From Spizellomyces punctatus DAOM BR117 (Eukaryota): a stretch of 64,000 nucleotides of DNA. Below are positions 1-64,000 of the stretch, piece by piece. Every line of letters begins with the position of its first letter. Position 1 is the stretch's first letter. The stretch lies in assembly GCA_000182565.2 (NCBI GenBank), contig KQ257454.1; one strand, 5' to 3'. Below the pieces are notes generated by a model. It searched no databases and was not told where the DNA came from. It saw only the letters and a program-made list of their open reading frames with translations. The position numbers and the translations under genes were made by a program.

Positions 1-432
1 GCGATAGGAGTTGGACAGAGGGGCCGATTATGAAAAAAAGGGTTTGCCGAAATTCTGAATAATGTGTTGCTTTTTTGGCAAGTTTATGGTTGAAAGATTG
101 ATGAGGAGGTTGATTGTAACTTTTATCCAACTCGCCTGCTAGTCGCTTGTGAAGGGATGTCCGGCCGTGGGCCATGCCCAGGGTTAAAAACAAGAATGCT
201 CATGAAAGGCATCAGCAGAAAAGTTACCCCATCACCAAACCACCTTTTCAACATCCTCTACGTTTTAAACCCCATCATCAAAACCCCTCCACCACCAACC
301 AAAATCCCACTAGACGACTTGTTACTTTTCAAACGGAACCCTTACCTTTCTCGATCAACGCGTCACACAACTTGTTACCATAGCCACAGACTTACCACAT
401 CCCCCCGACCACAAACCACACAAAACATAATC

Positions 433-1676
433 ATGCATCCCACTCGTATCCTCCACCGCGCAGCATTACCACGCACAAAACCCGCCTTACTCCTCGCAAC
501 CAAATGGAACGAAAAGCACGGTAAGCCAACACTCACCTCATCTCATCATACATGTTCTAATGAGATTTTCCATGTGTAGATCCGACGGGATGGTGGATAT
601 CCGAGAAATACGATGGCGTCCGAGCGTACTGGGATAGCAAAGCCCAGAAAATGGTGTCGAGATTAGGAAATGTTTTTGGTGTTCCGGAATGGTTTACGCG
701 TGGTAAGCTTAAAGTTGCGAAAATCATTATACTAAAGTTAATAATGTTGTGGGTTGGTAATGTAGATTTGCCGAAAGATATGGATTTAGATGGAGAGTTG
801 TGGGGAGGCTACGGAGCATTCTCGCGAACCGTTTCAGTCGTCAAGACACTCAAACAAAATCAAATGACACTACCCACATGGTCTTGTCTTACCTACCAAA
901 TCTTTGACACCCCAACCAAAGACCCTTTTGAAACCCGACTCGTACTTTTAAAAAAGTACATGGCGAATATACATGCTCGGCATCTTTGTCTTGTTGATTA
1001 TCGACAATGTACGTCTCGTGAGGATTTACGGGAGGAATTGGAGCGTGTGGAGAGGAGGGGTGGGGAGGGGATCATGTTGCGGAGGGCTGGGAGTTTGTAT
1101 ATTGGGAAACGGGATGCGAGTTTGAGGAAATTGAAAAAGGGGTTGGATGCGGAGTGTGTTGTTGTTGGGTATGAGGAAGGTAAGGGGAGGAATGAGGGGG
1201 TTGTGGGGTCGCTCAAGGTATGTCTTGAACCTTTTTTTGCAAGGTGGTTGTGGTGTTGATGTCGGGGTTTCTAGTGCCGGTTGGAGAATGACAAGGTGTT
1301 TTGGCTTGGGTCGGGGCTGACGGATGAGGATCGGAAGTGTCCGCCTCCGATTGGGTCGGTTGTAACGTTTCGGTTTATGGAGTGGACAAAGGAGGGTATA
1401 CCCCGGCACCCCAGTTTTGTTGGTGTGCGGATAGATTATGATCCAGATGCCGGCACGGACACCAGTATGGATGCCGCCATGGATGTCGGCACGAATGTGG
1501 AAATGGACACGATCGCAAGTGCAAGCGTAAACACGGAGCAAAGCACACGACATGTGCAAGTGGACACAAACGCCAATGCAAACGAAGACAGACCACCAGA
1601 ACCAGAAGCAAAAACAAGAATCCCTGCCACTATGTCAATGACCAGTACGCACTTCAAGTCCACTAGTATGAATTAG
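433..1676 (+). CDS. Minimal ATP-dependent DNA ligase (LigE/kDNA-ligase-like; adenylation + OB domain), 4 exons
   Basis: Spliced translation MHPTRIL..LLLATKWNEKH|DPTGWWISEKYDGVRAYWD (KxDG motif I)..LDGELW..GGEGIMLR..LRKLK..LGSGLTDEDRKCPPPIGSVVTFRF..GIPRHPSFVGVR; GT-AG introns at ~521-579, ~703-765, ~1218-1274. Confidence 0.9.
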
Positions 1677-1707
1677 ATACAAAAACCAAAAAGTAACATG
1701 TCTTGTT

Positions 1708-3851
1708 TTACAGGGAATTGGGCATGACATAAAATGCCCAGGCAATGACAATGTAGGCACCGAGAAGCATGACGCCTTCCAACCAATTGGTCTGACCGTC
1801 CGAAATAACCGAATTGACGACAAAGATTGAAACCTACAAAAGAAAGGTTCAACTCTGGAGCAACAGAGACCATTCAAAGCGTCATCAAAAGGTACGCACA
1901 AACATGACACTGGTCTCAAAGGCCGAAAAAGCCAAGGAAAGCGGTTGATTCCATATCCACCCGAAAATGACACAAATGGGCGTAACGAGCAAGGCAATCT
2001 GCATGGAACTCCCAATAGCAACGCCAATCACGAGATCCATTTTATCCTTCATGGCGACCGAAACGGCTGTAACGTGTTCTGCGGCATTACCGACAATGGG
2101 AAGGAGGATGAGACCGACAAAGGTTTGACTCAGGTGCCATTGTTCAGAGACAGTTTCAATGGATCCGACGAGGTACTCTCCGCAGACTGACACGAGGACA
2201 GTGACAGAGAGGAGGAGGGTGACGGCGGCGGGGAGTGTAATATTGGGTTCTTCTGTTTGAGCTAGGAGTAGCATGTCAGCAAAAACTGGCCGATTGCATG
2301 TACACGTATAGACGTTACCATCCTCGCCCTCTTCTGCAGTGAAAAACTCGTGATGCGTCTTGAGTTGAAAGTATAAAAAGAGAATGTAAATGATAAACAG
2401 GACGAGCTGCGTGAAAGACAGTTGTCAATACAGTGGTGACTGGGAAATGAGAATGCAAAAGACATACAGCGGTGCCCCGGGACAGTTCCAAGAGGAGAAC
2501 GTCGGCCGTGTCCTTGCCCGCAATAGTGAATTGGAATGCCGCTGGAACGACAAACGCCAGCACCGCTCTGGGAAAGAAAACATGGTGAGAAATCAAGAGA
2601 CATAGAATTGGCACGCAACAATACGCCAAGAAAGTTGTGTGAGAGCGGGACAGAATTCCCACGGAGCGACAACATTTTCCCACGCTCCCTCTCCATGACG
2701 AGCGCCAGCGAGTCATGGCCCTATCCATTACCCGCACGCGAACGCAAACACGAACGCACGAATGCAACAAGACGCCAAGGGAGTTGTGCGAGAGCGGGAC
2801 AGAATTCCCACCCAACGACAACATTTTCCCACGCTCTCTCTCTCCATGACGAGCGCCAGCGAGTCATGGCCCTATCCGTCACCCGAACGCGAACACAAAC
2901 GCGAACGCAACAATACGCCAAGAAAGTTGTGTGAGAGAGAGCATTCCCACCCAGCGACAAAATGTTCCCACGCTCTCTCTCTCCATGACGAGCGCTAGCG
3001 AGTCATGCCCTATCCGTCACCCGAACTCGAATGCGAACGCAACGAACGCTAATCCCGAACCCTAAAACCCGAACGCGAACACGAACGCTAAACCCAAACT
3101 CTAAAATCCGAATCCTAAAACCCGAATCCTAAAACCCAAACCCTAAAACCCGAACGCGAACGCTAAACCCAAACCCTAGAACCCAACCTAAACCCGAACC
3201 CTAAAACCCAAACTCTAAAACCCGAACGCTAACCCAAACCCTAAAACCCTAAACCTAACCCAAACTCCAAGCCCTCTCTCTGCTGCCCTCGCTAACGCTC
3301 AGGGAGCATCGTACTCACATGCAAAGCAGCGAAGCACTGGTCTGGGCAGCAGTCACGTTAAACCTCTGATTCTTGAAATAGAGACCACCTGCGAGAAAGG
3401 ATGCACCTAGGACCAAGAGCAGATTGGAGAGGATACTCCCCAATAAACTTGCTTGAACGACTGTAATCAAGCCATTGTGGAGAGCAATGAGACCGACAAT
3501 CAATTCGACAGCGTTTCCAAATGTGGCATTCAAGAGTCCCCCAATTGTCTCGTTTGTCCTGAGAGCGAGTTCCTCTGTTGCGAGACCAAGAAGCTTGGCC
3601 ATGGGCAAGAGAGCCATGAAATTAAAAGCAAAAGTCAATGCATCTGGCCAGTCCAATATTCCCGAGAGGATGCCAAGAGGACAAAAGATGAGAAGAATAT
3701 TGATCCAGTTTGATAAGAAAATGTAGCGAAGGGAAGTTGACCAAGAGGGAGGAGGAGGACCGAATATGAATCCAGCGTCAGAGTCTGAGCGAGAGACGTT
3801 TCTCAAGCGAGGAGAAGCAGAAGCAGGTATAGCTCCATATGCAGCGGGCAT
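1708..3851 (-). CDS. VCX1: Vacuolar Ca2+/H+ exchanger (CAX family), multi-exon
   Basis: alpha-repeat motifs GGLLNATFGNAVELI and GLILLPIVGNAAEH; C-terminus DGQTNWLEGVMLLGAY..PNSL*; ~750-bp intron at 2568-3318. Confidence 0.95.
2617..3045. repeat. Three tandem ~145-bp units in the VCX1 intron
   Basis: aacaatacgccaag..gttgtg..gaattcccac..ttcccacgctc..ccatgacgagcgccagcgagtcatggccctatcc recurs at ~2617, ~2766 and ~2909. Confidence 0.9.
3046..3270. repeat. Degenerate telomere-like array (CCCRAA-CCCTAAAA / CCCTAA variants)
   Basis: Repeated cccgaaccctaaaa, cccaaaccctaaaa, ccctaaacctaacc (TTTTAGGG/TTAGGG-like on the - strand). Confidence 0.8.
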
Positions 3852-4734
3852 TGTGTGTGTTCCGTTTGTAGAAACGAGTGTGTGTGTGTGGAGAGAGAGA
3901 GAAAGAGTAAGATGAAAGTCAAAAGTCACATGATAATGAGAACACGCATAGTGTGGAGGCGATTGAAAATGGCACTAGGAACCATTATTATCCGGATTAA
4001 TCCGGTTAATCATATCGCATAATCAGAACCCCCCTCTATCGCTCAGATTGGTGTGGCATGTATTGTAATGTTTTTTTTTTTTAAACTGCGGTGAGGCGCA
4101 TGCCCAAAGGTCTATAAAAGGGGGGCCATTTCCCTCTTTCCTCTTTACCCATCCTCGACTCGAAGCATCTGCGCAACGCTCATTGCGACCCACATTGCAA
4201 CCTCATAGCAACCCACACAACCTCATCGCGACTCGGTCAACCATGAGAACGCCGATGTGGTGGTGTCGAGGACCTCGACCGCCCGACAGCAACCGTGATC
4301 AGAACCAGCGGCAACCAATCGGATCCGATAACAAAACCTACTATTATACTGCCACATTAGTTGAGCTTGGTTGGTATGTACTGATGGCATTTCTTTTCAT
4401 TCTGTCATTCTGTCGCTGACATGCAGTTTTAGTCTCCAAGCCTGAACATCCTCTGGCTTGTGACGCTGCCCAGTCGATTCGCTCCTGGATGCAAGAGTCT
4501 GGCTTCAATGCCATCAAGAGTTCCAGATCAAGGCCTAGTAGGGACCGCGTGTGGTGGTGGGCAATTATCCGGTTAGAACCAACCGTTACGTATTGCGTGT
4601 ATAATTGCCTATTAGTAGTTAGTTATCTTTTCCGAACCGGTTGTCGCCGGTTTATTCCCTGGTGTAGTAGCTAGTGCCAGTTTCTGTCACCTCTACACTA
4701 TGAAATGAAAAAGTGTGGTAATAAATGGTTGATT

Positions 4735-4859
4735 AAAGAGAGAGAGAGAGAGAGTATTGAATGTATATAATCACTCTCTCTGTGTGTGTGTATATAAGAG
4801 AATAAGAGAATAAAAAGTGTAAGAATTTGTGTGAGGAAAGTGTGATCAAGTGAAATGGA

Positions 4860-4897
<38 letters not shown>

Positions 4898-5087
4898 TAA
4901 AAAGTGCGAGCGTGAACAGAGTCTCTCTCTCTCTCTCTCTCTCTCTTGTCTTGAATCAACTAGCGTTTGTGTGTGTGTGTTTTATATATTCTCTCTTCTC
5001 TCTCTCTCGTTTGTATTCAATCAATTAGTGTGTTTATGAGAGAGAGAATTCCTTTATATCATTATTCTCTCTCTCTCTCTCTCTACT

Positions 5088-5131
<44 letters not shown>

Positions 5132-5300
5132 ATTGCATTCCCACATCGCCTTCTTCTTTCATGGTGACATATCTACTAAGCATTTTATTATACTCTTTAT
5201 AGAATTGTCAAGTGGGGGAAGCCACGGTTTCTATTTTGATTAGTTATTCTCTTCTTTATTCTTCTTGTTTCTCTCTCATCTCTCTTCTTGTTCTTGTTCT
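4735..5300. repeat. (GA)n/(CT)n/(GT)n microsatellite cluster upstream of the bZIP gene
   Basis: (GA)n at ~4737-4754 and ~4865-4894; (CT)n at ~4922-4946 and ~5066-5130. Confidence 0.95.
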
Positions 5301-5317
5301 TCTTGCAACTGGGCTAA

Positions 5318-6967
5318 ATGAATACGCATCAGCCTTTGGTCGCTACAACGAGCAGTCTCAGTCCTGCTCTCTTTGAGGCACTCGCTGCAAAACACGGCAA
5401 CTTGCTACACTTGGGGGGCACAAAGCGTCCTAGCGTGCAGGATGAGGGTGTTCGCAAGAACCACGCTCACTTGCCCACTCCCATTGAGGGTATGTGCGTT
5501 TGGAATTACACAACTACTAGTCACTCTTGTTGAGACTCTATTTTTGTCGCTCGCTAGACGGACTGCAGGGGACACCTCTGAAAAAAAAACCAGGTCGCAA
5601 GCCCGCCACCACAGAGCCCGCCAATAAGCGCACGGCTCAAAACAGAGCCGCTCAGCGTGCTTTTAGAGAGCGCAAGGAACGCTATGTCAAGGAACTCGAA
5701 ACGCGTGTCGCTCAGTTGGAACAAGCACAGACAAAGGCAGAAACGGGGGAACTCGTTGATGAAAACTCTAAACTACGCCAACGAGTAGAAGAGCTCGAGA
5801 CGGAAAATAAATTGTTGCGTGAAGTGTCGTCCTTTACTTTTGAATTCCCACCTCAACCGTCATCACAGCAACAACAACAACAACAACAATCAGAACAACA
5901 ACAAAATCTTACACCAGTCTCGGACACCCCTAAATCGATTCCCTTTCACTTTGATCAACCCAACGGCTCTGCAAATCATAAAGACGCTCCCATTTCTCCT
6001 GCCTCCATTATCCAGAGCGAGCCCACTCCCTTTACGAACCACTCCTCTCCCTTTTCCACAAACAGCGCCAACAATGACCTTCCAGGCCTCGAAGCGGAAT
6101 CCTACTCTCTTTTCGACGACTTGGCCAGTTCGACGTTGTCGGTCGTGTCGGATGCAGAAGTGCGAGACGAAAATGACCTCGACGCTCTCCTCGGTGGCAT
6201 TCCTCTTGGACAATTTTCATTTACTGAACCCATCCAGTCTATATCTCAACAATCGCAACAGCAGCAACGACAACAACAACCACAACAACAACAACAAGCA
6301 GCGTTTTACAATGAGCCCAACCCGTTTTCAGCCACCTTTTCCAACCCTTTTACCACTGAAAACCTCATTTTCGATGCAGAGTTTCAAGACTTTTTGAGTT
6401 TGAGTGCTGTCCAGACACCTCCAATCCAACCTCTTGTCTTTGCATCATCACCCGCACCCCTCACATCCCCCGAACACCAGCGACAACAGCAACAACAACA
6501 ACAATCATCTCTGCTGTGGTCACCACCACCACCAACAACAACCACAACAACAAGTCAACCATCGCCATCGTCGATGCTGGTAAACGAATTCAAGAAAAAG
6601 GATTTGGTCGAGGAATGCTCGATTGACGAATTGTGCGATATCTTCAAGGTGGGCACACTGTTTGACTCGTGTCTTTTGGTGTGGGTGCATTAGTGACTGA
6701 CACGTACAATTACAATAGGCCAAAGCCCAATGCTCGGAAATGGTCCACCTCCAAAACAAGATTTTGCAAGCGGCCGAAGAGGGCAAAAAGGAAGAAGTCA
6801 TGGATTTGTTGTTGGTGTGCAAGGAAAAGAAGCGGATGCACATGGTATGTTTTTTGATTGTTTTTGCATGTCAAGTATAATAATAATTTACAATGTTTTC
6901 GTTCTAGTTGCGAATGAAGGCCGGTGTAACAGTGCTTCCACCCGGATTGGATGCACCTCCATTGTAG
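5318..6967 (+). CDS. YAP1: Yap1/Pap1-like bZIP oxidative-stress transcription factor, 4 exons
   Basis: Basic region KRTAQNRAAQRAFRERKERYVKELE with leucine zipper; spliced C-terminal cysteine-rich domain CSIDELCDIFK|AKAQCSE; polyQ tracts. Confidence 0.88.
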
Positions 6968-7047
6968 TTTTTTGTGCTAGTCTAATGAAATTTATTCGTG
7001 TCCTAGTTTTGTTGTCTTTTTTTTTTTTTTTTGTATAGAATGAACAT

Positions 7048-8600
7048 TTATTCTTTTTTCTGCTTTGGAATGACATGAACGGGTGGATGGGGCCATGTAT
7101 CCCCCCAATGTGATTTGCGGGCTTCAAAGTACTGCATTTTACCGCCTTTTGTTTTTGTGATTGTTGCGCGTTCGAGGTGGCCAGAGGGGCTGCACCAGTC
7201 TAGGATGACGTGGCCGTCGCGTTTTAGTGGGGGGGCAATGATGCGTGGCCAGGTGTATGCTGCCGTATGCATGTCCGTGTTGAATTCGTTGTCATGTTGC
7301 GCATCCCCTTGTGCATTGGCTTCAGTGTGCATGTCCGTGTTGAATTCCTTGTCATGTCGCACATTCCCTTGTGCAAAGCCTTGTACACTGCTCTGTGCAT
7401 CACTCTTCACAGACGGCCGCAAACCCCTCCTCAAAACCACAAACGAAAATTTCGCATCCTCATGAATTCTGTTTCGCCCCCTTGGTCACCATCATGAACC
7501 CGATTCCTCTGCACCCTCTGCGAAAAATGACACCAACTGTCATGCCCCAACATTGGACACGCCCCATCATGCGGACAAGGCGCCACAACATGGGCATTTC
7601 CTAATCCCAATATCTGGGCCCGTGCCTTTGCAATCATGTTGAACCCCTCGGGTGTCCCTCGATCCACCAAAACTAGAACATCCCGTGTGTGATCCCATAG
7701 AGATTGGACAGTTTGTTCGTGTTGAGAGGACGGCATATCGCTTAATGTGTATGCGCAAATCACTAGATCCGCTGGTTGGGGTTGAGGTGGTAAATACCGT
7801 TTCGTCAATAAATTAAAACCAAGTCTTGATCCCATCCTCTCTGCAACACGTAACATATCCACCGAGATATCCACTCCAACATGTTCTTGAATGGTATCAA
7901 AAGTATGTTGCACGGCCCACAATGCCGTCCCTGGCCCAACACCAAAATCCAATACACTCGTCGGTTGAAACGATGGAACCCGTTTCGATAGTTGAATAAG
8001 CACGTTCCGGATGGCTGCGTAGGTTGTCCCTGTTCTTGAGGCGAGGTATCCGGCTGTTTCGACGGGACCGTATGTGAGTGTGTGGCGGGGTATCAGTGGG
8101 ACAAGACCTTTTGAGGTTGTGCGGTAGAGTTTGGAGGATGAACCGGTTGAGCGGAGGGATGTGGAGATTTTTTGGACGGATTGTTTTAGTTGGTGGGGTG
8201 GAATGTCTTTATGTATTATTAGTACCTTTAGTGCATGTTGTAAATGGAATGTGGGCATGTTTTACCTGTGAGTTCTTGTTGGATTCCGGTGAGAATGGGG
8301 TCTGGGAGGCTGATCCATCCCGATTCGGTTTTGTCCAAAGAGGCCTTGAGGTGTGAAACGGGATACTGTCCGGGTATTGGATTCTGGGGGGGGATGGCTA
8401 GTATCTTGTGTGATCTCGGATGGGGTGCGATCGCTAATGTCAGGTGTGATCTCGGACGGGGTGCATATTGCAGATCGTGCGGGTGGTACAGGTGTATCGG
8501 GAATAGTGGATTCGGATGCAAGAAATGTCAATGTGCGAAAGAGTGAATGCTGTGTTTTGCGTGCAGTGCATTTGCACCATTGCGTCCGTCGAGAAATCAT
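7048..8600 (-). CDS. RSM22: Mitochondrial small ribosomal subunit Rsm22/METTL17-like SAM-binding protein; sequence carries three apparent +1 frameshifts
   Basis: [80 protein letters not shown]. Confidence 0.85.
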
Positions 8601-8893
8601 GTCCAAATCACACTTTCAAAGAATCGATGGTTCAAAAGCTCTCCCCGTTTGGTTCGCAGTCTCCCGGAATGACTCACAATTTATTTATTTTTTTTTTGTT
8701 CAAAGTTTCGGACACGGTTTTTTGGGGGTGAGATTTATCTATGTAGGTTTGGGGCATTTTGTTGACTTTTACGTTTTTGTTATCTGGACGACGGCTAGAC
8801 TCTTTTGCCCTCCCGTCCTTTATTTTTTTTTTCCATCAACAAAACACAACCAACTGCTAGAGGGACACGTTTTCCCTCACCTCTTCCAGAGTA

Positions 8894-10467
8894 ATGAACA
8901 GGCAAGTCCACCCATTGTGCATCCCACTACACAAGTCGCATTCTAACATTACTACAGTTTCTTTGCCGGTCGCCCGCTCTTGCGATCGTCTCGCCTGACA
9001 CTCCTCCCAACCCGCACCACAACAAACATTCTCGCAATGGCCTCTTCACGTGCATACTCGACAACCCCTTCCAAAATCGTTGTCCAAAACCCCATTGTCG
9101 AACTCGACGGCGACGAAATGACGCGCATCATTTGGAAGTGGATTAAAGACAAGCTCATCTTTCCATACCTGTCTCTTCCAATCAAGTACTATGACCTTGG
9201 TGTTGAGTACCGGGACAAGACGAACGATCAAGTCACGATTGAAGCTGCTGAAGCGATCAAAAAGTATCATGTTGGTATAAAGTGTGCGACGATTACGCCT
9301 GATGAAGCTCGGGTGCAAGAGTTTGGGTTGAAGCAAATGTGGAAGAGTCCTAATGGGACCATTAGGAATATTTTGGGGGGAACGGTGTTTAGGGAACCCA
9401 TCTTGTTGAAGAATGTGCCGAGGTTGGTCCCTGGATGGAAACATCCGATTATTATTGGACGTCATGCGTTTGGTGATCAGGTATGTTTTTTTTTTTCTCA
9501 CTCTTTTTCATGTCCCTCGACTTTTTTTCCGTGGTTTCGTTGACATGCACTCTAAACACGTTCGTTTTACAGTACAGGGCCACCGACTTTATTGCCGACG
9601 AGCCCGGAACATTTGAAATGACCTTCCGCCCCAAATCCGGCGGTCCACCCAAAACCTTTACCGTCTACGAATTCCAAGGCCGCGGCGTCGGAATGGGCAT
9701 GTACAATACCGACGAATCCATTTACGGATTCGCCCAGAGTTGCTTTGAAATGGCGCTTGCCCGTAAAATGCCTCTGTACCTCTCGACCAAAAACACCATT
9801 TTGAAAAAATACGATGGACGATTCAAGGATATTTTCCAACAAGTCTACGAAAAAGACTATGAATCGTCCTTTAAGGCCGCTGGTATCTGGTACGAACACC
9901 GCCTCATTGACGATATGGTCGCGCAAGCCCTCAAATCCCCCGGAAACTTCATCTGGGCCTGCAAAAACTATGATGGGGACGTTCAATCCGATACCCTTGC
10001 CCAAGGCTTTGGATCCCTCGGTCTCATGACATCAGTCCTCTTGACGCCCGATGGCAAGACAATGGAATCCGAAGCGGCTCATGGAACTGTTACGCGTCAT
10101 TATCGGGAACACCAAAAGGGCAAGGAAACGAGTACGAATTCCATTGCGAGTATCTTTGCTTGGTCAAGGGGATTAGCTCATCGTGCGAAATTGGATGGGA
10201 ATGATCGGTTGAAGGCTTTTTGTGCCGAGTTGGAAAAAGCTTGTGTCGAGACGGTTGAAAAGGATAATATCATGACCAAGGATTTGGCCTTGTCGATTCA
10301 TGGACAGGGGTAAGTCAACCTTGATGTCAGTGGTACATTTCGTACATTTGCTCATGGTTTGTTTTTGGTATAGTTTGAAACGTGAGCACTATGTCACCTC
10401 GGAGGAATTCATTGACCACGTTGCCAAGCGCCTTGCAGGAGCCCTTCAATCGCAAGCTAAATTGTAA
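8894..10467 (+). CDS. IDP1: NADP-dependent isocitrate dehydrogenase with N-terminal mitochondrial-like leader and C-terminal PTS1 (AKL)
   Basis: [58 protein letters not shown]; last exon ends ..LQSQAKL*. Confidence 0.97.
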
Positions 10468-10608
10468 AACCGCACACAACACACACTTTTATTTTTTTTT
10501 TTTGTAGCGTGCATTGCATGTAGAACCAACAAGATAGTATTTAGAATCCATGGCATGATGTTTAATAAACCATTTACATAACCAACACTTTTGCAAAATT
10601 TTTTTTTT

Positions 10609-11847
10609 TTATAAATTCACTAATCCATCTGTTATGGACCGTTTCCCATCCATAAGAGTCTTTAGTGGTGTTTTTGGAGTCTGACCTCGTTGTCGTGGTG
10701 TTCCAGTTTTTCCAATCCACGGCGACGAACCTCTAGGTGACGCATATGAAGCACGTAACTGCGAATCCCCACTTTTTTTACTCTTGCTTAACAAGTGTCT
10801 TGCTGCTGGTGATAATAATTCTGAACGGGTAGGTTCCCTCAAAGGTGTTTTAGGCTGTCCAAAAAAATCCGGTCGTTTGCCCTTGTTTGCTTTTTCCGCC
10901 AATTTCTTTCCAATAATTTCTCGTCGTGGTGTTGGAGGCATTGAAAAGCCTTTTCCATCCATTAAGAGGGGTGTGCCTTCTACTGTTCCCCACGTTAACA
11001 ATGCCGATGGATCAATCGTATCGTTCAGGACGGGTGTCGAGGGTACGAAACTGTATCCATTCACGTTTGGACTGTTTTGGGGGAGTAGGCCTGGTGTTGC
11101 TTTTGCTAAATCCCGCCACACGTCCTGAGTTTTCTGTCGTTCCATTGTTGTAGTGTCACTTGTATTTGTATTGGATGGGAATCGGGTACTATCATGTGAA
11201 ATCGCTTTTGGTTCTCCTCGTCCAGTCTCGATCGCCGTGGACCCATCCACGGATGGATAATACATGAGGGAATTCTTTGCAGCGTATTTCCACTGTTGGA
11301 TTCTTTTGGCTTCTTTTTCGTTATCGGGTGTCGTACCCAATTGAAGAACTCGTGTCTCTTTATCGTAGATCCAACTGTATTTTTTGCGTTTATCGTCGTT
11401 GATGCGGGTTATCATGTTATTAAACGATGCATTGTCTTCGCTTGTGTACCGCGACTGAAATGCGTCCAATGACATGTTGGTATTCACCGGTATCGTATCC
11501 TTTTCCGCTGTATCCGTTATGGACGTTTGAATGTCACCGCGATCCACCTGGTTTAATTCATCGCCTAATACCCTAACAACCCCATATTCCCCATTCTGAA
11601 CGGCATCCAACAACTCATTCTGGAGTTTTATTCGTTTTAAATGTGGAAAGAAATCTCTTTGGATTATTTTTGAGAGGGATTCGACGTATGTATCTTCTTC
11701 GAGGACGTCTGGTGTGCGTTTTTGGGATTGTGTTGGAGTTGGGGTTGATTGTTGGATTAGAGATGTGGATTGGGTGGGTAATGTTTGGATTGTGGAGGGG
11801 GGAGATGTTGTGGGTGGTTGTGTTGACGAGGACATTGACGAAGACAT
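10609..11847 (-). CDS. ESS2: Splicing factor ESS2/DGCR14 (nuclear protein Es2)
   Basis: LEEDTYVESLSKIIQRDFFP; SLDAFQSRYTSEDNASF; W.YAAKNSLMYYP; TWGTVEGTPLL; LSPAARHLL; LRASY. Confidence 0.92.
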   Translation of the reverse strand: MSSSMSSSTQPPTTSPPSTIQTLPTQSTSLIQQSTPTPTQSQKRTPDVLEEDTYVESLSKIIQRDFFPHLKRIKLQNELLDAVQNGEYGVVRVLGDELNQVDRGDIQTSITDTAEKDTIPVNTNMSLDAFQSRYTSEDNASFNNMITRINDDKRKKYSWIYDKETRVLQLGTTPDNEKEAKRIQQWKYAAKNSLMYYPSVDGSTAIETGRGEPKAISHDSTRFPSNTNTSDTTTMERQKTQDVWRDLAKATPGLLPQNSPNVNGYSFVPSTPVLNDTIDPSALLTWGTVEGTPLLMDGKGFSMPPTPRREIIGKKLAEKANKGKRPDFFGQPKTPLREPTRSELLSPAARHLLSKSKKSGDSQLRASYASPRGSSPWIGKTGTPRQRGQTPKTPLKTLMDGKRSITDGLVNL

Positions 11848-13025
11848 TTGGTCAGTGTAGATTTGGACTGAATGGAATAAACAAGCTTTGCTGCACAAAG
11901 TACGCAGTCAGGAGCTCACATCCTACACGTGACAATATTCTGTCAGCACAGGTTAATGTGAATCGAATCACTCCCCCCGGTGTGGCGCGGGCTGTCTCGT
12001 TATTATATAAACGCGCGCTTTTCACGTATGTTTTTTCCCACCCATCTTGACGCGAAAGAATTCATATCGAGTCCTACTTTGAAAGGAATCGACCGCTGGA
12101 TTGGCACTTGGGTCCTTTTGGAGTATTAGCGGGCCTCTGAACATGCTCTTTTGCTTGTTTCTTTCCCTGTCAATGGTTGCATTGTGACGCGAAACAACAC
12201 CTACCAAGACGGGATGTGAAAGTTCCCACACATGTAGATTTTCCAAAGAGTCATATTTGGTGAGTGTTTGTGTCATATTTGGCTGGAAAGCAAGGTATCT
12301 AAATAGTCACACTTGTAGGTTGCAAAGCATCACCACGAGATGTCAAATTCCCACGCACGCATTTTCAATACAGGATCATTGGTACCCTAGGAGTAACGTC
12401 AGTATGTTTGCAATGAAATCCTTTGCTGCGTGTCAGTGGTAGGTGGTGAAGGCTGTTCGTGTCCGTACCGGGCCGCTCATTCCTGCGGCGCACGCTGCTC
12501 GGACCAGCCACTCCAGGACCACTGGGATCACAAGAGTTCCCCTGCGAATAGGTTGTAATCCTGGTGCAATGCTGCCTCGGTTGCAACCGACTGCCCACAG
12601 GAGGTCGGAGGATCCTGACATTTGTCTCGGTCCTGGGAACTCTTCCAGTGCACGTCCTTCACCATTATAAACTTGCCATTCATTACGCCGTATCTGCAAT
12701 ACCATATTAAGTGTTGGATACCCATGCCCCGTTGGTATTCTGGATGCGCCGGTCTGGCAGTTTCACCACTGGCACGCTGTGGAACAGTATCACTCACGTT
12801 TTTTCATTCCGATTATTTTAGATAACCCCGCCGCGGCGGCAAAGGCATGCTGTGAAGTTGAAATAACGTAGACACCGGTAGCCGCCGGGGAACAGGAAAG
12901 CGAATACAATGCGCAGCCGTCAGGTCATAAACGGATTGATGACGGGGACGCACAGAACGGCCACTGGCTCTCGCACTGCTAGTTTAAAAATCATTTACGC
13001 ATCGCCTGAAGCAAACTTTACTGTG

Positions 13026-13662
13026 GTGAGTCTACTGAAATGCACACCTAAAAATATGACGAGTCTATCCAGTGATTAGGAGCCTCTTCCGATGTGGGTG
13101 GTCTCACAGATGGGGTGGAGCTGGCCATTTCCGCGCCAGATGTTGTTGTCGCAACAACGTGTACGCTCCAGCAGGTTACTGCGAGGAGTGGGGTGACTTG
13201 CTTTGACCTCCCAAGGCAAGTCATCCCACTCCTTGAGCCGAGCACTGTGCGAGAAATCGCGGGGATTAAGGAAGTCATCCTACACGTGGTGGATTCGTTG
13301 AGATGATGGATGGATGGTACATCCATAGCCGGGAAACCCCTTTGGATGCCGATCCACCAAACCATACAACTAGTATCGACTATTTCATCGGACAGATAAT
13401 GGGAACACAGCAGAAACACTTGTCCGATGAAATAGTCGATACTAGTTGTACAAAGGCCTGACCCGGTTGCGGTTTCGACCTAGCTTGGAGGTCTAGCATA
13501 AACCTCGGCCAGAGTTTGGTGACCCTATACCTGTCGGTGCAGGCGGTATGTAACTCCAAAGCGTTAGTCCTAGTCATGCCAAACTGCTTACTCTATAGGC
13601 TGTCAACCCGTTGTCTCATGAGGAAGTTGAGGGAAGGCGGGCGGCTATTAAACATGTTCTCA
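13026..13662 (+). pseudogene. Decayed copy of an unknown intron-containing gene family (second copy at 44633-45182 on the opposite strand)
   Basis: Aligns by eye with the reverse complement of 44633-45182; shared splice signals; mostly synonymous or conservative differences in frame ASSDVGGL..GVTCFDLP.QVIPLL; stops and indels present. Confidence 0.65.
13367..13448. mobile_element. 82-bp MITE with perfect 28-bp TIRs and TA target-site duplication (Tc1/mariner-type)
   Basis: TA|CAACTAGTATCGACTATTTCATCGGACA-26 nt-TGTCCGATGAAATAGTCGATACTAGTTG|TA; absent from the paralogous copy near 44850. Confidence 0.85.
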
Positions 13663-14469
13663 CACGTATATGTATGAGCGTATGTGTGAGAACATGTTCC
13701 ATAATCGCCCACTGTCCTTGACAAGATTGAGGGTGATTTTGGCTGTCATTCGAACGTGACTGGCTGGATGCTCGCCTCATTTCTTTTACTCTTAATTTAG
13801 TTACCACTGCAATTTTGACGAGCTCTACGTCCTGGTGTACGTCGGGTGTGAAGCGAATACAGTAATCGCAACTGGGTATTGCGGAACTCTGTTGAATGCT
13901 ACCCGATGCTTCTCGTCGACTGATCTGGTCAAATGAGTCAGGCATTATCGCTTGTCGGTTGTACCCGCACGACCTGTTGGCGATGTTCCTGACCAAATCA
14001 GCTACTGTTGAAACAATGGTAGCGAGTCTTCTCTTCTCCCGACGACCCATGATGTAGGTAAGGTCTGTCATTTAAGCTGTCCAGCAGCATTTTGATTGCC
14101 CATGATGCCTGCAGCCGCATACAGCATGTTCTGTATTGGTCGCACAAAGATGGACACTATCTTATTTTGAAAGATGGCGTATTTTTTGTGGAGGAACCAT
14201 GATTATATTTGCTGTAAGACGTACTGAGGAGATACAACGTCCTCGACGGACGCTTTACTTTATCGTGGAACTGGATTAGCTTGCCCAATAGCCCGAGTGG
14301 GAAAGCCGGGGCACCAAATGCAGGTTCAACATTGTATATGCAAGAAAATAAGAGGTTGACAGACAATTACACACTGTTGCACAGTCAAACCATCTTTTAC
14401 AGTATCCGTATTAGTGCACCCCAATAAATACCTCCCAAAATTCTTGTCAAAGCATGCAGTAAACCATTA

Positions 14470-14935
14470 ACTAGGGTGGAGATGTACCGGGTCCAGCACA
14501 ACCGACTCCAGACAACTTACTTTATAAGATTGGATATTGCAATGGGTAAGATGTGGACACTTGTCTGGGGTATTCCCATGTCGCTTTTCCAACAAGCTAG
14601 ACATGACAGCACCAAAACCCGGCGTACACACACTTCGGTGCTGTACATTGCGCGATCAATGCCGCTTCCAACAGGGATGGAAAAAGGTTGTGCAACGTGG
14701 GCAAAGCAGTCGCATCCTTCAAATCGACCCAAAATATACTGATACGAAACAAAAATATTCGTCCTCCCTACGGCGGCCCATCTCACAAAGGAGACTAGTG
14801 TCATGAAAACTATGGCATCAGAATACAGCGCTTAGAAATAGAATTACCGCTTTGCGTACTCGTGATTCAGTGGTCCACTTGGTCATGTAGTCCGACCGCA
14901 GAGCGACTCTAGTCTCGGTCCGGGCGGTCGGGGTC
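14470..14935 (+). repeat. Dispersed degenerate repeat, copy 1 (copy 2 at ~53905-54375), probably a decayed coding sequence
   Basis: Shared blocks gcatccttcaaatcga, gtgtcatgaaaactatgg.atcagaatacagcgct, taccgctttgc.tac, gcagagcga..ctcggtc.gggcggtcgg. Confidence 0.8.
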
Positions 14936-15819
14936 CTCGGGTGTAAGGGCCCCCCCCAAAGGGTTTCGGTCCCTTCGGCTTTTTGGGATTGTTTGTACTC
15001 GCATCCTTGATTTGGGTGTCATGGTTGAATCGTTAATACAGGGGAGGGGAACACGGACAACCGCCCCCCCCCCCCCCCCCCTTTTTATAAAGATTGGGGA
15101 TGTCAGTTGTTCGGGACAAAACGGGTTCTAGCAGCTGTTGAGTCAATTTCAATTATATCTATTTGGATAGTTTGTGGCCTGCCATCTCCTTCATATGCAC
15201 TTTCCGAAAGCCGGTTGCATTCATTGGTCATAAAGCATAGCAGGAACTTGACAGCTCGCCATAGGTAAGCATGCAACCACAATAGACAATTGAACGGTTA
15301 AAGTTGTTTAGTGTAAAAGGGTGGGCATGTCAAGTCTCTGCCAAATTCAAATCAGAGCAGCTTGACGTGAGTGTATGCTTGCGGTTAGGGCGTGGATCCC
15401 CACATGAGGGGCTTTTGGTGCTCGAGTTGATTGATACAGTCCGAGTGATGGTTGCAGTGGACAATCAGACATGCTAAAATACTTGTCATCAAGAGCTCGG
15501 TGAAAAGGTAAACAGGTTGGGAGTCGTATGACAAGTCTTATACCATGGCTTCTAGGACATTCAGCTCTAACGATGCTCTAGGCCATCTTTGGAAAGTCCA
15601 AAACGCGATGATTATCAAAGCATGAGTGATTACATGATCAGAGACACACAGAGACACCGCTGCGTGGCAGCCAATCAGCTTGCTGGAGAAAGAGTAGATT
15701 ATCTAATCCATAAACACGAATATAAAAGACGCCTCCCCCATCTCCCCCCCGCCTCTTGCTCAGCTCTGATTTTTCTCTTGATTTTTGGAGCGATATCTTT
15801 TTTTGCTATTTTTTTCACC

Positions 15820-17331
15820 ATGCCAAACTCCGTTAAGTCTAACGCGTCCTCGTAAGCATTCTTAAACATTTCGCGCTCAATTTTGCTTTGTTCTGATGTT
15901 TTATCTGTTCTGTTTTCACAGCAAGAATGGCCGTAACTACAGGCTTAAGCTTGTAAGCAATGACATTGTTGTGGACCGTCAGTCCTTCAACCGCTTGCTC
16001 AAGGAGCGCCGTCCCCGGGATCTCGTGATCCCGCCCCCCTCTCCAGCTGTACAGGCACTGGTAGAGCGTCTCTTGGCACGACGCCAAGTGTTGAAACGTG
16101 GCGCCTGTCTTGACGTAAGTACTATTGTACTTACAAAGACCGCTTTCATGGATCTGCGCCTGACAGCTTTTGGAATTGATCCATCTAGCTTGAACAGGAA
16201 ATGCCAGCGTATTTTGGCGACAACCCTGTTGTCCCGAAAGAAGTCAGCGATACCCTGTTTGATGTTTATGCTGACACCGACAAGTTTGAGGGTACGTTAA
16301 TAGCTTCATTGGAGAATGAGCGACAGGGATACTGATCTTTGGCGGCTACAGCGCAGCATGAGGTGGAATGGGCTCGGGTAAAAGTGCCCCTTCTCTCCAT
16401 GTTGAACCCGGGGGAGGTCTTTAACCATGCCTCGTAAGTAGTCGTACATTCTAGTTCAAGCAATGAGTCGCTTCCGTTATTGATGCATCGTACACTACTA
16501 CAGCGAGAGCCATCTGCTTGTCCTACCCCCAGGCACTGCTGAAGGACTGGCCCGGCCGAAACCCGACCTTTTACTCGGGTTCTATCGGCTGGGTCGCGCC
16601 AGTTACCGCCGGAACGCGTACACACTGGTGACCAGCAATGTTCTGCCCATTCGAGCCCAGTGTGGTGATGCCGATGGCCCCCACTTCCCCTTTTTTGTTC
16701 AAGAACGAAGAGCGGATAGAGGGACGGCGCTCGAGTGTCTGAACCAGCTGCTTGGCGGTCTCAGGACTGCCATGTATGCCTGGGAAATGGTACTCGAGCG
16801 GCAGAACATTGCCATCGTGGGTATGACGTTGGTGGGGTTCTACTTCAGCCTGTACGTGATGGGTTATGGCGAATGTGACGGCGAGGGCATGGTAAGAATT
16901 GTGTTCGCGTACTCCACTCGTACGCCACTAACATCCAACCGTTTTTGTAGTACGTAGCCTATCACATCACAGACTACTCTATCCTTGTGGATAGAGACTT
17001 GCCTCGTCTCATGTCTCTTATGGTTGCCGTGAAAGAGGAAGGGTTACGGCTCTTCAACTTTCTGTTGACCATCAAGTGGCAAGACTTGCAAGGTAGTCTG
17101 GATGATGGCGACAATGTGCCCGACCCCGATCCTGAGGGCGATGAGGAGGATGACGAGCGCGACAACGACCGGGCGGGGTTGTCCGAGCCCCGGCACAAGA
17201 AGCGTCGGCTTCGCCGTGCCGGAGCGAAGGATCCGGTCGTCGATAGCATCGCCAAGGTTCAAAGTTGGCTTCCTTTGGTAGTCCGACCGGAAGGCCCAGG
17301 CGCTGCTCCTGGAGCGGAGGATCTTGAGTGA
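15820..17331 (+). CDS. Six-exon 392-aa protein with PD-(D/E)xK/REase-like fold, acidic tract and NLS
   Basis: Exons 15820-15851, 15922-16114, 16189-16291, 16352-16433, 16504-16891, 16951-17331; all introns GT-AG, phases consistent, 1179 nt with no internal stop; motifs RPKPDLLLGF..HFPFFVQERRADRG..ECLNQLLGG; NLS PRHKKRRLRR; TATAAAA at 15721. Confidence 0.75.
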
Positions 17332-17399
17332 TGCCTCCCTTCGGGTCGTGATCGTTGGAGCCACCCGACTTTCCGTCCTCGAGGTAAGTCATTCCCGAA

Positions 17400-17810
17400 G
17401 AGGACGTGGTAGAAACTACACAGCGCAGTGGCCTAGCGGCTGGGCGAATCTGTGGGGCCACGCTGAGTCTGTGGGGCCACGCTGAGGGAAGTCGATATCC
17501 ATCGCGCGATACGGTAGCAAGTTCACAGCGCAGTGGCCTAGCGGCTGGGCGAATCTGTGGCGCCGTATTCCCGCCCAAAGGACGTGGTAGAAACTACACA
17601 GCGCGGTGGCCTAGCGGCTGGGCGAATCTGTGGGGCCACGTCGAGGGGTTCGATGCTCAATCGTGCAATATGGTAGCAAGTTCACAGCGCAGTGGCCTAG
17701 CGGCTGGGCGAATCTGTGGGGCCACGTCGAGGGGTTCGATGCTCAATCGTGCAATATGGTAGCAAGTTCACAGCGCAGTGGCCTAGCGGCTGGGCGAATC
17801 TGTGGCGCCA
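17400..17810 (+). repeat. Array of five 37-bp cores with two alternating linker types
   Basis: CACAGCGCAGTGGCCTAGCGGCTGGGCGAATCTGTGG at 17419, 17524, 17597 (one A>G), 17683 and 17769. Confidence 0.95.
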
Positions 17811-18121
17811 TGCTTTGTACGCATTTGGGTTAGTCGTTTTTGGGCTTCCAAAAGCGACTCTCGGGAGCACTTCGGCCGTTTAGAGGTCTAAACGGTGGGG
17901 GTGTAATGCAGCTGTACCCGTCCCAAGCCGGGGGCTCGTTTCTTTACGAAATGGGAATGCAGAGGGCACCTTTAAGTGTGGTCAATAACCCAAAACTGGC
18001 GGATTATATGTCAAATAGGCAGTCGTTGTAAAAGTGACGACACTTCAATCCAATCTAACTGGCACCTCCATCGTTACATTGCACCTATACAATAAAAAAT
18101 CTGTCTCTAATCTAATCACCC

Positions 18122-19789
<1,668 letters not shown>

Positions 19790-20520
19790 GTTTTCAAAGG
19801 ATTTCAAAGTTTAATGTTTTGAATGAGCTTTGCAAATGTCGTCCCGGACCAAGTCGCGTCATTTCCCATCGCTCCCCATCTTTGGTTGGTGTGGCTTGGG
19901 AGATTGAACTCTGGGGAACTTGGCAACATTTTCACAGTTTGTGAGGTCTGCTCTACATGGGGCATCTGTGAACGAGTGCAATGCAATAACACAACAAGGA
20001 CAAAGGGCATTCGTTTGGTGAAGACATGAGCGTGCGGCTCATCGTCTTGCGTTTGAGATTTCTGTCGTATCTTCCAACTTTGCCAGGAACTTTCGGGCAT
20101 TGTGTGTGCAAAGAGTGGTGACCCAGTAAACCTTCAGGGCTGCGGGAACGTAGTGATATATGGCCATTTGTTTGTTCAATTAAACAGTAAAGCATTGCAA
20201 AGGGCCAACCGTATAGGTCATGACCACTGTCCGTAGCTCTTACACCATAGTTGTGTGAATGATTTCCACCTTGTTTGTTGGCAAGAAATCGTACCAGAAC
20301 AGCTGCCTGATAGAGTCAAAGAAACCACAAAAGTTCATTTGTAGAGTTCTTCCAACTTTCGATATTTCAAAAAGGTGTCACTAGCAATAATTTCCCAGAT
20401 GGGATTGGACGTGACGACCTGGTTGCTTGTTAACCGCGTTACATTCACCTACATCGAATCCAATCCCTCCTCATCCAAGTCGCGCCCCACTTTCCCTCCA
20501 CCAACTCCATATCCACAAAA

Positions 20521-21196
20521 ATGAAGATGGTACGCATACCGCCTCTCCCATACCCCCTGCACAACCACTAACCAAATGCCCTCCACTGATCTCGTTACAC
20601 GCACTAGCTCAACCAAGAAGAAGAAGCCGATGCTGAAGTCACCTGGGAAGATCAACAAAATATAAACGCCTTCTCCCGCCTAAACATGAAGCTACAGAAC
20701 CTTGAAGAAGCATATGAAGAGAAAAAGGTCCTTGGATGCTTTTGGAGCACGTTGTAAATGTTGCTGTCTGAACGCGATCTTGTTTTTTGGTGTGTTTTAG
20801 AAGGAGAAGGAGTATTTGGATGATCTTTCAAGCGAGTTGGAGTTGGCTGATGAGGATGAACTGATAAAGTAAGCGATATATGCTGGAGATGGTCAGCAGA
20901 ATGTGACCGATAATCACTGAAACTGGGGGAAACGCAGGATACAGCCCTTTCAATCGGTCTTTGAAATCGATAAACTGACAATGTATGCTTCTCATCAATT
21001 CAGATACCGCATCGGAGACGCTTTCGTCTCCCTCCCCCTCAGCACTTGTCAAGAGCGTATTGAAGAAGAGCAATCCAACCTCTCCGACGAACTCGGACAA
21101 GTCAGCTCAAGAATTGGCGACATCACCGAAAAGATGAATCAGCTGAAAGTCATCCTGTACAAAAAATTTGGAAACTCCATCAACCTTGAGCGATGA
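20521..21196 (+). CDS. GIM3: Prefoldin subunit 4
   Basis: Spliced MKM|LNQEEEADAEVTWEDQQNINAFSRLN..YRIGDAFVSL..LKVILYKKFGNSINLER. Confidence 0.93.
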
Positions 21197-21395
21197 AATG
21201 TGAAATACTCAGTTTTCAATAAAAAAATAAACAAAAACAAATACTTCAATTTTTAACCCATTGCGTGACATAAATGCTAGGTTCAGTTAATGTACAAGTG
21301 TATCCTCTACTGCAGCGCTCTTTCTACTGTTCAACGCCAGGTGCCTGGGTCTGGTCGAACACTCTAAGAACCAGACCAAGCGAAAAGGGATTGGA

Positions 21396-23014
21396 TCATG
21401 GTACTTTGCTCCAATTTCGGCATAGTCCGAGAAGGGTGCGACATGCCTTTCCGGCTTCTACTCGAAGAGAAAAGTGTTTCCAGCTTCCTTTTGCGAGGTG
21501 GACTAACCGGGCATCATGGTGTGTGATGGGTTTGCTTCCCATGTTCCCATAGCCTTCGGGTCGTCCAGGGCTAATAACATTTGACGCGAACAATTAGATC
21601 ATTGCTCATCAGAAAGCGGAAGGCGTACCCATAAGAACGCACCTGAAGCCGGTAATGGGCAGAACCAGCACATCCCGAACCGTCTTCGACCGCCCACCAT
21701 CTTGAAGTCCACTCAAAGAATTCCAATTATACTGGCCCTCCTCCTCCACGTAATCAATTAGGACGTTTGTCCATCTATAAGGTCCTGTGAGCTGCAACGC
21801 ATCCGCCCCTTGTAGTGTCCCTTCGCTTGCCATTTGGTCTGCTGCTTTCGCCACGCTTTCGAGCATGTTGCTGAAAGCAGGATGCCCAGCTGCTCCAGCC
21901 AGAGCCCATTGGGTGAGTTCCACTGGATGGTCATACCCCATTCTCCAGTAGCTGTCTGAATCCACTGGTGTGTCCGCCTCAATACCGACAAGGAGGCGAA
22001 TAGGAGTATTGGGTTCAACAGGATGTAGCTCTCCATTGATGGGATCTCTCCAGGAGGTCACGTCGGTTGAGTTGACCCATTGGGATGGCCGACGTAGAGG
22101 CTTTGTATCGGCATCAGCATACTGATAACGCATATTAATCATCGGTCTGAGGCTCATGAAACATTAAATGCGCCCCAGAGACTCACCACTCCTCCAAACC
22201 ACTTCAAAACGAATATGCGAAAGGTATCTGCCCGCATTACGTTGGCGGGCAATCTTCGGTATCCCTCGTGCCATTGCGGCCATAGAGTTTTGATTGCATT
22301 GTCCATGCCGTCGTCATCCCACATGAAAAAGGCAGCATCCTCTCCCTGAGTCCAATTCCATACTGTATGATCGGGGATCGTTTTGCGTAACTGAACATCT
22401 GACATGTCAGACGAAGGAGGTTCTGCTGCCCACAGCCAACTTTCTACGCAGTCAAGCATCGCATCGGGCCATTGCTGTGCGCGAGTGGTTTTCCATGTTT
22501 GATGTATAATAAGAGGGATTTCCGTATGGGGTATCATGCGCCGCGAATCAGCTTTTGCAAGGTATGCAGCGAGCTGTGCGGCTTCCAAAATGGTGGCTGG
22601 AGTTGGGTTTATGTGTTCAGGTAAATCGGTCACATTATGAAGCCAGGATTCCGGGATTCTCCAACCTGAAGATGGTTATGATAGATCAAAGGTCAGTTGA
22701 ATGAAATATTGCAAAAGTGTAAGACGTGGGCTACAGTTTGACCCACAATACTTACTTCCTCCAGCGCCAGGTTGATAGAAGATTCGACGTCGGATCAGCG
22801 GTGGTAAAGGCTTTGACGAAATTTCCGTCTCCCCTTGTCTTGCTCCAGTACATAGCAGGAACACCACACAACACAGCACCAGGACAAAACCCAACCGTTT
22901 TGCAAAGCGGTTGCAGAACGACGGCAACGTTCGCTTTAACGATTCGGTCCCAAACCAGGAAGTAGAGCCGCACCGTTTAGTACTTGTTACGGCGGGTACC
23001 GGTAGATATCCCAT
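21396..23014 (-). CDS. Glycosyltransferase family 32 (OCH1/HOC1-like), type II membrane protein
   Basis: N-terminal TM segment; IPLIIHQTWK; MRADTFRIFVLKWFGGV|YADADT (DxD); VGIEAD; TQWALAGAAGHP; LTGPYRWT; VHLAKGSWK. Confidence 0.88.
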
Positions 23015-23597
23015 TTCTAAAGTCAAGCGGGCAAAATGTCCACCCACTAGACCTTCCCCTTCCACTGAAGGGAGACGATGCAGGCCACCACGCACACAAA
23101 AGACTCTTGTCCCAGCTGTAAATGTTTCTCGGCTCTCAAGAATAAAACAACAAACAAAACAAAAACAATAAAACTAGTAACTTTGGAGGTTTCCGTTTCG
23201 AAGGCGAAATTATTGGCCGCCCAGCCCCAAAACCCAAAAAACGCAGAGCCCAAAAGCAGCGGGGGGGCCAAATTCTAAGTGATTTTAATTGAGAAAGTTC
23301 CCCTCCGCGCTGTGCCCATAAACAGCATTGCTGTGCCATCTAATACCGTGATTGTGCCACCGTCTAAATGGGCGCGTCCTACTGACGACAACACCTTACG
23401 TACGCAAGACTCCGATTCCCTGCAAGACCCGCCTCCCTTCGAGAAGCGCGTCCTTTGAGTTGTCATCGTGTTTTGCCCTGGCATGCTTGGATCGGGGACC
23501 AGGGATTGTTTGGATAAACATAGCACTTTGGCAGGTGCTTACATAGCATAAACAAAACAAACAAAACAAGGGACAACCTTAAAAAATTATTGATATC

Positions 23598-25014
23598 TCA
23601 TCTCGATCTGTCACCTCTATTAAGTAGAAAAGGTTGATGAAAAGCCTCATAAAGTCGACGAACTTTCTGCTCTCCAAAACCGGGGCACTGTGCTAGCTCC
23701 TCCTGGCTGGCTGACATGATGTTTTGGAGAGACTTTTTGACAAAGGTCATTAAACAGATAGATGTCTGAAAAACGCAAGGAAAATACCTACCCCAAACGC
23801 GGATGCTAGAGTGAGCACGTCAGTTTTGTTGACAGATTTGACTTGAGTCAATGCATCTGTCAACTAGATAGAGAACATGGTTGGCGTCAATCAAATTATT
23901 TGTCAATCAAGAAAGGACAGCCTGATTACCTTTGAAAGATAGTCCGGATCTACACGTTCTTTGATCAGATCGGGTGGCTTGTGTTCGTACGCTTTAAAGG
24001 TCTCCAAGTACCGGCCTGCCTCCTCTTGGCTGAAAGATGCCCAGTTGAATACATTGGCATATTTAAACAATGATACTGTACACTAACCTCCAAGCAAGAA
24101 TTAAAGTGATATTATTATAAACACATATTCGGGTCAAGTCGCGGATACTAGCTTGGTGATCTTCCTATGTGATAAGGAGATATTGGTGCAATGCTGCTGA
24201 TAGCACAAGAAAACTACATGACTTACGATGTCAACCAAGCACAGCAGTATACGTAGGAGATAGTGGTGTCCAAGCTGCCGGATTCTTGTATAGACATACT
24301 CTGGATGCAGGCGATGATACTTTAAACTGAAAGCCTCGTGACTAAGGAGACGAGTGATCAGCAAAACATCCTGGAAATACCTCAGAAAGAGGGCGCAACT
24401 TGTCATTCCAACTTGGTAATCAGGTATAATGTCCCCATATTCCCATGGTACGTTTTTGATAAAGTTGAGAACTCCGTTCCCTCGCTGTAACGCAGTATTA
24501 GTACATTCGCAGTGCTTTGCCAATGCGGTGCTATAAATGCTACCTGACAACTATTTACTACAATAGAATGTGTGCCTTTGGAGCGCTGAGGTGCCGATGT
24601 GCTGTTTGTTCGGGATACTGTTGCCGGAGCTGGTCGTGGTCGAGGCCCTGAATTATTACCCAACCCTCCTCTGTTTGTGGCCGGCTCCCGAGGTTGTGCT
24701 GACGCTGGCCGGATTAGCTGACCAGGTCCAAAGGTTGGACGTTGAAATGTCATGTCAGCAGGTTGCGGTGCCTGTAGCGGTCGTGAGATGGGTGAACCGA
24801 GCGCTGCAGTCTTGGCGGTAGTAAGGTTGGAAGTGGCTCCACCGGACGTTGATGATTCTTGAGCATTCGTAGCTCGTGTGTCCATAGCCAGGCCCGTTGG
24901 TTTGAAACTTGGAATTGCCGCCTGGTTTTGCAATTCCGTTTGGCGCAGCTGGATCTCGCTAGCAGAAGGAATGCGGAAGCGGGGCTGTTGCGGTGCATTC
25001 TGCCGATCGCCCAT
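23598..25014 (-). CDS. RAD10: DNA excision repair protein Rad10/ERCC1
   Basis: IVVNSCQ|RGNGVLNFIKNVPWEYGDIIPDY..ALFL|SLKYHRLHPEYVYTRI; C-terminal HhH ELAQCPGFGEQKVRRLYEAFHQPF. Confidence 0.94.
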
Positions 25015-25188
25015 TGTGGGTCGCTAATTACAGGCGAAACTGTGGCACTTGGCTGTACTGGTGAAAAATGGGGAAGTCGGCAATGGTGATCTACTGCATG
25101 TGAGGCAGGGAATGGTAATTAAACTCTGATGAAACTGATGACGCGACTTGAACTGACAACCCGACTTCTAAAGAATGGGAGATGCAGG

Positions 25189-26721
25189 ATGCGGAAAACT
25201 ACGCTTTCAACGCTTGCCCCACCGTCGAGCGTACCCCGCGATGCACCACTTCTAGTTTACTTATGCCATGGACGAGGATACGTATGGGACGTTGACAGTG
25301 AGTGTACTAACTTTCTGAATTCGAACTATCTAGAGAATTTGCTCAAGTCGAAGAACTTTCACAGCCGCACTGGCGTTGCGTACCCGCTATCATATCGTAG
25401 GAGCGCTGGTGGGGACTCTACCTCGGCTTCCGATGCAGAATACCTTCTTTTCCCTTCCCCTAGTGCTGCTGAGCGAAGAGATCACCGTTCTACTGGAAAG
25501 AGGTGGGCTGAGAGTACTGTCGGCCTAATGACGCAACATGGTTTTCTCATGTAGAATTGCAATGTCTGCTAGGGCTCATTCGTATAGTTGACGATTCTCG
25601 AGGGCACCTTATACCGCTAACAGAAGAGATTGAGCAATGGGCCGCGAAACGAGAAGCTGACAGCATAGAGTACGCGAATGCCAAGAAGCTGGCTGCCGAA
25701 AAAACCCAAAAAGCCATGAAAGCTGCATATGCAACCTCGCCGAGACAAAAGAGGAAAAAAGGACGCGGGATGCAGGAAGATGTTGAATCGGTGGCGGGCG
25801 TTGTCGAAAATCCCACTGCGGTATCAGATGAAGATACGTTGGACGGATCGGGATTTACCAGTACGACCGATGGTGAGGCGCATACTATCCCCTCATTGGA
25901 CGCTCTGCAACACTTGTTCACCCCAAAATCGACGGACGCTAAGACAATAGCAGAGCCGAGCAGCTCGGACCATCACCGTGATCAACTCAAAGTTTCTATT
26001 GAGCCAACAGACACTGCCAACTCTAATCCTCTAACTCCAATAACGGACTTATGTCGGTCACTGGAAAAGCTGGACTTGCAACCTACGATAGAGGACGATA
26101 GGTCAAGAAGTGTTTCGGGATCAGAAGGGCGATCTGATGATGGGGATCGAACTTCCGATGTCCGACACGATGAACCCTTGCATGTTGATCGGATTGTCCC
26201 ACCGGAACCAACAAAACCCGCCACACCGCCTTTGCCACCACTTCCTATATCTACACCCACTTCGTCCGCTACCCTGCCCTGGTTTGCCAGGTCCAACCCT
26301 GAGCGATCGAGTCTAGATTTTGCTCAAGCCCGTCTAACTGGCCTGTGGCAGTATCCGTCAACAGCAGAGGAGAGGCTACGATATAAAGTATTCTGCGCTC
26401 TCTGGGAAAAAGGATACTTTATAACAACTGGCAGCAAGTTTGGAGGCGATTACTTGATGTACCCAGGTAAGAATGGATATATGCTTACACCCGAAAAGGG
26501 ACAGGTTCTTAAGACTCGATCTGCTTCTAGGTGATCCTCTACGATTCCATTCTCACTACGTCACATCTATTGTGCCTATTGATAAATTGTTTTCTCCGCT
26601 TGATGCTGTAATGTTTGGGCGGTTGGGTACAACGGTGAAGAAGTCGCATGCAGTGTGCTCGTGGGATGACGAGAAAGATGAGTTGGTTTGCGTATGTATA
26701 CAGTGGACTGGGTGGAATTAG
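25189..26721 (+). CDS. SEN34: tRNA-splicing endonuclease subunit Sen34
   Basis: HIVGALVGTLPRLPMQN..LPLVLLSEE; LWEKGYFITTGSKFGGDYLMYP|GDPLRFHSHY; GRLGTTVKKS. Confidence 0.92.
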
Positions 26722-26851
26722 ATGGTTTTGGCCAAATTAGAGGTCCAAAGCCGAGCGTGGAATGCCCATTATTCTTGGAATATCTACAGTAGCGTATCTA
26801 CACGAATATTTACAGGAAAGCCGACAGGAAAAGCAATGTGGAAGGTAGGTA

Positions 26852-28181
26852 CTATATCAGACCTGCTTGCAGATCTACCAGCTCAGCTCGCTTGCTATGA
26901 AGTTGCGTAGTGAACCGCTTAACGATATCTTCGAATCGTTTCTGTTGGAGTCAGCGGTTAGACCAATCCTTGTCAAGTTTACATTCAACGGTGTCGTACC
27001 CTCATGATGGGATTAATCTGCACAGCGAGCTTCGCCCTATTGTCCTCAATCTTGCTCTCCAAGTCTCTGATTTCGGCAGATAACTGATCGACTTGCTGCT
27101 GTAATTGAGCTTTATCGAGCTCCTCGTCACCTTCGGCATCACCTTCTCCACCGCTTTCTTCTTCATCCTCATCCTCATCTTCGGACTCTTCATCCTCGTC
27201 CTCTTCCTCATCATCATCTTCATCTCCCTCTGCATGCTCGGCTAGCGCTTCCTCCCATGCCGCTGTGAGGGCATCATCTTCTTCATCACCGCCCTCAGTT
27301 ACGTCCATAGCCGTCTCTTCTTCCCCTTCTTCGTCTGGTGAACCTTCTGCATCTTCGTCACCTTCGTCAAAGCCTTCTGCTGTAATTCTGTCCGTTCCAT
27401 CGTCGACCTCTGAGATTGTGATGAGGATATATTCAATCCTGGAAGTCGAGTTATCGTACGCTTACCAAAGAGCACATTTTCCGCTTGAGCATCGGCTTCC
27501 AATAGACGCACGACCTCCCTCTCTACATCTTCAATTGTCTTTTATGGCAGAATCTCAGCCTCATCAAAAACTGAGGACGCGACAGAACTAGAAAACTAAC
27601 CCTTTTCGATATTCTCTTTCTAAACCTCCGCTTTCGTACATTCCACAACGGTGGCGTAAGCCCATGCGGCCAGGTATATTCGTCATGATGCAGGGGTTGT
27701 TGCGGTTCCTGCGGTGGTGTCGTTTGAGCTGGCCCGTCGACAACCAGCATTTGTGAAATATCCGCGACTTTGTAGAACTGCTTATTGTCCAATGTTTTAT
27801 GCGATTCAATGATACAGGGGAGGTCAACGAGTTTGGCCCTGTAGCTATCCGCACCTAGGCGGAAAGTCGCCCGGCGTGGATCTGGCAAACGTAGGGTTAG
27901 GCCATGGTGACTGCTACGGGGACGTATCCAACTTGCCCACCATAAAAAGTTACGTTGAAGTCCTCTGGTATCTCACGTGCTTTCACCGCCTCTCGAAGTT
28001 TTTCTGCAGGCTCGCCTGAAGGCATGCGCAAGATAAAATGCTCTTCTACTGGTGCTTCTTCTTCATCTTCTAGCGGACCTTTTTTAGGTTTGATAGTTAT
28101 CCGAGTAGGCCCTATCCGTGTTTGAACTAATCCTTTTGCGTTTTTCGGTTGCTTGGTGGATGGTGCCTTGGTCGCTACCAT
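26852..28181 (-). CDS. TAF7: TFIID subunit TAF7 (TAFII55)
   Basis: EEHFILRMP; AKLVDLPCIIESHKTLDNKQFYKVADISQML; WPHGLTPPLWNVRKRRFRKR; acidic tract; C-terminal coiled coil. Confidence 0.94.
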
Positions 28182-28378
28182 ATTTTCATTTGGATAGTCG
28201 ACGATCCAGCGAGAAGATATGCGAGAGCGGGAGATGTCTCGCTCAGTTCACAACGATGATGCACAGTCACGAAGCAGACACGTGATCGATGTGTCATACA
28301 GTAGAAGACTTCCCCCCATCCTACCGAACTCCCAACTCTCCGCTCGCCTCTTGACAATAAGCACCTATCATTTACGAA

Positions 28379-28996
28379 ATGGCTGCAACAACCCAGACTG
28401 TTAACATCCTTCCACCGACGCTAACCTTGCGAGGACCTCGGATTATTCTTCGAACCCATGAAGTCCAAGACTATCCTGTTATACGCGATTTTCTCTCGGA
28501 CCCAACAACAATGACATATCTACCCGGTCTCTTGAAAGAGTGGACCCTTGAAGAAGTCACTGAACGACAAGAATCACGCGTGGCGGACCAGAAAAAAGGA
28601 TTGGGGCTCCCGCTTAGTGTTATCCTTCCGGGAGACGAGGAAACCTTAATCGGTACCTCAGGTTTTCGAACCCTTGACCTCGTCAAACGGTGTGCCGAAT
28701 TCGGTATCATACTCCGTACAGGATTTCACGGAAAAGGATATGCGCAGGAAATCATGTTGGTGTTGTTTACCTACGGGTTCGAAGATCTTGGGTTAGAAAA
28801 AATCGAGATCGTCACATCGCAACGTAATATTCCGATGCGCCGCTGTCTTGAAAGATTAAGCATACGAGAAATCGGCGTGATGCAATGGGATGATCCGGGA
28901 CCAATGGGTGATGAGGTAGCGTTTGGATATGCAGTACTTCTATCGGATTGGAACGATCTTAAATTAAGGCTACGTGGAAAGATCGAGGGGCGGTAG
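28379..28996 (+). CDS. GNAT acetyltransferase, RimJ/RimL-like, intronless
   Basis: PRIILR..; AEFGIIL..FHGKGYAQE (acetyl-CoA motif A); LGLEKIEI.T..RNIPMRRCLERL. Confidence 0.85.
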   Translation: MAATTQTVNILPPTLTLRGPRIILRTHEVQDYPVIRDFLSDPTTMTYLPGLLKEWTLEEVTERQESRVADQKKGLGLPLSVILPGDEETLIGTSGFRTLDLVKRCAEFGIILRTGFHGKGYAQEIMLVLFTYGFEDLGLEKIEIVTSQRNIPMRRCLERLSIREIGVMQWDDPGPMGDEVAFGYAVLLSDWNDLKLRLRGKIEGR

Positions 28997-30191
28997 GTTA
29001 TGGAATAGCGACGATGTACTAGAAAGAATTGAAAACGATAGAACACCTGAAGATAGAGCAGTATAGGACTCAATGTCTCTGTGACCTACAACATCGTAAC
29101 TGTACCAAGATTGAGATGCTAAATAGATTTGGCTAGACTGTTTATTTCCAACGAAAGTAGTGTTTAGGGCCATCAGCCTCTTGGTCAAATACACTCGTCA
29201 TACACTTTATGCACAGCATATCAATCAAGCCAGGTACTCCCAACTGATTTGGAAGCACGCTGTGGTATAAACAGGCAGGTCCTAGATCCGTCAGATAGTC
29301 CCAATTACCTGGCGGGCCCGAAGAACTTGTAGCACGTCAATATTCAATGTAACCTTATACTTGGATATTGGAACATTAAGTTACGGGATTTCTGGTTAAA
29401 TTGTATGAAAGCGAGCAACCAAGAGATTTCAAGGCCAAGCTTCCAGATACCATAGAAGACCCCCAACCAGCTGGACTTATAGTCATAACTCTACTAATTA
29501 TCGTTCAGTGTGATGGGCATCATTATTACATTATGCCATCCCGACATCAGCCCGACCATTAGCCAAGGCGAGAGTAGATTCCATTGATGATGCCTGCTGA
29601 TTCTCTCGATCCTCTAGAGTTCCTAAGTAAGGAGCATTGCTAATCACGACATTGTGGACCTTTGTGACCAGATTTGTCACATTTCAGGGAACCCATATCA
29701 CAAATTGGTGAGTCTGATCCCGCTTGCTTATTTCATTTCGCCAGATACAATTCAGCTCTGCATTGTGGCTTTCACTCACTGTAACGGTTAGAGTCTCTCT
29801 GCACTTAGGGATGACCAGAAGCTTTGCTTTAGATAGTTTAATTGTTCAAATCCATTTTCGGATGAGATCTAATATCCTTCTAATTAAATCCCAGTTGTGG
29901 TTCGACCAAGGCAACGTTTGATCGTCTCCGTTGTCAGTTGCTCCGCCCGAACGTTAAATGGACGCAAGAGCTGTTTCATTAAAGTTGTACGTTATTGGTC
30001 CGATCCTAATTAATCCATTTTTGGAAGTAATGGGACGGCACGCACATGTTGAGGGGGGGCGAGCTGATGTACCCAACTGTTTCGTTTTCCCATTTCTCGC
30101 ATCCCGATTCTCGCATTTCGTTCAACACTTTCAATCGTAACATCACCTACACAGACGACATCTCTACTACCTCCCTATTACCGAAGCAAAT

Positions 30192-30733
30192 ATGTCACAA
30201 CCGCAAGCAGGAAAGACTGCCCAAGTGCAGAACCAAGTGAATGAGGTTGTGGGTATTATGCAAGGTAACGTAATGCAACCTCTTGCACAAGTCAATTGTG
30301 ATGGAGGGCAAATACCCTTACGCTCAGAACTCTAACAAACTCGGCTTTTGACTTAGATAATATCAACAAAGTGATGCAAAGAGGAGAGCAGCTCGACACC
30401 CTCCAAAACAAGACTGGTGAGCAGCCATATCAGAGTTGCTAACGCTCTCTGTGTCCGAAACAGTCCAAAACAGTGCTCTTAACACTCGCTCGTAGATGAT
30501 CTTCAAAACTCTTCTTTGCAATTCAAGCGAGGAGCTAATCGCGTACGAAAACAAATGTGGTGGAAGGATATGAAGATGAAGCTTATTCTTGGAGGTGTCG
30601 TTGCGGCAATTCTGATCATTATTATTGGTACGTGGGCTTATAATGTCATACCCGTGAGTGGAAACTGGACATTGAAAGAGAAATTTCATGGTCACCTGTA
30701 GTATCGATTGTTGCGAGCAAGAAGAAGGACTGA
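30192..30733 (+). CDS. SNC1: Synaptobrevin/VAMP R-SNARE
   Basis: VQNQVNEVVGIMQD|NINKVMQRGEQLDTLQNKTD|DLQNSSLQFKRGANRVRKQMWWKDMKMK followed by TM. Confidence 0.95.
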
Positions 30734-31635
30734 AGAGAAGAATAATGGCGTCCTCTGCTGGCAGCCTATACCTGCTGGATATGCAGGGCATTTCGATCAG
30801 TTGGGCGCGACATAAGTGATCGTTTTTGTGGTTTCTTCCCGTTTTGAGCACACAATGTCGAGGTGCTACTTTTTGTACAGATCTGTAATTTTTGTCATTG
30901 CTTGTGTTAAATAAGAATGTGAACAGTAGATGTCCTATCCCTCCGCTGCGTTATCATTCAAGCTTCAAGCTTGCAAAAATAGCTGAGGAGGCCCTTTGAA
31001 AATCCCAATGCGAGGGGCTGGGGAGGGCACAGCGCGTTCCTGCTGGCAATGTGTCGCAGCCTGCTTGATTTGGTTTCTGCCTGAGTAACCTCCATTGCAC
31101 TCCTCTCTTGGAGCGTACGCCCGAACGGCACAGCCCACGCACACATTGTGACGACCTTTCTTGTCCTGTGAAGAGTCGCCTGAATTGCGCTTGCTTCATT
31201 TTTGTGAAAGTCAACGATTGTAACAGTCGGAAAAACAATCGCCCCAACCGTGAAAAACTCCCTCGAACGCATCCTGCTTGGTTCGAAGACGTCGACAACA
31301 GTAGAGCCGACACCTTTTATCGAATTATAGAGAGAATCCTGTTTGGAGCATTCGGGGAGAGTTTCTCTTCACCGTTGAAGTGCCTGTCTTCTACTCAAGA
31401 CAAGGGACTCCACGGCCCAAAAGGAGCGTTTGGGACAATTGTTAGAGCGGGTCCAATTTTGCAATAGGAGTACTACAGGGGATTTCCGTGCCACTTCCCC
31501 ATTGTGGTGCGCCTAGCGAGTGCAATAGCCTCGACAGCCGGAGTCTAGCTGTCTTCTCGGCCTATACTTGAATTGCTGGATACCCCTTCCTTACGCACAT
31601 CGACACTATAAATCACAAATATCACCACAATCACC

Positions 31636-32872
31636 ATGGTATTGTTCATCCTCCCGCCTTTCCATGTTGATAATTCGGTGCTAATTTGCTCTATGAACAG
31701 ATCGAATCTGTTGTAGGGCGGATCATCTTTTTCGCAACCCTAGTAGAAGCCATTATCATCATCGCTCTCGAATCCATTGTCGCAGCCATCTTTTGGAAAT
31801 ATTTTGATCCTGTGAATGGAAGAGAAGGGCCAACAAGAGGGATACCAGTATATTTAATCATCTTCATTATTGGGCAATTATTCCAGATATATTTGTGCTG
31901 GGATGCAGTGAGTTTGGTTGTTTCCGTTACAAGGACTGGAGTCTGGCCGCTCATATCGATTCTCTCTATAGGTATTGCACAAAAATACTATTCAAATTGT
32001 CGCCTTTGTCATGTTCAACCTCTGCGTCTGTCTTTACTCCATCTTTCAGTATACCCAAATGATTGGGTTGGTGGAGGACAATTCGGAACAGGTTCCCTTC
32101 ACGCATTCAGATCAGGAAACTTTAAAAGCGGTCCTGCTGGCGATTCCAATCATTTTGGGCGCTTTTGGAGTTCTATTTGCGATATGTGCATGGAAGCTTT
32201 ATCTTGAGTTTGGATGGAAGATATATAAGAAGATTGGGGCTGATCCTAAAATGAGAAGTGCGTTAGGACTGGATTGATATGCTCATTTGTGACATGTTGA
32301 TATTCACACAATCTTTTCTGTCAGATATGTACCGCAGCTACCAGTTTTTCATCATGCTACTCAAGCTGGACGTCTTTTTCGTCCTCGGATTTGGCATTCA
32401 GTTTCTTGTTCTGGTTATTCAGAAGAACGACCCAGAATTTGCGCTGACGATAGCAGCACTGCCTATAATGATGTTGGTTCTCGTTTTAGCCGTATACGGG
32501 CTAAAACGGGAAGATAAATGGATAATGGGGCTATTTTGTTGTGGGGTTGTCCTCGCGATGTCGTACTTTGTCTTCAAACTTGTGAGGATTTACATGAGGA
32601 AGAATGAGCCGCAGTATAGTGATACGAAACACTATTTGACTTTCTTTGGTAAGGCTAGGCGGGCTGGGTACTGCTTTCATCTTTCGGACTCTAATCGCCT
32701 TTGTATAGCATGCTTGAGTTTAGCGGTCATGATAATGACTTTCGTAAATGCCATTGTATGTTACCGAAATTTTGGAAAAGGACTAAAAGAGCATATCCAC
32801 GACTCGCGACGACAACGAGACGAGGCAGAATTCGCTGCCGTCTCTGCGACACGGAAGCCCTTGGAGGATTAA
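31636..32872 (+). CDS. Multi-pass membrane protein, UPF0658-like
   Basis: IPVYLIIFIIGQLFQ..WDA|..KNTIQI; LYLEFGWKIYKKIGADPKMR; LLKLDVFFVLGFGIQF; CYRNFGKGLK. Confidence 0.8.
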
Positions 32873-33277
32873 CGCTGAAGGGCTGGTACGGATGAGAAGG
32901 ATCCAGAACAATTCTGTCGGTCTTTCTCAGTTTCTGGGAGATGTACTTACGGATATCTGTATGGGATGTTGAGCCGGCGGGCTGTTGTACATTTTTTCAT
33001 TGGACCTTTGGGTGCTCGGTCTTTGTCTCCTGAGAAATGGTTTCCCCATGTTTTTAATAATAGAATAACCCCTGCTTCTCTTAATCAGCATTTGTCTTAT
33101 GGACTTGATAATTCGAAGGTGCATTATCAGGTTGTAGAAGGTAGTTGCACATCCCTGGGAGTTGTTGCTCCCCCAAAAATTCAACTGGAATGTCGTGGTA
33201 AATGGACGCGTCTGTGTATGACTCCCTTAACAGATTTCAAACTCAATGGCTTTCTCCCCAGAGCGATCATAGCAATC

Positions 33278-34678
33278 ATGTCAACACCACAAAAGAAAAC
33301 TCCGTCTTCTCCGCCCAGATCTCCCACTTCCCCCGCACGCCGCTCCAAGCGCACTCTCCAACAGCCCTCGTTTCGAACAAATCCTTGGGGAGCGTTGTTG
33401 GCGTTGATATCTTGGGTGACGGTATGGCTAGGGATCTACGTCCGGCTAGGATGGTTACGGTTAAACCATGTAGGTACTAAAGATACTATGCTCTACGGAA
33501 GGATACGGATGCATGAACTGACTCTTCATTGTCATGTGGGATCAATAGTGGATATCCGGATCTTCGGGAACAGAAACGAGACCATTCTCCAATTACAAGA
33601 ATAAAATCGTTATTATTGGTAAGGGTTTGAAGACTGTGGCGAACATCTGTTGATCAACGCTCAAAGTCATCGGTGTCTTAGGAGATGACTTTGCGTTTGG
33701 GTACGGTGATTTTGTCACATCCGCTGGTGTACCTGGGTTGGCGGGTCACTTGAAACGGGTCCTCCAAAGTGATCGCTACAAGTTGAGACAGTCATGGATT
33801 ATATATAATTGCGGTGTGATAGGAAGCACTTCAGCGGATTGGTAAGGATCTCCATCCAACGGTAGTGAGATTTATTTTTGTACGAAATGTGCTCATTCTC
33901 CTTGGTAATACTAGGTTGCCAAAAAGTGCAAAAGTTTGTGTCAGCGCCTGATGATGAACGATGAATAGAATACTGATTCGGTTATTGTAGGAGGCAAATA
34001 GCCCAAAAACGCAGTTTGAAAAGGTCTTTGATAATCCGACGTACGCAGATGCCGACGCCGTCGTTTTATTGGTTGGGTTCAATGACAGTCGGTATGTCTT
34101 TAGATGACAGCTCAGAGCATACTCATTGGTCGCAGCATTCCTTACATTGAGATCCTTTTGAATAGCAGCCAACCGGCACTCTCTGCCGAAGACACGGTCC
34201 ACAACATTAGTGCAATTTGCCGTGTTCTCCGCAACATGGGAAAAGACATCTGGGTTTGTTCCATACCAAATAACGGGGAAGAAGCGAAGGGTGATGCGGC
34301 GTTGGAGGAGAGTATGCGACGTAATGAAATTCTATTAGGCTGGCTGGAAAAGTGCGTTTTTTCTTGATCTTGATGTCCGTTAGAGTTATTGCTAAAACTA
34401 TGGGTGACAGCAATAAGGACGACATACGTAGTGGTCCACGTATCGACGTCATGCATTACGAGTACCGGCACAAGTCCTTTTGGTATGTTGACCAGGATCA
34501 TCTATCGACCAAGGTGAGAATCTCGAGTGCGTCTCAACTCTCCACAGCTCTGGCTGATATCTACATGTTTTATCATTTTTAGGGATACAGGAAGCTGGCA
34601 AAGGATCTTGCCGACTTGATGGGAACTGCTCTGGTCAAGAGGGAATTTGCGAGATTTCGAAAAGATCTAGGGATGTGA
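33278..34678 (+). CDS. SGNH/GDSL hydrolase-like protein with N-terminal TM
   Basis: KIVIIG|DDFAFGYGD (block I-like); NCGVIGSTSADW; LLVGFND; DQDHLSTK|GYRKLA (block V DxxH). Confidence 0.78.
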
Positions 34679-35611
34679 TAGTATGACCGTGGTAACGACA
34701 GATACCGTTGGAGGATCAACATACTTAGCCAAATCAAGTGCCATAGAAAAGGGGGTCTCAAATACATGGTGTTACGGTATGCCTACTGCTTAGAACCCGT
34801 TGAGGGCTGGTTTACCATATGAAATCAATTGTCATGAGCGTACATCTACGCCTAAGAACAAGGGCAGTAGTTGTGGATATTTTTCCGGAATGTGTCCGAT
34901 ATACTCTCGAAAATTCAGGGTGTAAAGTTCTGAAACCTACATCCTTTGGGTGCCAAAGGGACCCCCTTCTTTCCGGATCTCTATCAGCATCCTTCGATGC
35001 TTTAATTTTAAACTCATCGGAGGTCGATGATGTGGGTAGGCATAAATCGAACAAATTTCAACTGTAAGGAGACGGTGTCGTACTATCAATACCCTCTAAT
35101 ATTTCCTCACATTTGTGAAAGTTGGCAACTCTGTGGGGACATATTACCAAGCTAGCTTGTTTGAGACTCCAACTCCTCCGTTCGTCGAAGGCGAAGGAAG
35201 GCAAGTGTAAGCCCATCTTGCTGCCTTCCGATCGCCGTTATATGCACTCCTTTGCCAACTCCAAGAGCAATCCTTGTAAACAGAAATATCATGTGTGCTA
35301 TCTGATGGACGTTTTTGAGTCCAAAATATCGAATATCGAAAATCACTTGAAACAAAGAGTACAACCCGTGAAAAGTCAAAACCGCGTTTTCCTTTGGATT
35401 TTTGCTTGCCTTGCTGCCGTTTTCCATTCCACCTTTTTTTTTGTTGAATTTGCTCTGCACATTTGAGTATTGCAACGTTGACTGAAGATACTGGTAGGCT
35501 GCGAGTCTACGACCACGTTCTCGTCATTTTCCCCGGCTTGTCCCCGTCTTTTACACCGCAAACCCCCTTTTTCATCGCGCAACCCAAGATAGCCCATTTG
35601 ACCACGACACA

Positions 35612-36539
35612 ATGTCCAATATCTCCGAGGACGACCTCCCCTTAACACCCACCTCCCCAACAGGAAGCTCAGCCTCAGGTCTTCCAACGTCCTACTATGA
35701 GCGGTATACTCGCAAGTACAACTTGGGCGAACGCCAACGCCAACTAGAAATCCAAGAGGAAAGTAGACGGATACAACAAGAAATGCTACACGCGAGAAAT
35801 ATGGACCGAGGTTATCACAACGGGAGTAGTGGTGTGGGAAGTTCAGTAGCGACGAGCGATCACTTGGAGACCGCTGTCGAAAACTTGTACAGAATGGTAC
35901 GTGTGAGATCATCTACGAATATGCTTGTGGGCTGTAAACTTACGCTCTTTTTCAACAGGTTGAACGAAAAGTCAGCACAGACTACACCCGAGGAGCAGCA
36001 GCCTCATCTGGCAACACCACACAATCCACCCTTAACCCAAACAACCGCAAACCCCAGCGCGCCTCCAGCTGGACAAGTACAGCAATCCACTCCGAAGTCA
36101 GCAAGCTATATAATATGGGCGCTGCAACCGCTTCACCAACGAATGTGCCTGTTGTGGAGGTGGGACGGTATCCTTACAGTACGGCAGATCGAAGCGGCGG
36201 AGGAGGGAGCACAGTGTCATTTTGGAGATCGGGGAGGGGGCTGGAAGATGGGGAGGGTGTACCAAAGGAGCGGGGGTTGGCAGGCGACCAAGGCATTCCA
36301 TGTGAACTGTTGTTGTTCATCTACGGTGTGTGCCACCTTGGGAAGTTTCCATTTGCTTGCGAGATACTCATCTTTCAAACTCAGGTTTCCTCCTGCCGCC
36401 TCTGTGGTGGATAGGCGCACTGCGAAGTGAACCCACAAAATGGCGGACCCGATGCCGATGGGCGGCGGTACTAGGGACTCTCATCTACCTCGGAGTAGCA
36501 GCGGTCCTCGTGTGGTTCTTTGTTTTTCGAAAGAAATAA
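35612..36539 (+). CDS. Hypothetical protein with disordered N-terminus and C-terminal membrane hairpin
   Basis: Spliced ..LLLFIYG|FLLPPLWWIGA..WRTRCRWAAVLGTLIYLGVAAVLVWFFVFRKK*. Confidence 0.65.
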
Positions 36540-36801
36540 CAAACAAAAGCTCCCAATTTGAGCATCTCTTACATACGGTGTAGTTTATTACGATTAGTAC
36601 AGGGATCCATAGTGATATGATTTGCGTAATTTGTATTTGCCATTCCCAAGGCTTTGTTGGGACCGATAGATGTTGACCTATTCTAGAAATCGATAGAGTC
36701 GAGGAGCAGCATATGGTGATAGGGGACTTTTTGGGGTGTTTGGAGTTTGAATTCCATCACTCATGCAAATAGACTGAGGATGCATTTCGGGTGCACATCA
36801 T

Positions 36802-38115
36802 TTACACCACAAACATTGCCGGATTCATTTTTAATTTACATAAACGAGCAATCAACCCTGACAACTGCACGAGCGTCTGCGTTCCTTCCAAAATCTTCAT
36901 GTGCGTCAATCCTATCTCCTAAATCGGACGACAAAAGGCGTAATTAGCATCGCAGAGAAGAAAACATAACGGCGTTACCTCACACCTTGATAAACTCCAA
37001 CTTTATATACTCTTCCATATCAAATGTTTTGACAACTCTGAACAACGTCGAAATGATATCCACAGCCGAGTACCCTTGCATCCACAATGTCCTCACTTTA
37101 TCCAGCGCTCCATCAACCTGCGCTCCCACACAAGCCTCAACCAGCTGCTTGACTAGCACTGGATGCGGTTGGTCGCACACCTTGAATACATGCTCAGGAG
37201 TCACAATACCAAATCCAGACGATGTTGCTTGAAGATTATTGATCGCCTGTCTCATATCTCCGTCACTCGTGAATATGATAGCCTCTAGACCTTCAGGAGT
37301 GAACTTGACCTTCTCAGCATCACATATCTCGGTGAGACGTTTAAGGATTTGGTAGTCGGAGAGGCGGGTGTAGCGCAGGATGGCACAGCGGGATTGAATG
37401 GGTTCGATGATTTTGGAGGACATATTACATGCAAGCGCGAAGCGTGTGGTTGAGGAGTAGATTTCCATTGTTCGTCGGAGGGCTTGTTGGGCTCCCGCGG
37501 TCATGGAATCTGCTTCGTCGAGGATGATGATTTTATGGCGGGAAGCGGGAAGTGAAACTTTCTTCTGGGCAAACATTTTGATTCGGTTGCGGACAACATC
37601 AATGCCTCTATGGCATGTTTTTAAGTCGTCATCAAAAATGAGGATAGGATGTGAGTTTCTTACCGATCGTCTGAAGCGTTGAGTTCAAGGACGGCCTCTT
37701 TCTGGAGAGGACCCAGTAGCTCGTTTGCGAGGCAAAGAATGGATGTTGTTTTACCTATTCCGGGAGGACCCTGTCGACATTTTCGTGCGTGTTAAGTCTT
37801 CCCGGACTGGAATTGATAATGGAGCGGGCGACGAGAAAAAACATACAGAAATGATAATATTTGGCATGTTCCCCTCCTGTCCAATAACCTGCAATCTGGA
37901 TACTGTTTCCTCGTTTCCGACAATATCCTTAAGGAGTACCGGTCGATATTTTTCTACCCTAAACAGACATGTTTGAGGACACAATCGTCCAAAGGACACG
38001 GACAAAACGCTACCAACCAAGGCAATTCATAGTCGTCGGCATTCCCTTTCAAATCAGAGCCATTAGCAGCTGACGTTGAAGCCCCTTGCTCTGGTGTTTC
38101 GCTCGTCGTCGTCAT
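36802..38115 (-). CDS. RFC4: Replication factor C small subunit (yeast Rfc4 / human RFC2)
   Basis: [60 protein letters not shown]. Confidence 0.95.
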
Positions 38116-38624
38116 TGTGAGTGCAGGATCCAGTCGTGATGATCTATCGAGTGCTGGAATCCCAGAGGTTCCGTTCGGACGTTGTTGGTATGACAACCTG
38201 ATGTGACCGTGTTTGGAGGCGATAAATGTAACTTTACCCAGGTCGGTCTGCCTCCTTTGCTATTCTTTTTTTATCGTAACGACCGCCATTTTTCTAATAT
38301 CTTTTCGCAAGACATTCGTTTTGAAGAACGTCTATTGAATGCATATATCCCTCCAAGGAAGCCGCTTTTTACCATGTATTGGCACTCGGATTGCCAAAGT
38401 CAACTAAATAACACTATCAGATAAATAATAACTGATTCAAGGAGCTATTCAGAGTTGCCTGCAAAGCTGTTCTACTTGAAAATCCTTTCATTTTTCAAGA
38501 TATCGAAGAAAGCAAGTTGGACATTGACCATATAGCTAAATTACATGACTGTGCCATCCCAATATTTTTGGTGAATAAAGTCAGGTCAAGATCGCTTCTT
38601 ACAGTTTGGCAGCCGGGTGAAAAC

Positions 38625-40604
38625 ATGGTGGAAATGGCAGAGAAAATGGAAGTTGACACTCCAGAAACAACACAGAGCGAGACACCTGAAGGGGTGCCCA
38701 ACTTGCCATCAGCTTTAGATATACCGGATATCGTCGACGACGGCGCCATAATTGCAGAAAACTCGTGGGCGATTGTACAAATGCCAAGCGACAATACCAA
38801 GCTTGTTCAGTTCAAAGCAAATAGGTTTGTTTGATTGTACAGAAAAACAATAGAATACTTCTGGTAGGTATCTAATTGTTCCTTCCTGTCTGCCAGTGTC
38901 GTCAATCTTGGCAAATTTGGAAGCTTTCATGCGAAGGACTTGTTTGGATATCCTTTCGATATGCCCTACGAGGTCTACGGCGACAAACAAGTGAGACCTG
39001 CCTCGATGAATATATACGCCTTGGACGCTTTTGGTAAACCTGTGATGACTGATTCCGAAAGTTGACAAATGGCTGAACTTGGAACTTCAGATCTGGAAAC
39101 TGAGGAGGGAACCACCAACAAGGACTTGGTCGATCGCAGAGAAGCCCAGAAGCTCTCGCAAGTGGAAATTGAACAGATGAAAGCGGATAGTTTGAAGGGC
39201 CAGGTTCCAGTTGAGGTAAAGCTTTATTGCCCGACGCTTTTACATGGTCATGCATTGTTGAAAGGCGACCCGTCATCGTTGATCTGTAGAACTTGATCAA
39301 GACTATTGTGGAGAACAGTGAAACATTTGACAAAAAGACTGAGTTCTCCAAAGCAAAGTACATCAAGCGAAAGCAGAAAAAGTAAGGATTGCCGCTGAAT
39401 TCCAAGGGAAACAGTTGGACTTACTCAACGTCTTTGTTATCCACCCAGATTTTCCAAAGTATTCACACCGAGACGACCGAGCGCCCGAGGTCTTTGTGAA
39501 CATTTCTTCAAAGACAACCCGAGAAGAATATGGTAACACTTGCATTCTGTTAAAGCATAAATCGCCGATATTCCGAGCAACTAATTTCCTGGTCTCTAGC
39601 GAACTTCGTGTCGATACCCTATCGCAAATTCTCACTACGGGCAACGTTCGTTCTGGGGCACGATACCTAATTGTCGACGAGGCGGGAGGACTCCTTACCT
39701 GTGCGCTCGTGGAGCGCATGCAAGGACGGGGCGAAATCCTGCAGTTGCACGATCACGAAACGAATAATGTCGACCTAATAAAACACCTAAACTTGCCACC
39801 GTCGATACATAACGTTCTAAAGAGTTTACCTTGGACGCGACTGACGCCAAACGATGATGAAGGTGGATAATTCTGGAAAACCAGAGAAAGCGGTCGGATT
39901 GTCACTGACCGGTTCTCTGATCACAGATATGGAAAATATGTTAATACGCACTACCGATGAAACAAGACTAGACAGACTCCGACACAGAATACTTACGACC
40001 AGAGCAAAACGCGCTTTGTTATACGCCGGTGGATTCGATGGGTAGGCGCAAAAATTAGCCCCACAGTATTCAGTTTCTGATGCTCCACTGTAGATTGTTT
40101 ATCATCTCCCAGTATGATATTAAAGAGATTATAGAAACTCTGTCACCCTATCTGGCTGGATCGAGACCAGTAGTGGTATATTCACCATACAAAGAGGTAA
40201 GGAATGGGTGCCTTCAACTACCGGCTAATTGCTTTGACTAAACATAACGTTTGTCGCACAGACTATGCTGGAGTCGTTTTTGCATTTGCGAAACAGCAGA
40301 GACTTTGTCAACGCGCAGCTGACAGAGAGTTGGATTCGGGAGTACCAGGTTCGTCATATTTTGAATTTTGGCCGAGGACACTACGTTTTGCTGAAAGTCC
40401 ACCATTCTATAGCTTCCAACTGCAGCATCTGGAACACATCCGCTAATGAGAATGTCCGGGTCTGGGGGTTATATTTTGAGTGCAATACGTGTAATTGACT
40501 GTGAAACCCATGCTGCTACTGCGAGGCGGGTCCGTGTGAAGAACGGGAAGGTCGCAGAGGTAAAATCGACAGGAGAAGAAGGAGTTGAGCAAGAGCATGC
40601 ATAG
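38625..40604 (+). CDS. TRM6: tRNA m1A58 methyltransferase non-catalytic subunit Trm6/Gcd10
   Basis: AQKLSQVEIEQMK; SETFDKKTEFSKAKY; LRVDTLSQILTTGNV; LVERMQG; LTESWIREYQ|LP..GTHPLM..SGSGGYILS. Confidence 0.92.
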
Positions 40605-40741
40605 GACGGAGACTTAGAGATTCATTTATTTATTTTGATACTGTTCATGTGAAGGCGTGACAATAAAGATGCCCTTCTCATCGTTTCTAGGGAATTAAAA
40701 ATCATCCGAAAAAAGGGTAGTCCGGGAACTAGACTATGCGT

Positions 40742-42098
40742 CTACACGAGCCTCTCTGGGCTCGTTTGAACACTGGTTGTTGGGGCGTCTGTCCCGTTCG
40801 ACCCATTTGCGCCATCAGCATTGGCCTGCTGCGACATTTCCGGCTCACTCCGGACCTTCATCACCTCCATCTTGGTTATATCCCCCAGCCAATCAAAGGC
40901 CTTGCCCCATTTTCCGAAATGCTTTGTGGGCTCTTGGCTTCGGTGCCAATGGTACATGTAGTACTCCGAACAGCCGATCAGCAGCCCACCGCCAATAATG
41001 TTTCCCAACATTACACCGGAAATATTTCTGGCAAACTTGCCTACCGTGACGTCCGCCCCATACATCCAGCCAATCGAGATGAAATACATATTCGCCACGC
41101 AGTGCTCCCATCCTGTTGCGGCGAAGGTCATGATTGGCAGATAGAGCCCAATAATCTTGCCGGTAAGATCTCGCGCTGCTAGACCAAGGAAAACCGCTAG
41201 ACAGACGAGAGCATTTGCGGGAATACCCATCAACAAGGCCTTCCAAAATGGAAGATTGGCCTTACGTGTCGCAACAGAAACAACGTATGAGTGGTAGGGT
41301 TCCGCCTCGAACATCTCTGGCAGGTACCCAAGGAGGTATGCAAAAAATGCGCATGCTGCGAAATTGGAGAAAAAGACCAAGGTCCAGTTTAGGAGTACTT
41401 CTCGTTTTCTCACTCGTCCGTTCAGCCAGGCTACGATCATGATCATTGTGTTTCCGGTGAAGAGTTCGCCTCCAAAGATTACTAAAAAATGTCTGAGCCA
41501 TGGGATGAACATTGCAATCAAAATGTTTTGCAAATTACCTATAAAAACAATTCCGATGGGAAAAGTGATTCCAATCAGCAGCTTGGGAATAACAGGCCAT
41601 GATGCGCGGATGTCGATGGGAACACCACCTACAACTTGCTGAGCAAAAAGGCCAGCGAACGAAACCCATGTTCCTGCCAGGAACCCTAGAAACAGGATTT
41701 TATCTATTGGAGAGTGCGATTTGCGATATCCAAGAGATGTGACAACAGCTTCGAGCTCGGCACCGGTGTTATAGTCCCTTGGAAGGCCTGATGCAAAGCT
41801 TTAATTATTTGTGCTGGTGGTTAATTTTGATGATTTAATCCATACCGTCGCCTTGACTGCCCCTGCGACTATCTACAAGCGACTGCCTCTTCCCCAGCAT
41901 CCGTACGCTAGACCCTTGAGGCGCATCAATAGCAATCGTTGCTCGTCGCTCAAGACCTGTCCGTCTATCTCTTGCTATGGCCTCTGTTACAAACGTCTCT
42001 ATTGGGGCCGCATACGTGGGTTGTGTGGCTGGATGACTGATAACGGCGACAGTTTCTGGTCGTGGTCTTGCCAATTGCTCTCCTGGTTCCGTTGTCAT
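40742..42098 (-). CDS. Formate/nitrite transporter (FNT family)
   Basis: GGELFTGNTM; NWTLVFFSNF; GIPANALVCLA; FAATGWEHCVANMY; LGNIIGG. Confidence 0.93.
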
Positions 42099-43009
42099 CT
42101 TTAGTATAATCGGAGCTGTAGAAAGGGCGCGAGGAAAAACTCAAGCTTTTAAAGTTGAGCCAGACCAATGTTGAGTCATACTGAGAACAATTGAAGAAAC
42201 GCGGGTCAATATCTGGTCTAGAGCATATGCGGTCTCGTCTTTAAAAGATGATGATAGTGTGTTGAATGCAGCGGTGATATTGCAAGGGGATCAAGGCTCA
42301 TGTGCTATCGAGAGGCTGCTAGGGAATGAAAGCGCTATATTTCATTTAATAGGTTTTTCAAGTCGTTGGTGCAGCATCTTAGGTTACGGTAAGATGATCC
42401 ACTCGGGAGACATTTTGCACTGGCAAGGCTGACTTGGGGGGCGCATCACTTCCGATACAAATGTATAAGGTGGCCATGGCTATCTTGCCGCATCCTTTAC
42501 TTTCAAATGACGTCTGTTTCCAAACATGGCACACACTCAGGAACGTGCTTGGCCTCTTTGCCAGGCAGCAGCTTGTGACAGCAGGGCCTGCCGATTCCCT
42601 TTTGATGTTGATAGGTTAAGACCATGCAGGACTGGATGTGCAGATGATATATGATCGCACGCAGTGGATTCGCCCAGAGGATGATGGCTAGCGTCCCACG
42701 CCCAGCACTGTGGCAGTTTATAGAGTTGCTGTAAGAATCATTGCAAGACAAGATGAAGGATGGTACATTGTAGATGCCCAGAGCGAGAACAAAAGCAGTT
42801 GTAGTCGGGGCATCAGAGACATTGCTACATGCTTTTTCAATTCTCTGCACAATAAAGAGCATACATATTACGTGCAGGGCCCTGAAGAAGGACGTCTTGC
42901 ACTTGATTCGCGAAATCGACAGCAAAAGGATGAACAGCCAGAAGCCAGTCATGTGATACAGATCGACTTTTACAGACGAGTCTTCTACTCGTAACGGACA
43001 TTAATCACC

Positions 43010-44042
43010 ATGACCTCCACATCGCAGCCCACTGTAGCCTCACCTGTTACATCCTCCACACCACGTCCGGCGATCAAGGCCACGGCAACGCCCCATACCC
43101 GTCTCCAAGTCTACGTCCTTCCAACCCTCAGGAACAAATATGTCTTCCACGCACGCTTCCTCAAGCCAAGATCACGAGTAGAATATTTTGCACTAGTGAC
43201 TGCATACATATTTCGGAAATGGCGGTATCAACTATCCGATGCATGCGCCTTTGCGTGGCACGGAGTGGGTCACTGGGCAGGATCGCGGACTGGTGTATTA
43301 CCATCGGTTGGGCGTGGAATATGGTGGGCGGGGAACCGAATGACGACACGAAGAGCGGCAGATGAGTACTTTTTGAAGAGTGTACCCAAGATTACGGAGC
43401 ATGTGAGTTTGGGTCGAAGATGATTGAGATGCGAACGATGGCCATACTGACAAATTTATTTCTGTGGCAATTAGATCGAGTTTGTGTACCCTGCAAGCGC
43501 TAATGCAAAGCTGATCAAGAACCAGCTTGGAGAATTTCTGGCCAGTATGTATCTATGTGGCTCCAAGACATGAGCTTTGAAGCATTGTTCTCATCTCTTG
43601 ATCTCGCAACCCATCAGATAGCGACCGTCACCGCTCCAAGCTGTTCCTTTGGGCTCTAGTCCTTCCTGTCGACCTTTACCTAGCAAAGTTCCACTTGGCA
43701 ATCGCCAACATTCTCTTCTCCTACAACATTTTTCGACTAAATGCATCATGGCGATCTATGCATGGGTCGAGGACACTCCAAAAATTGCTCGATTCAAAGG
43801 CGGTAACATGGACTGCTAGCAAAGAGTTGGACGAGATGATCCAACGCATCAGTGGTGAAGTGACCCAGCAGATAGAGCGGGAAGTCGGCTCCCAAGGCCG
43901 GGTGTGGCGGTGGCGCCCAGATGGAGATTTACATGATGACGTTGTAGAAAAACTCGAGAGAGATTTGAAGATGGCTGAACTCGGCCGGACGTACAGAAGA
44001 ACTCGATTGCAGTATTATATACATGAAGGCAAGGAATGGTAG
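43010..44042 (+). CDS. Mitochondrial K+/H+ exchange-related (Mit_KHE1/YDL183C-like) protein
   Basis: ADEYFLKSVP..IEFVYP..; ANILFSYNIFRLNASWRSMHGSRTLQKLL resembles the recalled family motif. Confidence 0.65.
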
Positions 44043-44632
44043 AAGCTTTACATGGATAGCAAAACGATAGATGATAGAAAACCCGCGGCTTTCATGTCTG
44101 GCGTAGGTAGCATACATATATAAAAACAACGATGAATTATCATGAAACACATCCACCTCCCTCAATCCTTCGGGTAACATCTCCGCTTGTCTTTCCTTTG
44201 TCATCAATGGATCTCTTCCCAATTTCCCAACACAAGCATCCTATTCAATTCCAAAATTCTGGCCCCGGAATGGAATACACTTCTACGTTTGTACGCCTTC
44301 GCCTCGGATACGGACTCGATCACTAGTTGAAGCTAAATCAAGGTGTGTGTCACAACATGATCGGCGAACGATGAAATTACAATGAATATGGTGCATACCT
44401 GACACCGTTCAAGTTCTTTTAACAAGATGCGAAAGACTGCACGGAGACGGACCCAGCCTGGTCGTAGTTAAGAGCTATCCGGTGAACTGTGTGGGCTGAC
44501 AGGTCGCACGTTGAGCTCGTCAGATTTGCCGTGACAGCAACAAAAGAAAAGGAAAATACAAGGTGAGTGCTGGCCAAGCGGTCGAGTGACAAATGAGCGC
44601 TAAAACAGCGTTTAGGGAAAGCGGGCGATTAT

Positions 44633-45182
44633 TGAGAGCATGCTCAACCATCGCCCGCTTTCCCTCAACTTTCTCATGAATGAGACGACGGTTTGACATC
44701 CTGTAGAGAAAGCATGCTGGCACGACGCAGGACTGGCGCTTTGGGAATGTATACCTGCCTGCACCGACAAGGTAAAGGTCCAAAACACTGGCCGTGATTA
44801 TCGCTGCCCGATCTACAAGCTAGGTCAAAACCGCAACCGGAGTAGGCCTTGAATGAAATGGTGCACCGACATCCAAAGGAATCCCCCAGCTATGGATGTA
44901 ACATCCATCATCTCGACGAATTCACCACGTGCAGGATGACTGCCTTGACCTCACCAGGGAATCCACGCAAGGAGTGGGATGACTTGCTTTGGGAGGTCAA
45001 AGCAAGTCACCCCAATCCTCGCGGCCACCTGCTGGAGTATGAATGTTGTTGCGAGTTGCGACAGCAACATCTGGCGCGGAAATGGCCAGGTCATCCCATC
45101 TGCCAGACCACCCACATCCGAAGAGGCTCCTAATCACCCAATGAACTCATCATATTCTTTGTGTGCAATACAGTACTTACCA
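44633..45182 (-). pseudogene. Decayed paralog of the 13026-13662 relic
   Basis: Reverse-complement similarity to 13026-13662 without the 82-bp MITE. Confidence 0.65.
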
Positions 45183-45584
45183 GATGAAAGCCATCGGCGA
45201 AGCTGGATAGATGAATGGTGGGCAGAAGCACCGTGGGAAGAAACGCGCGCAACAACGCGAAGCAGGACGCAAGGGCCACTTAGTCCCGTGACAACTCAAA
45301 TCACCAGACAAATGGAGTACATGTAATCTAGGTGGATAACGCTTTCTCTCCAGTGTATAGAACGACAATGGACGTTACATGAAGAGAATAGCGGAAATCT
45401 TTAGGTAGCAACGTGCCATATCAAAGGTTTGATGCATACATAAGATAGTGACATTATGGATAACTGGTGGTATCGTGGTCGGTTGAAAACCAGTGGTTTT
45501 CTTTACATTAGAATCCTGGTCAGATTTTGCTCTGGGATTAACATCATTGCAAATATCATTAAAACATGTGAGCAATACTGTAAG

Positions 45585-45669
45585 TCCCAGATAGTATAAT
45601 GGTTAGTATCTCCCCCTGTCAAACCTTGATAGTTCGGGGAAGATCGGGGTTCGATTCCCCGTCTGGGAG
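45585..45669 (+). tRNA. tRNA-Asp(GTC) with 13-nt intron (45622-45634)
   Basis: TCCCAGA acceptor stem pairs with TCTGGGA; D arm TAGTATAATGGTTAGTA; anticodon stem TCCCC/GGGGA with loop CT-GTC-A|C; T loop GGTTCGATTCC; T-run terminator at ~45690. Confidence 0.95.
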
Positions 45670-46023
45670 TCCCACCACCGTATGATCTGCTTTTTTTTTT
45701 CATAATTTCATCAGGGCTGATCCAGTAGCAGGAAACTTTTCGTGTCCATAAATTTCTTACTGGCGATGCTGCGGTACAGAGAGAATAATCATAGTTGGAC
45801 GTAAGCAATAGAGAAACCTGCTAAGGCTGGTTTTGGAATGTACAAGGACGACAGGCACAGAACGAGCTCAATTTGATCGACCCAATTTCTAGATGAACTC
45901 AAAAACAACTATTCCAAAGCAAGTAACTGTTTTGCGAAAAAGGCCTTTTTGACAGGACACCTAGTACAACGCAGCGCTCTAACCTAACATGCCCAACCCA
46001 TGCTCACCGCTCCAGCTCGCGAA

Positions 46024-46939
46024 TCACAGCTCCAAACCTGGCGCATCCTCATCTGAAAATGACCCTACAGAACTCATATCATCCTCGGACCCACTCTCAT
46101 CCGTTGCTGCATCGGCAGCTTCCTTGGTTGCATATCGGGAAACGTATTCTGCGCACAACAAGTTGGCGATAATCCGCAGCTGGAGAAACAGGTCTGATCT
46201 TACCTTTGACTTTGGCTTCATAGCCGGTAGGTTCACGCATCAACAAGGCCGCTGCTTCACCGTTGAGGGGATCTGTGGGGTTTGGGTAACGAAGGAGTTG
46301 TGGGAGGAAGACTTCAAAAATATTGATCATGTCTATGTATATCATGGAATATCAATATATATCCGAGAGACCGCCGGCCACACAAAGAATACATACCAAA
46401 CATTGGGGACCATGTTTGATTGATTACGTCCAAGCACACTGATCCGCTCCTTCCCATACATATTCCATAAGTACTGAAAGCCAATCTCCGCAGCCTTCTG
46501 TAAAACAATCTCACACTCACAGTTCATCAATGTTCGGGTGAAATATCTTGTTCATAAAGCCAATTGACGGCGACTTGTACGGATACTGATCAGGAAGTTC
46601 CACGTGAACTTTCCATACGCCACCAGTGAAAGGAGCTTTTCATAGCGTCAGTGAGAATCGATGGCGGATGACGCTAGGATCAAGTGGACATACTATCTTT
46701 TGGACCATGAAATCGGACGTAAAACTCTATCATAGGCTCAGCAGTGGGTACATGATTTTACACTATTCTTTAACGATTACGAGATACCTTGCATGTTATC
46801 ATTCACAAGGGTCACCTCATAGTCACTCATCAACCTGTTCCGCAGCCAGCAAGTCAGTAAAGTTCGCCGCAGAAAAACAGTTTGGGTTAACCTACAATTT
46901 CATAACATCGGTTTCTATCCGTCTCCTGGGGGACGACAT
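46024..46939 (-). CDS. UBC8: Ubiquitin-conjugating enzyme E2 (Ubc8/UBE2H)
   Basis: [79 protein letters not shown]. Confidence 0.96.
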
Positions 46940-47474
46940 GATTGTCCGCTTTTCTTGAGTTTCTTTATGAATTCAGTAGCTTTGGGTTGTCCGGTGAGGC
47001 GATTGATCAAAATACAAGCAATTGTCGAGCGCCTGATCCTCGGGTATAGTAGCGAATTGTGCGGAAGTATGCCACCTCTCTGCAGCCAAGAACCGTTGTG
47101 GTATATCTACCTCGTATATGTCGTGCTGGACAGTTTCAAACAAATGTCAAAAGGATCGTTGTAGGAAAACCAAATGAGAGGTGTCTTCAAAGAAGGATGG
47201 TCGCCGCAGCCCGCGTGATTGAGTAATACTAGTCATGACGTTGCGTGATATTGTTGACATGGCAACGATTAGAGTTATTGAAAGTAGGTCAAATCTTATC
47301 GCCCATCATTATCGTGACAATTTTGACATGGTTTCCTTGCTATCAACTTAAGAATAAAAAGTGTTCCTTTCCGGCATCTATAACCAGGGTTATCCGACTT
47401 TTCTTATTACTTCAAATTGAGATTTATGCAGATTGAATAACTAATAGACCTGTCCAACACGTCGGGTGGTCGTC

Positions 47475-49581
47475 CTAAAATTCAAACTCATCTTTAAATA
47501 AAGATACATCCTGACCCGTGTGTGCTTTCTCCGCCAGATCACGTCGGTCCATCTGGTCATTTTCACATTGTTAACAAAGCTGGAAAATAATTCAACCTCA
47601 AATATACTTACCAGTATAAATGCTCGTCGCAAAGTTTCCCATAAATTTCCCGAAACATTCTCTCCACCTCCCTGGTCTCCAACGACATGCATCGATAATG
47701 CACCCAACAGATGCTCCACAGCCTCCTTGTAACACCCAACGTTGATGCAACTGACACCTAGGTTATACCGCCCTCGGACAAACCTCGGTTTCAATTCCAA
47801 CGCCTTGTAATAGGCATCGATAGCTTCTTCCGACCGTCCCGAGTTTGCCAATGTTGCGCCCAAGCGATTCCAGAGTAGATAGTCGTTGGGACGCAGAGAA
47901 AGTGCCGATGTGAAGCAGTCTATAGCCTTGGTAAAGTCGGAGGAGTTGTAAAAGAGGACACCGAGTCCAATTTGGATGTCGGGGTCGATTTCGGCTGTGG
48001 TAGGGGTTTGAGAGGCTGACGGACCTTGTCGGGCGGCTTCCAGGAAGAGGTTGGTAACATGTGTGTGAAGGATTTCCTTGTCGGTGTAGGACGTAGCAGG
48101 TTGCATCGACGCGATGCTTGGATACTGGGTTTTAAGCCAACGTTCGAGTGTCGCGTATGCTTCTATTTCCTGACCTTCGTTGGTGTAGCTCACCGCAAGA
48201 GCCTGCACAAAGACTTAGTAATCTTTGTCGATTCGACACATGATGTATATATCACTCACCATTAAAGCTTTCAGATTTGTTGGATCTGTTTGCACACTTC
48301 TCTGCAATGCAGCAATTGCAGGCCCCTCCTTCTCGTTCTCTGCTTGTGTAATACCCAAAAGCGCCCACCCCTCCGAATTGTCTGGGTCACGCTGGACGGC
48401 CGCCTCAAAGGCCAAAGCAGCCGCCGACAGACTACCTCCTGCATCCAGAATCCGCTGTCCCTCCGCCATGGGATCCGCATGACTGAGATAGGGATTGTTC
48501 GACTCAAAAACGTACGGAGCGCATGGAGCGGTGACTGGATCTGGGTCAGTAACCTCATCCTGTCCCCAAGCGTCACTTGCATTTGAAATTTGGAAATCTT
48601 CGTACTCTGATTCCCAGTCCTTGACCGCGTCGGTCCCCAGATCATACTGTTGAAACAACTTTCCAAGCTTATCCATGTCAGGATCCTGATTGAACCGCTT
48701 TGCAAACTCTTCTTCCCAGGCGATCTCATCATTTCCCAATGCAGGTGCTTTTCCTTTCCCCTTTATAAGTGTATCGTGAACAGCTGCAAATTCTCGCGAA
48801 AAGGCATCTTCCAGCGCGGCATGGTGTTGTTGTGAAAATGCTCGTTCAAACACCTCATTTTCGGCCAGAGGCGCACCTTGGACGAATTCGTTGGCCCACC
48901 CTGATTCTGGAGCGTGCTGCAAAGCACGGTTGAAAGCAGCTTCAAAGCCAGCATCGCCTCCACCGCCATGGATATGTTGAAAGCTTTCAAAATCGGCAGC
49001 CCAATCTGAATGAGGAACTTGTGTAAATGATAGGTCATATGGCAATACTGCAATACTGCAAGACTAGCACGGGTAACAAGGGCGCCATGCACGCATGTCT
49101 GCAAACGACGAGTCTTTCTCATATGGAGTAGACTATGGTGCAAGGACGCACCGTTCTCATGTAGAGCAGCACGGCCATGTCATACAGATCTTGCTGTTGT
49201 CACTCGTCAACTCACCCGTAGGGCCGATTCTCCCCAGTTCACTCTCCAGATTTGGGACAACTCCGAATAATCTTTGATCATGAACGTGCTCCCTTCCTCC
49301 CCCGTTCAGGAACTCGTCCACAAACTCTTTTTCATCAAATTCTACTCTTCCCCTCGCTAACCTCGGATGGAACTGCTCATGAGTCTCTTCTGGTCGGAAA
49401 ACGTCCTAATGAATGACAGCAACAAGAACGTCAAGATCCCTTCTACATAAACAAAACAAGCTTTCATATAACAAACCTGCTCTACCGCGTGGTTTCTATC
49501 CAATTGCTTTACAAACTGTGAGATAGAGTTTCCGCCGGAACACTCTGCACCGCTCCCGACGAGAGCTTGGAGTCCTGACAT
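47475..49581 (-). CDS. PEX5: Peroxisomal PTS1 receptor Pex5
   Basis: N-terminal GAECSGGN; WxxxF/Y repeats (WAADF, WANEF, WEEEF, WESEY); TPRs LLWNRLGATLANSGRSEEAIDAY, RYNLGVSCIN. Confidence 0.96.
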
Positions 49582-49964
49582 TCTGGCCTTAGTGGACAAA
49601 GAATGCCAACAACAAGTGCCAACAGCTGCAGTATGGCAGGTGCGATCATTTAACCGAGCTGCGAGTGCATCACATGACACCACACTAGCATGCAGTGGAA
49701 TGCACTTGAACGTACGCTGCAGGTTCCAGCCTGTCCACGTGGTGTAAGAAACGCAACCAACTGGTGACACAGTCATATATGGTTGGAATTACAACTACAA
49801 TTGGATTGATGGTTACTTCAATTGATAATTGTATCACACATGACAAGGTTTTGAATCGGAGGGGGAGAAGGACCATCGACAAAAGACAAGGAGCGCAGTT
49901 TGCCTTCCTTGCGTTTTTCCTTTTCATTCTTCTTGATCTTTTATCAACGTTCTGCTTTCCAACG

Positions 49965-51335
49965 ATGGTATTTGTTGCAACACTCACACCTGCACACTCG
50001 CATCATTCTCCCTTCCCGTCTGCTCCTGCTGCTATTTCTCCTGTTCAAACTCCTGCCACTTGCATTCCACGTCGCAGTAGAACATTCTCGTATCCACTGC
50101 ACCAAGACATATCGGCTGCAACAACCACACCTGCCACACCTGCGACGACAACAACAACAGCAACTGCTGCTGCAACAAAAAGACCTACCACAAAGCGAAC
50201 TCGCTCCAAACCAACACCGCATTTCGATCACCCGTGGTGGAAAGGGCCAGCTGCTACCCAACTCACCACAGTAGAAGAGATAATAGAACCAGATACAAGT
50301 AGATCTCTTAACCATCATCCAGCTCGAAGACACAGCGCGGGACAAGTTCTTCACATGGACGCGACGTACCCTGGCGCCAAAACTTCAAAAACAATATCGG
50401 AGCCTCTAGCACACCATACACCTCGTTGGAAACGACCGAGCATCAGTGACGCTTTTCCGACAACCGCCCCAGCAGCGGAAACGAAAGCTGCCCCGACGAC
50501 AGAATGTGTGGGACCGTATGTTGTTCTCAAAACGCTTGGCTCAGGCGCCTTTTCCCACGTGAAGCTCGCTGTGCACTCTCGTGATGGTAAACGCGTTGCG
50601 ATCAAGATGCTCGAGAAACACACTCCGAATTCTCTTCACTCTCCGCACCAAGCCTCAAACGAAGCTTCCATTATTGCATCCCTGCATCATCCTCACATTG
50701 TTCGACTACTCGATACGATTGAAACGCCTTCACATAATTGTTTGATACTCGAATACGTGCCTGGTGGGGAGTTGTACGACCTGATCAGCGACCATCCAAA
50801 CATGTTGACGGAAGATACCATCCGCCGGATATTTCGCGAACTCGTCCAAACAGTTAAATACCTCCACACCAACAATGTCTGCCATCGCGATCTGAAGATT
50901 GAAAATGTGTTGTTAGACTCATCTCAAAACATTAAACTAACCGATTTCGGACTGGCCAAGCGCTTCAATCCCCATATTCCCCTGACGACTCGCTGCGGTA
51001 GTGAAGAATATGCTGCACCTGAACTCGTCCAAGCTCAACCGTATGATGGACGAAAAACCGATATCTGGGCGCTGGGTATCATCTTGTTTGCCCTGCTGAC
51101 TGGTGAACTACCCTTCTCGGTGCGACCTGGTGAACGTCCTCGAGGCATGTTTCACAGAATTGCCCGAGGGGACTTCAAGTTTCCGAATTCACCTGGTGTG
51201 AGCGACTCGGCCAAAGATTTGGTCAAGAGAATATTGACACCGAATCCAAAAAAGCGAGCGACATTGGATGAGATTTTGAGGCATCCTTGGATGGCGGAAA
51301 AGGAAGTGGCAAACACTGGTGCGCTCGAACGCTAG
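49965..51335 (+). CDS. Ser/Thr protein kinase, CAMK/CAMKL-like, intronless
   Basis: LGSGAFSHVK; VAIK; HRDLKIEN; DFG; TRCGSEEYAAPE; DIWALG. Confidence 0.93.
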   Translation: MVFVATLTPAHSHHSPFPSAPAAISPVQTPATCIPRRSRTFSYPLHQDISAATTTPATPATTTTTATAAATKRPTTKRTRSKPTPHFDHPWWKGPAATQLTTVEEIIEPDTSRSLNHHPARRHSAGQVLHMDATYPGAKTSKTISEPLAHHTPRWKRPSISDAFPTTAPAAETKAAPTTECVGPYVVLKTLGSGAFSHVKLAVHSRDGKRVAIKMLEKHTPNSLHSPHQASNEASIIASLHHPHIVRLLDTIETPSHNCLILEYVPGGELYDLISDHPNMLTEDTIRRIFRELVQTVKYLHTNNVCHRDLKIENVLLDSSQNIKLTDFGLAKRFNPHIPLTTRCGSEEYAAPELVQAQPYDGRKTDIWALGIILFALLTGELPFSVRPGERPRGMFHRIARGDFKFPNSPGVSDSAKDLVKRILTPNPKKRATLDEILRHPWMAEKEVANTGALER

Positions 51336-51487
51336 ATGTATATTGTCTAAGCGTTGTGTTGTCTTTTATTGTAAATATGACTATCTGCTTTTTGGGGGGC
51401 TTTTGCTTTGTACATGTGTTTAAAAAGGAAAAATATACACCGGTGTAAATAAAATGTTATATAAATACGAATCTGGCTGCCTTCTCG

Positions 51488-53431
51488 TTACCCTGCCAGA
51501 GACCGAATTTTCTCCGCAATAATAGGTATTGTCACCCAAACGACTGATGCTGTACCAAACAGTACAAATGTGAGCGAAGATAATGCAGCTGCTTGTGGGT
51601 TCGTCCCTAATAAAGATGCTATAAAGCGAGGATAAGCTTTCGCGGTCGTATGCCTTGGTCAGGAACCATCAATGGTACATACCCGTCCCGACGGCGTGAC
51701 TTGTCACCCCAGTGGTAACACCCACGACCAAAACATCATCTACACACCAACACAATTAGCCAACATATCATCTAAACAAATTACAACTCCAGAATCACAC
51801 ACACCTTTGGACACTCCAACTCGTCTCATCGCCCATTTACCAACGACATCCCCTACCATTCCCGAAACAATAACCATTACGACACCCAAACTTGCGTTAG
51901 CTTCTTGTAGGACGGAGGAAAAGATTTGGAGGGATAACGGCGTGGTTACGAATCTAGTATAAAGCCATCAGACGTGACGATCAGACGATGACGCCGTTTG
52001 ATGGACGTACCGACAAGACATTCCTAAGCTATTCTCTCGGTCCATTCCTATACTCCTCGATAGCCAGACATGGAAGACGAGAGAAAAGATGGAAACAGTC
52101 GATATCACCGTCATGATTGGTACAATCTGCCCGCGGTCCGGTAAACAAGGGCTTTCGCGTAGTGATTTTGAGATGAAGTACATACCTGCTGGCGCATCAT
52201 CACTCTCTCTTTGTACATCCTGATCGCCAATGCTACCACAGCTGCGTCCAAGAGACTGTACAATACGTCACCCGCTCCAGGTGTTGGAAAGGGTTTATGA
52301 GATGCGAGGGCTGTGAGGAGCTTTTGAGCCTTAATGGAGCGAGAATACGTGCCAATAGCTATAGTCAATTGGGAAGAGAAACGAACTTCAGCATACTGAC
52401 GAAATGGTATAGTACAACGAGGCATACCATCATTCAAGCTCTGTCCCTTCATCCCGCCAACACACCACACCCCCAAAATTGTAAGCCCACCGCAAACCAG
52501 CAACGGATGCAAAACCATCTTGAGTTTGGGTGGCAGAGCCAACCCTACAAAGTACGCCAACACCGTAATACACAAATGAACTGGTTGAACGACATCGGTT
52601 AGCAAAGCCAATGCCAAACTCGGGACGAAAAGTGAAATATAGATGAGCAACGTGGAGGGGTGGATCGGGAGCCGGGGAAGAAGGGGTGGCGGGGCTTGTT
52701 GCGACTTTTCGCTGAGAGTTGTGGAGGGACGGCGGTCAAGCTCTATTGCCATTTCTTCGTGGTCTGGTATTGGTATCTTGGGAACTCTACGAAGCAACTT
52801 CATACACCTTCGCACAGCAATAACCATGCCAATCACCAACAATAGCACCACAACATATCCGATAGCTTTTCATGGAAACACCATCAGCCTTCTGCCGTCT
52901 TTAATCCATCATCTGAAAAAACTCACCAAACACCCCAATAACCCTCCCAACTTCTCTCCCCCCCAGCCCTTTCTGCCGGGGCATGACCACCACGGCCGGG
53001 GAAAACATGACGGTCATCCACTTTAACAACCACTCAACGCCCGGATCAGCCCATACGATTGTTCTATCCACCTTGACTTGAACGCTTGGGATCCATGTGC
53101 AAAGGAGGAGTGTAAAGAATAGGATAAGCATAGATAGGACCTGATATTTATCGTTAGATGTGAATTTTCTCCAAAATGCACGATCTGATATATCAAAGAC
53201 ACGTACACTTGCGGGAACTCTACTGCTGACAGCAACGTCAATCCCCCAGACAAACAGTAGCACGACGCAGCAAACAAATGGTACAAATATCCAATCTTCC
53301 GCCAGTGTCCGCAGAGAGACTCCAAATACTAGCCGAACCCTTTTTTGCAGCGTGGGAACGGGGGACATGCCAATTACGGGCTCCGGAAACTCGTCTGGTC
53401 CAAGGCTGGAACATCTTTGTCGGAGGGGCAT
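51488..53431 (-). CDS. LrgB-like (PLGG1/CidA-LrgB-type) membrane transporter; start uncertain
   Basis: LLKWMTVMFSPAVV; VLHPLLVCG; GAGDVLYSLLDAAVVALAIRMY; C-terminal PQAAALSSLTFVLFG. Confidence 0.8.
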
Positions 53432-53904
53432 CGTAGAGTGGGATCCTTGCGGTGCTTGGGTGTGCCGACGACGGGTAAGGGCCAGCAAAGGTCGGATTCA
53501 AATAGACATGGGTCAACCCGCCAGTTGAAAGGTCAAAAAGACACGAAAGACACGTTCAACCGATTATTTTCTTTGGAACTTTCCAACACAGACATGCCGA
53601 TGAAAAGGTCATTTTCAAAAAAGGAATCATTCTCGCGGTCAAGTTGAGCATCGTGCGCAACGCCATTCAGTAGCATTCGTTATGACGGTACTTTTGCCTG
53701 GAAATTGTTATTGTGCGCCATGACTATTCACGGAGGGCATCGGCAGTTATGCTTGTTACATCTTGGGATGGCGTGAAAATCCTTCCTACTTGTAGTGACA
53801 ATAAGGATTTTTTACATAGAGAAGGGGCTCTATACGATATAATTAACGATAAACTGCATCTCTGTATCTGAGGTCTTTTTTAATGTGCGCTGCATGCACT
53901 GGTT

Positions 53905-54375
53905 CGCACTAGGGGTGGATATGTGCCGAGTCCAGACAGCCTACTTACCCAAGATTGGATACTGTAATGGGTGTGATGTGGTCTCAAAACCTGCGTGCAC
54001 CATCTTGCTGCTGTTCATGATCAAAGAAGAGTTCCGCATGAATGACTGGTTTGCTCATGGTAAGGTATGCGATATTTGGAGACGTTAAGATGGAAAAGAA
54101 GAATTGTGCCAACTGGGCAAGCAGCCGCATCCTTCAAATCGAAACAGCGAACAGAATATGATATTGAAATGAACTAATGGACAGGACAGAGTTATTGAAC
54201 TAATAATGAACTATCTCACAAAATAGCGAAGGGCACCTGTGTCATGAAAACTATGGTATCAGAATACAGCGCTGAGAAAATACAAGTACCGCTTTGCTTA
54301 CTTGTGCTTCAATGGTCCGCTAGGTCATGTAATCGGCCGCAGAGCGATCGCAGGCTCGGTCGGGGCGGTCGGTCG
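53905..54375 (+). repeat. Dispersed degenerate repeat, copy 2 (copy 1 at ~14470-14935)
   Basis: Shared blocks with 14470-14935 in the same orientation. Confidence 0.8.
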
Positions 54376-54408
54376 AGGTTCTCGGAGAAGATGGCACCGC
54401 CAAAGCTT

Positions 54409-56414
54409 TCAGTCAATTGGGAAGCTCCCGTTTTATCGCAGCGACATCCCGTTTTACCGCAAGCGACATCCATCCCTCATCCGTGTTTATTGTACCAACA
54501 AAATGTTCTCAAACCTCCTCGGATGGGCCAACCCCAACCGCAACAACCAGACCCCAACCAGACTGAACAACCAGAGCGAACCCCCGACACATGGGGGCAC
54601 CGCTACCATTTTTACCTTCGGCCGCCGAATGGTATCTGGATCAACCGCTTCATCCCGCCTTCTTTGCGCAACCAGATACTGGACCCCGTTGGGGGGATGT
54701 GCCCTCGGACGCCGTCTCAGGATAAAACCCTACGACCCCCACTGCCCGGGGGCAATAACTATTACCGTGGGCCGAGAAGGGGAGGGCCGGTCCAGATGTG
54801 CCCTCACGATCCGCCTGGCCAACGGTACATGGCTGAACGTGACCACACGGGGTGACGAGCGACGTCCGGCGGTTCAGGACCCGCCAAATGGAAGGCACCC
54901 CACCAGGCGTGGAAGAAGTGTTCCTGCTCCGAAACCCCATTTTGGAGGTTGACCATTTGTTTGTTCTGATCCTACTCCTTTGTGCTCCTTTCGATGCTTC
55001 CCTCGCTTATTGTCCTTGCCTTCATTCAATCCTGCGCACCAGTGCACCGGGGCCTATGTCTCTCCCATTCTCGTCATGAAGTCCAATGCCATCAGCAAGA
55101 AAGTGGACAAATCGCTTGTCGCCGTCCTGGATGGGCACGGCTCGTTTGGGTCCTCTGACAATAAGCGTAACGTTTCGGTTGGTTTGAGGTGCCTCCAAAA
55201 GTTCGGCTGCGTCTTCTCTGCCTTGTGGTTGACGTTTGGCGTTGCCTCTTCGCTGTGCTCCCGTCCGCCCGTACTTGTTGTTCTTCTTTGTCCAGCTGGT
55301 CGGCTGGGTATTGCCAGGTTTGACCCTCCCCCCGGTCTGGACCATCTTGAGTATTGTCAGTATGTTTTCGTGTGCGTGTATCCGTACAATGTCTTTTCGT
55401 GTGCGTGTATCCGTACGATATCGTGGTCGAGGAGAAGTTGGGCGGTTCGGGGGTATCTGAACAGCACTGGAACGGCGATCGGTGCTCCCGTTGGGACCGA
55501 CATTTTGAGCCATCTCGGGGAAAGGGACGAACAGGCCTGCGGTCTCGAGAACAAGATGTATTCGTCGAGTCGAAGGGGTAAGATGCGAGGTTGCGGGCCG
55601 TGGCTCGTCCCGGATCCTACTAGGAACAATGCTCTTGTCTCGGCGAAGCGGCGCCCAGCGAATTAAGCTGGCCATGCAGAACTTTGCCGAGGTGTTTATC
55701 GTTCCTATCGCGGAACAGGACAGCGCGCGGTCCGCTTATTACGGTTCGGTCCATCAGTAACGTAGCGGCCTGACGTAGAAGTGGTATCGGTGGCCCCGTC
55801 TGTCGGGTTGCTGCTGCTCTGGTTATTGCGGTGGTTCCACGTGCCGTCTGCCAGTCAGATCGTTAAGGTTGATCTCGAACGGCCTTCCCCTTCTCGTCCC
55901 AAGGTGATCGTAATGGTGCCGGGGCCGTGCGGGTTGTATTGCTTGATTCGGAGCTTTACGGCGGGTCCTGAACCGCCGGACGTCGGGCTCGTCACCCCGT
56001 GTGGTGACGTTCAGCCATGTACCGTTGGCCAGGCGGATCGTGAGGGCACATCTGGACCGGCCCTCCCCTTCTCGGCCCACGGTAATAGTTATTGCCCCCG
56101 GGCAGTGGGGGTCGTAGGGTTTTATCCTGAGACGGCGTCCGAGGGCACATCTCCCCAACGGGGTCCAGTATCTGGTTGCGCAAAGAAGGCGGGATGAAGC
56201 GGTTGATCCAGATACCATTCGGCGGCCGAAGGTAAAAATGGTAGCGGTGCCCCCATGTGTCGGGGGTTCGCTCTGGTTGTTCAGTCTGGTTGGGGTCTGG
56301 TTGTTGCGGTTGCGGTTAGACCCATCCGAGTAGGTTTGCGAACATTTTGTCGGTACAATAAACACTGATGAGGGATGTCGCTTGCGATAAAGAGGGAACT
56401 TCCCAATTGACTGA
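54409..56414. mobile_element. Foldback-like structure: inverted arms 54409-54885 and 55960-56414 around a ~1.07-kb core
   Basis: Arms are near-identical reverse complements (the same peptides appear in ORFs 54302+ and 55823-); no TSD seen. Confidence 0.6.
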
Positions 56415-57427
56415 CCTTTTATGCAAGTAGCAGTGCCCCGCCTCCACGCTCACATCACCGTGCGTGAGCAAATTTAGTAACCTCGGAAGCCCGACTTTTG
56501 ACAGCTGCCACGCGGAAGAAAATCCCGGAACTCCTTGGCGCAATAATGCGAGGAAGTATTTTCTTATTTCTGCAATCCTTCATCCCTTCGCAAACACTGC
56601 CTCCAACATCACGCCGTCATTGTGTAATGTTTCTCCTCATGCCGTCAGTTTGCCATTTTGGCAGAGTCATGCATTACATTCGTAATTTTGGTTTTTGGTC
56701 CTCAAACGGCGTGAGGAGCCTTAATTGTAAAAGAACAGCAATTATAGAAGAGTGATTAAACAGAAAGAGAACTTGCTGGCGGCATTGCAGCTAGATCAGC
56801 AGCGACAATGTAGATCACTTCATGGGCTATCAAAAACTATTCAGCCAATTCCTATAGAGTAGGATACGTCACTAAGATAAAAAAGAGCTGGAAACACCGG
56901 TAAAATTCCGGATAACTTGTCAATATACCCGATGTCAAAGTATACCCTTCCCGTCTAATGGATACGGTAAAAGCGGCAAATCCTCATGCATGGGGGGATG
57001 GTGTACAGGTCTTCCAAGCAGCCCCATTGCTTCATCTATCCGAAACAATCTGCTGAGTTAAACTCAACTCGTAAACGGGAAACAATGTATGACCATAGCT
57101 GAGTAGTACTGCAGCTTGCCGCCTCTCCTTCAGTCATGAGGGCTTCTAATGACTGACGTGGCCACGCAGTATGGCAGCTTTCATCCAGCTGTCATCACGA
57201 AGACTGACTTACTGACATGGCCGCGCAGTATAGCAGCCATCATCCAATCCTCATCCCGACAGCTGACTGACTGACTGGAAAAGCTGTCCAATCATCAGGC
57301 AAAGCGCCTCTCCAGCAGCACCAAGAGCAAAATCTGCCTCGACCAGGCGTGCAGCGGAACTTTGACAGCTCGTTGCTGACTAAGCAGATTTGAACCTCAT
57401 TGCTGCGCAAACGTGGCAAACCTTTCC

Positions 57428-58230
57428 ATGCATGCCATTTCAATGACGAGCACAACACCACCCCCTCCACCTTTTCATGAATCCAAGAAGGTTGTAGTTG
57501 CTGGTTCGGCGAGCTCAGGCAAGAGCTCCCTCGTTCAACGGTACGTGTTGATACATGAAAAAGCGCACCAACCTACCGATTCCCTTGGCCTAACGCGAAA
57601 CAAACTCCTAAAGGGCAGTCACAAATACATTCACATCAGATTATCTGCAAACATTTGGAGCCGATTTATGCGTCAAGAACAGCAGCGAAAAGTAAGAATG
57701 CAAAAGTTTCTTGTTTTCTATCGGTGTCTCCTTACCCATGCATCAGGACGAAATATGCGCTGAACATATGGACCTGTGGTGGGCACGAGCGATACCGCGC
57801 TCTCTTGGAACAATTTTTTGTGGGTGCTGATGTGAGTAGAAGTGCAGCCCAGTGCCATCATATCTCTTCGGCTTTTACATCGACTGATGTGTCTCCGATC
57901 AGGTCGTCATCCTGTGCTTCGACATGTTGAGCACCAGTTCTTTTCAAGAGTTGCCGTATTGGTTTAATGAATACAAAAGGTACGGAGGACGTGATTTATG
58001 GCTTTTCTGAAATCCTGCAGCTTCTTACGGGAGACTCGCACTTTAGAAACGCGCCAGACGCACTGGCAATCATGGTGGGTACAAAGTCCGACGATGCGGA
58101 TAGCATCAAAATCAAGCCGCAGGACGCTCTAAAACAGGCGAAAGAATGGGGAATAGAGTTTCGGGCAGTTTCTTCAAAGACAGGAATGAATATTGGGGAG
58201 CTTTTCGATCATGTTGTAGCAAGCCTGTAA
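57428..58230 (+). CDS. Divergent Rab/Ras-like small GTPase, multi-exon
   Basis: KVVVAGSASSGKSSL (G1); IWTCGGHERY (G3-like); MVGTKSD (G4); VSSKTGMNI (G5); no C-terminal Cys. Confidence 0.85.
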
Positions 58231-58403
58231 TAGAGGGATGCCTAGTATTTTGCGTTTCCGTTTATATCGTACAAACTACTTTAGCCATTATCCCCGCGTC
58301 GTGCACCGCTCTGGAGCATACATGCACTAATTTGCACGCCTCACTGTATACGTCCCTGCCTCCGGCTCGTAGCTGACTTCGTCAAATCTGGGCCGACTAG
58401 CAT

Positions 58404-61400
58404 TCATGCTCGTGTGTTAATCGTGAGCCCACTATTTTTAATCCTCTTTTTCGCTCCAGACTGGTCTAGATCTGCTGCGCCCTGCCCCCAAAAGCTTGTG
58501 GGCGTCGTACCGGTCGCTAGGTTTGAGAAACGAGCTCGATATGCATGCCCTCCAAATCATAGTTTCCTCAACGTGACATACCAGGGGGTTTCGTTGTATT
58601 TAAAGTTGTTGGTGTTTGGGCTAACATAGAAGAAGAGACGTGCGTAAGTCTTTCGTCACAATCAGTACGTGCCTCACACCAACTTACAAAGTCCGCCAAA
58701 AAGTGAGCCAGTGGCCTGTCCTGTGGGTGCAGCTGTAATTGCGGAATGAGAATCGGTAGCAACAAAGAAGCTGCAGTGTCAGCACGTACCAGATGGTGCC
58801 CACATATTTGACGATGCCAGAGTTGATGATGCTTGCGCTGCATTGGAAGTGGCTGAAAGATGTGATGTATCGTATTAGCCCTTTAGACCACCCGAATAGA
58901 TGCATAGTCAAACTCTTCGTACCGGAAGGAGCGAATAAACTTGACCCGAGCGTGAATGAACCAGCTGCCTGACTTGTCGCTGATGGACGAACACCGTAAG
59001 TACTCGCAGATAGAAGGTCACATGTTAAGACAAGGTACTACCTGGCTGGCCCATATTGGAAGCTCCGATTGACGATATTCCGAACGTTGTTGGGTTAGCT
59101 GCTACTTTGAAGAATGGCAGAGTTGGAGACGTTCCTCGCACAGTGCACATCATGGAGCACTTACCAGGTTGGCTGAACAGGCTTGACGATCCCAACGTAG
59201 CGTATCCCAACCCAGGTGCCTGTGCTCCTTGGGACGCTTGTGCAGAGGGCTTTAATGTAGTGGAGGCAATGAGTTCGAGCGGTGTCGCTTCTCGACCTGA
59301 CGCAGATATCAAATGGAATCCTAATCGAAGAAGCTATATTAGAGACCAGTACTCTACCTTGATCGTGCGGTCCTCGTCTTGACTTGAATGCCTCCTCGAT
59401 GCCAAAGTATCTGCGCCTAAAATCCGCATAGTTCTCCTTTTGTTTATCTAGTGCGTCATGAATCATGGCGATTTTGCTCGCAATTGCCATAAAGCTGTCA
59501 TCCTGATTCCGCATGATGTCCAGGAGAACTGAATTTGATATATTGCCGTCGTTCAATAGACTTCCCCGACAAAAGCAGGAAACCTTGCGCTTTCACCCAC
59601 CTTGTGGCGAATATTGTCTCTCCTGGGAAAGGCTTTTAATGTTTAGCTCAAGCTCTTCGATTATCTGTCGATACTGTTGCATTCTTTTCTCCAAGTTGTC
59701 GGCAAACTTGATAAAGTACCTGCAGATTCAAGCCACAAATATCATTTGCCATGTTCTACGTAAGAACAGACAGGAAAGGAGAGTTACGTACTGGGCATGC
59801 GGGTCATGCTTTGGTGGCGCTACAAACGAACTTGAGCCGCTTCTATACCGCTCTACGAACCTCTGGATAAGGTCGCTATGCCGAAGCTCCAGGCCCACTT
59901 GTTGGCGAAGGTCGTCAATCAAGTATCTATCACGCTGCAACAAATTATGCAATCCAGCTAGTTTCTGTCATTTTGGATTAATAAAATAGAATAAGAGCTG
60001 CAAGGCGTGGTATGTTTGCAAATAAGCACTCACTTGGGACAGTTGCTTCACCTCCTCCGTGATCTCGCTGATGGAGTCTGCTGTTTGACTTGCAGCATTG
60101 GATTCAGCAACACGTATGTTCTGTTGAATGATGTTTCTACAATAACATCAGTCACTAAGGAGTAGATAGGACCAGGAACGCACGAGACCTTACTCAAGCC
60201 CATCGACGAGCTGTTTAAACTCCGGTGGCAGTTCGAAATACTTAGTTTTCAACGTAACCGCGTTGATCGACACACTATCGCCAGAAGAGAATTTTAGAAG
60301 CCTGTTAGCGGTATGCCGGAGAATATGCTCACTACACGTACCGAGTTGGTGCCGACGAATCGGTTCCAGATGCTGCTCTATGTACGAGGGGACGCATTAC
60401 ATCAGCCCAAACATGCGTAGAAATCGATCAACTTGCAAGCGAGGCACTCACAAAGAAGCTCCCAACGCTGGCGCAGGAGTGACGGAGGCTGGAGGTGCCG
60501 CGGTGGCCGCTGTCGATGTTGGAAATAAAGATGATGACGCAGCAGTTGACCCAGGCGCTGCTGTCGCTCCCCCAGAACCAAGGATAGGTGTTCCAAAACC
60601 TGCTGGTTTTTGTGGAGCAACGGTCCCAAGGCCACCCAGGCCGGTTTGAGTCGCAGGTTTGGAAAACAAGGACGATGCGCCTAACGTAGAGGCAGGTATT
60701 GTTGCGGACGCGGCACTACTTGGCGCGGTACTGGCAGTTGGTTGTAGTGTTGTAGATCCAAACCCAGTTAAACCACCAGTTTGAGCGGCAGGTTTGGAGA
60801 ACAAGGACGAAGCTGTTGACGTAGAGGCACCGGCACCAATACTCGGTACTGTAGACGCGGGCTGTGCAACAGTTGTGCCTCCAAACCCGCTTAACCCACC
60901 GGCTTGGGTAGTTGGTGTGGAGAAGAAATTCGAAGAAGCGGCGGGGACTGCGTTCTGAGCAGGTGTGGAAGTTCCGAATCCGCCGAGCCCCCCAGATTGA
61001 GTAGTGGGCACAGAAAATAAGGTTGAAGAACTGGGGGCGGCTGGTTGGGCAGCCGTAGAAATCCCGAAACCGGCGACTCCACTTGATTGACTCGGGGGAG
61101 CGGAGAAAAATGTCGAGGTGGACGTGGCAGGCTGAGTTGTAGCGGAAGTTCCAAATGCGCCTAGCCCGGTGGATTGAGTGGTAGGTGCCGAGAAGAAGGA
61201 TGGAGCGGAAGCCGGCGCGGCCGATGCCCCACCAAATAATCCCGGCGTACTAGTAGCCGGTTGTGCAGCGGGCGCTCCAAAGCCACCAAATCCGCTCGCT
61301 TGGGTGGCAGGTGTCGAAGCAAAAGGTGAAGGATTGGCTCCCCAAAGAGGGGGTTGTGCAGACGGAGTTGGATTCGCAGCACTGGCTGGTTGCGATGATG

Positions 61401-61616
61401 TGGGAGCTCCCGACGCTCCCGCCCCAAAAAAGCCTAAAGGAAGACGACAAAACAGTAAACAACCCGATCGATTCAAGCAGTTACTTGTCAAATTGTAACC
61501 GTGTAGACTTACTTTAAGATCGCAAGGAAACAAACAGGAAAGGAATCCAGTACAGTGAGAAAACGTTTGGTCCGCTCAGGGCGACCTATAAAAAGTACCT
61601 ACCTTCCGCCAAACAT
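58404..61616 (-). CDS. FG nucleoporin, Nup58/Nup49-like, with many small C-terminal exons
   Basis: FG-rich N-terminus; YFELPPEFKQLVDGLE; FADNLEKRMQQYRQIIEELE; IMRNQDDSFMAIASKIA..FRRRYFG; five phase-1 exons ending ..GAKKRIKNSGLTINTRA*. Confidence 0.8.
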
Positions 61617-61875
61617 TATGGTATTGATAATTGGGCTCCTATCTTCAACAGACCGTTAAAACGCCGCGCAAAGGAGTGTGTGATGCAAATGATCTGAAAG
61701 CTGGTGGTCGGCAGGATCTCGGGCAGCAAGTGGTTAGAGAGAGGCTTAGCCTTCACTTGCACGTGATCAGCTGGAACAAGCAAGACAAGATGTACGGAAT
61801 CGACGACAAAGCTCACTCATGAGTTCTATTCTCACAGGGGAACGCTATGTAAAGTCTGCGAGAAAGTTGGCTCAA

Positions 61876-62895
<1,020 letters not shown>

Positions 62896-63063
62896 TATGC
62901 CAAAAGGTGTTGGAATTGCTCAACAGCACCTTTCCACCATTAAGTCCAATCTCAGTTACGGTCACGTGATGAAAGGTGTGACGTTGCCTTCATCAACGAC
63001 CACCATTTGCATTCTTCGTTATCGCCCGTACCTTTTGAGCCTTTCCAGAGCTTTACTTGCTCA

Positions 63064-64000
63064 ATGGACCATACGCTGCAAGGCACGGGACCGTCTAGGT
63101 CCGAAAAAGCTTCTCTTCCCATCGCGTTTACAGATAAGCGTTCGACGTATCCTTATGCGAAGAGACGCCCCACCAGCATCTCATCACCAGCTCGGCTTGC
63201 TGCGCTCCTGACTGCTGCATTAGCGGCCATACTACTACTGCACTGCTATTGGGGACCGGGCGCTGGGGACGCTTCAGGATTCAAGCTCGCGAATGTTGCG
63301 GAGGAAGTACTGCCTTACAACGACTTTTTGGGAAGAGCAAAGCAGATACTCAAGAGGGTGCCGCTCATTGATGGGTACGCAGACGGTGGCAAATGAACGG
63401 AGAAATTGAAAGTTAAATATGGTTTTTGAAGGCACAATGATTTGCCATTTTCCTTACAGGTGAGATATCGAACGCATACGGTGACCTAAGTGGATATTTC
63501 GGAGGAGTGACAAATTATTTGGCAGATGAGGAATGGTGGTCAGATCAATGACCTCAATCTTACAGATCTGGGCTCCCCATACCATACGGGTGCGTTGCGC
63601 TGGAGGTTATGTGCTATTTTGGAAATATTTTTGAGCTGATACGGCTGCTGGTTGTAGACATGAAGCGTTTGAAATCAGGAAGGTGTGTTTTAGGCACGGA
63701 TGCAGCGTCCCTCCGATGTCATTCGTAATGTCTTACAATCATTTTAGAGTCGGGGCCCAGTTCTGGAGCGCATATGTCCCATGCTCTGATTACACAAAGA
63801 AGTCCGACGACGTCAAGTTCACGCTGGTGAGTGTTTCGAGACCTAGCCCCGGTTCCAGGAAGCGTGATCTCACATTTGTGTGTATTAGGAGCAAATTGAT
63901 CTCGTTCATCGTATGGTTGATTATTACCCTGAGGTAGATATGGTGGACACTTAGCCCAACGTCATTGCAATTGTTGAGTCGTGCCATAAATTTCAGACCC
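63064..64000 (+). CDS. Membrane dipeptidase (peptidase M19), truncated by window end
   Basis: N-terminal TM; VPLIDG|HNDLP; HTD..RL..G.VGAQFWSAYVPC; TLEQIDLVHRM. Confidence 0.9.

Follow-up and report, generated by a model that had tools for sequence, protein, structure and literature searches.

A candidate type-P1 twister ribozyme ends a conserved 3' UTR module of a chytrid gene for a putative nuclease-like nuclear protein

A 64,000-nt stretch of contig KQ257454.1 from Spizellomyces punctatus DAOM BR117 (assembly GCA_000182565.2), hereafter the window, raises the question of what a structured repeat array is doing directly behind a protein-coding gene, and how that array ends. Coordinates below are positions in the window, and features lie on the plus strand unless stated otherwise. 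We read the exon borders manually from the sequence and found GT..AG introns throughout. The six exons (15820-15851, 15922-16114, 16189-16291, 16352-16433, 16504-16891 and 16951-17331) splice into a 392-aa protein identical to P0001, annotated in this strain as SPPG_03553. The coding region thus spans 15820-17331, with its stop codon at 17329-17331, on the basis of the exon reading and the protein match. RNA evidence backs introns 1-4: intron 1 was spliced in five reads of run X22, and introns 2, 3 and 4 in one contig of run X4. No intron 5 junction was among the joints listed from the RNA runs. The gene that the first-pass annotation had assembled from the sequence is therefore real, but the "otherwise decayed island" in which it was placed is not. 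Pfam identified intact-looking housekeeping genes among the flanking ORFs, namely an isocitrate/isopropylmalate dehydrogenase (8947-10313), Es2 (10609-11907, minus strand) and adenylosuccinate synthetase (18122-19443, minus strand). Only the stretches at 12-15.8 kb and 19.8-20.3 kb were without Pfam matches (none of 10 ORFs). Since its neighbours are housekeeping genes, the SPPG_03553 locus is not a decayed island.

SPPG_03553 belongs to a family with six members known so far, found in the chytrids Spizellomyces and Phlyctochytrium only; besides SPPG_03553, its genes include SPPG_02614, SPPG_01199, g05369, g05183 and those of Phlyctochytrium arcticum. A profile search for distant relatives (E up to 10, 8000 scored candidates) returned only these six members, and none of the 284 stretches from a metagenome scan with the protein pattern was confirmed. 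PADLOC and NCBIfam matched none of three proteins, a PDB sequence search with the protein returned only 8a0k_A (E 1.2), and Pfam reported no family above cut-off on the whole protein. The core domain covers about residues 125-310, and an acidic tract and a nuclear localisation signal lie near the C-terminus. The signal, RHKKRRLRR, was found as announced in the first-pass annotation and is conserved in the family alignment.

The fold that had been proposed for this protein, PD-(D/E)xK, stands as the best lead through its ESM Atlas neighbours, although the Pfam matches are sub-threshold and the lysine is replaced by arginine. Among 30 neighbours of residues 125-310, 15 were PDDEXK_12 and 12 were DUF7924. 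With the fold likeness drawn only from the ESM Atlas's own model (mean pLDDT 0.58), TM by query was 0.84 to DUF7924 and 0.75 to PDDEXK_12 clusters, and the nearest clusters by features scored 0.95, with 199 of 256 shared. AlphaFold2 models of the protein reached a pLDDT of 31.6 and 33.2 in two runs. DUF7924 was the best sub-threshold Pfam family (11.9 bits against a cut-off of 27), with an E-value of 0.17 for exon 5 alone and 0.065 in one of the six family members. The motif order KPD158, FPF-x2-Q-E204-R and NQ is common to SPPG_03553 and the fungal PD-(D/E)xK nuclease-like families PDDEXK_12 (PF20516) and DUF7924 (PF25545), whereas SPPG_03553 misses the Pfam HMM cut-offs of both and has R206 at the lysine position. 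In this assignment of motif positions, made by eye, D158 and E204 are invariant in four full-length Spizellomyces proteins, and the position of the catalytic lysine holds R206 in P0001 and P0002, K in P0005 and P0006, and N in P0004 (Phlyctochytrium). SPPG_03553 thus lacks the complete catalytic D...(D/E)-x-K set and carries Q203-E204-R205-R206 where an E-x-K motif had been read. Our best lead from these models is that SPPG_03553 encodes a nuclear protein with a PD-(D/E)xK-like (PDDEXK_12/DUF7924-like) domain, which would bring this fungal group into chytrids.

Behind the stop codon lies a segment (17332-17402) that, judging from protein tails, is the 3' UTR start shared by the paralogs. It is followed by an array of five predicted 62-nt stem-loop units. 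These contain the five near-identical 37-nt cores reported earlier, the first of which begins 88 nt past the stop, in agreement with the roughly 90 bp then given. Unit 1 (17403-17464, core 17419-17455) is of a type we call A, with a closing stem of 5 bp (seven positions, including one mismatch and one G-U) around the core, and a 19-nt duplication at 17449-17486 follows it. Unit 2 (17508-17569, core 17524-17560) is of type B, with three base pairs of the closing stem altered on both sides relative to type A. Unit 3 (17581-17642, core 17597-17633) is again of type A and has a perfect 7-bp closing stem (z-score -3.0). Unit 4 (17667-17728, core 17683-17719) combines a B-type 5' side with an A-type 3' side; from this pattern we take it to be a recombinant, with mismatches in its closing stem. 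Unit 5 (17753-17814, core 17769-17805) is of type B. The last three units have a period of 86 nt, over which units 3 and 4 with their linker are 95% identical; the linkers after units 3 and 4 are identical.

The five cores occupy alignment columns 20-56 with one variable position, and a 30-nt part of the core matched five times in the window sequence and in none of 100 shuffles. The closing stems covary between types A and B, with three of the seven pairs altered on both sides. For these five sequences of two types, 18-23 of 500 shuffles reached the observed paired percentage and covariation score, and 120 of 500 had at least as many two-sided pair changes. We regard the 62-nt unit, with its near-constant 37-nt apex and covarying closing stem, as a candidate new RNA motif. 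An open frame of 124 codons lies at 17388-17762; a coding array was rejected, as the same core is read in different frames and in the remaining family members the reading frame ends at the window's stop position or shortly past it. The two terminal hairpins that had been noted behind the array are both borne out. Hairpin 1 (17832-17859) has 12 bp and a GCUU loop (z -5.3), hairpin 2 (17875-17896) has 9 bp and an AGGU loop (z -4.4), and none of 200 shuffles folded as well in either case.

What had been overlooked is the element directly after the hairpins, which is the best explanation of the terminal structure. Searching with cmscan, we found a predicted type-P1 twister ribozyme (RF03160) at 17900-17970. 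Its P1 pairs 17900-17903 with 17967-17970 (4 bp), P2 pairs 17907-17910 with 17958-17961 (4 bp), and P4 pairs 17917-17919 with 17930-17932 (3 bp) around the loop GUCCCAAGCC. These helices follow the type-P1 order with standard pairs throughout, and the match covers model positions 1-68 of 68. In the cmscan alignment, the UAA, the GC, the 10-nt loop GUCCCAAGCC and the GAGGG of the core are identical to the RF03160 consensus. The candidate thus has P1, P2, P4, the P4 loop, UAA, GC and GAGGG in common with type-P1 twisters, and the optional P5 is in its usual place as a hairpin at 17937-17953, a 20-nt insert. In contrast to typical RF03160 members, the chytrid candidate lacks P3, scores low and ends the 3' UTR module of a protein-coding gene. 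Four nucleotides stand in P3's place, and the junction reads GGGAA against the consensus gUAAA, with two of the three A residues kept. Following the published fold, two pseudoknots are presumably possible, between CCC 17922-17924 and GGG 17964-17966 and between GC 17927-17928 and GC 17911-17912. The predicted cut lies between U17904 and A17905.

The motif scored 37.4 bits, with E-values of 2e-6 over 801 nt, 1.5e-5 over 6 kb and 1.6e-4 over the 64-kb window with 4227 families. This is below the Rfam gathering threshold for twister of 67.2 bits, and the loss of score arises because P3 is missing and the P5 insert is present. Over 17300-18100, Rfam (E up to 10) returned, apart from the twister, just two snoRNA matches at chance level (E 4.9 and 6). 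An HDV-like fold suspected by eye at GGCUGGGCGAAU was rejected, since it has no upstream P1 partner. A full-text literature search returned no paper that joins a twister ribozyme with Spizellomyces, and the candidate lists of PMC11662667 may include the species. By title, none of the matches listed for Spizellomyces punctatus and ribozymes concerns a nuclear twister.

The RNA record is discontinuous within this motif. Plus-strand depth in run X22 was 0-3.9 over the gene, 1.7-7.0 over the array and 2.0 at 17806-17886, then 204 at 17887-17967 and 102 at 17968-18048. Single-position values were 11 at 17915 and 334-356 at 17939-17946. RNA depth thus climbs about 100-fold inside the twister motif, and many reads start at 17914-17927, which is 10-23 nt downstream of the predicted cut; no places where many molecules begin were among those listed for the RNA runs. 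Because run X22 also covers the 5' exons, including the five intron-1 joints, 3'-tag sequencing does not explain the depth step. A step of this kind would also arise from an independent promoter or from reverse transcriptase stopping there. A non-fitting prefix of about 10 nt was carried by 628 of 718 run X22 reads (library type unspecified). The assembly of run X12 covered just 17942-18098 of the 2.4-kb stretch, and run X4, which contains spliced exons, had no contig over the 3' fragment. Small shares also occurred in metatranscriptome runs X6-X11, which do not enter the evidence given here. Part of the twister reads come from another copy or copies, as 11-15% of letters were variant at 17939, 17942 and 17946; among the differences listed, the P5 variants are not obviously compensatory. 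The first AATAAA past the stop codon lies downstream of the ribozyme at 18091-18096, with neither AATAAA nor ATTAAA between the stop codon and 18091.

The module is conserved beyond this gene. The ortholog of S. 'palustris' is followed by the same units, as read from the tail of its 506-aa protein model, P0002. Of the 136 residues in this tail, 98 lie in exact matches of at least 6 aa to translations of 17362-17809, and the longest of the stretches mentioned here measure 23 and 22 aa (69 and 66 nt). Since the core is read in several frames and the other family members stop near the window's stop position, we take the tail to be an annotation artefact. At 61-66% identity, the proteins are less conserved than the array core. 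The paralogs share sequence just past the stop, and P0003 and P0005 end by reading 17332-17402 in frame. This conserved 3' UTR start suggests that the array is probably linked to the gene in the paralogs too. The recurrence of the gene-array coupling, which the first-pass annotation had put forward for checking, is supported by the S. 'palustris' tail and by the shared post-stop sequence.

A diverged second copy of the last unit, the hairpins and the twister exists in the same organism (run X1 record 7, aligned to 17784-17945). It carries 15 substitutions, none of which falls in the 30 nt of the unit-5 core that are covered. In the 46 nt of twister covered there is one, located in the loop standing in for P3. 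The remaining 14 substitutions and 13 gap letters are within the 86 nt between core and twister, and most hairpin pairs are kept. Changes at 17848 and 17854 preserve pairs of hairpin 1, 17881 with 17890 is a compensatory change in hairpin 2 (U-A to G-C), and 17899 G>A replaces a G-U pair at the foot of P1 with A-U. The module's last 12 nt are 17971-17982, after which the second copy diverges. Loose ends occur behind 17982 in runs X1 and X22, and GC content falls from 58.8% to 38.1% at this point.

At roughly even chances, we propose that a conserved RNA module makes up the 3' UTR and that its twister cleaves the transcript behind the stop codon but ahead of the poly(A) signal. The SPPG_03553 transcript would continue past the stop through a GC-rich structured module of about 650 nt (17332-17982), in which five stem-loop units, each about 62 nt long, stand in tandem ahead of two very stable hairpins and the type-P1 twister closes the row. 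The twister would cut itself at 17904/17905, before the first poly(A) signal at 18091. As such a cut lies between stop codon and poly(A) signal, it would part the coding-plus-array RNA from the tail that bears the poly(A). The 5' product would terminate in a 2',3'-cyclic phosphate 8 nt past hairpin 2, and the 3' fragment, beginning with the compact ribozyme fold, would accumulate. The likely outcome would be constitutive post-transcriptional control with little polyadenylated mRNA, similar to the Clec2 3' UTR hammerhead, and non-polyadenylated RNA with the array may also be released. According to passages of PMC6765202, the discontinuous hammerhead in the mammalian Clec2 3' UTR drops the poly(A) signal on cleavage and reduces expression. 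Both systems would place the cut between stop and poly(A) signal, here at the predicted 17904/17905 between 17331 and 18091. Unlike Clec2, the chytrid candidate is a contiguous twister with an array and two hairpins upstream, occurs in a small paralogous family and is known from sequence and RNA depth.

We consider it unlikely, although worth weighing, that the module is instead a relic or co-opted SINE-like retroposon that settled behind the ancestral gene and was copied with its duplications, without functional tie to the protein. The array would then be made of tandem tRNA-derived Pol III-type units plus a ribozyme, like the repeats of schistosomes. Each core does contain two one-mismatch matches to the Pol III A-box, units 3 and 4 have a one-mismatch B-box match 40 nt later (17647 and 17733), and the 3' region's single T5 run (17837-17841, inside hairpin 1) lies 23 nt past the last unit. 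The box matches, on which the first-pass suggestion of Pol III transcription rests, occur at chance frequency, with 29 one-mismatch A-boxes in the window against 20.8 expected and 14 B-boxes against 13.3; units 1, 2 and 5 have no B-box match. Neither ARAGORN nor the Rfam tRNA model found a tRNA in the array. The sharp 3' boundary at 17982 would suit a retroposon, and in Neurospora crassa DUF7924 ranks with the families that vary most in copy number, as stated in an excerpt of PMC13412767. However, the array has no further copy in the 64-kb window, and its core pattern gave no match in metagenome, viral or prokaryote contigs. Contigs show only two or three versions, about the number of family genes, although the hint is weak because depth does not measure copy number. 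Ribozyme-bearing SINE-like tandem repeats do exist; those of schistosomes, as described in parts of PMC6765202, likewise combine short tandem units, tRNA-promoter-like boxes and a self-cleaving ribozyme. They carry a hammerhead per unit in many dispersed copies, whereas here a single twister ends the module, copy number is low, one gene family is involved and the promoter boxes are no better than chance. In the window, then, A and B boxes above chance, a tRNA-like fold and dispersed copies, which mark tRNA-derived SINEs, are all absent. Conservation is much stronger in core and twister than in the spacer separating them, a contrast that points to selection.

Quite unlikely, in our estimate, is that the twister is a non-cleaving look-alike and the RNA from about 17914 a separate transcript with a start of its own, such as one running antisense across the 3' end of adenylosuccinate synthetase, with the array as a conserved 3' UTR minisatellite. 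The sub-threshold score and the offset of 10-23 nt between read starts and predicted cut would fit this, as would the thermodynamic fold of the 71 nt alone, which is ordinary against shuffles (z -0.72). One survey found multiple fungal twister candidates to lack in vitro activity, as far as an extract of it states (PMC11662667). Against this reading, the match to the conserved positions is full-length, with an E-value of 1.6e-4 over the window, and the second copy keeps the twister while its flanking spacer has diverged. It would also need a coincidence to place the cluster of read starts exactly inside a ribozyme-shaped sequence.

About equally unlikely is a form of the RNA-associated nuclease module raised in the first-pass annotation, in which the units are excised as structured small RNAs of about 62 nt and the twister defines the final 3' end. 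Such RNAs would be bound by the upstream gene's nuclease-like product and serve it as cofactors, guides or antidotes. The linkage of gene and array in two species, and probably in paralogs through the conserved 3' UTR start, would suit such a partnership. So would the near-constant 37-nt apex on a covarying closing stem, a pattern of specifically recognised RNA, and a core that outdoes the protein in conservation. The linkers, however, are themselves repeated, and with no unique spacers between the repeats the array is not guide-RNA- or CRISPR-like. No read pile-ups or ends in the array were among those listed, the units match no known RNA family in Rfam, and we found no support for RNA binding by the protein, whose motif lysine is R in SPPG_03553 and N in Phlyctochytrium. 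It is more improbable still that gene, array and twister are inherited as a single cassette, with ribozyme and cellular RNases together freeing conserved 62-nt units as small RNAs that act with or restrain the nuclease-like protein, although this, if true, would be an undescribed eukaryotic ribozyme-processed protein-plus-RNA module, possibly a selfish or defensive chytrid element.

We return to the proposed 3' UTR module with a cutting twister. Eukaryotic twisters have been predicted in thousands, and passages of PMC6765202 describe their biological role as largely unknown. With its defined place and an RNA discontinuity inside the motif, the SPPG_03553 module would be a rare natural case for testing that role. 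Spizellomyces punctatus can be transformed. In this organism, which can be grown in the laboratory, a natural 3' UTR twister that removes the poly(A) tail would be directly testable.

The six exons of SPPG_03553, a gene of the chytrid Spizellomyces punctatus DAOM BR117, were placed on the plus strand by sequence and three-frame reading (15820-15851, 15922-16114, 16189-16291, 16352-16433, 16504-16891 and 16951-17331). All introns are of the GT..AG type, and the translation equals P0001, a database protein of 392 aa named 'uncharacterized protein SPPG_03553' that is 100% identical over exon 5 (16505-16891). Intron 1 is spliced in five reads of sequencing run X22, and introns 2-4 in one spliced contig of run X4. 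The match to the annotated protein and the RNA support for introns 1-4 show that the gene is real, as the first-pass annotation had proposed. That annotation had also placed the gene in a decayed island, which we do not find: the flanks are ordinary genes (isocitrate/isopropylmalate dehydrogenase, Es2 and adenylosuccinate synthetase), the last convergent to SPPG_03553 and ending near 18122. Eight ORFs of 92-157 aa without a Pfam match lie at 12000-15800 and may underlie the impression of decay. About 740 nt upstream of the gene start, a run of 18 C (15064-15081) is the basis of a chance Rfam match to 'Clostridiales-2'. No further copies of the gene or of its array were found elsewhere in the 64-kb window.

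The array 3' of the gene consists of five 37-nt cores starting at 17419, 17524, 17597, 17683 and 17769, with one variable position; none of 100 shuffled sequences contained a core match. Two hairpins follow on the plus strand, hairpin 1 at 17832-17859 (folding z-score -5.3) and hairpin 2 at 17875-17896 (-4.4). Core count, z-scores and gene model together show that the original observation of a gene, array and hairpins was accurate. In the five-unit alignment A3, each unit can fold into a 62-nt irregular hairpin with two 7-bp helices, namely the closing stem and a second one interrupted by a single bulge, a helix of 3 bp and an apical stem of 5 bp capped by a UAGC loop. Of the cells in the 22 pairs, 95.5% pair, versus 33-43% when partners are slid. 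Between the A and B units, which differ in their closing stem, both sides have changed in three closing-stem pairs and in pair 17/57; the mismatches sit in unit 4, a B/A recombinant. With five sequences of two types, the paired percentage and covariation score are attained in 18 to 23 of 500 shuffles, and the number of pairs altered on both sides in 120 of 500. The covariation is only suggestive at this sample, and the folding z-scores of the units range from 0.0 to -3.0. The units fit no known RNA family in Rfam or the tRNA search. A guide-type repeat-spacer array is ruled out, as the array has no unique spacers. The suggested Pol III transcription of the array finds no backing either, Pol III box matches in the window being at chance level.

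Directly 3' of hairpin 2, cmscan detected an element that the first-pass annotation had overlooked, a type-P1 twister ribozyme (17900-17970, plus strand) at 37.4 bits, with E-values of 2e-6, 1.5e-5 and 1.6e-4 for searches of 801 nt, 6 kb and the full window. The alignment spans all 68 model positions. P1 is formed by GGUG with CACC and is followed by UAA; we take the cut, at the position known for the class, to lie between U17904 and A17905. P2 pairs UGCA with UGCA, after which come GC and 4 nt where P3 would stand. In P4, CCC pairs with GGG and encloses the loop GUCCCAAGCC, an exact match to the consensus. A 6-bp P5 hairpin lies in an insert of 20 nt, and GAGGG is present. The missing P3 and the inserted P5 keep the score below Rfam's gathering score of 67.2. 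A published survey counts both kinds of variant, those lacking P3 and those carrying a P5, as regular (PMC11662667). Downstream of the stop codon, AATAAA first occurs at 18091, so the predicted cut falls between stop codon and poly(A) signal.

RNA coverage changes abruptly within the twister. Of the 26,394,413 records read from X22, an RNA run of raw reads with unspecified library type, 718 aligned to this stretch, 716 of them first mates. Spliced reads of the plus-strand gene fall on the plus strand, so the first mate represents the sense strand. Plus-strand depth is 0-3.9 over the gene, 1.7-7.0 over the array and 2.0 at 17806-17886, then 204 at 17887-17967, 102 at 17968-18048 and 40 at 18049-18100. 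Single positions rise from 11 at 17915 to 334-356 at 17939-17946. The 5' exons are also covered, so the step is not a 3'-tag effect. The assembly of run X12 covers only 17942-18098 of the 2.4-kb stretch. RNA with a 5' boundary inside the twister is thus roughly 50-100 times commoner than upstream RNA. This fits predicted self-cleavage, with the 5' product then lost or left out of a poly(A)-based library, but does not prove it. The reads start 10-23 nt downstream of the predicted cut (23 at 17914, 58 at 17920, 24 at 17922 and 51 at 17927), 628 of the 718 aligned reads carry a prefix of about 10 nt without fit, and a separate promoter may instead be the source of the abundant RNA. This plus-strand RNA (17905-18100) reaches the 3' end of the adenylosuccinate synthetase gene (18122-19443, minus strand) in antisense orientation, and at 18049-18100 depth is about 40 on both strands.

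The family is very small. Scanning all 1.84 billion representatives gave four proteins, and a profile search gave six: SPPG_03553, SPPG_02614 (P0005, 406 aa), SPPG_01199 (P0003, a 117-aa C-terminal fragment), S. 'palustris' g05369 (P0002, 506 aa) and g05183 (P0006, 339 aa), and a Phlyctochytrium arcticum protein on two contigs (P0004, 263 aa). The model of P0002, the S. 'palustris' ortholog, continues into its own array. Of its last 136 residues, 98 lie in exact matches of at least 6 aa to the three-frame translation of 17362-17809, the longest runs including 23 and 22 residues. The ortholog is therefore followed by at least four units (A, B, A, B), and the array recurs behind a homolog as the proposed coupling implies. 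These units are almost letter-identical to those of the window, versus 61-66% identity between the proteins. About 110 codons of the public P0002 model appear to lie inside the non-coding array, with the same core read in two frames; this tail is probably an annotation error. The C-termini of P0003 and P0005 are in-frame readings of sequence after the window's stop codon, indicating that the start of the 3' UTR is common to the paralogs too. Scans of metagenome, viral and prokaryote data for the relatives' DNA gave no matches.

A second, diverged copy in the same organism (record 7 of run X1, 17784-17945) comprises the last unit, the hairpins and the 5' part of the twister. Of its 15 substitutions, none touches the core (30 nt covered) and one the twister (46 nt covered), within the loop standing for P3; the intervening 86 nt hold the other 14 together with 13 gap letters. 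Pairing in the hairpins is preserved by 17848 C>T and by 17854 G>A, and 17881 T>G is compensated by 17890 A>C; 17882 A>T would lose one pair beside an enlarged loop. A further change, 17899 G>A, would replace a G-U by A-U at the foot of P1. Homology to another copy stops at 17982 in one X1 contig and seven X22 reads with loose ends. This point is 12 nt past the ribozyme and coincides with a drop in GC from 58.8% to 38.1%, so the conserved module has the twister as its final element. An RNA-derived X4 contig joins a B unit (to 17571) via GGT to 17388 onward, and an X1 contig has extra GGTAAGT-containing inserts at 17389-17391. Other unit arrangements thus exist in other copies, in agreement with the unit order of S. 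'palustris'.

Pfam found no families on the whole SPPG_03553 protein; a DUF7924 match is weak (E 0.065-0.17), and AlphaFold2 models from four and six sequences reached pLDDT of only 31.6 and 33.2. ESM Atlas holds its own model (pTM 0.65, pLDDT 0.58). The clusters nearest to residues 125-310 by features there are PDDEXK_12 (15 of 30; score 0.95, with 199 of 256 features in common) and DUF7924 (12 of 30), and structural neighbours give TM by query of 0.84 (DUF7924) and 0.75 (PDDEXK_12). Among the bacterial neighbours of the whole protein is one auto-named 'Type I restriction endonuclease subunit R'. Judging from this model, the PD-(D/E)xK-like fold of the first-pass annotation is likely. D158, E204 and R205 are invariant across the four full-length Spizellomyces proteins. 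At the motif lysine position, SPPG_03553 and its ortholog have R, the second paralog pair has K and Phlyctochytrium has N, so catalytic competence is doubtful for SPPG_03553. The nuclear localisation signal is present and conserved, as is an acidic tract.

Elsewhere in the window, (GA)n followed by (TC)n at 4850-4960 folds into a long hairpin (-57 kcal/mol, z -5.1); its Rfam matches to plant microRNA on both strands are spurious, the feature being a microsatellite palindrome. A tRNA-Glu (CTC) of 85 nt lies at 45585-45669, its length suggesting that it probably has an intron, and contains the only perfect B-box match of the window (45648). An ORF at 25512-26534 encodes a tRNA-intron endonuclease catalytic domain (E 7.9e-8).

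Full-text searches, partly judged by title and with supplementary candidate lists aside, returned no literature tying twister ribozymes to Spizellomyces. The closest working analogue of the predicted SPPG_03553 3'-UTR twister is the Clec2 3'-UTR hammerhead, a ribozyme that removes the poly(A) signal (PMC6765202). That array RNAs act with the nuclease-like protein as an RNA-protein module seems unlikely. The original finding is real, but the emphasis moves to the 3' UTR module and its twister: the locus is a lineage-restricted nuclease-like gene family with a conserved, structured 3' UTR RNA module ending in a predicted twister.
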